A DNA stretch of 63,175 nucleotides, counting the filler, from Trichosphaerium sp. ATCC 40318 (Eukaryota; Protista; Tubulinea): the NCBI GenBank assembly GCA_038496445.1. It is 3 parts of 3 records of this genome, joined end to end, with 100 filler letters (N's around TTAATTAATTAA, not from the genome) between each part and the next. Parts side by side here need not be neighbours in the genome. Positions count along the whole stretch, not along the records: positions 1 to 18,296 come from JALMLS010000601.1; 2 more parts are not named here. One strand, given 5' to 3'. This document shows positions 1-63,175 of the stretch, one piece after another. Positions within the stretch are counted from its first letter, which is position 1; every line of letters begins with the position of its first letter. A program made the translations under genes and the position numbers. Below the pieces are notes generated by a model that was not told the DNA's origin, ran no database searches, and worked only from the letters and a program-made list of their open reading frames with translations.

Positions 1-75
1 GTCTAAGTGCATTCAAACAAAACAAAATTATTAAACCTCAACCAACAACAAACCTCATCTTTAAACAAACAACAA

Positions 76-487
76 ATGAACACAACAATATTATTCGTAT
101 TGGTGACTTTGGCATTGATACCAATTGCCTTGACGACCCAATCTAAAGACTCTGAAGAAATGCCAGACATGCACGAAAAGAGATCAACTGAGGTATGTAG
201 ACACTTGCTACTGTTACATTCAGTATGTTAACTAATGCCCCAATCTAGCAAGGACCATTATTGTGTGGTGAAACATGTGATGCAAATGGATGGTGTCCTC
301 CTGGATGGCGTAAACGTGGTCGTGAAAAGAATGGTCAATGTACGTGAAAATTAAAGGTTGGTAAACTTCTTAGTACTTACCTTTATTAGGTTCAACTGCA
401 TACTGCTACCCTGGATCTCCATTATGCTTTCGCATCAGAAGTGATAAATGGTGTTGCTGGAGTGAAGCTGCTTGCGGAAGCTGCTAA
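76..487 (+). CDS. Secreted Cys-rich prepropeptide, copy 1 (3 exons)
   Basis: Spliced over two GT-AG introns it reads MNTTILFVLVTLALIPIALTTQSKDSEEMPDMHEKR-STEQGPLLCGETCDANGWCPPGWRKRGREKNGQCSTAYCYPGSPLCFRIRSDKWCCWSEAACGSC*: signal peptide, acidic pro-piece, KR site, 10 Cys. Confidence 0.85.
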
Positions 488-1427
488 GATCTTGGCACTC
501 CAATATTAATGTAAAACTAAATAAACCCAAGTTTTACTATTGTTCGTTATCACAGTTAGGTCGCATTTTTTATAGTTGCAATTTTAACAACACATTTTGT
601 GAGCCGGTCTAATAGACAGCGCATATAGCAATGTGTGTGCCTGTAAAACCCAACAAGCGTAGGCAAATACATTAGCCATTTAAAATTGAGCTTTAACAGA
701 AACCAGAAGTGAAACCCTGTTCAATCGCTAAAATAATGTTCAACGTAGAGCTAAAGTAAAGCAGTACAGACTTACATTTTCTTTTTGAGCAAGTGATACA
801 ACATCCAGGCAGGGTGTGGCTTCCAAATGGTACATTTACACAACAGATGTTGATAGAGCGAATGGTATATAGGCAAGTTTAACTTCGCATAGCAGCACAA
901 ATCCAGACTGTAACTGAAGACAATGTAAACACCCTTCTTTTTACGTTTGTCCTTATGCCATTGATTGCTGCCTTGATGGTCCAATCTAATTAGCTCAGTG
1001 AGTGAACTATGGCATAAGAAGTAAGTCAACAATTTTTTGCACAGTTGTGAGCATGACACATTTTTCTGTAGTGAACTAAATGGGTAGACATGGTCACGAA
1101 AAGCGTTACAAGTGTGGACAAACCAAATTGTACACACTAGTATACCGCTAACCTGTATTAATAATCTAATAAAACTGAGAGGTGCTGGAATGAGGTAATT
1201 TTCTGTCAGAGTGGATCACTTTGAACACTAAAAATGTAATTAAACAACTATGGCTGGCTGGTACACCAAGAGCATGCCATAATTCATTAACCGAATAAAT
1301 GTGACTGATATGCACGCTTCATTTTGATATAACGAGCAGTTTAGTAAACTGTAGTCTGATTCTACTTGTTGGCACGTTTATTGATTGCTTACAATGATAT
1401 ATGGTACAACAAGTATGGCTTGCGATC

Positions 1428-1836
1428 TTAGCAGCTTCCACAAGCAGCTTCACTCCAGCAACACCATTTGTCACTTCTGATGCGAAAGCATAATGGAGAT
1501 CCAGGGTAGCAGTATGCAGTTGAACCTAATAAAGGTAAGTACTAAGAAGTCTGTTACTGTTCTTTGATCTTCACGTACATTGACCATTCTTTTCACGACC
1601 GCGTTTACGCCATCCAGGAGGACACCATCCATTTGTATCACATGTTTCGCCACACAATAATGGTCCTTGCTAGAATGGGGCATTAGTTAACATACAATGT
1701 AAAGTAGCAATAGACATACCTCAGTTGATCTCTTTTCGTGCATGTCTGGCATTTCTTCAGAGTCTTTAGATTGGGTCGTCAAGGCAATTGGTATCAATGC
1801 CAAAGTCACCAATACAAATAATATTGTTGTGTTCAT
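1428..1836 (-). CDS. Secreted Cys-rich prepropeptide, copy 2 (inverted duplicate)
   Basis: Reverse complement of copy 1 with the same exon structure. One visible amino-acid change (CDANG to CDTNG); introns are more diverged than exons. Confidence 0.85.
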
Positions 1837-2117
1837 TTGTTGTTTGTTTGAAGATGAGGTTTGTTGTTGGTTGAGGTTTAATAATTTTGTTTTGTTTGAA
1901 TGCACTTAGACATCGATTTTAAGTACTTCTTATTCACTGAACTAAAGTATCATAAACTGTTTGCTGTTTTATCTCATTTCTTTTTCGCTAAATCCAACAC
2001 TTGCTATCCATGGTTGTTAGTCATCAAATATACTGAACCAAACAGCGGTATTCTATCTGGGTTTTGCAAAGTAGACTTACGATCGTGAAAAATATTATTT
2101 ACCATAACACTTCACTC

Positions 2118-2270
2118 ATGGCATTGACATTGACTTGGTCCAATCTGATGAGCTTAGTGAAGACCTAAACGAGCAACTGAAGCAAGCCTGATACATTACC
2201 TTTCTAATTATTGTTTGCATAGCAAGAATTATTGTGGTAAACATGTGATACAAATGGATGCGTACTGCTA
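2118..2270 (+). pseudogene. Decayed third copy of the Cys-rich peptide gene
   Basis: tagcaagaattattgtggtaaacatgtgatacaaatggatg resembles the exon 2 start of copy 1 (tagcaaggaccattattgtgtggtgaaacatgtgatgcaaatggatgg) with deletions; no intact frame. Confidence 0.6.
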
Positions 2271-2791
2271 ATAAGGTCAAACGAAATAATCAAAGCGACT
2301 TTTTTTTTTTTGGCTACGATTTGAAATTCAAGACATTATCTGCAGATGCTATTCACGTGATAAAACCTAAGTTACGGACCCAATTGTTATCCAATAAACA
2401 CGTCAGCGCTCGTATGTAGTTAAGAGCGGTCGTTTATTCCTAATACATCTTCTTCAACTGCTTTATTGGCTTGAGCTATCCCAGTAGCCAAGAAATTACC
2501 AATAAGCGAGTCGTCACAGTCAGCCATACCGACTTGGCGTTAATTGATGTAACTTCCGTCAAAAACTCTTGTACTGAGACGTAATGGTTACGCAACGCGT
2601 CTTGATTAATTGTATCTACAGAAAAGAGGCACTACGGAGTTTCAGAAAAAAAAAGTCAATCTTTGGCCAAAACTGTTTTTATGAGTACAATAAGTGTTTT
2701 CCTGCACTCATTTCTGGATGTGTTGAGGCCAGCGAATTCAGTTAAACACGAGTTTGTTTTGCCAAGTCGCAAAGTAAATTCTCGAAGAGTG

Positions 2792-4939
2792 ATGGAAGCA
2801 CAACCTTTGCTTGATGATTATTCAAAAGCTAACGCGCACACTGAAAGAAAGGCACGATTAGTGTCTTTAGAGGTGTAAATATAAAACAGTTCTAGTTTAT
2901 CATACGCCTTTATTTCTTGGTAGCTCATGCCATACTTATATGCATACTGGTGACAGGTATGCCTTTTACCTATTTATTTGCGTTGCAAGGGCACTATAAA
3001 ACCTAATCTACTTGAAAGGACCAATAACCAATTACACTGCGCTTAAACCAGCCTTGTTGGAATCTAAAGTGTACGCTAATTTATGTGGTGATGATTGGAG
3101 AGAAAGTTGTGTTCCTTCAAGATTAGAACCTTGTTGTGATGTTAGTACTTTTTCAGTCACGTGATATTTGTTTTGAGTCACGGGATGGTAAGTTCTTTTT
3201 TTTTAGTGACTTATTTTTTTCAGGCTCAGAACTTGGCGCTCAACAGGTTGCCTCAGATTGCTTTTGGTGGATTCTATGTTTTAGCCTACCTTGCTGGAGA
3301 GTTTGTAGTGCGTCTTGGAAATGTCAAATGGAATATAATACTTGCGGGGGTAGTAATAAGTACAAGTTGGATTGTGGCGGCTTTTGTTCATTCTCCAGAA
3401 GTTCCTTACTACGTACAGCACTCAGCGTCTTCTTCAATTTGACATACACTGTCTTTAGATATCATCTTGGTTACTACCAGCGTGTTGGCTCATTGCTACT
3501 TTTGTCGGAGCTATGGTGTACCTCGCTTGCATGCAGTTTTATATGGGCGCAGCCTCCAAAGGTACTAATCATTCTAATGGGTAATTCTGCTTAGCTGAGT
3601 CGTATTGTAGTCAAGCCAAATGCGATTGGTTATATCAATGGCTTTCTAACAGGATCTTTGGATCTTAGTGGTATTATATTTTGGTTGTTTCTTGTAGTGT
3701 ATGACTGGGGTGTATCGCTAAGGTACATTTCTCCCTTTTTTCTTGTTGGCGAACTATTTCCTGAACTCTTTTTGTAGATGGGTCTTCTTGGGATATGGTG
3801 TACTTGTGTTCATATTTGTTATACCATCTGCTTTCTTTATGGACCCCGATTATTCTTTACTGACGGAAGAAAACCAACCAGTTGTTGGGGAAAAACCACC
3901 ATCGCTCTTGGAGACTTTTTCGAAAGATGCTCCAAATCCCATCGTTATTGCGTCATGGTATGTTCAATCTGATCTAAAGCGTCTCAATTAAGACTTTCAT
4001 ATGAAGGGCGTATGCGATATGTACAGCGCCATTGGGTTACTTCTACTTGAGTACTGTACCTGATCAGATTAATTGGGTGACAAATGTTGGAACAGTTGAT
4101 GCTGATGACGATACTGCTCATGATCTCACGTTAGGTTTTTCTATATTACTACCAGCACTTTCATTATTTGCTCCCCTGGCAGGATTTATGTTTCATACAA
4201 AAGTGGAAGGTACACGTGAACTTACTTATTCGTTTGCATAATCATTTTTTTTAAACTAAATGATGTTTCTTAGGTTTGCGGACTGCTTGGAGAGGTGCCT
4301 TACTATCTCTTATCCTTGGGCTCATGTGGGTTGCTTTTTCTATGATTAAGGTAGAGATCGTATATTTTCTGATTTACTTTTGAAGCTAATATCTACGGGG
4401 TAGATTGCAAACTTACAATACGCCACTTTTATCTTTTTTATTTTATGGAGAATGTCAACTTTTCTTTTCTCTAATCAGCTGATTCAACAATACTGTCCAA
4501 GAAACTTTAGTAGAATCGTAGTTGTGTACGCATCAAATACTAATTTAAATCAAAACCAAACACCATATAATTGACACGTGATAAACAAAAGACGTTCAAA
4601 TATAGTTTTTGTAGTTTTTTATCATGTGATACTGACAAGTTATTTTGACTGTAGAGGATACTGTATCAGTGGTATTGGTACATTCTTGACACCTGTTCTC
4701 GATACACTTGTATCACCTAATAACTATTATTATTGGGTAAACTTTGGAATGTTTGCTGTATCTGTAGTTCCTACAGCAATTCTACTTGGATTCGCATTTG
4801 CACTTCGCGATGCAAACTATAACGGCTTGATACTAACACGTCCTTCACACCCGTAAGTTTGACACTTTAAATCAATCTTACTGATTATTTTGATATTAGT
4901 GTTAATGAAGAAGATGTGGAGTCTTTACAACCATCATAA
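2792..4939 (+). CDS. MFS transporter, SLC43/LAT3-FMP42-like (multi-exon)
   Basis: Spliced read includes GPITNYTALKPALLESKVYANLC...CCDAQNLALN (Cys-containing first loop typical of SLC43/Fmp42), many TM segments, GFLTGSLDLSGIIF and LQYATF. Confidence 0.7.
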
Positions 4940-5357
4940 TAAACAAAGTTGTAGCTAACTGCAGCTTACCAATTTTTTTGTATATCAAGGTAGACTTTTA
5001 ACTTTATTTTGTAAAGACACCATGTTTCGCAGTCACAACCAATCCGAACTTTGCAATTCTACCATGGTATGGTAGTTATCTTGCCAAATTCTTTTACTTT
5101 TAGTGTAAAACCCCAAATAAAAAAGGCGTCATCAAAGTGAGTCAAAGTATTTAGTGTACTGTTCACAACTTCTAACTTGCGCTTATTTCAAAGAAATCAT
5201 GTGGTTGGTCAATATAAAACAACTCATTTGGCTATAATTTATATCCTAAAAGTGGTGTACCAGTTAACACGTCATATGATGCAGAATAGTTTTTGCTAGG
5301 TAGTGTATTATTTATTACACATCTTCAACAGTACATAGAGGATCAATTGTTTATTGT

Positions 5358-6641
5358 TTACCTGTACCTTCTGTGGTTCCTTGTTCGTGTGAATGATGAT
5401 ACCCAAGTATTCCTATTTCGCTTTGCATATGATCTAGATCGGTTATTCGTGTGTCTTTTTCTTGAAGAGCTATATTTTGATCTCCTTGACGGAGAATACA
5501 TTGAGCTTTGATCAAGAACATATGAGGGTGCTGGTGAAGAATGTGCAGGTAATATACAAGGAGTATAACTTGAGCTTGAAGGAGTGTACTTCGGGCTTAT
5601 AGGAGTATACTTTGGGCTTGTAGGAGAATACTTTGGACTTGTAGGAGCATATATTGGGCTTGAAGGAGGATACTTTGGGCTTGTAGGAGAGTACTTTGGA
5701 CTTGCAGGAGCATATATTGGGCTTGAAGGAGGATACTTTGGACTTGTAGGAGAGTACTTTGGACTTGCAGGAGCATATGCTGGTGATGTAAGAGCATATA
5801 TTGGACTTGTAGGTGAATACTTTGGGCTGGTAGGAGAATACTTTGGACTTGCCAGTGATATAGGAGTATACTTTGGGCTTATGGGAGAATATGCCGTTGA
5901 TGTAGGATCATATGCCGGTGATATAGGATCATATCTTGGACTTGAAGGAGGATACTTTGGGCTTGTAGGAGAGTACTTTGGACTTGCAGGAGCATATATT
6001 GGGCTTGAAGGAGGATACTTTGGACTTGTAGGAGAATACTTTGGACTTGCCAGTGATATAGGAGTATACTTTGGGCTTATGGGAGAATATGCCGGTGATG
6101 TACGATCATATGCCGGTGATATAGGAGTATACCTTGGGCTTGTAGGGGAATATTTTGGACTTGCCAGTGATATAGGAGTATACTTTGGGCTTATAGGAGA
6201 ATATGCCGTTGATGTAGGATCATATATTGAGCTTGAAGGAGGATACTTTGGACTTGTAGGAGAGTACTTTGGACTTGCAGGAGCATATGCTGGTGATGTA
6301 GGAGCATATATTGGACTTGTAGGTGAATACTTTGGGCTGGTAGGAGAATACTTTGGACTTGCCGGTGATATAGGAGCATACCTTGGGCTTATAGGAGAAT
6401 ATGTTGGACAATACTCAAGGCTTGAACTACAGTAACCTGTGCTTACAGGGGCATAATTTTGGCTCGAACAATATAGAGATAGTGGCCTTTCATTGTAAGT
6501 ACGTCTTTTCTTTCTACCTCTCTTCCAATGTGGTGATGGGTGTTGATTTTGGCGTCTTGGACGTGTTTTTTTTTTTGGTTTTGTATGAGATCTTGATTTG
6601 TTAGCTCTATTTCTTCGTTTACCCTGATAATTAACACCCAT
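5358..6641 (-). CDS. Intronless stand-alone protein with RNA Pol II CTD-like heptad repeats and Arg/Lys-rich termini (427 aa)
   Basis: About 38 Y-initiated units (YSPTSPK x8, [21 protein letters not shown] and others). In-frame stop upstream at 6720-6722; no Rpb1 catalytic sequence adjacent. Confidence 0.8.
5568..6401. repeat. 21-nt (some 30-nt) coding tandem repeat with higher-order blocks
   Basis: Unit near tactttggacttgtaggagaa; a block of about 130 nt recurs at about 5761 and 6271 (510-nt offset). Confidence 0.95.
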
Positions 6642-7031
6642 GGCTGTTGTTGTGATATGTTTTTTGGTTGCTATTGGTGTTTTTCGTAATTGTTTGTGTT
6701 GTTTTTGTTATTGTGGATGCTATGCTCTCGATGGTGTATTGTAATTATTGTTTGTTAATAAGTGTGATGTACCTTGACGAGTTATGACTATGTCAGCGCT
6801 TAACTTAATAAACAGTTCGTTTAACCTATATCTACGTACCTTACAATAAGTAGTATGTCTACAAACAAACAATCTCCTCGGTTGGGTTTTATCAAGATTC
6901 AAGATTTTTTTTGAGTTTTTCTATTTTAAAACAAACACGTGAGCATTTTTTTACTTGACGCCTGGTGACTGGTGCCTCATGCGCAGATTTTTTGAAGATG
7001 AGATGAAGTAATTCCATGGACTAAAAATAGA

Positions 7032-7742
7032 CTAAGTGAATGCCAAACGGCATTTGTTTATATTGGTTATGACGATGAAACATAAGTCATCAACAAGTTC
7101 TGTATGAGCAAACTTTGTGTTGTGACAAATCAGTTTGACAAATCCATCAACTGTACACACGCGTATAGATTCTATGCTGAAAAGACAACCATCGCTTGAT
7201 TTCTCAGTTTGTTCCACCTCTTTGCATAGCCTGATGTCCTTGTGTATAAACTAAAGCAAAAATCACTTAGTAAAAAAAATTCGTTATTGAGCACATCACG
7301 TGATGCAAAAAACTTTAGGTTCACTGTCACGTGGTTTGTATACAGTAGTTTGTTAACGTACGGCATCAATTTGAGGATATTTCTGTAGTAATTCAACGGT
7401 AGGTTTGACAAGTATGCGTCCAAGCGCAACCCATGTACCACGACACAGTTCAAGCATTTTAGATGCTTGGTAGACGTTATTATTCCATAAATAATTTGTA
7501 GTCTTACCATCTTCATATTTGACGCCGTTTTCCGCTAACAGCGGTTTAATCCATGTTGTAGGTAACGCAACAACAGCACACCAAGTTTTTGAAACCTAAA
7601 TACCGTTAGTCACGTGTGCGTGGTTATTTACACGTGTGCTCATCACTACACATACTGTAGAGCAGTTGTGGCATAGTTGAGGAGAAAGGTTCATGAATAT
7701 GTGTTGAAGGATCTCATTGGGTAGAGCATTTACCGAAGTCAT
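7032..7742 (-). CDS. F-box protein (4 exons)
   Basis: MTSVNALPNEILQHIFMNLSPQLCHNCST|VSKTW matches the F-box consensus; the spliced frame stays open to the stop at 7032. Confidence 0.75.
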
Positions 7743-7993
7743 CAAAAACAAAGCAAAGAGATGTGACGGGTTCAATTGAAGAGATTTTTATAACTTTTTT
7801 ATTCATTGAAAACAACGATTGACATTTTGTTTCAGGCTGTATTTTTTGGTGTTTTGCTCAAAACCAGTTGTATCTTTCTGTGTTGGTTTATAGGAACTAC
7901 CAACATAATATGGACGCTGTTTATTCGCGTGCTATAGCACGTTGTGAGAAAAGCTAATACATGCTACTTGTCGTTGATCAACAGAAAGGGAAA

Positions 7994-9081
7994 CTATTTT
8001 TTTCTATTTGGTAAGTAAGTTCCAATAATTATAGCATGGTTTGTTTCATATGGTTCCAGAGTAATTTGTTCCTTAGGCCTAAGTGGTGTAAGACTATAAG
8101 TTTTCTAAACAGCATTTTTAGTTTATGCTTGTGTGCAACAAAGTAAATTTAAGAACAGAATAGGGTGTACTTGAACTTTTCTGCTCTTAGATCTTTTACA
8201 GTTTGTGAGTAAAACTGCTCAGGTAGCATTGCATCACCAAAGATTTGCCGCTTGGCCTATGGTAGTGAGTGAGTTAAATAACCTTCAGTTACGGCAACAA
8301 AAAGAAGGTTTCATTTGTACATGGACAGAAATAACAAAGCCTCCTCCATCTGAAAGGAAATATTGAGCATTCACACCAATAATATGTGCTTGGTCACGTG
8401 TAGAAATATCAGGGGAGATGCAATCAACTGTATTGACCAGCATTCTAAGTTTGTTATTGAGTAGAAAGCAGTTGTCTTTTATCTACTCTACCTGTATTTA
8501 TGTGGATAACGGGCATCCTCAATGATTGGAACAATATTTGGTCTGTTTTTGGCAACTTCAACCAACTCACGACCACGTTTGTGAGAAACTTCTACAGCAT
8601 AAACAACACCCTTCTAAAATGTATGTAACTAAGTCTGGTATTTGTTACAAAGCAACATACCTCTCCAACAATGTCAGACACATGAGAGACTGTAATACCA
8701 GATGCAGCACCCAAGTAGAGCACTCTTGATCCAGGCGCCATGTGAATATTAATAACACCGCTGATGATTGCTGCTGCAAGCTTTGATTGGAATGGATTCC
8801 ATGTTCTGTATTCTTTTTTCTCATTAGGTTCCTATTAAGAGTTAAGACTGTGTTCCTGGCTTCTGTTGGCTATTAATTGTTTTGAATCGTCGTACTTGGC
8901 TTTTCACTGCTACTGTCACCTCGTCATACACAGAACGGCCTGGTGTTAGAGAACAGGTAAACATACGCTTTTCGCTGTTTATTTCGCCCAAAAATACTCC
9001 TAAAAAACGTTGATGTGGTTCAATTATAAGTTTGTATTCATCATTACGAATATCACTACGCCTACTACCGAATGGAAACAT
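7994..9081 (-). CDS. Fibrillarin-like 2'-O-methyltransferase, divergent, lacking the GAR domain
   Basis: Motifs [60 protein letters not shown] and [16 protein letters not shown]. Confidence 0.9.
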
Positions 9082-9228
9082 AACAAATGTGTAGAAAAAT
9101 AAAGACTATTTGTGTTAGTCATTTTTCTTATTGGTTTGTCTAAAATAAAAACTGATTTGCATCACGTGTTAATCAAAAAAAAAACTGTTGTGGTAAATGA
9201 AATATATTTGAAGTACTGCTTAATGAGT

Positions 9229-10570
9229 TTACATGCTCCATGAGACAAAGAGAAGGACCAAAGAGAAGGATACAAGGTTAGTGCTGGAAGAAGTATCTTC
9301 CGTTGGTGCAACAGTCACTTCACTCGGCATCACGGATCCATCACTAGGCGCATCAGGTGCCATTGGAGATTCTGTTGTTGCTGAAGGCGATTCTGTAGTT
9401 GCTGAAGGCGCTTCTGTTGTTGGTGAAGGCGCTTCTGTTGTTGGTGAAGCTTCTGATGGCATACTCGGTTCTGCTGTTGGTATGTCTGTAGGATTGCATC
9501 CAGACTCTGATGGATCACAGTAAAGATTAGGCATCAAAGTACCGTGCCATTTCGCTCTCAACTCAGCAACACTTTGGCTGTCGGCTTTGTTAGTATCCCA
9601 GAAGCTGTATCCAAACTTTTCTCTATGAAAGAATGGACCAACATGGCCACCCCAGAATCCTTCATCAGCCAAAGTATTACACAGACCACGAGACCACTTG
9701 AGCGACCAAGGAATGCCTGATTTTGGACCAGGAAAAATGCCCTCAGCTCCACCACCTGCGGCAACACAAGGAGAATGACCATCAGGTAAGTAAGGCTTTT
9801 GATCGTCAGGATCAGAAGGTACAAAACTTGCTCCACAGTGAGAGTTTGTACTGCTTTGACAAGGACCGTAAACTTCTGCAGAATCTGCTGTGGCAGGGTA
9901 TTTTGTGTCCCACATTGTTGTGAACTTGCGTTCAGCACCCCACTGAGCACGAGCAAACATGCAGTAATCCTTCTTTACTTGTCTGTCAGCACTCGTATAT
10001 CCTAAAAAAAATGTCAGTTTTGTTTTTTCTACTTCCTAAGCTGCATGTAGAAAACACGTGACATGCCAAAGTGGCTTTTTTCACAAATTAATTGGTATAC
10101 TCTTTTTTTTCGTACCTACTAGCGCTCGCACGTGATTTAACGCTATACGATGCCACTCATCGACTTCTGCTTTCGTTGGATTCAAGACGTCGGCAAAAGG
10201 ATTGTGCTTATAGAATACCTCACGTATGCCTCTAATACGATCTACTTGAGGGCAAATAGCCTTCCAGAAGTCCTCTCTGTTCATTTTGGAAGGATTGTAA
10301 ATAGTTCCATCCCATTTAGAGTCTTCCCATGCTTGAGCGTTAATCCAAAGTACACCATCAGGATCATGTGATACTTGGTTGCTGGAAATCGCTTTTGTTT
10401 CGAATGACGACCAATCAGCTGGATCTGGAGTATACTGCTGTAGAAATACTGTTGTCGCACATAAGCATAGAATCAAGCAAGTGACTAGTTGTGGTAAGTT
10501 GTTTGATCCAAAATAATAACAAACCAAGCGCAAATATTAAAAATACAAAAACAACAAGAAAAAATAACAT
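9229..10570 (-). CDS. Secreted, probably GPI-anchored surface protein with an unassigned Trp/His/Cys-rich globular domain and a S/T/P stalk
   Basis: Hydrophobic N-terminus MLFFLVVFVFLIFAL; two long exons joined as ALVG|YTSADRQV; TTEAPS repeats; hydrophobic C-terminus. 5' exon structure uncertain. Confidence 0.7.
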
Positions 10571-11114
10571 AAATGACACGTGACAAAAGTATAAAGTTTT
10601 TTGGAAATTATTTAAGACTCGTAAAGTTGAATTGTTTTGGATTGCCAAGGAGACTCTTGTACTTATTCTAACGTGTACCTGACACAAAGTTTTGCATCTT
10701 CAGTTGTTACGATGTTGAGAAAAATGATCTTATTATGAACGTAATTCACACAATTAATCAAGAGGCAACATTTTGTCGTTTTGAAAGGCAAATTACAGAC
10801 TGTTATCACGTGATTACTCAAAGTAAACTTAATATGACTTGTGTGGTATCTTTTGTACCGAATTAGCTTAAAAATGGTGGCAAAAATAATGGTACAAAGC
10901 ATAATTAGCTTGCACTTTAGAAAATGGCAAAAAATGTTCTCCTTCTTTGGCAGTGTGCTTAATCCACGCCAAAAGAGGTACACGCAACTAAATACTGTTC
11001 GATTAGCGCTAACGTTTGTATTGAACAAGACTAATGTCATACGGTACAAAAAGCCATAAATAGAAAAATATCTTCATAGCATGATTCAAACGAGGTAAAC
11101 TAGTTAAAAACAGT

Positions 11115-12030
11115 ATGGCACGCCCAGTTATAATAGATACAGACCCAGGAGGTACGCTAATACCGTTTTTGATATTAATTAACATAAAACCCAGTCGATG
11201 ACGCTCTAGCTATACTCCTAGCGCTTGTTTCGCCTAAAATTAAGGTTCTCGGGGTTACAATCGTACCTGGGAACCTAAGTGACGTTAAACAAATGGCGGA
11301 AAACGCGTTCAAGATCCTAGAAGTAGCAAACAGGCGCCACGTGCCGGTACGGACAAAAAATCAGTCTTTTTTTTTGTATTTGCTCATTGCAAAACAGGTC
11401 TTTGTTGTCGCGTTGAAGCCTTTAGCACGTGCTCATAGACCCAGTGATTATTGTGTATATGGCTATGATGGTATGGGTGACACAGGTACACAAACAAAGA
11501 AATACGCTGGTTTGTTTACTGGTTTTTTCTAGACTATCCTAAAACGGATCGTAAAGTTTCAGATAAATTACGTCCATGAAGTCTACACAATGGGAGGTGC
11601 TGTAGGTTATCCTGGTAATAGAACAACTGCAGCTGAAGTTAACAGTAAGTACAACAATGAACGTTCAAAGCTAATAATTGTGGCAGTATCGATTGATCCT
11701 GAAGCAGCCAAAATATTTTTTAATGCAGGTAATGTTTTTTTCTAAAGTGAGAAGCTTTGAGATTTCTGATTTTAATCTTACCTACAAGTACATGAAACTT
11801 TAAGTAAGGTTGACGATCCTATGTCTACAATGACAATACTAGAACCTACAATGTTCACATCACGTGAGATATGCGTTGATGTTGAGACAAAAGGCGAATT
11901 GACAACAGGTGCAACTATTGGTGATTTTCAGAATGTTTGGAACCGTTCTGCGAATGTTATACTTTACACCAGCGTTGATGAAACAAGGCTAAAAGATGCA
12001 ATGTGTAACGTATTAAGACATGCAAAGTAA
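11115..12030 (+). pseudogene. Inosine-uridine nucleoside hydrolase, internally deleted and frameshifted
   Basis: IIDTDPG|VDDALA, GN, MGGA..GN..AAEVN..DPEAA and VDVETKGELTTGATI are present. The GPLTN and LD segments are missing, there is a frame break near 11570, and HDP reads DDP. Confidence 0.7.
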
Positions 12031-12138
12031 AGTATACAATACAATCTAAAGCCTATGTTTCACATAGTACTTAACAAGATCTGTTGCTGTTTATTTAAAC
12101 TCATTTGTTTTGTTTACTGTTTGAAGAGGGATGAAACT

Positions 12139-12933
12139 TTATTGTGTAATTTTTACATCAAGTTCACCAATAGGTTTACTCCAATCGAAATCTGGTGATC
12201 GAGCTTCAACTGAAGACTGTTGATTCATCAATAATCCTAATCAAAAATAAGTTTGATTTAACACGCATCATTGCATTGCATGGTTGGTTTTAATGGATTA
12301 ACTATTTTCATACCATATGTGATATCCATCTTAGTCTCTTTGGTAATTGGAAGAGGACCAATAGAATCAACTGTGAAGGCGAATAAAGCTCTTTTCAGAA
12401 AGTTAGCGTAAGTCTTAGTTTTATTGTTCAACGTGTTTGTAGGCATACCTCAGGTGAGAACGGCTCAAGAGAACAGTGTAAGTATGACCAACAGTCAATT
12501 CTGAACCGACATTGCAGTTTGCTACACCATGCTTGGTGGTATTTTGAGCAGAAATGTCAGTCAATGCAACTTTTCCCATATCACTTAACAAATTGATGTT
12601 AAAATACTTTCATAGGTGAAGAAAAAAGAGTACCAAACGCGATACATATCATCTCCTGCTAAACTGTAGGTCATTGATGCGGTTTCGGCGTTACAACCTC
12701 CATTGAACAAGATGTAAGGCTAAAAAAACAATAAACACGTGGTTTGTAAATATCTCAAGTCTCGCACGTGCCTCACGCAATTCGCGGTCAATAAAAAGAC
12801 CAGATGTGGCGTATGAGCCACCACAGCTGTATGAAGCTTCAAAACTGAACTTTGTAGGTACACGCAATGGTGGTAGCGATTGAGAAGCGACGAAAGCGAT
12901 GCACGCTAGTAGTAAGAGAAGTTGTGTTGCCAT
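12139..12933 (-). CDS. Secreted protein, possibly ependymin-related (multi-exon)
   Basis: Signal peptide MATQLLLLLACIAFVAS, then P..VPTKFSF and a beta-rich pattern with spaced Cys. Family call is by resemblance only. Confidence 0.45.
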
Positions 12934-13626
12934 TGTAGTTTGAGGATAATTACCAAGAGCACACTTAAGAACACGTCTAAATCAGGAAAGTAATTTCCCC
13001 GTGAGAAGAGTTTTTTTTTTTGTTTTTTTTTTCGATTCTTGAAATTGTTCCTGAAACTCTAAGAAACTCAAAGAATCACTGAAATCGTGAACTCTCTGAG
13101 TTGATTATAATCGGTGTCGGTTTGTTAAAGATGAGTGGGGTGATTGAGTATGGTTGGTATGGTTGTTCGTACCTGTTGTAAAATGAGAGTTACAATACAG
13201 TAAGCACTTGTATCTTTATATTGAACTTTTTAATGAAATCGCAAACATAATTTGGATTATAGCTGTTGATACAAAGCTTCTGGTGTGTATTCATAACATA
13301 CATAGACAAGAAATAGGCAAATGTTTTGAACGAAAGGTTAGCCTACGAAATTATGTTGGACGAATACAATGAGTTCTAGAAGTCGAAAAAATGATGCTAT
13401 TTCTGTCACACCACTATAGCAAACCTGAGGTGGTTATACATACGTTGTTCCGTGATACACCACGGTTTCTTATGTGAATATCTTTTTATTAAATATGTCG
13501 TTGTTTGTGTGTAGCGATAAACACCACAATGGCTGTGTTAAATTCTGTACCTGCAATTTTGAATTAAGGATAAGGATGCTCATGAAGCTAGTAAGTTCTG
13601 TTACGTTATTGAAGAAATAGCTGTGA

Positions 13627-15617
13627 TATGTTGTGTTTTCTTTTCATGCTTGCTATGGACAATAGAACAATTTTACTTAAGTCACGTGACTTTTTTAGGT
13701 GAATACTTAACAGTGAATTGTTTCTATACTTCAACTACGCCAAACAAAGATAGACCGGCGGTACTAGTTTGTTCCCATAGATGTACACATTATCTGTTTT
13801 ATTGTTTTGTTTGGAGGCTTTTACGCTTATAACATGTACGTACTCTTGAATTCAACGTAATGAAACGGTTTTTTTGAACCAAGTGAAAAATCTTTTCAAC
13901 TGTTCCTTTAAATTAATGAAAGGCAATCCTGCGGGTATGGTGGCGCACTTTTCAAGCGATGGGACCCTAGGTGAGCCAGGAAACGATGGTATACGAGTGT
14001 TCGGAGAAGACTTTAGTAGCCACGATGTTATTTCAGTAGGCGCTTGGGTGAACTTTGACAAGTACTATTTACGGCTGTTGTTCGAGCTTTTGACCTAATT
14101 TGTGTTTTCAGGGATTGTGATACGGATGGAGAAAAGCTTTACGGTATTTTCTCAACAAAACCTGCAGGAAAAAGCATTACGTATGGATTTCTTCTTTATG
14201 TTGGTCTTTACGAATCGGTCACATGTCCTCGCCGTCAACTCACATTCGAGACATTCTCCGATGACTATATAAAATACCCAAACACCTTCGATCCAAGTAT
14301 TCACCCTCAGGTGCTTGAACAGTGGGTTACGTAACATTAGAACTAAGATTTCTGAAGCTTATAATTGTACAGGTTTATGTTTACTTTTCACGTGACTTGA
14401 CAACAAAAAAGATAACGATAAAGACTGTAGCAAATAATACAGTTCTTAAAAGTGCACATACTTTAATTCCTAGTTTACAACCATCAAGAAGAGTAAATAT
14501 TTTTTGCTAATTTTTGCGATTGTTAACAAGTTCTTTAAAAGGGTTTCTTTACAATTGGCTGCTTGTCTTCGTTCGACCATAGTGTAGAATTTGGATTCTC
14601 AGTGCGTTGCAACAAGGAATGTGTTAACGTTTGAGTTCACATCTTTTAGGGTGATATTGATAACATGGGTATATGGAACAGGTAAAGCAAAGTACATTGA
14701 TCTTTTAAATTGACATCTAAAAAGGAAACTAACAGACAATGAGATCATTGAAAAGGCTTACTCCCCAAACACTAATTCCGATCAAGATTTACTATACTTC
14801 TTCGACTTTGAGGGTAGCTATGAACCAACTATAAAAGCAAAAAACGTTCTTGTTTCAACATTCGAAAACGAAGCACATATAGAACTAATAGACTAGTAAG
14901 CTTGCTTATCATTTCTTGTGTACCTTCCTGATTTTCTTTAGTATACCACCTGAAACTCCTACTCTTACGCCTACTCAAACTCCTACAAATACTCCCGAGC
15001 CGCAAACGCCCTCAAGTGTGGAATTACCTTTGAGCATAGAGATAACCAAAGTGATAGTATTCAATGGCGACTACAGCCTCAGTCCAAACCAAACCATTAC
15101 TTTCCGTCAAGGAGGGCGACTGAACATTACAGGTACCCCTACTACTATTCTTCAGTTTATAATCGCTTAGGTTGCTTCAATCCTTCTGGAACCCTTGTCT
15201 TCCATACAGATGCAACTGAAACAACAGAGCATATTTTGTTCCAATACACGTGTAAAATAGAAACAGACGGGTTTTCAAAAGTACAAGTTTTTCATAGTGA
15301 TAAGTGTATAAAAACTGAGGCTGAACAACAGTCATTTCCGACCAAGTTTTCACTTATTATCAACGTCAAAAACACGTGTTCCCACGATTGGTGGAAGTAT
15401 TTAATTGGTGGTATTGCAATATTATTTGTGTTATTGATAATAACAGTAATGGTGCTCGCTTGCTATGTACCAGTACGTTGTTTAAACAAGTGGCCTTTAA
15501 CAGTGCTGCTCGTTTTTTTCAATAACAAAGGCACTAAGAGAGGTAATATTTCCTTTCAGAGTGAGGCAGCTATTCAACAAAGAAGAGGGCCATGCGAATG
15601 TTGTTCAGGAAACCTAG
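13627..15617 (+). CDS. Type I membrane protein with LamG/pentraxin-like domain, P/T stalk and C-terminal TM
   Basis: ISVGAWVNF, IDNMGIWNRKLTDNEI, LLYFFDFEG, PTLTPTQTPT and WWKYLIGGIAILFVLLII. Start uncertain. Confidence 0.6.
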
Positions 15618-15864
15618 AAGATAGATTAGAAGATTTGACTTGTCACTGTACAAACGACAAAAACTTTGGGCAACCTTGGCGTACTCACCAACTCTATGTA
15701 CACTAATAAACTATTAAATCTTTGATTGTTCCTGTTTTAATGAACCCAAGGTGAGATTGGCCGAAATCACAGAAACTTGGGGAAACAAGTTTGTGTTGAA
15801 CTCAAGTCAACAGATTTCCAAAACAAATTGTGAAGCCTGACTTTTGCACGTGCATAATTTTAAA

Positions 15865-16448
15865 ATGGAAACGGCAAAAAAGGTACAGTAGACAGATACC
15901 CGTTTAATATATTTTAAGCTAAGATGTAGTTAAAAACGACAAATTGCTCTCTACTAGACCTTCCAATAGAACTACAACTTGATATCATTGATTCAGACCT
16001 CGAAGTATATTGTAAATGGCCTATATTGTGTTGTAATACAGCAATAACAACAAGGTTTGATCCTGACTTGAACAAACATGGAAAGTGGCAACGTATAAGA
16101 CATAAAAGCAAATCACTTGTTGTATCTCAACAAATACATTGGAATCATGGCCAACAACATGGTGAGTATAAGTCTTGGCATGGTAACGGAATGTTGCGGG
16201 TACAGTGCATGTATGTAAACGGTAAACAAGAAGGAGAGCTAAAGACATGGTATGACAATGGACAATTGTGGAGCACTTGTTTTTATATAAATGGTAAGAC
16301 CGAAGGGGAGAGTAAAGAATGGCATAGAAATGGTCAACTATCTCTTCAATGTAATTATGTCAATGACAAAAGAGATGGAGAGTACAAGAGTTGGTTAAAT
16401 AATGGTCAATTATGTAGGCACTGTTACTTTACGGATGGCAAACCATGA
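15865..16448 (+). CDS. MORN-variant (YwqK-like) repeat protein with F-box-like N-terminus
   Basis: METAKK|LKTTNCSLLDLPIELQLDII followed by about four 24-aa repeats G.YKSW..NGQL..QC.YVNGK. Confidence 0.8.
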
Positions 16449-16800
16449 TGAAGTTTTTCATCAGTGTATTAAACACATTTTTGTTCGTGGGGTTAAAGTA
16501 GGAAGTGACCTGATTCCCGTTGATTGTAACGCCATTAATAAACGAGAATGTATGCATCAACGCCAAGGCTATGGGTGCATCCAATAGCAATGCAGGTGAT
16601 GTTAATGACCTTATTTATCTTGATTCTATTTTCGGGTATTTCTCGATTGACGCTATGCGATCACCTAGTTTTTATACTAGTCGTGCAACAGTTGAAACTA
16701 TTGCACGTGAATTTTCAACAATGTCAAGTGGGGACTACATAGTCGCCAGAAGTCGCGCAAAACAAGGTTCCACCGATTTTGTAACCAAGCGAACTCTACT

Positions 16801-18296
16801 ATGGCTGCGTTGAAGGAAGTGCACTCAAAAAAGCCAATCGAAGGCTTATTAGTCGTAAACAACTCAAATAACCAAAACGTAGTTATTTACGTGTTATTAG
16901 CAAATTCCGAGCTTCCATACGTTACCCTCTGACGTTATAACCGAGATTATCTCTTGGCTAAGAACCTGCGACGTATTCACACTTAGAACAGTTTCAAAGC
17001 AATATTACAACGAAATAAACGAAAAATCATTCGTAAAGGTACGTGAATAAACCAAAAACCGTTGCACAAGACAGATGTGTTGCGAAGAAAAGTCAAGTTG
17101 CCTTGTGACAAAAGAAGCCGTCATTGTCGGCCAAGATTCACAAATAATGTAGCAGCGTCTTGATGCTATAAGGCCATTCTCTTCTGTACTGTTTGGCTTT
17201 GTAGTTCGGATTCATTCTTTTTGAAATGAATGACATTGTATTCTGTTTCACTTACAGTTCACGTTCAGGATATCTTACCAATTGTGGTAGGCAACTATGA
17301 GGTATTGGAGTATTTTTTTGAGACACTGGTTACTGTACGTTTTTTTAATATTGCTGTACAGTCACGTGACTGGTTTTTTTATTATCATTGTTGACTATTT
17401 ATGTTTTAGAAAGATGGATCCGAAGAGTGTTTCGATGCAATGTTCTATTATATTTATGAGAACATACTTAACATTACTCATCCACATGCAAGAACATATG
17501 CCATAAACTTGCTTAGGCGATTTCCTGATGCATTCGAGAGCAAAGAAGTAAATGACTTGGTTGCTGCTGTATGATCACACTTTTAGTTCTTTTTAGTTAT
17601 TGAACCAATACAAGGTTGAAAAAAGTGTATTGGAAGCACTGAAGAGCACAGATCCAAACATAAGACGAGGTGCCTTGTGCGTGTAAGAAAAACTACTTGT
17701 ACACTTACTGTTTGTTACAACCTAGGCAAGTGTTCAAGATACAAGTAATGGCCTACTGGATAAGCGATGAATCCAGAACTGCAGTACTTGGTTGTTTAGA
17801 TGTTAAAGATGATATTATTCCTGCAGCTAGAGCTATTTGCAGAATACCAATCAGTTTTCAGCCTGGGACTTGGGTATTGATAATACAATGGAATCACATT
17901 AATTATCCTTTTAGGGTAATGATAATGGTGTAGAGTTGCTAGACAAGCTTGAAAATATTGTCCATGTGGAGCATTTGGGCTACAGGTAGTCTATTTCTTT
18001 GGTTAGATAATTGTTGATATCCATTCCTAGGGATACAGCACACTTGTTTAACACTTTTGGAAGGGAAGATAGTATTGTTTATAAGCCACAAGGAATTGAG
18101 GTTCTACAAGCTATCCAATCTGTTCTACTGGAAGCGCCAATACATGTTATACGTAGAAACCGACTACTATATGAAATGGTGGACGCTGTACGGTGTATTG
18201 GGTTATACACAGAAACAAGTCAGCCTGGGATTTCAACACAGTGTCTGCTGTTTAAGTTTTCCACATGTCTTCTCTCTACAGTTGGGAGCGTCATTA
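16801..18296 (+). CDS. F-box protein, multi-exon, probably truncated at contig end
   Basis: MAALKE...|QIPSFHTLPSDVITEIISWLRTCDVFTLRTVSKQY followed by several GT-AG-bounded exons. Confidence 0.65.
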
Positions 18297-18396
18297 NNNN
18301 NNNNNNNNNNNNNNNNNNNNNNNNNNNNNNNNNNNNNNNNTTAATTAATTAANNNNNNNNNNNNNNNNNNNNNNNNNNNNNNNNNNNNNNNNNNNN
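18297..18396. other. Artificial contig spacer (N44-TTAATTAATTAA-N44)
   Basis: Six-frame stop linker embedded in Ns. Confidence 0.98.
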
Positions 18397-18511
18397 GCTT
18401 TAGTGAAGATTAGCGTTACTTAGTAAAAGTTCAAAGAAAACAGAAGTGCTTCTTCTTGTGACACATATTTTCAAATAAAATTGACATAAAAAATTACAAC
18501 ATAAACCATAA

Positions 18512-21500
18512 ATGTATGGTCTTGTTTCAAAATCGGGTGAAAAGAGTCATCTGTTGAGTGTGGATGTTGATGGTATTTTTACAGGCACGTTTGGTTCTTT
18601 AAAAACGCTAGTAGTTTACTGTATGATGTAGATGCTGTTGGTACCATCGCTGTAACGCAAGTTTATCAAAATAAGGGCTCTAACCCAATAGAATGTGTCT
18701 ACTCCTTCCCTAAGCATGCGGCTATGCCAATAACTGGCTTTTCAGTAACAATTGGAGACAAGATAATAAAAGGTAACTTAATACAAACGTTTTTCTTTTT
18801 CTTTTCATAAAAAACTGTTAACTTTTTTTGAACAGGAAATATTTCTTCTAAAGAGGAAGGAAAGATTGAGTATGATATTGCTGTTGCAAAAGGTAAAGGT
18901 GGTTACTTACTAGAACAAGTTTCAGAGGACATTGTTAAAATGTCAGTTGGTACGGAACTGGTGACTAGTCTTAAGAAAGTTTTTGTAAAATAACTTTTTT
19001 CTGAAAAAATAGGCAATCTCAATCCTGGAGAAAAAGCGTCTGTCAAAATATCTCTTTTATGTACAGCATCTTATGAACTTGGTAACACAATGCGAATTGG
19101 GGTTCCATTAACTTTTGGTCCTCGATACGGAAAGCGTAAGTGACAAAATGATTGAAATTGTGAGGAGCTCAAAATTTATTATTTGTTACAGCTGCTGACA
19201 ACATTGGAACTGTGACTTATACTGACTCTTCCAGTATGATTACAACGCTAAATTTAAGGTCACTATGCCTTGTGGCATCAAAGATGTCACATCACCATCA
19301 CACGAGGTCAAGGGTACCCTAATCATAAAGTACAAAATAGTCATGGGTTTTTTTTTAGCTGTGCTTGACGCAAAAGATACTATTGCAAATATTTCACTAA
19401 GTCCGAGTGATGGTAACAATTGGGCAGATATTATCATCCTTGTAGAAATGAATGATTCAAATGAACCTACTATTATTTGCGAGACAACACCAGATAAACA
19501 CAGAGCAGTATGTATATCGCAAATGAAGTTGTTGTTGACACACTCCATCCAGGTTTATGTTTCTTGTAAACCCAACTTCAAGACACCTAAAGATCTTGGC
19601 TTGTCACATGAGTTCATATTCCTTCTTGATAGAAGTGGTAGCATGGCAGGACATCGGTATACTTTTAAATTTACATATTTAATGAACTGACTGAGGTTGT
19701 AGAATGAGGATGGCAAAAGAAGCACTTCAAATTTTTCTTAGAAGCTTGCCTACAGATTGTTCTTTTAACATCGTTGGTTTTGGGACTTCCCATAACACGC
19801 TCTTTGAAGAAAGCAGAGAATATAATGATGAATCTCTTCAAGAAGCTTCTAATCACGTCAAGTCACTTAAAGCCAACTTTGGTACACAAGTCGCACTTGG
19901 ATTTTTTTCTCAATTTTTGTAAACAGGCGGAACGGAGATACTTGCTCCTTTGAAGGCTATAATGACAAAACATCCTAAGACTGGTCATGAAAGGGTTATC
20001 TTCCTTCTTACTGATGGAGAGGTACATAATACAAAGTCTGTTTGCGACTTTGTATTACAACACGTGGCGCACACTCGAGTTTTCACAAGCACGTTGCCTT
20101 TTAGTGAGAAGATCAACTTTAACAAAAGCAATAGTCGGTGTTGGGAAAAGTGCTTCTACTGCTCTTGTGGATGGTGTAGCCAAGTCAGGTAATGGAATGC
20201 CTACTTACGTAAGCAATACGAAGAATATGAGCACCAAGATAATTCGCCAGGTAACTACAATACATAGAACGAAATGCGAAACCAAAATAGTAACTTGAAA
20301 ACATAGCTCAAAAGCGCGTGCACGTGTTTAACGGCCGTGTGGAAAAACCTCAAAGTCAACAGCTACCCCAACGAAGATATATCAATACCATATAGTCCAG
20401 GGGATACTATATCTGTACTAGGATTAGTAGAAAGCGACGAAGACTTAGAGTACAAATAACTTTATTAGATTTATTTAACTAGTGTTTAGGCATGCATCTT
20501 TGGAGCTTTGTACAACTTCACTCCCAGCCCAAACGTATGAAATAAGCCTCAAAAATGCATTACATACAAATGGGATGCACGTACATCAACGGAGTGTTCA
20601 TGTTATGTTGCCTTTCAGAGAAAAAAGCGAAATAGTTGATAACAGTTTGAAATACCAGATACTAACAAAATACACTTGCTTTGTGGCAGTTGGTCAAGAG
20701 AAGAAAACTGTCAATGGTCAAACTACACAAGTTGATATCCCTCTACCACTTCTATCCGCCCGTCCACAACAAAGAGCATCTAACTCCGCAGGAGTGTCTG
20801 TTTCTCGTGGCGGTAATCGCTTCCATGAAAGCAGTGTGGTAAATAGGAAGTTAGTTACCTTTATTTACTAATCAATTATTTCTAGTGTACCATTGGCGCA
20901 TCTTTCCATTATAGTACTGTTAAGCTTGGAGATGGGAAAACTATGAAATCTCAGTTTTGGGTAAGGAGGTGGAGCAACCACTAAGCACTATTTTCTAAAT
21001 TTTTTTGTACTAGGATACAGCAGGCCAGGAGCGATATAACTCACTAGCTCCAATGTATTATCGAGGAACAACGCTTGCAGTAATATGTTACGATGTTACA
21101 GATGAGGATTCGTTTATCAGAGTAGATCATTGGCTATCTGAAGTAACACGTGGTTCAAATTCTGCTGTAATCCTTGTTGGAAACAAAGTACGTATTTCTG
21201 ACGTGACAACAAACAATAAAAGGATTAAAATGACAATATAGGTTGACTTGAAGGATGATCGTGAAGTCAGTTATACACGTGCTTTGAACTATGCCAATAA
21301 AAACGATGTTTCCTTTTTTGAAGTTTCAGCGAAAACAATGGAAGGATTAGATCAGCTAGTGTCAATCATGTACCAAGGTACTAACATCACCGTACTTTCG
21401 GCTTTACCCCTCCTTTATATCTATGCTTACTTATGTGTCCATACAGAGGCATACCTTGCTATTGATTCACCCAACAAGGATATCAAAAGTACGTCATTCT

Positions 21501-22252
21501 TTTTTTGGAATTGTGATGAGCGTTTTTTTTTCAGTTGTTTATTTTTTTTGTAGTTGTATTAGTTGGAGAGCAAGGTGTCGGTAAAACCACTATTGAGCAG
21601 CAAATCTCTAGTTATCGTGTCGATTTGACAGAATTTTGTAAGAAAAATCCTAAGCGGAGTCAACCAACAAACAAGCAACAGCCAATCACAGAAAACAATC
21701 AAGAAAATAGCGGGTTTTTTGGATATATTGCATCCGCTTTTGGCTCTTTTTTTGGAGCAAGTCAATCAGTAGAGCAACCAAACACAGCCTCAGAGCCAAA
21801 AAAACAACTTAAAAGATCATATAAAACCCCAACACGTCAACATACACAACAATCTGCAAGTACAGATACAAAAAAAATAAACAAGAAAGAAGTAATTAAT
21901 GTGATGGACTTGATCATGTTACAAAAGGCAGATGGTACTTGGGATTTAACAGATACATTTGCTAAATGTATGTTGACTACCAAAGAAGCATTATTCAAAG
22001 CAATACCGCCTGAGGTACAAATAACAATTACATTATATTTTCTCCAAACTTTTTTCTCAATGTACTTTTTAGATGTCATCAAAAGAAAGGCTTTGGGCAA
22101 CATTGCTTGCTATCACATACCTCGAATCTATTGAGACTGAAAAAGAAGCTAGACAGTTAGTTATATCAAAGGCAAAGGTTCATATATCATTATATAGTAA
22201 TTGTAGTATGCACGCTAGAACCTTTCTGAATTTATGACAGGCAAAACACTAG
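18512..22252 (+). CDS. VIT-vWA (VWA5A/PARP4-type) protein with an inserted circularly permuted Rab-like GTPase domain
   Basis: VIT (TQVYQNKGSNPIECVYSFP; VGNLNPGE), vWA MIDAS (FLLDRSGSM, FNIVGFG, GGTEI, LLTDGEV, RVFTIGVG), LTKYTCFVAV, Rab motifs, then the VWA5 tail (LIMLQKADGTW; WATLLAITYL). 3' end uncertain by about 100 nt. Confidence 0.9.
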
Positions 22253-22629
22253 CTTTAAAATTTCCTGAAATAAACCTCAATGGCGTTTCCATTTACTTGC
22301 GTATCACCTTCTACCATTGCAGTGCCTTCAATACCAAGTCTTGAAAGGGCACGTTGCGTTTATTAGACCCACATTTAAAAGTTGCTGCAGCCTTGATAAA
22401 CCCAATTAAAACTTGACAGTAAATACAAAAATCGAACAATTTTTTTTTAATACTTTTTCGACATCGTCAACGTACTGGTTGAGTGAAAGTAATGACTATA
22501 TTACACGTACTAAATGCCTATATAGTAACTGAAGTACCATTTACCTTAATAGTACGGCCTCCAGCAAGTACCATAAGAAAAAAGAAATACGAAATTGCAA
22601 AATAACTGTAGCTTCATTTGTATTCCTTC

Positions 22630-23822
22630 TTACATCCATTTGAGTTCAACTACCAGCAATTTATGATCTGTAACCTTCTCTGCATCTATTTGAGTACATG
22701 TACTATTATCCCAGTCAATTCTCTTTGCTATATCTTGACTTATCCAAATGTAATCAATGCGTGTACTATATCTGCATGTTTTAGCATCAATATCCTTCTT
22801 TTCAGGATTAAGACATTTCCAGCAATCCACAAACCCTCTTCCTTTCATAAACTGTGTAACATCTGTTCTTGGAGGCTCCCAACCTTAATTAAACATCAGA
22901 AAACAAATACAAAAGAGGAACAAAGTAGTACAGGTAAAAAAAACTAAAAAAATGATTAAATAATGACCACAAAGCCATATACTCACCAGACATATTTCTT
23001 CTATCTACAATAGTATCTTCCCAAAACCTTCAAACAAAGAGAGATAATTGTAAGTTCTCTCAAAGATGCTTATTATTTAAACAGTTTCAAGCACAGAAAA
23101 AATGACTCAAATGTTTTTGGACAGAGTTGTCACGTGATTGTCACATGTCATCAAAAAAAAAAGTCAGCGTACTCATCTGTGTAATCTTCTCTTGTCAGGG
23201 CATTAAAATCTCCAAGTATTATAGCTGGACCTTTGACCATATCCAAGATTTTTTTGATTTGAATCAATCGAACATTTTCGTCTTTGTGACATAAATGTGT
23301 CACAACAATGTCTCCAATTTCATGTTTAATTATCGTAGCATTACGCGTTTCCTTCCCAGGGACCTTTTGCGAGGAGTATCAACAAAGATAAGACGAATTT
23401 CAGTTAAAAAACAAAGGAACAGCCTTGTGGTTCTTGTAATAAACGTACCTCTAGTTTAATGCTTTCCCACGCACTCACGATATCTCCTTTGATTATAAAA
23501 GCGTTTCCAAGCGTAGGAGAGTCTCCTGGTCCAAAATATGGCTTATAGGCTTGGCCCAACGCCGCAGCTATGCTCGGTCAATACAATATAGATGTAGTAG
23601 TAGTTACAGAAGCTTTCTGGCGTTGGCATGTAAGTTTGTCGCGGATTCTTTACAACCTACGCTAAATAAGTTAATATATCTCTCAGTTAAATCACTGACC
23701 TCTTGTAAACCTATAATGTCGATATTTAACGGTTTTAGCTTTGCGACAAGTCCTTTCTCATTAATCTTCCATTCATCATCGCTCCACGCGTGTACGTTCC
23801 ACGAGGCAATACTTAACGTCAT
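22630..23822 (-). CDS. Endonuclease/exonuclease/phosphatase (EEP) family protein
   Basis: IASWNVH, DIIGLQEV, VTHL, ILGDFNAL, RIDYIW and TDH motifs across exons. Confidence 0.9.
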
Positions 23823-23910
23823 TTCACTTGCTAAAAAGCGTTATTACCACTTCTGACTTGACCGACAACGAGGAGAAAAGGAACATCAAGCAGTAAACAA
23901 TCCCTCCAAT

Positions 23911-24996
23911 GAGGGATAACCCGCAAAAATTTTTGGCTGGCTATCTCTATGTGGATAAGTTGCACATTTTTTTGTTCACTTATCTCTATCATAAAATGCT
24001 TTCTTACTACTCAGCTCGTGACCACGTGCACAAAAAACTTTCCCGAACAACGTTTTGGGCAATGCAGGCATATGTTGAAAAGCATGAGCCTATTTTGTGG
24101 GCTCTTGAGAGATCACATGGTTTTTTAGCCAAAATGTTGGTCTTTACACTTTACCTTGATCTGGTTGGTATTGGCATGTCTCACTTACACCAAAAAACAA
24201 AAAATTGGATCAAAATAGGCAACAATTCTGTACAACACAACGTGTACAAAATTAGAGAAGTTCTTTATGCCTGGGCAAATACAGTGCTTGTGGTGGGTAC
24301 AGCCAGCAACTGGACAGCGGCAGCAAGGAACATTAAGAAACCGGAACTACTTAAAGCTGTTAATTTATGGATGGATTCTTCAGACTTTAGGCTAACAGGC
24401 AAACACACCACATCTAGAAAGAGTGACCTATGGTCATACAAACTGAATGCTCCTGGAAGACGATACATGGCCATAATGGATGGAAAAGGCCATTTTCGAA
24501 AGATCTATGGTGGGTACTCTCCAAAGGTGTATGACAGCACATTCCTTGAGGTAATGCGAGAGCCCTTTACTAGGACCTTTGAAGGTGCAACAATCATTGC
24601 TGACAACCACTTCAGAAAGGCACAGCAATACTTTAAAACTTTAACAATACATGCTAATTTAAAAGAACCACGGAATAGCACCAAGACAAAAACTGGGAGA
24701 AGTATCAAAGTACTCACTAAGGAACAGCACAAGTACAATGCAGCTATCAGAACTCTCCATGCACAAGTGGAGTGCCCATTTGGCCAGATAAAGAATAAAT
24801 TCAAAAAATTATCAAAAGTGTGGTCATCCAAATGGACTACCTGTCTTTCTTGCAGCAGCTGTACACAACCTCACACGTTAAATAAAAGTTGGTTTTAGTC
24901 CAAAAGAGTTTTTTGTTGAGTCATGTGACAGGTACAAATAAAGTGGTAAAAAAAGCATAGAGATAGCCAGCCGAAAAATTATGCGGGTTATCCCTC
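23911..24996 (+). mobile_element. Compact PIF/Harbinger-IS5-like DNA transposon (1086 bp)
   Basis: 41-bp TIRs (gagggataacccgc...ctatctctatg, 2 mismatches); 3-bp TSD AAT at 23908-23910 and 24997-24999; single transposase ORF. Confidence 0.92.
23996..24898 (+). CDS. DDE_Tnp_4-type transposase, probably frameshifted near the C-terminus
   Basis: WMDSSDF, WSYKLNAPG, YSPKVYDS, IIADNHF, YN...VECPFGQIKNKF. The terminal LAAAVHN motif lies in a different frame. Confidence 0.85.
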   Translation: MLSYYSARDHVHKKLSRTTFWAMQAYVEKHEPILWALERSHGFLAKMLVFTLYLDLVGIGMSHLHQKTKNWIKIGNNSVQHNVYKIREVLYAWANTVLVVGTASNWTAAARNIKKPELLKAVNLWMDSSDFRLTGKHTTSRKSDLWSYKLNAPGRRYMAIMDGKGHFRKIYGGYSPKVYDSTFLEVMREPFTRTFEGATIIADNHFRKAQQYFKTLTIHANLKEPRNSTKTKTGRSIKVLTKEQHKYNAAIRTLHAQVECPFGQIKNKFKKLSKVWSSKWTTCLSCSSCTQPHTLNKSWF

Positions 24997-25125
24997 AATA
25001 GACGCAACAGCGGTGTAAATTACAACCACAACACACAAAAAATAAGGGTTGCAAAGAAGACAACAAGAAAGCCCTCTAAAAGGCAAAGCGCGATCAAAAA
25101 ATTGGAAGTTATAGTACACGTTTAT

Positions 25126-27527
25126 TCATGGATGATATACATTGATTATACGCACGATATCTTGTCTGCAAATAGGACAACTTTCACCTAAAAATAAAAA
25201 AATCAGAATAAAAAAACCCAAAACAAAAACAAAAAAGAAAAGCGCTCTTTGCTTACATCTAGCAGCACATTCTGTGCAACAAGCCATATGTCCACACTCC
25301 AAAAAAACAGTATCCCTCTCCAAGGATAAGCAAATAACACACCGCATATCTCTACGACGCTTTGAACGTGAGTGCTTCGAAGAAGATCCATTATGTTCGT
25401 GATGATGACTATTTGATACAGGCGTTGTTGGTTGTTGTGTTAACACTGTAGCCTCTGGAGGAGTGCCATCTGGTGTTTGTGTAGTAGTTGACGCTGTTAG
25501 AGATACAATAGGTGTAGTAGCCGTCTGTGAATTAACTAATTCGCCAGAAGGAGAATTAGATCCAGAATTATGAACACTTGAAGCAAGAGGACTAGTTCCA
25601 TTCGCATCAGGTGTTCCATAAGCAGCCGAATCAACTTCTCCTTCGCCACCAGCATCCTCACCATGTCCAGCAACAATATCACTATTGTGTCCGTTATAGG
25701 AACTATCGTCTTCAGTAGAATAATCGTCCATATCTCTTGGTGTTTGATTTAATTCGAGAACCATATCATTAATGAATTTACTGCCGACTGGGTACTTTAA
25801 CTTTGCCGTATGAGAGTTCGCAAATTGTAATAGGGACTCGTAGACTGTTGGTGGATTTTTTAATGTCATGCCTGTTGGTTCTACGCTATATAGTAGGCAA
25901 TGTTTTATTTGTTTATGTGTGTCAACAAATGTGACAGCAAAGGACCCAGGTTGCGTTTTAGAGAAACGTATAAGGAAAGTACCCTTTTAAAAGTATCAGT
26001 AAATAGTACATTCAAATATTAACAAGTTTCTGAATATATACAAAGAGCGCCAGAGAGGCAATTTTGAACGAAAACAAAAAACCAAAAAAAATCAAAAAAC
26101 TCAAAACGGTAATTTGAACGAGTTTTTTTCAGCTGAATAGCGCTCAACCGAGAAATGTGTGATATACAGTTTTTTCCTTAAGCTTTATACTATATACTAG
26201 GTATTTATTTATAACCACCAGAGTGTATCAAAGCGAGAAAAAAATAACATTTTCATTCTTTTCAGCAAAAAACGTTTCATACCTCAACTTTTGTTTGTAG
26301 TAACAGATTGGCTTCAAGTGCAGGTACAAATCCAGCAAGTAATCTAGTGCGTTCTCAAGTAAGTACACCGTATCACAAACAAGATTCAAAAAAAGAAGGA
26401 AAAAAAAATATACAACGTACCCGCCTTGTAACGCCTTTACAAGCCGCTTTGATGACCCTAGAATTATTTTAAGCATTTTTAAAGCCATTTACAAATGAAA
26501 GTATGTCAAATCAACGCCTAAGTACCATCAAACGGGCCAAACCATTTCAAATATATACCAAACTCAAAGGCGCTTACATAGCCGTCTTTTGTAAAATCTA
26601 AAGGCATGGCGTCAAAAATAAGCAAAAAAATGAATACGACACAATCCCCTACCACGAAATAAAGCGCACCTAAGAAAAATTTGATTACTTTCTCGTATTT
26701 TGGGACGTCAGCGTCTTTATTCGGCTCTGCTTCAGTAAACTTTGCAAACCATTCATCCCAAGCTACGAATATCGCCTGTAAGATTATATATTAGGCAAAT
26801 AGAGTAAGTTTTAACAAAATAGTAACTGAATGATTGTTCTCATTGCTTCAAAAATAAACTAAAAGGCGTTTAAGCATTTTGACGTGCAGTGAAGCGTTTT
26901 TTCTATTGTTTTAATGCAGATCTGTCCAATCGGTACAAAACGTACGTCCGCGTATGCCTTTGTCCAAAAATCTTTACCGTCATCACATAGAATCAAATCT
27001 CTACCTTTTTTGGGTCCATTTGGTTTGTACAAAGCGACAAACTGGTCGGCTTGTTGCTTTAATACGAAGTCTTCTTGATAGAGTTGTATTTTAGTCTCTT
27101 TCCAGAAGTCTAATTCAAATTTCTGCTTCAGCGTGACCAGTATTGTTCGTATTCGAGTCATAGTGTCGACAATAATCTGTACGGAGTGTTCGTGTGTGAT
27201 GTGTTGGTAAGCCTTTTTACAGAAGGCTCCAATGGAGCTCTTGACAAAGTCTACTGTTGTTTTTAACTCTGCGAGTTCTGCGAATACATTAATAGGCTCA
27301 TTGATGACCTGGAATCCTCGTGTATGCTCGATGATGTATAAAAGGTCCCCAGCGAGTTTTGTGCAGTGATGAACGAGCACCTGTTGTTTACCACCCACTC
27401 TATGTTTCTTTTTACCACGTTTCCGCGACAGAAACGACGGTAGGAACGGGCTCCGCCCACCACCGGGCCCTTCTGTCTTTTTGTCCTCCGTGGTGGATAT
27501 ACTGGGATGTTCTCCCTGTGAAAACAA
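25126..27527 (-). CDS. CblA-like E3 ligase: helical/EF-hand, SH2 and C-terminal RING
   Basis: DFTKDGYVSAFEFGIYLKWFGP (Cbl EF-hand-like), TFLIRFSKTQPGSFAVTFV (SH2), CVICLS...CGHMACCTECA...CPICR (RING). True start probably further upstream. Confidence 0.8.
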
Positions 27528-27869
27528 TTTCCGTGTTTGCTACAACCGTTAAAAAACGAGTAAAATGAACAAAAATCAGTCTTTTTTGGTAAAGAGCGAT
27601 TGCTGAATGGTCTTTGATTTAATGCGCCGTTATGTGCACTTCACAACACAAGGTACTTCGATATAAGTACTATAAATGAAAGTTTTTCGGATTCTGATGC
27701 CCATAAACGGTGAATTAGCGTGTTCTTACTAGATTCAACAAAAAATGATTTTATCCTTCAAAGTATTCATGCTAAAGCATTATCGTGATATGGTTCAACG
27801 CATCACGCAAACAGAAAACACGTGAAGCTTCTTGAGAAGAAAAAAAAACCATTTCTTTAAAATTACATA

Positions 27870-29465
27870 GAAGGAACTATCTCCGCCATATTTCAACAAA
27901 ATAGAGCTGATGTGCAAACTTGTAAGTTCCTACATATGAAAGTAAACCATTGACATAACTCGATGACCTTTAATGTACCTCTGTCGTGCTGTTTTTCGCC
28001 TTGTAGACATTCTAGACCAATCCCAGGTATAGTTAGCATCAACGACTTGTATCACAAAAGGGAAATACTGAAGTAATCCTCCAGCACCAAGCGCAGCTAG
28101 ATTAGCTTTTGATACATTATACCTAAGCGTACGAAACGAGTTAGAACACTAGAACGCCTTAAAACAATTCTGCTTTTTTTTTCACTAACCAATCCTTTGT
28201 TTGTCTTATGCAAAGCGCCTCTCCTGCACGTGTTAAGAAATCAAGCTGATTCTGGTGTTGTTGCCAATATCCATTTGCTTTTGTGTTACTACATTCGAAT
28301 CGCCAAGACTGCTCTGCAAAGATGCTTCGAAGAGCTTTTGAGATTGACTTGTCATACCTTGTTTTGGTTAGCACAAAATTAAATATTGCAGAGCAACGTA
28401 CTTTCTAGTGAAGTTCATACCGCCAGCCTCTATTATATCTTCCTGAGCGCAGTCATTCCAGTCGTCTAGTACTTGAATACCAAGTCTCTGTGCAACAATT
28501 TCGCACTCACTCCGTTGGTTACTGATGCTGTTCCAGTGGTGTCTTGGTTTAACTCTAATAGTTAAAAACACGTGAGTAAAAATAGTTAAGTTTTTTTCTT
28601 GAGCCTACTTAAATCTTGAAGTATTCCATCTGTAGTTCGAATATACAACCTTTAAAGTTCCAACGACAGAGTTACCATGCCTGCGAGTATGTTAAGCGTA
28701 AATTTAAAGGATTTGATATTACTTAAAGAGTATTTGGGTTCCACCTTTCTGCATTACGTCTTCGAGTACACACCTGTACCTTAAAATAAAGTCATCAAAG
28801 GGTACAGCTTGTCATTGAGGTTAATATTACCACCCATCAAGTGTCTTTATGTCAAGCTTCTCGCCAATCTGATCCATCTTTTCGCGACAGTTATTAACGT
28901 CATCCCAATGACCTCTAGGCGTGGCTCTATTGATATCTTTGAGAACTTTTTTTTTGGACAGTCATGAGAACTTTACGTAAACTCTTTTAGAACCCAGTTG
29001 TGCTTAGGATATACTTCTTTTAACGCAGAAGGTATTGACCAGTTATAACTGAGCAAAGTGTCAGATGGGAACCTGTGAGATGATCAAATTGCAAAACCAC
29101 AAACCGGTTTAATACTGAACGTTCTTTAATATCGCGTATTTCATTCTGTGTTACGCTATACCAATCATCTAGGCATGTAATACGAAGTTTTTTAGCGATT
29201 GAATTTAATCCCTTTTTATGTGTTGCTTGTTGGCTCCAATAGCCCCAAGACCAATATCTATAGCGTCTTAGCTGAGTTTGCGGTAAAATTACGATAAATG
29301 AAGTTTGTAACCACACAATGTAGCGGTATTTGAGTGTATAATAATATACGTGCCCTTTCTTTTTGCTTTTACGGCGTTTTAGCGATCGTACTGGTAACTT
29401 TTAGCATAATATTGTTTAGAACGAGTGTACGTACGCCGTATAGCCTTTGACGCTATTGTTGTCAT
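27870..29465 (-). CDS. Trp-rich tandem repeat protein (about 65-aa units), copy A
   Basis: Units of the form PRGHW...N.R..D.I...L.I..LDDWY.V....I...GG..L...S....L..VY....W. Boundaries approximate. Confidence 0.7.
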
Positions 29466-29842
29466 CACATGTCAAATATAATTACAAATAATCATAACAT
29501 TCCACAGAAGTCCGTTCTAATAATTCAAGTGCTTTTACAGAGCTTGAACTAATCATGTGTGGTGAATCTCCCTACCTTAAACGTTCTGAGCAAGTGACTG
29601 ATTTAACCGATTCTATCTTTTTTTTTTCTTGTACAATTTCAGTTTGTTTTAGGACGCTTGTTGTGTTCGCTATTTATATAATCTGAGTTTCTGATGTAGG
29701 AATCTAACAAACTAACTGTCACTTCGCTAAGGTACCAGTTATTTAAAGTACAGCTTGACCACTCGTGACTGTTAACCAAAATGTGCTATTTCCACCTTGA
29801 CATTTTACATTATTAATATTACCCCAAACCGCAAAGAAATAA

Positions 29843-31231
29843 ATGACACTTCCTAATACAACACCCAAACATCAACAAAAAGTTAATACGCGTATCAATA
29901 ATGAAAAGAAACGAAGAGAGGATGCCAAGAAAAATATAAACCAAACAATTACATCAAAAATATATTTCTTACAACCTACAGTCGGTATGTAATATTTTAC
30001 TACATTTATAACGGATTTTAATTACTGACAAAAAAAAGAACCTCTAGAAGCTTCTGGAGATAGTCAATCACATGCCCTTGGAGGAGATTTCGAAGGTTTA
30101 ACGAAGAAAGAAAATAAAAAACTCAAGAGCGATTATGATCACGTGGTCTCTAATGAATTTGCTTCACACTTCGAAACCGCTATTAATCAATGTAAGGACA
30201 GCGTATCGGTACAGTCAAACAATCAAATATTGTTTAAAAACTTTTCATTTGACGTTCTGTTTAGACTTGCGAATGGGACAGTGAGAAAGCAATACAAGTG
30301 CACGAAGATGTTGACTACAGTCTACACATTGAATCTTCTGATGTTGAGTTACAGCAAATAGAATGCAGGTAACAGTTATTGAGTATCTCTGCCATCTCGT
30401 GTAAAACAACATTTTCACTGCTTTTCTAGGTATAAAGTGGAGCTCATACGAATAAACTACGTTCAAGAACGTCATATGAATCAGCTCATTCGGTTATTAA
30501 AAGCTCAGGTATTTGAACAACAAGCAAAATCATAACACAAGCTAAACCTTTCAAAAAGTTGAAATTGCGTTTGGTTACTCAAAGCGAAGCTGAAAGGAAG
30601 GTAACGCGCCTAGCGTCAGAGTTTAATAGTACCAAACAAGCTTTAAAGACATTTGTATGTGGTATAATATCAGAGAGACAGGTAAGATATGAAGAAATCA
30701 CGTGGGGAGTTGATTAAAAAGACTTCAAAAATCAAACTAGTTTTTCACATCTGTTTTAGGAGAAAGCCAGACCGGCGAAAAGAAAACGTCAAACACTGTC
30801 AAAACATGCGACATCATTACTCGAAACGTGGTTCTTCAACCACTTAAATCATCCTTACCCTTCGGAACAAGAGAAAGCCGATCTTGCTAAAAGTTGTAAC
30901 CTTACAACACAACAAATAAATGTACGTTCTATTACTACCTCTTTTCCGATACACAATGAAAAAAATCACCTTAAAAAATCACCTTAACAACAATCACTAC
31001 TCAGATATGTTTTTATTTCTTTAACATGTGATATGTTTCAGTGTCACAAAAAGGAGAAACAAACCCGAATAATGTCTTTTACATTTCTTTATTTTTTTTT
31101 AATTTTTGTTACAGAATTGGTTTGGTAATAAACGTATTCGATACAAACGTAAGGTCGATGGAAATAAAACACAAAAGAAGGGTAAGAGCGCAAAGAGGAG
31201 AAAAATCCAAAAATCTACACTTGGCATGTGA
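29843..31231 (+). CDS. PBX-class TALE homeodomain transcription factor with PBC-B-like domain
   Basis: WFFNHLNHPYPSEQEKADLAKSCNLTTQQIN|NWFGNKRIRYK. Upstream LQQIECRYKVEL...LLKAQ..R.VT..EAER.V.....F....Q.LK...C aligns by eye with the PBC-B region of PBX1. Confidence 0.9.
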
Positions 31232-31475
31232 CATTCGACCAAAATAGCTCAAAGTTCAAATACAAAGAAAAATAAATAAAAATCCAGAAAACTACAAATC
31301 ATCTGTCGAGAAGGAACTATAAATATTTGTACCTGTGCTTTCGGATACTACATTTAATGTTGCTTTGTAACACAAGTTCAAATTGGCTTAACATTACTTA
31401 AGGAAGGTGGTTTTTTATTGGGAAATGAGCACAAATGTGCATTTTTTTTTTGTTTTTACCCAGTTGATGTAAACT

Positions 31476-33174
31476 ATGTGGAAACAAATCATACTTGGTA
31501 CATCCATAGAAACTAGTATTTTGATCTGCTTATCGAACTCTTAGTGTCATTTCTGTTTTTCGTAGTGGCGTACAACAAACAATTCTGGAAGAGCGATAAG
31601 CGGTTTGTTATTGTATCAAAGAGTGCGTTACTGAGTTCTTTTCCTCATAATACTGTCATGAATCTTTTTTATTGATACAATGTTTTATCGAAGTATCGTG
31701 GTCACGTGCTTTTTCTACTAAGAATGAAACAAAAGATGCTCTACAGAAGCTAGTATTTCATTTCGATAAACAAGAAGACAAAACTTTCCACTGTGTAAGA
31801 CATTCTCCATTCGCCAAAGGCGCACAGGTACTGAAACTTTTCCACTTCAAGTCGCTTGTTATTAGGAGATCGCAAAGTTCTTTGATTGCGCTTATGTACT
31901 GTAGATCGCCATTCACGATGGTGTTAATATTACTCATGTGGAAGCGCCAGACAATATGTTTAGAGCAGTAGGAGAAAATCATCAACATTTACATGTTACT
32001 GTTCATGATGACGACACTTTTTCTGGGTTCTTTATTGAACACGATGAGTGGGTTTCTTTTGATTCAGTTATTGCGTACGTTCATTTATCCTTTTGTGTCA
32101 CGTGACATAAGTAATGATATCTTCACACAGGCACGAGAGTTTCATGACGGCTACTCATAAGAGTAAAATTGGGAACGGAACTCACTTGCTTTTGTGGTAT
32201 TCAGTTTCTGAGTTGCTGTTGTATTCACTTGATTGAAGGGAATCTACATCACCGCACGAAGCGAGCTTTTCCTAGTGGTAACACACTCCCTGTTACACCA
32301 CCGCCGGCGCCATGTCCTTCGACAATACATGCTATCACAATAGTAAGTATGTGTTGTATCTTAGTCATTCATTAGACGGTTGGTGTTAGTGTTGGATACT
32401 ATCAGTTAGCTGGGAGTATCAACGATACCGTGGATAGAGTTTCAAGTGGTATGTAATAATAGCTTTAAATATAGCTTATTTTGTGTGTTAGCTTTCGTTG
32501 GTGCCAACGTTTTCCTTGGCACAGATTTGGTACTGACACAGTTTACAAATATTGTGTGATTTGACGTACTTACAACTAACACAATGTATCAGAATTTGCG
32601 GTTGGTTATTGAAAACACAATAATATACACATCTACAGGTAGCGAAATAACTTTCTTGTAAGAAAAACGCCAAACTTACTATAAATAGGTGGTCCACAAT
32701 GGAACATGCTAAGGTCTCCTGAGTGTTCTTTTTCAAATTTTAACTGGCAAGACTCTATAAAACAATGTTGAGGAGTTACTGCAGGAGGTATACTATTTCA
32801 TGGTTGTGATGGTAGCCTTTCATCAGGAGCAGGAGTACTTTGTGTATGGTCATTTGTGTGCAATTGTTCATTTTTTTTACATTCTTATAGGGTGCTAATC
32901 ACAACGCCGTTTTTAAGTTCTTGAACGTTCTACAAACTAGAAGACTACTCGGTAAAGCTATTGGAAGAGGGTTTGGGGTAGGAACTAATACTAATGGGAT
33001 TATGGGATCTCTTGAAACTTCGAGGTTATTTCTTTTTTTTTTCCTCTTTTTTTGATTTTTAATGATTCAATCAGTGATACAAGACACGATAGATTCTCAA
33101 AAGAAAGTCAAACAGATATATGCAATAACTTTGAAGATACACAATACAGCTGCATTGGTCCTGAAACAATTTAA
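31476..33174 (+). pseudogene. Reprolysin/M12B-like protein lacking the Zn-binding motif, possibly degenerate
   Basis: Pro-domain-like exons, furin-like RTKR, and LLGKAIGRGFGVG...GIMG...FS..S...IC where HExGHxxGxxH and the Met-turn would be. Apparent frame breaks near 32500-32800. Confidence 0.4.
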
Positions 33175-33487
33175 ATAAAATAATAAACAATTTACATCTG
33201 GAAACTGATTGTTCAAATGCTTACATGTTACACGTGTTTGATTATTCTAGCTACATTTTGAAAAGATTGTTGATGTGAGAAATTGATTAGAGCTATATCT
33301 CAATGTTGCCTTTCACTGGTGAGAACAAATAGCAACAAGCAATAGATCAAGGGTTTTTATAAAATGTGGCTACAGTTCCAAAAACGGAAGTTGTTGGGTT
33401 CAAGGAAGAAGCAAATTGAAGTCAGTGTTAAGATGTACACCATCAAAAAGGGATAATTATAACTTATTTATTTTACACAAAATTGTT

Positions 33488-36400
33488 TTAGTTTACCAAA
33501 CTTTTAGATGATGTAGCTTCAAGTTCAGTTGTCTTCTCCTAACACAAACATTAATTTTTTTTGGATAGTAAAAACTTTCCAAAATCATGTTTCTAGAGAT
33601 CTCCACGTACATCTTTTAATTCGTTTTTGGATGATGAAAGACCAGCAATACCTGAACCAACTTTTTTAGAAAACTTTTCAAACACAGAACCTTTCTACAC
33701 ATCAAAAGTTAATAAAAGAAAAAAAACACGTGGACTAAAGAAACTTACCCTGAACAATAAGAAAATTACAACAATTGGCGGTACTTCTAGTATCAGTAGA
33801 GCCATAGTAACCAATTCTGGTGTTGGTGCTGTATAATTTATTGTAACTACTAACCATATTGCTTGTCCAGTAAGACAAAATATAAATACACAAGTCAACA
33901 CAAACGACTAAAAAAGTTAGCAAGTTACAAAAAAAGTGAAAAAAGTAAGAATCTCACGTTGGCCACAGATTTTGTAGTATTCGCTGAATTTGCTTGTTCT
34001 TTACCCTGTAATGCTGCTGCCTTACCAAGTGAGTAAATCTAATAAAAATATTAGAACCTTAGCCTTGGGATTGTTCAAAGAAAGCAAACCAAATAAACTT
34101 GATAAAAAATATAAATCTTGGATAAAAGTCAGTACCAAATGTCCTCCATAAAATGCTGCTGCGAAAGACAACCCAATGCAATCAAGGGCAAATGATACCC
34201 GATAAATAATAGAAACCTTTTGTAATATCATTAGCTACAATAATCGGAAAAAGACAATACAACGTACAATGCCAGCTCTAGTAACACTATCTCGCTCTTC
34301 ATTACAAGTTGTTGCTACGTCGTCTTCAAGGAATATTACAAACAACGCAGTGCATAATACTGATCTATTATAAAGCGTTAGGAATACTATATAGAGTACA
34401 AAACCGACTACATACAAGGCGATAGCGGCTGCAAGAAAACCAAGGTAGAGTGGCTGCAATTTTTTAATGTTTGTTCCTGAGACTTGCATTGCAAAGTAAT
34501 AGAATTCCGCCCTACACTCGTTTGTAAGACAAGTAGTGCTATAAACAAACAATATAACAGACAACATACCATCGAGTGATAATGAGGAATACAACAGCAA
34601 GAAGTAGTAAAGAGGGTAACACACTATAACAAGTTAATATTGCCAATTTCGAAAAAAATGCTATTGCAATCAAACCTTAGTATGCTGTCAAGCCATACAA
34701 ATCGCTGTGTAACGCCCACTGGTACTAACAAAAAGAATACGGCCCTGTCTAAGCAATAGAAAACAGCTATTAATAGGGCTACTCGCGGTAAAGACCAGAA
34801 CTGTCCATTCTTTGTTGATTCTTTGTCCAACATGTGAATAATAAGAGCATACAGTATAAGCACTAAGAATTGTGTCAACGAACCAAAGCTAAACAAAAAT
34901 AGTCGTACCTCCAAGACAGACATATATAAGTACACTAAGATACAGGAGTATAATAGCAGAAGCTCCAAAAGTCTCAAAATACGTTTTTGTTTGATAGTCT
35001 AAGGAGCAACAAATTAAAAAACTTTCAAAAAAAAGAAGATTGTTTTTGATAGAAGTGTGAAGTTAATGTACCATCTCTGAGACCCATAAGGAATGTTGGC
35101 GTATCTGTAGGGACATAACATATTTCTACTCCATCTTTGAGTTCAAACACTTCATCGTCTAAGTAAGGTTAGCAACTCAGCTTAAGCTATTTAATCAAAC
35201 TCATACTTATAATAACAAACTCTTCAACTGAGTCCCTTAATTCTAATACAGCCAAGCCAACCAAAGTAACATCTTCCACTGTCAATGAACTCCTTTAAGT
35301 AAAAATTAAAACTTGTTTACATCAATGGAGTACGTACGGTACAGTAACATTAATACAAGTCAAGAAACCACTAGTAATATTTTCAGAACTTGTAACAGAA
35401 TAGCCATCACTTATAAGTTCGCCAACAATGGCATTATGTATATTAACATAGAACCTTATAGAACCATCACCAACTTGGTTAGATTCCAGAGAAGCTTTAA
35501 ACAATAAGAATAAAGGAAAAAGACCAAACAACTTACCTGGAAAAAATGGAGATATAACGACTTGTTCAAAAGAGCTTTCACGAACAACCTAAGTGCTATT
35601 AGACTCCAGAACGGCTGCTTGCGTATTATTGAATGTTCCTTACCCGAACGACTGCCTCAGTACAAGCAGTAGCAGTATAGTTTGATGTTACAACAAGCTT
35701 AGCATTTGTTGTAAACGAAAGATTTCTATTGGCTAGATTTGGACATATTTGAAATGAAGCCAAAGCATGCCCGTTATTGTTGTTAAATGTTTCTGAGTTG
35801 AAACAATCACTACCACCACTTTTGTTATCTCCACATAAACATGAAGTAGTCTGAAGAGCATCAAGTACACCTTATTCAAAGAGTTAAACTTAAACAAATT
35901 CTTGATTGTTTTTTTTCCTCATCAATTCAAAGAACTCACCAGAAAATCTACATTGGAACTCTGATTTTATAAGCCTTTCTAAAATATTAGCTTGAATTTC
36001 TGGTATGATCTTGACAACTTCTGAATCAATAACGTCACCACTTAAGAACCCAGGTTAGACGTTTAAAGAAAAAGCAAAAAAAAAAAAAAACATAAAGATT
36101 TTCGGACACTTTTGTGTAGACAAGACGCACTAGATAACATCTGCTGGTTCCCACGTAGGTGTAATAGTCGTTGAAGGAAGCCATGTATATTTATTCCTCC
36201 AAACCCCTGTACGCCACGTGTTCCTTTGTCCATATACACCAGCACAGGCTGTACACTCAGTTTCGTTCTTTAGAGATAAGTGGGCGAACTGAGTAGGATA
36301 CAAGGAGTCTATGCAGTAATGTCCTCTATAGCATGTGTTAGAAATTTAACATTCCAAATATACATGTACCTTTCCAGGCATTCTTGCTGTGATGTAGCAG

Positions 36401-39400
36401 CATCATAGAAAGTACTAAACATCAGCATTGTTAGTATACATGTGGATGAACAAAATTGTATTACCCTCCGACTGCTTCGCAAGCTGACCTTGTCGCAATT
36501 GTCCTATCATTGCAACCACCCTGTATATATTAGATTACAATAATATAGCCATATCGTACCAGTGGCGTCCAGTCTTGATACCAAAACAAATTAAGTTCTC
36601 TAAAAGTAGTTGCGATTTTTGGTAAATTCTAAATCCACGTGTTATTACAGAATAGACTACGTATGTAACCGTACACAAATATTAAGTGTATCTGGAGTGA
36701 GGAGACTAGTCTCATTAAAAGGTAATACACATCCAACAGTTTCACCAAGGCACTCAGCTTTTAGAAAAAAGTCAGTCTCTTTTTAGTAATAATTAACTGG
36801 CTTACTCGTAGCTTCACATTGTGCTTGAGTACAGTTATCGCAAGGAATCGAGCATTCCATTGCAGTTTCACATTCAATCTTGACTTGAAGATTAACCAAA
36901 ACGAAATTCCATGAAGAAAACCCAACGTACTCTTGTTTTGTTGACTAATTCTATATTTTTGTCGATGCAAACAGGTACGCATTCCTGAGGGTTTACCCAG
37001 ACGCTTCCTTCCCTATAAACACATTTAAAAGGTGTGTCCAATAACGAATAACAACATACCACCAAGTGAGATATCGGTTCAAACATTCTGATTCACTGAC
37101 AAATTCAATAGTACAGAGTGAACTAGAAGTACTGTGATAGCTCGTTAGTAATTACATGTGCGCAATAGTAATAGCGTACAATACACCTCCTATATTATCG
37201 CAAGACTGTTGTGTTGTATAAGTCAAACAACGAGGTTGGCATACTATTGTTAGATCTTCGTTTTGATCGCAAGTGTCTATAGGTAAACACGTGTCGATTG
37301 TGCTATTTTCTGGTTTGCGGCATTGTTGACCCCGAGGGAGCATTGGGTTCCAAGTTCCATTCTTCTTACCGCAAGAATCTTGTCAAAGCTGTTAAACTCA
37401 ACGAAAACGAGAACTAGTACCTTCATCGGCTGTTCCATAAAAGAAACAACCAGGGAATATAACAATTTGCTCTGAAGCGTTTAGAAACGAACATAAAGGA
37501 CCTATGGTGGCGTCTTCACAATACTCTAGATTGAAGAAGCATTAATGAGGATGAAGTATTGATGTATACGTACGTTGATTACAAGTTTCGCTTTGCTCAG
37601 AATCACATGGTTTCCAGTTACACGTCATTTTATTGTCACATTCTTCTTGTGTGATATTTTTACTACTTCCACCTTTTGCAAAATCACGTGGTTTAGCTCA
37701 AATGGGTAATAATAAAACGTAGAAATGACCAAGAAATAATGGTTGAAGTACCTCTACCAACACAACGCTTGACTAAAATCTGTTTTATATTTTCTTCAAA
37801 GAACTCTTCTGGTCTGTTTTCAACTAATGCAAGACCATCAGCAAAATTTTTATCACGTGACATTTTCGTACATCCTACTGCTTCTTCAGTTAAATTTGTG
37901 ATTAAAAGACTGCCCAAGTCAGTTGCTCTTGATCTGTAGCACTACAATATAAAGTTAGATACTTTTTAAAACAGATCAGTCTTTTTTTGTTTACCTCTAT
38001 CAGGTACTGATCATCTAAGAGTTCTTTTGAATTTGCTGTCATATCATTTATAGGAAATACCCTACAATGTTTATCTGGCATACACTCGGTATTGCAGTCA
38101 TCATCTGTATTACATTTGATACGACATAGTCCTTAACAAATTGTTTTAGATCAAATTGTTTTAGATCTACAACAAGAGAAAAGAAAGAAAATAGTACCGT
38201 CAATGCAAACCCGAGGCCCGCTTGCATCTTGCTCACATCCATCAAAGATAGTACATCCCTGAGCATATATTTCTTTCTCGCATATGCTTGTGTAAGGAAT
38301 AAACGCATATTGTGCTGTACGTGACTGAGTAGGAGGTTAGTATAGACAGGCAGCAAAGCGAGATAAGGAGTGAAGCTCTTACTTCTCGATAGATTTGTCC
38401 ACAAATATTTGTCTGTTCCAACTGGTTAACTTGGTCGTAAGCAATAAACTCTTGAACAATATCCTACATATACCAGTAAGATGGCTTACTCAGGTTACAA
38501 AATAAATTAAAGTGTCATACAGTCATGCACTTAGGAAATGTGCAAACGTCTTGCAGTCCATCTGTGCTTGGTATAAAAACTGGCACATCAACAGTTAGAT
38601 CTCTAGCTCTGCAGCATTGTTTAGACAATAACCTAGGTAATAATCAGCTAGATCTTTGCGTCTCTTCTTTTGTGGAACAACATACGCAGGGTTGCAGCAA
38701 GGATCTACCATAAATGCAGGAGAATGTGGTTCTTCACTGCACGAAAATGAATCAGTAACCACACTCGTAGCTGAAAATGGTAGCTCTTTAATTAAACGAT
38801 TACGAATTAGTTCAGTGCAACCAATCCATGGCCTTGATAACTGTCCAGCTAGAATCTACAAGAAAGCTACTTTAGACAGACTAACACACAGTTTGATTTT
38901 CCTTCTATGTTTATGTTTGTGTTTACCTGCGCTGAGACTTGAAACCCGTGTAGTTCATCAAAACTTAATGGAGAATCATCAAAAGAATTGGCAACAGTTT
39001 TCATGTCTTAACAAAACCATTAGAAAACAGCTAAAGACAAGCATCTTACAAGTCACCACGGCACTCATTTCTTCAAAGTTACATTCAGGTGTTGGTCTTT
39101 CAGCGTCAGCTAGAGGGAAAGTACCTTCCAAAGGCTAATGTCTTGTTAATAGATCCTTTTATTTCAGTTTTTTGAATGGCTGGTACCTCTCCTGTGGCAC
39201 CAACAACCCTAGGTGTTGTCAAAGTACACTCCGTATCTTTATCAAACCATTCTCGTACAAGTGGAAACGCACTCAATATACCTGTATAGTCCAAACCAAC
39301 GCGAGGGTTTGCAGGCCAAGATACTCTGTTAAAAACAGCTATATTAAGCCTCTGTGGTATTAAGGATGTGTTTCCATAATTAAGCGGAATACCACTAAAA

Positions 39401-40686
39401 GGGATAATGATTAGGACTAAGTAAATGAATATGTTGAATTTTTTTTTCAATGTTTCAAAAAAAAGTTCATTGTACCCTGCCTGAGCAAAAGAATGCGCAA
39501 GAGAATCAGAGCGATTGGCGGGGATTTATAGCATAGAATTCCTTCTAGTTCTACACAAGCAACATCATCGACAACAACCCAACCATTACAATTTATTTCC
39601 AATCCAACTGAAAAAAAAAATAAGAAAACAGAAATCAAAACCCATTTTGTATTTCTATTTACTTACGTCCAAACCAGAAGTCTGATATTGGAATCAACGA
39701 CTCACCTGTTATTCTCATTAATGCAAGAATAATTATTATTTGAAAAGGTGTGACTTGTGTCGAGTAGGTCTCAATATTACGTACGAGGAAAAGTAACGTC
39801 GCCTTTTACTGTTTCGGCTATTTCGTTTTCAAACGCCAAAATTAATGTGCCATCCCATTCTCCTTTACCTGCTTCAAGTGACATAGTACGAAGTTCTGAG
39901 CAACACAAGGATAGTCCATCTTGAGAGTTTGTAGCAGTGTTCAAACCTATTGAAACAGTGTAAATACATTTGGAGCTCAAGCAGCAAATGATGGGCGCCC
40001 AGAAACAAAAGTATCTAATCAAAGTGTACCCACTTTAGCCTTTACATTGGCTGATAGTTCTAGATCTATCCACAAGTAAATCAAGTTCAAATCAGAACCA
40101 AGGTCTACAAAGTCTGTAAACAAAGAAATCCTCCAACATTTGTTTTTTGTCAGTTCAACTTGAAATCACGTGCCAGTTGATTTGTAAAGTATTGTGACCT
40201 TATCGCAAGTCCCTGGATTCTCTACCTGCGCGTTGAATACTGCACCGTTTCGAGGAACAATGATAGAGCTAAGAAGGAGAAAAAGTTAATTTTTGTTTAC
40301 AAAAAAAACTCTGGTATTGTACGGAACTTACCTGTCCGTATCATCTATGCAATAAGAAATCGGTGTGCCATCTTGTAGTATTTTTTAGGCGTTTTTAACG
40401 AATGACAAAGACATACCAAGACAAGGGTAATTACTACCGTTGCAACATCGTTTAAATCGTGGATACGCATCGATATCGCCAGTACAAGACGTATTAACAA
40501 ACACCGGCTCTGAATAATCTATTTCAAACGTAGTGCCAAAGTATTGCGCTCCTTTTATGTTTTAGCGTTATTAGAGTCGTTTTACGTACCAAATACATTA
40601 CTTTCAGCTTCGATTGCCACAACGCGTTCAATCCTGGGCGCAGCGCGTGATAAGCCTACCAGGAACAGTAGAAGCACAATGCGCAT
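33488..40686 (-). CDS. Very large Cys-rich ectodomain receptor with C-terminal multi-pass (about 7 TM) domain
   Basis: Signal peptide MRIVLLLFLVGLSRA, many Cys-rich exons from 35600 to 40500, successive TM exons from 33700 to 34980 (DRAVFFLL, LPYYFLL.., EVPPIVVI). Single-gene status not verified exon by exon. Confidence 0.6.
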
Positions 40687-40959
40687 TTATTGATCAGAGA
40701 AAAAACGTAACAATAACTCCCTTTTCGTGTATTTATACGCAACGGCCCGGCAATAGTCCTTACAATGTTTGTTAAGTAGCCGCTTTACTAAATGCGCACA
40801 ACCAAATTAAGCATTCAGAAGAAAAATAAACGGGCTAACTTAGCTCCGCTTGGTTATGTAGAACTCAGTAGTAATGTAGTACGACAATACTTAGAGGCAT
40901 AGTACATTTTGTGAGGACAAAGAAAACTCCAAACGGAACGATTTTCTAGTTTTTTACAC

Positions 40960-43232
40960 GTGTTGTTGAGAAGTCGTATTCGGGAGGTATTTGCGCTAGT
41001 TTTCTCTTGATTTCTTGTTAGGTTATTGTCTTATCAAACATATGTTTACTAGATTGCAATAGTTGTCTATTCCACAAAGGGTTTTGTTTAGTAATAAATA
41101 AGATAATGTTGATTTACCTTTGTGATGACTTCTTTTGTAGTCCGTTGTCTTCAAAGCTCTCCCAGTTCCATTTAAACTCGGGATAAGCCACTTCTAATAT
41201 TCTAGGATAATTTGGAATTAAACTTACTGCTCCTAACTGAACAAGTTGGTATGTAGCGATGCGATACCTGTTTTTTTTTGTTATTATTTTTTTGCATTTT
41301 TCGAATTATTTTACACGTACCACGCTTCTATGTTTGGTATGCTCAGTTTTTCTTCAGCATATCTCACAAATCCTATAATGTTTTCGGCAATCTCCCAATA
41401 CCCTCTTGGGGTTGTCTTCGTTTTAGGACGTAACCTAAACGGGAATATTAAACGACAGAAAAAATTAGGAATAACATACTTGAAGGAGTTCTCATGCCAT
41501 GAGAATTTTGGATATAATGTCTTCAACGTTTGGTAGAGACTGCCGTATCTACATTCAATTTGATTACTAGATTTAAGACAACGAAGATCAACATACTGTT
41601 GTGTTATCCACTGTAACTTTCCATGTTCAAAAAGTTTTTTAGGTGAACAATCATGCCAATTATCTAACGCGTGGAATCTCATCTTTTCGCTTACACTATT
41701 TATTCTTGATCGTTGATTATCTTCATTAAACCAATAACCATTAGGGACAGTCCTTAAGTTCATATAAGTCAAAGGACTCCAAACGCACATTGCTAAAAAG
41801 ATCGCACGAAAACTTTTCCACATCCCAATCATGTTCAGGGTATACAGCCATTAGAAACGTAGAGTATGAATTGCCATAGCTTTAAAAGTTAGCTAAAGGT
41901 TATGCATTATGATATCGTACTTGCTGAGTATCATTCTTGTTCTATTTCCCAGCACATCTTGAGGTGTTACTGAGTAGAAATCATCAAGTGTTTCAATTCC
42001 AAGCTCAGATCTGCTTGTTTCGAGAATTGATCTGTGGTGTTGCAGAAGACTTGTAGGTGGCGGTTGACGTTTTACTCGTTTTTTCCTACTCCTACTGTAT
42101 GTGCGTGAGTATCACATTATGTTCAATATGTACGCACTTTATGTAAAACTCAGTGACGTCCCAGCGATGCTCTGGATACAGATTTAGGATCATATCTATC
42201 AAAGAGTTGTATCTTTAGATCTATTAGTGTCTTGTAATACTTAGTTTCGTATGATGTACCTTGATATTACTCCTGACACTCCTTTAGATATAACATTTGC
42301 ATGAGGTATACTATACCAACCATCATAGGTAGTAACTCGTAGCTCCTCCGAAATAACGTCCAGTAGTTGCCTTTGATTTTCAACGTCATCCCAGTGATTT
42401 TGAGATTGTTTCCTAGTCACGTGTGAGTACCTACATCCCACGTGACCAAAACATGTGTATCGTACGCAAATTTTGTAGTGTCCCACTTAAATTGTGGGTA
42501 TAAAGCTACAAGTGAAGCCGGTAGAGAAGCGTCGTGTCTATTTGTATTATAACTTGTTTTAAACTAAAGTTCTACTTACTGCTTCAGGATTGGGCGACCA
42601 CCGTTACTCTCCACTTGACATGTGAATACACTATACCAATCATCAAGTGACTTGACATTTAGTTGCAGCGCTATTTCATTCAATTTGGTTGTTTGTTTGC
42701 ACGGCAGATTCCAGTCAATGTTTGTTCTAAAGAAAACCAGTCTGTCAACAACCAACTGACATTTAATAACAAGCACGTACCTAACCCTCTTTGCTGGATC
42801 TACTGCTGTAGGGTTAAAGGCTAATAACAGATTTGTAATTGATCCGTTAAATCTAAGCAGTGTAAGCGCTATTTATCATAGTGGTGGCGTTGTAGCGGTA
42901 TGTGAAGCTAAAATGAGTAATTTAATTGACAGTACTAACTTTGATAGTAAATACTTTCCGCCAGCCTTTATTACGCGCGTATGTGTGACTTTTCGCCAAT
43001 CTTCGTGAGTTTCAACGCCCAGTCTGGTACTTAGGCGCGTGAAAACGCGCTTTAACGAAGCTAGCTGCTCTAAAATAATATAAGAGGTGGTTAATAGCAA
43101 AAGCGCTAGTGCCTGGTGAAAAGTCCGCAAAACGAGCATGACTTGCGCTTGCAACACGCATGTACGCATTGAATCTGCTTCAGAACAATGTTGTAAAACA
43201 ACTTTTCGCTTCAGGTTAAGTTTGACGCTCAT
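40960..43232 (-). CDS. Trp-rich tandem repeat protein, copy B
   Basis: Same unit as copy A (VPNGYW, TPRGYW, LDDWYSV, YP..KW) repeated about 7 times across exons. Boundaries approximate. Confidence 0.7.
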
Positions 43233-43318
43233 TCAAATAATGTAGTACAGTTCGTTTAGTACAACAACCACTGTAGAATAATAAACGACTACTACAAAGC
43301 GTGTAGCTACGATCTACA

Positions 43319-44519
<1,201 letters not shown>

Positions 44520-44697
44520 AATAAACAACCTGATTTCACTTTGTTCTCGCTTTGAAATACATGTAACTCTCTGTACACCGTTGTGTGATTCAATGAGTGT
44601 ATGGTCCTATCACTCGGAGAAGATGGCTAAAGACTATGTCGCAGACAGCGACATCTTTTTGAATAATGTGAAGATGCGATTTTTTATTGATAAGGTT

Positions 44698-44857
44698 TTA
44701 GACACTTTCCATTTGCCAGTGTTGGTTTTGGTTGCCGTTGTTTGATGACCACAAATAAACGTTTTGAACATTGCTACCACCATTGCCGCCGTCAATAGAG
44801 AAGCCATTTGCGTTTCTCTTTTCAAGTCTAAACCTGCCGTTTGACAATGAAACTTTT
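44698..44857 (-). CDS. 3' end of a ricin-B lectin domain protein, truncated by the gap
   Basis: FRLEKRNANGFSIDGGNGGSNVQNVYLWSSNNGNQNQHWQ* carries the QxW motif. Confidence 0.7.
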
Positions 44858-44957
44858 NNNNNNNNNNNNNNNNNNNNNNNNNNNNNNNNNNNNNNNNNNN
44901 NTTAATTAATTAANNNNNNNNNNNNNNNNNNNNNNNNNNNNNNNNNNNNNNNNNNNN
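44858..44957. other. Artificial contig spacer
   Basis: N-run with TTAATTAATTAA. Confidence 0.98.
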
Positions 44958-45317
44958 ACCTGTAAAGCGAAACCGGATGTGAAAAAATTACTAATGGATC
45001 TGGAATATAACCGGAAGCAAGTTTTCTTTAAACAATTTTGTCTTATTTAAATAAACTATTGTGGGAAACATAAAAACATGTTGTTAGCATTAGTAACCTC
45101 AAAAAGAATACTTATGTGATTTCGTTCTTTTTTTTTTCACAAAATCAGAAAACTAACTGTTTTTTGACGACCAACAACTCATTGAAAGGTTGAATTTGAA
45201 CAGAAGCTGTATTTTTTACCATAGTTAGTGAGTTTATAAGTCGTTGTCAGTTGTAAACTTGACAAACAAGTATGAAATTTAGGAATATAGTACAATGTCT
45301 ATCTGTAAACTTTTGCT

Positions 45318-46623
45318 TTAAAACACTAACCCAATGATAGAAATTAGCACAACCATAAATGTGCTTGTAGTCTAGGAAAGAAGTAAGCGAAGATACGAGT
45401 GAATTGTTTGTTTAACGTACAAGAGAAGACACAGCTGACAAGTTTCCAGAATCAGGTGCTAGCGTAGATCCACTTGTAGGTGCGATAGTGGTACCCATCG
45501 TAGGCGCTACAACTCCTATTGTAGGTGACGCTGTCATGGTAGGAGAATCATTTGGTGCTTCAGGAGTAGTGTTTGAAGAAGTACAATACCCGGAATCAAT
45601 AGGTAAACCATTTGGAAATGAAATAGAAGCAGAAAACCCAGGCAAAACACCAGAAATAGCAGTACCCGTGCAGGTAGTTAGACCTCCTCTGATGTTATAT
45701 GGAGTGTTATCTGAGCTGTCAATACATCCTTTGAGACACATTGGTACAAATGGGAAAAATTCTGGTGTTGGAAGCGGATCAACAGGTGTAGTGCAGTCGT
45801 CCTCGCTGCTAGCTTTGTGATATTGTCCCATCATATAGTAACGATAAACGTAGTCATCTATAGCACCGGTATCATCAAAGTAACCACCACATTCATCAGC
45901 GCATACTGTGGCACCAGCAGTACTGAGAGAGCATTTCTTCATCATAACACCTCCTGGCCCACGTGGCCCATACACCGGAAATCCATCTAAGGCGTATCCA
46001 AGAAGTGGTGAGTGATCTGTCTCGGTTTGATTTAGTTGAGCCATTAAACACGATGGAGGGATATGAGAATGATAAGAACCAACGCCTAAAAAAAAGTTAG
46101 ACAAAAGTTTAAAAAAACGAAGAGCGAACATACCTTGTGCTGCATGACAACCGCATTCATCAAACGTGTCACCTTCTACAGCTGCAGCTGTAGTATCATA
46201 GTCAATAGCAGCAGTCTTACCTCCGTAGGAAGACCACAACATAGCATTACTGAAGAGCATTCCAATAGCACCAGGATGATCGCTTAAATCTTGGTTTACA
46301 GCTGGATCATACTTTGGTGTTTTAGGTATTACAAAGGTAGTGTTTCCAAACGAAGCCGGGTTCGGATTAATCCTTGTGTACTTATGGTTTGGGCAATGGT
46401 TTGTTGATATTGTTCTCGCTCCAGTGTTAGAATCGAAGTACTCACGGTAGTAGTAATCAGTGCCGTCTGTAGCACAAGGAATGATTTCTGCTGTAGGCGG
46501 TTCGTTCATTGTTGGCCTTTGACAGCTACATAGTGCAACAAGTGCTTAAAACGCATTAGTATGCGAATAACATTGATTTCCTTGCAATATACCTGTTAAT
46601 AGTATGAACGTTTTAGTATCCAT
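45318..46623 (-). CDS. YHYH-domain secreted or anchored protein
   Basis: TNHCPNH, FDECGCH, YHSH.PPSCL, HSPLLGYALDGFPVYGP, DECGG and YRYY, then a S/T/P stalk and hydrophobic C-terminus. Confidence 0.85.
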
Positions 46624-47703
46624 TCTAAGAGTTGTGTTGATATGTGTTTGCGTATTGAGAAACTTTCTATTTTGATAAGTTTCAATAAATTGCTTAGTTT
46701 GTAACGCTATATTTTGTCCGAAACCTGCGGACACAATAAAAGCTGATTTCTCTTGGTTTAACCACTATAACCCCCTAGGTAGCATGTTACAAGTAAGAGG
46801 AATAGTGTAACGGCCATTCCTAGAGCAACAAACTTATTCGCTTCCCGTTAGCTACATACGCGCCCACTACATTTTAGTAGCGGACAGAAGCAATTACAAG
46901 TAGTTTTGTAGTTTTATTTTGTTTGGCTTCTACTGTATTGTATATTTGGCAATAGTCGGTGTTAGTGTAAAACATGGCGTATGCCGCTGGTATCGGTACA
47001 TACTTGCCGAAAAGTTCGGACCGAAACTTGTGTACTAAACCTATACCTAACTGAGGCTCATCGGTTTCCAGGCTATCTAGAGATGTTAATGCAATTACCA
47101 CTGAGAGTTGTTTGGACGCTAGTAAAGCAAACTGTTAAAATGCCCGCAACTTGCCTCGTAAAATGTGTACAATAAAACGGAAAGTGACGTAACGATCGCT
47201 CCGTCAATTGTTGTACACAGCCTTCTAAGTAGTTTGGTATACCAAAGAAACATCCACGTTCACCCACATAACATATTGTCATTGAGTGACTTGATTTAAA
47301 TTTCTTTGATGAGTCTTGTTGAAGCAAACTCACCAAGTAAACAAAGCAAAAATTGTTTCAAATACACGTACATTTCTTATTAACACGTGCAGGCTATGTT
47401 TGCTATTATTCTTTGTAGTATAGCTCTTGGAGGTATCTACAGGCTACTGGAGGCGTAAGGCAATTCGAAAAAGGTAACCACGTGCACAGGAATACGCATT
47501 TGGTTTATGGAGCAACAGCCAGACCAACTCCTCTTCACCAAGTACTTTCCAACAGAACCACACAGTATTCTCCACGCATAGAGTACTTCTCTAGCTTCTC
47601 TTGCAACAAACAGTTAGATTTGGGCAGAGACCCGATTTGGCTGGAAAATTGTCTGTACTTTTCTTGCCAAAATTAGTGCTATTACGTTAGAATTGCTTCG
47701 CTG

Positions 47704-50001
47704 ATGCAACTTCACCGCGCATTGTTAGTTGCGGCATGCATCGCCCTCACACTAGCCGCTGTAGCTTTACCAAAGGCTAATAGCGATAGAAGCTTCGTAG
47801 AAACCCACAAGCCAAAGAAAGTTGATCTCGGTACGCTTTTGTGAGGTTTTGAAGATTAGTAACGTTTTTTAGGCTGGTCTTTCCACGCCCACGCTGATTT
47901 TAGCCAAAAACGCAAGTTTATCCTTGCGGTACAACAACAAAACGGAGATGAGCTCGAAAGCATCTTTTGGTACGTTTTTTTTGCTTGTGCGTCAAAACAA
48001 ACCCACGCAATCTCAGCAACCACCACTCGCTCTAACTAATCATTAGGGAAGTTACCAACCCTCAACACCCAAACTATGCTAAATACTTATCCATCGATGA
48101 TTTGACCAACCTCCTTGCTCCTACTGATAGCGACCTCTTCGTTGCTGTCAACTTCTTGCGTAAAAACGGTATCTTTGAGTACTCTCTAACCAAGAACCGC
48201 GATTTCATTTCATTCGAAACAACCCTCGAACACGCTCGTGAGCTCTTTGAGGCTGAGTTCCATACATTCAAACATGCTGATAGCGGTCGCACTTATGTCA
48301 CCTCTCTTGGCCCTTACACACTACCAACAGAGGTTGCTGGTGTTATTGACTTTGTTGCTGGTATTACTGGGTAAGTATGACTCCTACAAATTGATTTTGA
48401 AGTGAGATATTAACTGTTTTGTTTATCATTAGATTTCCATTAATGAAAAAATCCATGCTCACCAAGCAAAGAAAGTTTGGAGCATATGAACTTGGTCCTA
48501 AGGATCTCATCCGTCGTTACAACGTAACAATGACTGGTGGTAAAGCTAAAGGAAACGCTCAATCTGTAGCTGAATTCCAAGTACGTCAAGAGAGACTAAA
48601 CACTCGCCAAACGCATGTACAAGTACTCATTTTTGTTTAGGGTCAATACTACAGTCCAGCTGATTTGAAAACATTCTTCAAACAATTCCAAAAGGAATAC
48701 ACAGACTACGATACTGTAACAAAGGTAGTAGGCCAAAATATTGGTTCCTCACCAGGTCCAGAAGCTACTCTTGATATCCAATACATTATGGGTGTTGCAC
48801 CTAAAGTACCAACATGGTTCTGGAGGTTAGTTGCGCGAATCTGATTTTTTTATTTTTATTTCCGTCTCTACTCAACAAAACCGTCTTTTGACACTTTCTT
48901 AGTAACCCTCAAATGGACTTCTGGGGTGATATCACTGCTTGGTTATCTCAAATGGACGATGAATCAAACAATCCTCTAGTACACTCTGTAAGTTACGGTT
49001 TACAAGGAAACTATCCTTCTAAGGCATACCGTGCACGTATCAACACTGGATTCAAGAAACTCGGTGTTCGTGGTATTTCCATCATCTTCGCTTCAGGAGA
49101 TTCCGGTACTGGTTGCAACCTTTGCTATTACTTCGAACCTAGCTTCCCAGGCACGTTTTATCCGATTACTACCTCCTACTGACTTATTATTTAGCTACTT
49201 CTCCTTATGTAACATCTGTTGGTGCTACTAGATTCTTGTACGATCATGTCGGACCAGAGGGTGCCGTAGAAGCATTCGGTATGTAAATTTTTTTTGCGAT
49301 TGGCTCTTTTTTGTTTTCTGATTTTTTTTATTTGTTAGGCTCTGGTGGTGGTTTCTCTTGGGACTTTACAACTGCTCAGTACCAAGCTACTGCTGTTAAG
49401 AATTTTTTTGCTACTGCAAAGAACCTTCCAAGCGCTCACTACTACAACGCTGCTGTACGTCAATTTTCATGACTTTTGACCACTAGTTGTGGCTAGTTTA
49501 CAATCACGTGTACTTATCTTTTATTCTTCTTAAGGGACGCGGTACTCCTGATGTTGGTGCTATGGGTATTGGATTTAGTATTATCCTCAACGGGGATACA
49601 AACAGGTTCGTAGTTGATTAAAAAGAATCATTTATAAAAAAGCTTCTAACTTTGCATGTTTGTAGCATTGGTGGTACATCTGCCTCCGCTCCAACATTTG
49701 CTGGTATTGTATCTCTTCTTAACGAAGCACAACTACTTGCTGGAAAGCCTCCACTTGGTTTCTTGAACAACTGGATCTACCAAGTACGCTAAAACAAACA
49801 CAAAACAATTTAAAAACTATCCACCTAATATTTTTCTTCTAGACTGCCGCTGCTCATCCTGATGCATTTTTCGATGTAACCAAAGGTAACAACCGTCACG
49901 GTTGCTGTGGACTTGATGGATTCATCTGCCAACCTGGTTGGGACCCTGTAACAGGTGTTGGTACACCAAACTTTGGTGTATTGAAGACACTTTTGCCTTA
50001 A
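47704..50001 (+). CDS. Sedolisin / tripeptidyl-peptidase I (peptidase S53)
   Basis: Signal and pro-domain, [42 protein letters not shown] and [11 protein letters not shown]. Confidence 0.95.
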
Positions 50002-50989
50002 AAAGCCAAACAATTACATAGCCATTTCGTTTTGTCATAGACAAAAAACAATAGTTTTATTTTAAAGGACGTAGTCCACATTATGTGATAACTGAACGCA
50101 TAAAATAAACGCACTGAGTTCTTGGCAATGCTGCTTGATTTATTTGAAGGCTTGTTACCAAGTGAGTGACAAAAAGAGCAAAGAACATTCGTTTCAAAAA
50201 AACCTCGCTAGCAGAAGCCAGGTTATGCTCAACTGTACAATCTACTCTATTTATTGAAACAAGTGCCTAAAGAACTAATAGAGAACTGAGAGAAAACTGA
50301 CACCATTTAAACAAAAGTAAAGATAAGGAATTTCTTCTTCTTTGTTCGATGAAGCAATGTACCTTGTTGTACGAACAAGGATTTAAAGATTGGAAGCGAT
50401 GAGTCCCATTTGTTGAATTTTTACTCTGAGAGCCTTTTTCGTAAGTTCCTGGCTTAATGTTCCAGCAAATAATATTAAACTTCGCATTGAGTGCTGCACG
50501 TGACGTAGAAATGAAAACTGGTAGAAAGAGGGTTCTGACTGACGATAACATCCAAGAAACGCGAAACGGCACAAAGCGCCTCTTGGCATTAAACTAACAC
50601 CGGATATTCTGCTTTGTAAGGTTTTAGACAAGGTACAACAAAACCGTATCTAGATAAGCCTAATAAACTTTTAGACAGACAAAGGGAAGCTTGTACCTTT
50701 AAATGTTATGGTTAAATTATCTAATGGAAAACCGGTTGGCTTTGTCACGTGTCGACACCTAAACGTACAAGTTTTTTGTGAAAACAAAAAGCCAATAAAT
50801 AATTCTTACTGTCGTAGAAACACGGAGAGCCGGTTGGCAATGAACAGTGTTTAGCAGTAAACAATGACGGAAAGATAAATATTGCTGAAGCTCTTTCAGC
50901 AAGACAGTACGTATTGTCATACCCTTCATACGCTGAAACCTAACGTGTAAACAATAGACCAAAAGAAACTTCATACGTCCGTATCACTT

Positions 50990-52251
50990 CACAGACGTTC
51001 TCTAAAACGATCCCAGTTGGGTTCTATCGAGGGCCTAGCACCAAAAAAGGTCTTCGCACTTGTATAAAGCGGTTGTGGCCTCTCTACAAGGTAATGAAAT
51101 CGTGGCCAAATTAGTCTCACAGGTTTTTAGAAATCTGTTAGACCAGAAGATATTCCTGATGGAGTACGCAATTGGCTGGAATGGTATCATGATGAATCTC
51201 CCTATAAGACAAGTAAAGCAAAGTGGGACTTAGGAGATAGTTTAGCTTTAAAGTACGTAAAAACTCTTTTACACCAATAAAGTAATTCTAAATTGTAGTG
51301 AAAACACTTGTGGTGATCACATAGCTACGATGTTTGAATTTTATATGCTATACATGGGAGGCAAGAACTGCATATCAACATTTTGGAGAAATCTATTTGA
51401 GGAAGGCAAAATCCACGTGTTCTTACAAGAGGAAGAAAAGCAGCGCCTTTGTCGTGAAAACGATAGAGTCTTTGAGTGCGTACAAAAGACAATCTTTTTT
51501 TTTGTGGAAGTAAATCACTTGCTAATTTCTGACTTTCTCTTTAGATTATCGTTAAAACATCCTCGTTGTATTACTGTTACGTCAAAGAATAGTACAAAAG
51601 AATACGGCCTTGAAAGGTATCCTTCATTCTCAACTGAAGATAAACTAGACAGATTGGAACAAGAGAATAAGAGTTTAAAACAAGAGAATGAGAGTTTAAA
51701 ACAAGAGAATATGAGATTAAAAAAAGAAATTGCTAAACTCAAGAGAAACAAAAAACAAGAGGTTATTGGCAGCAAAGAACACTGTGACGCAAACACTGGC
51801 GCAATCTATAATCACGACGCAAGCACTTGCCATAATTCCCCAAAATTGGGTACTGTGCATAGCAGTGACCCAACGCCCGAGCGCAGTACTCCATCCAATA
51901 CGGTAAGTGATATGTACAATTTTTTTTCGTTGCCTTTCTTCTTCTAACTTTGAAAAAGATCACAGACAATGGTGTAGCACGCTCCAATTCCATTCGAGAT
52001 ACACTCATGGAAGATACGCCGATCAGCGAACAAGATGTTGATGATTGGGCTAATTCTTGTGATAAAACTTCAATGCATAAAACGCTTTAAAGTTCTTGTA
52101 GGGACTATCACACTTGTTTTCTTGCAATCCTCTAGAAAACAAATCGATCACTTACAACTAGAAGAGAGATAAAAGCGATTTAATTCTATCCAGATAAAGG
52201 TAAGTTTCAGTTTGCTGAAATCCTACGGTCTAATGTGTCTTAGGTGGATAA
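50990..52251 (+). CDS. Hypothetical multi-exon protein with a coiled coil
   Basis: GT-AG-bounded open exons; LEQENKSLKQENESLKQENMRLKKE is encoded by a 21-nt triplication. Start not located. Confidence 0.45.
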
Positions 52252-52424
52252 AACTAAAATGCTTTCCATCTCTCTTCTATTGTATGGAATTGATAACATA
52301 TTGTGTTGTTTGATAGTTTCTGCTCACAAGAAGAAACCCAAAATAAACAAAATTTCATGTCACAAAAGCCTACAGTAATTTTTCGTCTTATACGTTGTTT
52401 AAGTACTATTACCGTAACAGGCAA

Positions 52425-53384
52425 TGTTGGGCTGTGGAGGTTGTAAAGCGATCACTGTCTTTGGTACTCATACTCTCAAGTTGAATGTCACGTGATAGTT
52501 TGGCTACTGGAACTTTGCTGGCGCATGTTTGGAATAAGAAAGGAGCTCTGGTATAGTTATTAGATGGTGCCCTAAGGCATCGTATTACAAGGTTAGCTTA
52601 TCCCATTTAGGTTATATGTATCTTACATTCAACCACGTATAGTATCAAAATATGTAGCCACCAGTGAAGGCGCTCTATCATCGTGTTGGTATTCTACGAT
52701 TTTATTAAAGATCACAGTTAAAAATGACTATTTAGGCGTGAGAGGTTTGTAAATGCAAGATAATTAGGTGCGTACCAAGAACCGGGAAAACTAAAGCATT
52801 TGCTTTACCATCAGTAGAATACTCAAAGGTATATAGTGTGTCAGCAACTTTATCATCATCAGCGCTATCACCAATGACCATAGTATCACTTATCCTAAGG
52901 TGTAATAATAACGAATTTGTTTCTTGTTAAGGAGGTTGGAAATCAGAACTCAAACTAAGGCTCCATTGAGTTGAAAATAGAGTAGTTCAACTTAGAATGC
53001 CAAGTGGTGATTCAATAGAAGCTGACTTGTTGAAACAACGGGTGGTGGCTAACATGATGAGAATAGTACACTCCTATTGCTGATGTGATCAAACCATCAG
53101 TGTTATCTTGATCATACATCCACAAACTTTAGATACTTGCAACGAAGGAGCACATAACCTATGGTCACAATTTTTGTATGAACTCTGCAACTAGTGCTAA
53201 CCTAGCTGCCGATTGCTGGTACAAATGTGGAACAATCGATAGAAGTGGCACCCCTGTAATTCCTACAGAACCTCCAACAAATGCTCCAGCAGAGACTTCT
53301 ACTGAGCCAACTTCAGCGCCAACTATACAAATCATCAACAACAGTGTTACATATGATACTTACTTTGCAACTGAGGTGCTCTGA
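52425..53384 (+). pseudogene. Possible decayed LamG plus P/T-stalk surface-protein gene
   Basis: Fragments HVWNKKGALV*LLDG and PTEPPTNAPAETSTEPTSAP interrupted by stops. Confidence 0.3.
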
Positions 53385-53519
53385 ACGCTCAAGAACTTGT
53401 TGTGACGTGACAGATACATACGTTGTGTTTGTGCCAGACCTCGCTAAGCTAAGAACGGATCTACAAAATGGGTAGCTAAGCTCATTTTTCTTAACTGGTT
53501 AAGCACCTAAACGGTTAAC

Positions 53520-54256
53520 TTATTTTAACATTGGGTTTTGCATGAACCAAGCATTTATCCTATCAATGCACTCATCTGAAATACCTCCCTTTATATATTG
53601 TAGAGTATCAAGTCCTGTTAGTGCTTCTATACCAACGTCTGTCATGTTGTCATTTCCAACAACAATTGTGAACACCTGCAAGTGATTTTATTCCTTCATC
53701 TATCACTGAGCAACAGTCAAGGCAAATGATAGCAGATTGATGAACACCAGTTAAGGCTTTGATACCCTCATCTTAACTGCGAAACAATTATCAAGGGTAG
53801 TATGGTGCACTTTAAGTGTCTTGATACTTTCACCTGTCGCATGATCGCAATCAGAAAGCTTAATAGTGTGAACTCCAGCAAGTGATTTGATACCTGCATT
53901 GCTTATCTTGTGACAGTAGTTGAGGTTAATAGTATGAACGCCACTCAGTGCTTTTACACCTTCATCTGTAACAAACTTACAGAAATTAAGGTTAATTGTA
54001 TGGATACCATTCAATGCTTTAATACCTTCGTCCGTCAGACTATGACAGGAGCTAATATCCGAAAAGTTAGTGTGATAAAACTACCAATAAAACTGAAGAT
54101 CCCTGACTTTGACGAATGCAGAGCTTAATTCAGCTCCACCGTTAAATTTTGAACTATTTCAAACATGTCGTCAAGTGTGGAATATCTTGCTTAAATAGTT
54201 TGGTTGTATCCTTCGCATCCCACGTGTTTTTAAACAAGGTACTAACTCTGACCATT
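53520..54256 (-). pseudogene. Leucine-rich repeat gene (VHTINL..C..ITD.GIK.L), frameshifted
   Basis: About six 22-aa repeats; the repeat continues in shifted frames near 53770 and 53665. No introns seen. Confidence 0.7.
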
Positions 54257-54316
54257 GTCGCTTTTTAATCAAAGTCGATGTTAAAATTGTCAGCGCATAG
54301 AATCATGTCACGTGAT

Positions 54317-54838
54317 TAGAGATGGCAGAAATACCAGTCCGAACCGGTTCCAGACTGAAACGCAAAAGACCGGTCTCCAAACGGTCCAAACGGTCCGTTG
54401 TCAAAGGAAGTACCCTTGGAAAATCGGGAAAATAGCCGAAAAAGGGACTTTTGTCAAAGGGTACTACTCCCTTGGATTTTTATCGGTCCAAACGGTCCCC
54501 GTCACAAAATCTCAGAGGCATCCATCCATCAACCTACTCACTGTGTGCATGCACATAAGGTGGCTGTACACTTTTGTGGTGGATTTTTTTTCATAAGCTA
54601 AAATAGTTGAAACTATTATTTCACGTAAGTAATGCACCTTTTTACATTTTTCTATGTGCGCACAAAGAGATAAAAGAGGTTTTAATCAAAAGAAAGTAGC
54701 TGGTGGTTCAAAAAGAAGCCAACAACTTTGATGTTCACTGAATGAATACTGGTCTTGTTCTAAATCACGGACCGGTTACGGACCGAAAACCGATATCTTG
54801 AAACCGGACCGGTATCGGACCGGTATTTGCCACCTCTA
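54317..54838. mobile_element. Non-autonomous hAT element (522 bp)
   Basis: TIRs tagagatggcagaaataccagtccga and tcggaccggtatttgccacctcta; 8-bp TSD CACGTGAT at 54309-54316 and 54839-54846; subterminal ACCGG/CGGTCC repeats; BED-finger-like remnant on the minus strand. Confidence 0.92.
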
Positions 54839-55235
54839 CACGTGATTGAACTTATAAACCAAAGTTACAATAAAAATAGTCACTTTTCTTCCCTTAAGTG
54901 ACGCAGTGAGCTATGTAAGTGGCTATTGAATGAATGCAATCAAATAGAACGATAACAACGGTAGTACATCATAAAGTAAGCAAGAAGGAGAACGCAAGAG
55001 TAGTATGCCAATTCTTCCCATATCCGCTAAAAATGGTAAAAAGCAATCTAACACAAACTTGACTGATACAAAAATAAAATGCGATTCTGGTAGACAATAA
55101 TAAACACGTGTTAGTTTATTTATGATACAAAAAAAAATAACGAGCAATATTAGGCACGCTCTCAAACGCAATCCCATTTCGTAGCATCGATTAAACTCCA
55201 TTATCATTTCTCAGATACCCTTTGGTTGGCTGACG

Positions 55236-55808
55236 CTATAACGTATCACGCTGATCTGAATGACACGTTTGCAGGGCGTCCCTACATTCTTGAAGATCTT
55301 CACCATTTTCGTTACAATCATTGTACTCTTTAGTACAAGTATGTTGTAGTGCAGGGTCTGAGGTATGATGTGGCGCTGATTTTGAGTCACAGTCTTTTTG
55401 GCAATCTTTAAAATCGCGCAAACATTGCTTTCTACCATCAACAGTACTTGATTTAAAACACGCTTGGAAGTTGTGTCGGCATCTGACGAACCAGTTGATA
55501 TCTGAGTCTTCAGATGTTACCACATCGTTTGGTTGATATGTCAGCGTATCTGTAGGCTTATCTGTTTGGTCTTGGCTACAAGCTACAACGCACATGTTGC
55601 GAATTGTTATTCTTTGCGCACTAGAAGCACCAGAAGCAAGGATAGCCATACAATCATCTATACAAGGAGTACTAGTTTCTCGGCACTACATTAAAGAGTA
55701 AATTCAACATCGGGTCCTATTTTCAATTGCTATTGTTACCGTACGAAAGAATACAACGCAAGTAAGGATAATACCAGTGAAAGAAAGTACTAGCGATAAC
55801 TGATTCAT
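55236..55808 (-). CDS. Small secreted Cys-rich helical protein
   Basis: Signal MNQLSLVLSFTGIILTCVVF, one intron, three modules with C-x6-C...C-x6-C-like spacing. Confidence 0.7.
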
Positions 55809-58800
55809 AGGTTTTCAGTTCTATATAACGTTGTCTCCCCACCACAGACTAAGTGAATACAAAGTGAGGTCTTAATGTTGTAAAACAGGTTTTTAAGCTT
55901 GTACTGCACGCGCCAGTCTGAGAAAATGTCCATTGTGAATTGGCTTCGTAAATGATGCATTCAACCACAACAGCGAAAGACACACTTATATAAACTAGAC
56001 TAACCAACAACCCCCAAAAAGGTGGCGTGAAAATCACGTGTTTAAGCGAGATTTTCCAACTTTCAAAAAATACGACGTGGCGTGATTTGAATAATATTTC
56101 TCCGCTCGGGTATGAAACTATCTTTCAGTGTTTGTGCGTCAATAGCCCATGTATCAGTCGTAGGTACGTTTTTTGGTGGCGTTTTAGTTTTTTTGCCCAA
56201 TTGCTTTTATGTTCACGCGTCAACGTACAAGGCTAATATTTAATCATTAGATAATAGAATAATTTTTTTGTAGCTTTATCTTCAGTATATTTAATTCGCT
56301 TCTGTGTAGTCTGAGACTGAGATTTTTTTTTCCCAAATGAAGTATTTCGAGCGAACTAGAATTTATTTTTAGACGGATGTCTAGCCTGTTGCTACCTGAA
56401 AATGTTTGTATCACTTCACTAGATTTCACGTTATGTTATTGTAATACTACAAAAAAAGGGCACGCTAGACACAGCCGCATTCTCCTACTGTTGGTATTAT
56501 AGCGCCAGTTTTTCCTTTGGTACTTCCATTGTGAGTGAACCTACTTCGCTGTATGTGAACCAACCAACATTTTATTGGCGCTTTGCGTCAACACGTGATT
56601 TTGAAAAACTTAAGACTATGCACAGCATGGAACTTCTAGCTGCATTAACCTGATATCGGGTTTTTGCTGAATGACACAATGTGGAGAGAAAAGATCAATA
56701 TCCTTACCAGCAAAAGCTACACCATGTGATCATTATAGACCGAGCTAAAAAACCGATTTAAACGCCCAACAAGTTATTATCTTTGCTTGTGTACATACAA
56801 ACGAAACAATGGGTCAGTTTGTTCTTTCCCTGTTGTCTTCTTATTAATACGCATCTGGTAGGATAGAATTGGCTATTTAACAGAGTGAAGATATTTCTTG
56901 CTGATCTAACAAGTGTTCTTCTGAAGGTAGAAACCTTTCGTATGCTGTAAGGACGTACCCCTTGTAAAGTTTGTGAGTGTACTCCAACCAACACTTGTTC
57001 TGGCTTGTGGTTTGATGTGGAACTACTCTTGCTTGCCCAGCAGGCCAAGAATGTGAAAATCTGTACGGATCAACCAAAACCTTTCGGTCGTTTTCGATTA
57101 GCACAAAGTCGTATTAGACCTGACCCACTCATACCTAGGAATGCGATGAACTTGTACAACAAGAAATATCGATTGTGGTGGTGTTATTGAATGTCTCGGA
57201 TATGTTTGTGGTGCTTTTGTAAGCGGCGAAATGTGTTCAAACTTGCCAATGTGTCACATGAAGGATTACGCTCAAGCAACATGTGATCTTTCTGGATCAT
57301 CTCCATAATGTAAATGTGTAATTGAAAACGAAGGAGATGGGAAAGAGACTGCAAACCAAATACATATCAATGAGAGGCTGTTGTTTAAACTTCTCAGCCG
57401 CTAATTGGGCCAGTTTTGCAGTTACATGTTCGTTACTTTTTAGAAATTTAAAAACTTAGATTTATTGAACCACATTATTAAGCAGTACAGATACAAACTC
57501 GTTTGTAGACAAAAATAAAGAGAAACTTCCCAAAAAGTGCTATCAAGAATTCTATTGATTTCGAACGCAAGGATTAATTAACTTTCTTATTTTGACGAAT
57601 GCTTATAGTGGTCAAGGTTATGCTATCGTAAACGAATTTTTACTGAAGAGTTACCGCTTGAGTTTGTTGGCATTGCTGCCATAGCTGTAGTTGACAAAGA
57701 AAGGAGATGTCATTTGATTTAAGCTGTGATTTCTTTATATTATAGGCAGGCGCTAGGCCTGTACCCTCTTTATTTTTCAAAAGAGAGCAAGAGACGTTCA
57801 ACATGCCTATGCATTCGAACAACTTCCATTGACCCAATGTTCGCGGCTAAAAAAATAGAACGTCTCTCAGTTCTTGGGTGACCGTGAAGTCATATTTCAA
57901 AGAAGTTACTTTTAATCTCTACAAACAGTTTAATGTACACCTGTTTTGATAAAAAAAGTATGGAACATACATCTCAATTATCTTGTAATCATATATTCAT
58001 TGAGGTGTTTATTGTAGGCATTTAAAACGGCAGATTTTGTTGACATGTATCATCCTTAATTTTTGTCAGTTTTCTATCACCCAGAAATATTTTCCTGTTC
58101 CCTATTGATCCTCCTTACCTCCCTTTCAGGTGCGTATTACGTATATTCAGACACGTTTGTAAGTCTAAAGTCGTTATTTCGTGCAAAAACGCTTTGAAAG
58201 TTCTGAATGATAAGAAACAGCTTTTGAACTGTTTTTCACTGAATGTACTCACTTCACAGTACTGTCTTTGCTTTAAACTTCTCTGGCTTTATAATAAAAG
58301 CTACCTGAGAAGGTTTTATAACAAAGACACTGACTATGCAAGGACTACACGTGACCCAAATTGTTATAAGTTAAAACGACACGACACTGAACAGGCAAAT
58401 GAAAATAATTGAAACACTGTTTAGCAATAATTTGTAATTCGATCCATTACTAGAAATTCATTGGGTCTATTATGCTTTACCAACTTCAAAACAAAAGTCT
58501 GGGCATGTCTGAGTAAAAACTCTAAGGGTGCATAAAACCTTGGAGAATCACCAATTGAATACACATGAACCTCTACCCTTGTTCTTTACATGAACTTGTT
58601 TTATGTCCTACCATACTTGTTAGAAATCCAAGTCCACTCCCTCAACTCACTAAAGCATGTCTGAACTCTTTTATTACAAGCATCCTACAAACCCCATTGA
58701 ACTTTTCTTAGTGTGCATGAACGAAGCAACTAGACCGCTAACTTTTTCGCATCAGTTCGTACAACGTGGTACAGAGTTTATGCTCCCCTACCAGCAGTAA

Positions 58801-58952
58801 ATAATTGCTAACGATACTAATATATACACGTGACGCTTTTATTTTTGAGAATTTAACAAACAAGAAATAAAGGAAGGAGTAGATGCTTGTACAATTGTTC
58901 TAATTTACTATTCTTTTTTTTTTTTACGGTTTTTTTTTTTGCTTGTTTTGAC

Positions 58953-60497
58953 TTACGAGAGGTATGATGTCAATTGTATTAACTGGTTCATATTAATAGT
59001 TATCCAACCACTTCTATTCTTGTCATTATACTCAAACATTGATCTACAGTGTGCAATATGCGCCGCAAACTAGATAAAAGTGTTAAAACAGAAAGTGAGA
59101 AAAAAATGAGAATGGTACAGTCAGTAGAATGTTCAAAAAATAACCTTACCATTAAGAATTCATTCCAAGATAATCCTGTACGAGATGTATCATATTTATG
59201 AAGTAATTCAAGAGTAGTATCAAGCGTAACAAATCCAAAACCAGCCTACAAAAAAAAATTAACAAAAAACACTCAAAACTTGACTTGTCATCAATTTCTT
59301 TGAATACATCCAGCACAAAACACGTGTATAGAAAAAAATAAAATTCTGGTTTTCTTACAAAGTGGATTTGAAGAAACAGGCTGTCTATGACCAACAAACT
59401 GTAAAGAAAAAAAAACAAACAAAACTCACATTGTTCAAAGCGGAATGAATCTCTCTTGCTTCAATCCTACCGGAACGATCCGCATCCGCTGTAATAAAGG
59501 CTGTACGCATCCTGTTTATGAATTGATGCATAGAAGCATACTCCTACAAGTAGCATAAGCAAACGAACGTGCAAGAACAACTGTTCCGTAAGAAAAGCAT
59601 CTGTTTTACAACACGTACTGGAAAGTCTATTGCACCATTTCTATCCTTGTCAAATACTTTAACGAGCTTTGCAGCAGCTACAGTACCAAGCTGAACGCCA
59701 TTGAACGTAACTAACAGCGTTAACAAGAGTTTACAATGGCGGTTAAGTCAAAAAAGGCAATACTGGTTTGTTTGAGTTTGAAGTAACGAAACCAGTTATC
59801 AATGTGGGTTTTTAGGGCGTTTGATGAAATACGCGGACAAATAGCTTGTTTGATTTATATTTTACCTTGTTGTAGTTCGTGTACTTCTATTGTACCACTG
59901 CGATCCCGATCTACACTATTAAACCTTCAAACAATGGTTAGTTTCGTTAAATGTGTATGCACCTAATAAAATGCACTATTGACTAGCGAAGAGTCGTTTA
60001 TGATGATTTATAGTGCGATTTTCGTAATTCCAAAACGCACCATGCTTGTAATGTTTGTATTTGTTGTGGTGAAAGCTGGCGGTACAGATCTTGGGTCTAA
60101 ACTGGCGGTTAGCGCTAAATTAATTACTTTAAACCCTAGAAAGTTAGGAAAACGTTAAATGATGTACCCAAGATTGCTGTGATGGCGCTGGGGCTGGAGC
60201 TTGTGGTGTATATGACGGTTGTGATGAATAAGACGGGGTATGGCCGGGATGTTGTGGAGGATACGTTGTTCCAGGAGCTGGACGCGATGAGTAGCTTGGT
60301 GTGTAACTAGGTGATTGTTGCGGTGCAGCATAACTTGGCGTTTGTTGTGGTGCTCCATAACTTTGCTGAGGCGCAGCGGCATAACTAGGTGCCTGTTGTG
60401 GTGCTCTGTAACTTGGTGTTTGTTGTGGATTTGACGCATAACTTTGCGTTCTCTGCGGTTGTGGGTATGAACCTGGATTATAACCTCCGTAAGACAT
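58953..60497 (-). CDS. Penta-EF-hand protein (peflin/ALG-2 family)
   Basis: Y/P/Q-rich N-terminus; EF loops DRDRSGTIE, DKDRNGAID, DADRSGRIE and DKNRSGWIT. Confidence 0.88.
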
Positions 60498-60596
60498 TGT
60501 TGTTATTTTCTAACAGTATATTTTTAATTAAAGTTACACAAACTCAGTTATTGCCGAAAAGTCAACGTAAGTAGATTACGTGAAAAAACAAATCAG

Positions 60597-63067
60597 TCAG
60601 TTTTCTTTTTTGTTGTTCGCATAGATTACGGTCCAGTATGTTATTTATAATGATCGCGTGTCTTTGAATCGAAGGTACTTTGATTGCACTTGTTGTAGTG
60701 CATCAAACCAATCTTCTCTGTCTTTGTTTGATTCTGCAGCAAGTACGAAAACATTTGCACCAAAGAGAACTTCGAAAGGATATTCTTTTTTCTCTGGGCC
60801 GAGCTAACACGAACATTAAAATGATTTATCACGTGATAAATATTTTTTACCTTGTTTAAGGCAAAACCGTTATGAATTGGAATGAATCTGATAGCCTAAG
60901 TACAAACTGAGATCAAAATACGATAAAAGGTAGTTTTTTGTTGTTTTCTTACCTCGTCTGAAACCCATGCAAATCTATTCTTCTTTAGGATAAAATAACG
61001 TTTATGCCATCTTGTGAATACTCCAGTATTCTTTTTGAACATGTAACCTTCCTTAATTGAATCACCAATCATGGCTGCCTTGACGAAACTACGAAACCAC
61101 TGTTAAAAAACTCGTAGTGTAAATTACAACAACGCGCGTACTTGTAGAAATAGTAACCATCATCAAATGCTCTTGCTTTTGCACTATGTTGAAACATACC
61201 TTTGTCCTATCGAATAATATGAGAGGCATAAAGTCATAATAATTTAGAAAAGAACAACACGTGTGGTAAGCAGCACTTACCATAATTTGTTGGCCAAGGA
61301 TTTGACCTCCTTTTCGATATGTAAGTTGAAGTGCTTTCATTAACCATCCTACAAGTTCTGATCCAATAAATGCACTTGGATATGTTTTACCATGGTAATC
61401 TCTATCTTCTATACTCACACCTGTAACTGGATCAAGCATACGCTGAACAATATCTGTCAACTACAAAACAAAAAACAGATGTTAGCGCAAGTTCACACAG
61501 AGTGTTATTCTTACCGCTTCTGGATCATTTATATCTCTTGCTTGTCCATTAGTCCATGTACCAGGAGCTCTAGCTATAGCCTTTGATTTACGAGCGGACT
61601 GGGTTAAAACAGAGTGTCAGAGTTCACATGAATGTAAAAATTATCTCAGTGTACCAATGCATTTAGGAAAATCTCTGCAACGGTCTTGTACGGATCATTA
61701 GCTTGTAAACATTTCCCAAATACCTAACTAATTCAGTGTACTTACGGCAATGTCAACTTACCTTTCCAGCCTTACTTGCGCTGTTTGTGAAGTAATACAT
61801 GTAACCAAGCAACACAAGCTCTTGAACAGAAGCTAAAAACTGAATTAATAGAGAGTACTAGACTTTTGTTATGTCTTTATTGAATACCTGATGGGTCATC
61901 TAGTACTTGTTCTAATTTGTTAACACAGTCTTTAGGGATGTTCAAATTTGTGGTGAGATTAAAGTCAAACGCTACAAAAGAAGGAAATAATTTCATCCCT
62001 CTTGAAATGCTCTAGCACTGTTTAGCGATCTTTTTGGAGAAATTAGGCGTACTTCCCCTGCTTTTGTAAATTTCCCTTGAGCAAATAACGCGTTTCCTAG
62101 GCCAATGGGGGCCATCATATTCACTTCAAGTCCAAGTGCAGCTTCAGAGTTTTAGTGATAAATTTGGTATTGAAACGTTTTTTTTGTTACTACCTGTATT
62201 GGTATTATACTCCAGTTGAAATACTATATTAGATGCTCTTTTATAAGCTTGCTCAGCGCCTTTGAATACAGAGCACTTTTGATCGAAGTCAGGGAGAAGA
62301 GTTTTAATTGGTTTTTTTTTGTACCTTTAAGTACTTATCTCCTAATCGAACAAGGCCAGTGATTTTTTCGCGAAGTGTTTCGATATCATTACAAGCACAT
62401 TCCAGAATAAACATTAGAGAACAAGTAGCTAATCCAGGGTTCTGTTAAATAAGTTAAAATGTCAATTTCTTCAAACTAAAAACCTAACAAGTTCAGAACA
62501 TTCAATGCTCATTGTACCTTTGTAGGGTCGTCTACTTCCTCTTTTATCACCTTCAGGTTATTCTTTAATCTATTTATAACATCTTGAAATAAGATTAGCG
62601 CAAAAGAGCAACGTGTAGCAATTATTTCGAACGTTGAAATTAATCTTCTTTTTTTTTTGAACGTGCTTTTAGTTTCTGTCTGCATCTCCACTTTACTGAA
62701 CATTTCTAGCACCTTATCCACGGCATATTTTAAAACTGAGAATAGCAAGATCTGAGCATCTTCGCCAGTACTTGATGATTCTGTTGTAAACGACTAGATT
62801 TTTACAACATTAGTATTTTATCACGTGATTAACGCTAGGCGTGTTTATACGCGTACAGAATAAGATTGTAATTGGAGTGTATCTAAAACGCCATAAACAA
62901 AGCCTAGGTTAAGAGGGCACGTGTTTTTTCGAGCTTTGGCTAAATATCGCTTTAAAGCGCTTTCTTCGGGTTAATGTTAATACTACGTTGTAGTTGTCTA
63001 GTATTGTACTTGTATCACCAATAGAACCTAGTGTTTGGCTATCTACAGACTCTTCACGTGAAGACAT
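60597..63067 (-). CDS. Protein with helical/TPR-like region, DEP domain and PH domain
   Basis: DEP: GVSIEDRDYHGKTYPSAFIGSELVGWL...AFDDGYYFY. PH: KEGYMFKK..FTRWHKRYFILK...EDWFDALQQ. 3' end approximate. Confidence 0.8.
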
Positions 63068-63175
63068 GATTCTTCGAGTGTGTTTTTTTTGGTTTGGGAG
63101 AAAATTGAGTTAAGTATTCTCGTGCTTTTACGTAATTGTAAAATCCTGTAATTTAAGGTAATACTAGCCTACAAG

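What the first reader, a model, noticed from the sequence alone, without database searches (positions are those of the whole stretch)
5358..6641. Stand-alone RNA Pol II CTD-like protein with no polymerase body
Seen: an intronless ORF in an intron-dense genome, with about 38 units keeping Y1/P3/S5/P6 and mostly K7. It has very basic termini ([25 protein letters not shown]), no signal peptide and an in-frame stop upstream; the upstream neighbour is an F-box gene, not Rpb1. Known: YSPTSPS heptads define the Rpb1 CTD, K7 variants occur in distal vertebrate repeats, and the CTD is phosphorylated by CDK7/CDK9 to recruit RNA-processing factors. Inference: a nuclear, nucleic-acid-binding CTD mimic or decoy, a CTD acting in trans for a CTD-less Rpb1, or a retro- or virus-derived copy. 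A long repeat array without stops or frameshifts suggests selection.
Basis: partly seen in the sequence, partly recalled or inferred. Interest (0 to 1): 0.8.

Follow-up and report, generated by a model that had tools for sequence, protein, structure and literature searches.

The report
Free-standing Pol II tail-like repeat gene
A single-exon gene in what is probably a marine diatom encodes a very basic, unstructured protein whose centre is 38 copies of the seven-residue repeat otherwise typical of the tail of RNA polymerase II, with no polymerase attached. Such orphan "tails" are frequent in sequence databases, but I found no study of them.

Summary
ORF 5358-6641 (minus strand, 427 aa) has 38 CTD-type units: 34 heptads and 4 decamers. 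Y1 and S5 are invariant, P3 is 32/34 and P6 30/34. K7 is 17/34; S2 is only 15/34. The termini are strongly basic, there is no signal peptide, and an in-frame stop lies upstream. Pfam PF05001 matches at E=1.5e-21.

No Rpb1 body lies anywhere in the 18.3-kb piece. The upstream neighbours are a complete small F-box gene and a fibrillarin-like gene.

Codons within the array are nearly uniform, so it was built by recent local amplification, unlike two genuine Rpb1 CTDs used as controls. Variation is still coding-like. At positions 1, 3, 5 and 6 there are 29 synonymous and 6 non-synonymous variants; at positions 2, 4 and 7 there are 5 and 53. pN/pS between internal duplicates is 0.48 in this frame.

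An exhaustive search found no orthologue with these termini, but 85 of the best 150 hits lack an Rpb1 body. The closest non-Rpb1 relative is a Chaetoceros tenuissimus protein with heptads plus RRM, KOW and TPR domains.

Most likely this is a real, young, lineage-restricted nuclear protein acting as a CTD-like Ser-Pro platform. That function is inferred. I found no sign of a retrocopy or a viral origin. The idea of a CTD acting in trans could not be tested.

The parts
5358..6641 (-). Whole ORF, 427 aa plus stop, single exon
   Evidence: Pfam PF05001 E=1.5e-21. AlphaFold2 on the single sequence gives mean pLDDT 40 and no secondary structure.
6474..6641 (-). Basic N-terminal region, residues 1-56. 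K+R is 21/56 and pI is 12. It contains KRGRKKRR (residues 40-47, nt 6501-6524), which looks like a nuclear localisation signal.
   Evidence: No Pfam hit. The nuclear localisation reading is inference from the sequence.
6402..6473 (-). Degenerate units, residues 57-80 ([24 protein letters not shown]). With residues 49-56 just upstream they carry the motif [10 protein letters not shown] (residues 49-58, nt 6468-6497).
   Evidence: Among 388 fetched proteins the motif is shared only with the Chaetoceros tenuissimus protein P0264.
5568..6401 (-). Array of 38 CTD-type units, residues 81-358: 34 heptads and 4 decamers. It has higher-order repeats of 63, 114 and 198 nt.
   Evidence: Tandem Repeats Finder; the repeat finder; unit parsing and codon tables; block duplicates.
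5361..5567 (-). C-terminal tail, residues 359-427. It is rich in Ser, Arg and Lys ([20 protein letters not shown]...), with K+R 16/69 and pI 11.7.
   Evidence: No Pfam hit.
6708..6710 (-). In-frame TAA upstream of the start codon
5311..5355 (-). Two AATAAA motifs (5350-5355 and 5311-5316) just after the stop codon. No poly(A) tract follows.
   Evidence: Read from the sequence. A role as polyadenylation signals is inferred.
7032..7742 (-). Upstream neighbour: a small F-box gene with its own ATG and TAG. My model has two introns of 59 nt (GTATGT...CTAAC...AG) and about 108 nt. It is a separate gene and is listed as context.
   Evidence: Pfam F-box-like E=1.4e-7 on 7599-7787. Splice signals were read. 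The exon model is mine and was not joined for any search.

Best explanation
This is a real, independently transcribed, single-exon gene of a marine protist, probably a diatom close to Chaetoceros. It encodes a fully disordered, strongly basic protein and is not part of RPB1.

Shown. The centre of the protein is a Pol II CTD-type array that was built recently by tandem amplification of a 21-nt unit and of larger blocks. Selection keeps Tyr1, Pro3, Ser5 and Pro6, while positions 2, 4 and 7 drift.

Inferred. The basic clusters at both ends would take the protein into the nucleus. There the 53 Ser-Pro sites and 38 array tyrosines would form a free, multivalent CTD-like platform. Proline-directed CTD kinases and phosphatases would modify it mainly at the Ser5-Pro6 type of site. 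CTD-reading modules could bind it, or it could co-partition with Pol II and RNA-processing assemblies.

The lysines at position 7 and the basic ends add affinity for nucleic acid, which phosphorylation would weaken.
For: Identity of the repeat.

Separate gene. It has its own ATG in a good context, an upstream in-frame stop, a stop codon followed by AATAAA, and a complete F-box gene with its own stop 390 nt upstream. No Rpb1 domain is found in the window using full-length Rpb1 queries.

Coding constraint.
- Against the commonest unit, heptad positions 1, 3, 5 and 6 carry 29 synonymous and 6 non-synonymous variants. Positions 2, 4 and 7 carry 5 and 53.
- Ser5 is invariant, yet it is encoded by both AGY and TCA codons.
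- Older internal duplicates have pN/pS of 0.25-0.35. Pooled pN/pS is 0.48 in this frame and about 1 in four of the other five frames.
- All length changes in the array are in frame.
- The flanks are open beyond chance.

Recent amplification. Codons are nearly uniform (CCT 30/32, CCA 26/30, AAG 17/17), whereas two genuine Rpb1 CTD loci have mixed codons. Blocks of 191 nt are 96% identical.

Disorder and charge.

Link to the nucleus and transcription. The closest non-Rpb1 relative, C. tenuissimus P0264, joins the same kind of array to RRM, C2H2, Spt5-type KOW and TPR domains, and it shares a non-heptad motif with this ORF.

Taxon.
- The window has GC 37.8%, against 39.3% at the Chaetoceros locus.
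- The only relatives found for the neighbouring F-box-like/MORN_2 ORF are two MMETSP transcripts and one JGI protein.
- A Chaetoceros genome bin was reported as enriched in PF05001 (bioRxiv 10.1101/2022.05.19.492674).
Against: - There are no expression or protein data.
- No orthologue with the same termini appears among 1.84 billion representatives. Only the best 150 hits could be inspected.
- No relative was found in the viral or metagenome contig collections.
- The array is young. The youngest duplicate pair shows 6 non-synonymous changes against 1 synonymous, so constraint is modest and could be relaxed now.
- The block comparisons overlap and are not independent.
- The antisense frame, which shares third codon positions with this ORF, shows a similar ratio of 0.54.
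- Ser2 is kept in only 44% of units and Ser7 in 3%, so much of the canonical CTD code cannot be written on this protein.
- Low-complexity similarity does not prove shared partners.
- The nuclear localisation signal and every interaction are inferred, not shown.
Confidence: 0.45

Rival explanations
1. A phosphorylation-switchable polycation that binds DNA or RNA directly, as the SPKK/SPXX tails of sperm histones do. On this reading it is a chromatin or RNA-packaging protein with no link to the Pol II machinery. The likeness to the CTD would then be convergent or merely inherited.
For: Net charge is about +55 and pI is 10.2. There are 53 Ser-Pro sites, most followed by K, R or a small residue, and both ends are basic. 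K7 dominance is not seen in any other hit: the highest is 7 of 25 heptads. That SPKK motifs bind the DNA minor groove is my own background knowledge.
Against: The motif here is S-P-K-Y, with a single basic residue, so it is not SPKK. Tyr1 and Pro3 are conserved as strictly as the Ser-Pro pair, and a pure SPXX binder would not need them. The closest relative pairs such arrays with RRM and KOW domains.
Confidence: 0.2
2. Not a functional gene. It would be a recently expanded coding-like minisatellite, or a decaying partial duplicate of a heptad-bearing gene (RPB1 or a Chaetoceros-type heptad-RRM-KOW-TPR gene). On this reading it stays open only because it is young.
For: Codon uniformity and 96%-identical blocks show very recent expansion. 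Several other frames of the array are also open. The youngest duplicates have more non-synonymous than synonymous changes. No orthologue was found.
Against: About 150 non-repeat codons on the two sides are open, stop-free in only 0.5% and 1.1% of shuffles. The ORF has an ATG in a good context, AATAAA motifs after the stop, position-specific constraint and Ser5 kept across two codon families. pN/pS is 0.48 in the reading frame and about 1 in four of the five other frames; the antisense frame that shares third positions gives 0.54.
Confidence: 0.15
3. It is the last exon of a larger gene, for example by read-through or alternative splicing from the F-box gene just upstream. This would parallel the fusions of such arrays to MATH, FHA, vWA or RRM-KOW-TPR domains seen elsewhere.
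For: It lies on the same strand as the F-box gene, 390 nt downstream. AG dinucleotides that could serve as acceptors lie just upstream of and inside the 5' end of the ORF. Of the 85 best-150 hits that lack an Rpb1 body, 46 carry at least 150 aa of other sequence on one side of the array.
Against: My exon model of the F-box gene ends in its own TAG. The ORF has an in-frame stop upstream and its own ATG. No ORF upstream resembles any partner domain of the fusion proteins. One F-box-like motif in P0047 matched only at E=0.56, and Pfam finds no F-box in P0047.
Confidence: 0.1
4. A secreted structural, adhesive, wall or biosilica-associated protein rich in Tyr, Lys, Ser and Pro, comparable to extensins, mussel foot proteins or diatom silaffins and cingulins.
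For: Its composition (21% S, 21% P, 12% Y, 8% K) resembles such proteins. The comparison with those families is from my own background knowledge.
Against: There is no signal peptide: the N-terminus is strongly hydrophilic and basic, with GRAVY -2.4. I saw no upstream exon that could encode a signal peptide in 6642-7031. Strict Y-x-P-x-S-P periodicity is not a feature of those families.
Confidence: 0.05
5. A CTD supplied in trans to an Rpb1 that has lost its own CTD; or a retrocopy or virus-derived copy of a CTD.
For: Only that the array stands alone.
Against: - There is no poly(A) tract, no Rpb1 linker and no Rpb1-like tail.
- No viral relative was found.
- The codon-uniform, recently amplified array differs from the mixed-codon CTDs of the two real Rpb1 loci examined.
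- An essential trans-CTD would be expected to be old and conserved, yet no orthologue was found.
- To my knowledge, diatoms and other stramenopiles have Rpb1 with its own CTD. The Heterosigma akashiwo hit P0261 is consistent with this: the array sits at the C-terminal end of a 1601-aa protein, though I did not check its domains individually.
Confidence: 0.05

Closest known systems
[quoted passage not shown]
   Same: Tandem heptads with Tyr1, Pro3, Ser5 and Pro6 kept, and variation concentrated at positions 2, 4 and 7. K7 units also occur in distal metazoan and Plasmodium CTDs (PMC4362643). The domain is disordered.
   Different: The array is not attached to a polymerase body. Ser2 is lost in most units and Ser7 is almost absent. 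K/R at position 7 is in the majority. The termini are polybasic, rather than an Rpb1 linker and Rpb1-like tail. Codons are uniform, which indicates recent amplification, whereas two genuine CTD loci have mixed codons.
Chaetoceros tenuissimus GFH46414.1 (P0264, annotated 'RPB1') and its 1067-aa neighbouring paralogue
   Same: Both are non-Rpb1, single-exon genes with a CTD-type array, 52-54% identical over the array. P0264 shares the motif Y[EN][NE]RPLSL(P)YC. The genomic GC content is similar.
   Different: The Chaetoceros proteins are 1355 and 1067 aa. Both carry Spt5-type KOW and TPR domains, and P0264 also has RRM and C2H2 domains. Their units are mostly A7 rather than K7, and they lack polybasic termini. 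The window ORF is the array alone.
Other database proteins with PF05001 arrays outside Rpb1, for example the Mytilus MATH-domain proteins P0034 and P0087, and fusions to FHA (P0049) or vWA (P0078)
   Same: A heptad array used as a portable module. Of the best 150 hits, 85 lack an Rpb1 body.
   Different: Most of these are fused to folded domains and have S7 or A7 units. None is K7-dominant. I found no paper that characterises any of them.
Short CTD mimics: the Nrd1-interacting motifs of Trf4 and Sen1 (PMC4186968, PMC7110113)
   Same: These are non-polymerase sequences that occupy a CTD-binding site. They are a precedent for the proposed mode of action.
   Different: They are single short motifs inside large enzymes, not a 38-unit array, and they are not homologous to this ORF.
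C-terminal repeats of Spt5 (PMC4066402) and SPKK/SPXX tails of sperm histones (the latter from my own background knowledge)
   Same: Repetitive, phosphorylated, disordered platforms, or basic Ser-Pro tails whose nucleic-acid binding is tuned by phosphorylation.
   Different: They have different repeat units. No sequence relationship with this ORF was detected.

Membership tests
Rpb1 C-terminal domain (as part of RNA polymerase II) | Tandem heptads matching the consensus YSPTSPS | tested here: met
   PF05001 E=1.5e-21, 75.8 bits against a cut-off of 20.3. Y1 is 100%, P3 94%, S5 100% and P6 88%, but S2 is 44%, T4 50% and S7 3%.
Rpb1 C-terminal domain (as part of RNA polymerase II) | Continuous with the Rpb1 catalytic body (domains 1-7) in one polypeptide | tested here: not met
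   An in-frame stop lies upstream and the ORF has its own ATG. tblastn with 270 proteins, including full-length Rpb1s, finds nothing outside the ORF in 18.3 kb. A more distant exon beyond the piece cannot be excluded.
Rpb1 C-terminal domain (as part of RNA polymerase II) | Old array with diversified synonymous codons | tested here: not met
   Codons in the window array are nearly uniform, while they are mixed in the two Rpb1 loci L005 and L006. With only two control loci, this is a tendency rather than a strict criterion.
Rpb1 C-terminal domain (as part of RNA polymerase II) | Phosphorylation by CDK7/CDK9 and binding by CTD-interacting domains | not testable with these tools
   Needs biochemistry or phosphoproteomics.
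Non-Rpb1 proteins carrying PF05001 arrays (a database class, uncharacterised) | PF05001 array in a protein without Rpb1 domains | tested here: met
   Comparable proteins.
Chaetoceros heptad-RRM-KOW-TPR family (P0264 type) | Heptad array together with KOW7_SPT5 and TPR domains | tested here: not met
   There is no Pfam hit in the termini, and no KOW, TPR or RRM match anywhere in the window. Only the array and a 10-residue motif are shared.
SPKK/SPXX basic nuclear proteins | Repeated S-P-basic-basic tetrapeptides | tested here: not met
   The units read S-P-K-Y, with one basic residue followed by Tyr.
Secreted Tyr/Lys/Pro-rich structural proteins (extensin, adhesive or silaffin-like) | N-terminal signal peptide | tested here: not met
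   The first 30 residues have GRAVY -2.4 and are Lys/Arg-rich. No dedicated signal-peptide predictor was available.
Processed retrocopy | Poly(A) remnant, and flanking sequence of the parent mRNA | tested here: not met
   No poly(A) tract follows the stop, and there is no Rpb1 linker or tail. Target-site duplications were not searched for.
SR proteins | RRM plus a long run of Arg-Ser dipeptides | tested here: not met
   There is no RRM. The tail has only a few RS/SR dipeptides.

The most novel reading that the evidence does not exclude
A natural 'free CTD': an autonomous, nuclear, K7-rich CTD-like polypeptide that enters Pol II and RNA-processing assemblies, or titrates CTD kinases, phosphatases and reader proteins. 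It would tune transcription in trans. It would also be one visible member of a large, unstudied class of portable CTD-type arrays in protists and animals.
Probability: 0.15. Interest if true: 0.75.

Novelty: new variant of a known kind. Interest (0 to 1): 0.45.

Why it matters
The CTD heptad array is usually treated as a hallmark found only on RNA polymerase II. This locus shows a clean case of the array as a gene of its own. It has position-specific constraint on exactly the residues that matter in the real CTD (Tyr1, Pro3, Ser5, Pro6).

The searches also show that more than half of the best database matches are not polymerases. If such proteins engage the CTD machinery, they would add a layer of transcription control by mimicry or competition. 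They would also be natural experiments on which parts of the CTD code are needed.

If they do not engage that machinery, they show how easily a 21-nt coding minisatellite spreads and persists. Either way, automatic 'RPB1' or 'RPB1-like' names on such proteins are misleading.

Tried and rejected
- An exact-product look-up of the ORF found no record.
- Scans for relatives in viral contigs and in metagenome contigs found none. I did not use the second metagenome scan that was allowed.
- Rfam and tRNA scans of the window found nothing.
- Inverted or direct repeats flanking the ORF, which would suggest a mobile element, were not found.
- BLASTP of the two termini against the 120 word-search hits gave only heptad-type matches.
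- Hits whose alignment ran into the C-terminal tail (for example P0326) turned out to have non-basic tails, so the similarity is low-complexity only.
- The idea that P0047 shows an F-box plus CTD-like architecture was rejected. Pfam finds no F-box in it and tblastn gives only E=0.56.
- Identifying the organism from the bacterial-type neighbour gene failed. Its relatives are bacterial, or come from unnamed metagenome and transcriptome contigs.
- The plus-strand ORF 5584-6435 was rejected as a gene. It has no Pfam hit and does not extend beyond the array, and its coding-like signal comes from third positions shared with the minus-strand ORF.
- Literature searches for stand-alone multi-heptad CTD-like proteins found only short CTD mimics and work on the evolution of the CTD itself. 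One search was a malformed query and one search returned nothing.
- Steps left out. The spliced models of the neighbouring genes (F-box, fibrillarin-like, bacterial-type, nucleoside hydrolase) were searched exon by exon, by reference. The joined proteins were not built or searched. This, together with the length window of the word search, kept me from using those genes to name the organism.
- A termini-only exhaustive search was not run.
Full report
**1. What is there**

The minus strand carries an uninterrupted ORF at 5358-6641 (427 aa). It starts with ATG in the context cagccATGG. An in-frame TAA lies 22 codons upstream, at 6708-6710. The ORF ends in TAA, followed within 50 nt by two AATAAA motifs and no poly(A) tract.

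The protein has four parts:
- A basic N-terminus, residues 1-56, with K+R 21/56. It includes KRGRKKRR.
- Four degenerate units, residues 57-80.
- An array of 38 units, residues 81-358.
- A tail rich in Ser, Arg and Lys, residues 359-427, with K+R 16/69.

Overall there are 62 K+R against 7 D+E, pI is 10.2, and there are 53 Ser-Pro sites. The first 30 residues are strongly hydrophilic, so there is no signal peptide. AlphaFold2 on the single sequence gives mean pLDDT 40 and no secondary structure. This is consistent with complete disorder, although a single-sequence model is weak evidence.

**2. The repeat**

Thirty-four units are heptads. Four are decamers (YxPIS[PL]ASPK), each a heptad followed by a unit shortened by 12 nt in frame. 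Heptad composition:

| Position | Residue | Count |
|---|---|---|
| 1 | Tyr | 34/34 |
| 3 | Pro | 32/34 |
| 5 | Ser | 34/34 |
| 6 | Pro | 30/34 |
| 7 | Lys (plus 3 Arg) | 17/34 |
| 2 | Ser | 15/34 |
| 4 | Thr | 17/34 |

Pfam's Rpb1 C-terminal repeat model matches at E=1.5e-21. The best solved-structure match is the distal, K7-bearing half of the mammalian RPB1 CTD. One addition: Ser2, a key mark of the canonical CTD, is mostly lost.

**3. Not part of RPB1 in this locus**

I ran tblastn against the window with 120 word-search hits and with the 150 best hits of the exhaustive search. Many are Rpb1 fragments covering domains 5-7, and several are full-length Rpb1s. No hit falls outside the ORF.

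Upstream on the same strand lie these genes:
- A small F-box gene at 7032-7742. Pfam F-box-like gives E=1.4e-7. It has its own ATG and TAG and, in my reading, two introns.
- A fibrillarin-like gene at 7994-9081, with four introns of 47-65 nt.
- A bacterial-type gene at 9229-10570, with a 108-nt intron.

Downstream, a multi-exon membrane-protein-like gene on the plus strand converges on the ORF (it has no Pfam hit). A nucleoside hydrolase gene (11188-12027) and an ORF with an F-box-like motif plus MORN_2 repeats (15930-16445) follow further upstream.

They were searched exon by exon, by reference.

**4. Coding or just a minisatellite?**

On its own this is weak. Several other frames of the array are open too, including a 283-aa ORF on the plus strand. 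Four other lines of evidence do point to coding constraint in the CTD-like frame.

- *Open flanks.* The roughly 150 non-repeat codons flanking the array are open. Composition-preserving shuffles of the two flanks are stop-free in only 0.5% and 1.1% of trials.
- *Position-specific variation.* Against the commonest unit, positions 1, 3, 5 and 6 show 29 synonymous and 6 non-synonymous variants. Positions 2, 4 and 7 show 5 and 53.
- *Ser5 across codon families.* Ser5 is invariant, although it is encoded by AGC, AGT and also TCA. Moving between those codon families takes two or three base changes.
- *Internal duplicates.* Older duplicated blocks have pS of 0.12-0.24 and pN of 0.04-0.075. Pooled over five block pairs, pN/pS is 0.48 in this frame, 0.54 in the antisense frame that shares its third positions, and 0.94-1.16 in the other four frames.

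Caveats: the block pairs overlap, numbers are small, and the youngest pair (96% identical) shows 6 non-synonymous changes against 1 synonymous. The antisense ORF has no Pfam match and does not extend beyond the array, so the minus-strand frame is the coding one.

**5. Age and origin of the array**

Codons are nearly uniform: TAT 29/34, CCT 30/32 at position 3, CCA 26/30 at position 6, and AAG 17/17 at position 7. Tandem Repeats Finder and the repeat finder show higher-order periods of 63, 114 and 198 nt, and a 191-nt block repeated at 96% identity.

Two genuine Rpb1 genes with K7-rich CTDs, fetched as controls (L005, L006), use mixed synonymous codons at every position. So the window's array was built, or homogenised, recently by local amplification. 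It is not a copy of a mature CTD.

I found no signs of a retrocopy, no flanking repeats, and no relative in the viral contig collection.

**6. Relatives**

The word search, which is limited to proteins of 235-747 aa, returned Rpb1 fragments. It also returned many proteins with PF05001 but no Rpb1 domain. These include fusions to MATH (Mytilus), FHA and vWA domains.

The claim of an orphan gene rests on the absence of relatives, and the word search has a length window. I therefore used the one exhaustive HMMER job on the full ORF.
- 1412 representatives match at E<=1e-3.
- None of the best 150 aligns over the basic termini.
- None is K7-dominant.
- 65 of the best 150 have a recognisable Rpb1 body and 85 do not.
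- 46 of those 85 carry at least 150 aa of other sequence on one side of the array.

The closest non-Rpb1 relative is Chaetoceros tenuissimus GFH46414.1, annotated 'RPB1'. It is a 1355-aa single-exon protein with a heptad array followed by RRM, C2H2, Spt5-type KOW and TPR domains. A 1067-aa paralogue lies 3.5 kb away.

Alone among the 388 proteins fetched, it shares with the window ORF a non-heptad motif: [10 protein letters not shown] here, YENRPLSLPYC there. The motif was noticed after the fact, so it is suggestive rather than proof.

**7. Organism**

The organism was not identified with certainty. The following points suggest a diatom near Chaetoceros:
- The shared motif described above.
- GC content of 37.8%, against 39.3% at the Chaetoceros locus.
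- Short introns with GTATGT or GTACG donors and CTAAC/CTGAC-type branch sites.
- The only relatives found for the neighbouring F-box-like/MORN_2 ORF are two MMETSP transcripts and one JGI protein.
- A report that one Chaetoceros genome bin is enriched in PF05001 (bioRxiv 10.1101/2022.05.19.492674).

I put this at about even odds.

**8. How it most likely works**

*Shown.* It is a separate, constrained, disordered, polybasic protein-coding ORF with a CTD-type array in which Tyr1, Pro3, Ser5 and Pro6 are kept.

*Inferred.* The basic clusters would drive nuclear import. The Ser5-Pro6 type of site would be phosphorylated by proline-directed CTD kinases and removed by CTD phosphatases. The array would engage CTD-reading modules, or co-partition with Pol II and RNA-processing assemblies. 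K7 and the basic ends would add nucleic-acid affinity that phosphorylation would offset.

Support for a transcription or RNA context comes only by association: the Chaetoceros relative joins the same kind of array to RRM and Spt5-type KOW domains. Known precedents for CTD mimicry are single short motifs in Trf4 and Sen1 (PMC4186968, PMC7110113).

K7 units are rare outside animals and Plasmodium in sampled Rpb1s (PMC4362643). My searches nevertheless turned up Rpb1 fragments from unnamed eukaryotes whose CTDs carry many K7 or R7 units, a majority in two of them.

The rival explanations are weighed in their own section of this report. They are a direct nucleic-acid binder, a young non-functional array, a terminal exon of a larger gene, a secreted structural protein, and a trans-CTD or a retro- or virus-derived copy.

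**9. Novelty and score**

The repeat module is known. Its occurrence outside Rpb1 is visible in databases, but I found no paper describing it. This ORF is a new variant: the array alone, K7-rich, with polybasic ends, and recently amplified.

It is a real and tidy example rather than a categorically new system, and its function is unproven. I score interest at 0.45. No step had to be referred, and nothing in this window concerns a virus or a toxin of animals, people or crops.

Noticed in passing
window 1-1911: A long inverted repeat at the very start of the piece. The arms are about 1-491 and 1424-1911, 96-99% complementary, around a loop of about 930 nt. It could be a foldback element or an assembly artefact.
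   Followed up: partly
window 7994-9081 (-): A fibrillarin-like gene. Three exons match Pfam PF01269. It has four introns of 47-65 nt and appears to lack the usual N-terminal Gly/Arg-rich domain, so it is probably a divergent paralogue.
   Followed up: partly
window 9229-10570 (-): A bacterial-type gene in a eukaryotic setting. It has a 108-nt intron, a first exon that looks like a signal peptide, a 21-nt tandem repeat (9368-9449) encoding TTE[AS]PS, and a hydrophobic C-terminus. It is 63-69% identical to bacterial proteins, one of which sits in a type VI secretion cluster. It looks like a horizontal transfer. A relative also lies on gene-dense eukaryote-like contigs.
   Followed up: partly
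window 15930-16445 (+): An ORF with an F-box-like motif plus MORN_2 repeats and no start codon of its own, so an upstream exon is expected. Its only relatives in 5.8 billion proteins are two MMETSP transcripts (50% and 38% identity) and one JGI protein.
   Followed up: partly
window 5584-6435 (+): A 283-aa antisense ORF (units YFGLVGE) spans only the array. It is open, and shows a coding-like pN/pS of 0.54, because its third codon positions coincide with those of the minus-strand ORF. It has no Pfam hit.
   Followed up: yes
L007 10001-14068 and 17563-20766 (Chaetoceros tenuissimus, BLLK01000022.1): Two neighbouring single-exon paralogues combine CTD-type heptads with Spt5-type KOW and TPR domains, and one also has RRM and C2H2 domains. 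One is named 'RPB1' in the public record, which is misleading.
   Followed up: partly
hits (for example P0258, P0265, P0266): Heptad arrays appear in unexpected partners. Examples are an angiotensin-converting-enzyme-like protein of the ostracod Cyprideis, a 'mucin-like' protein of Priapulus, and a helicase with a degenerate PTSPK array. Some may be gene-model fusions.
   Followed up: no
L005 and L006 (metagenome and Logan contigs): Genuine Rpb1 genes of unnamed eukaryotes whose CTDs carry frequent K7 or R7 units. So K7-rich CTDs are not confined to animals and Plasmodium.
   Followed up: partly
window 11188-12027 (+): An inosine-uridine nucleoside hydrolase gene in three exon-like ORFs (Pfam PF01156).
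   Followed up: no
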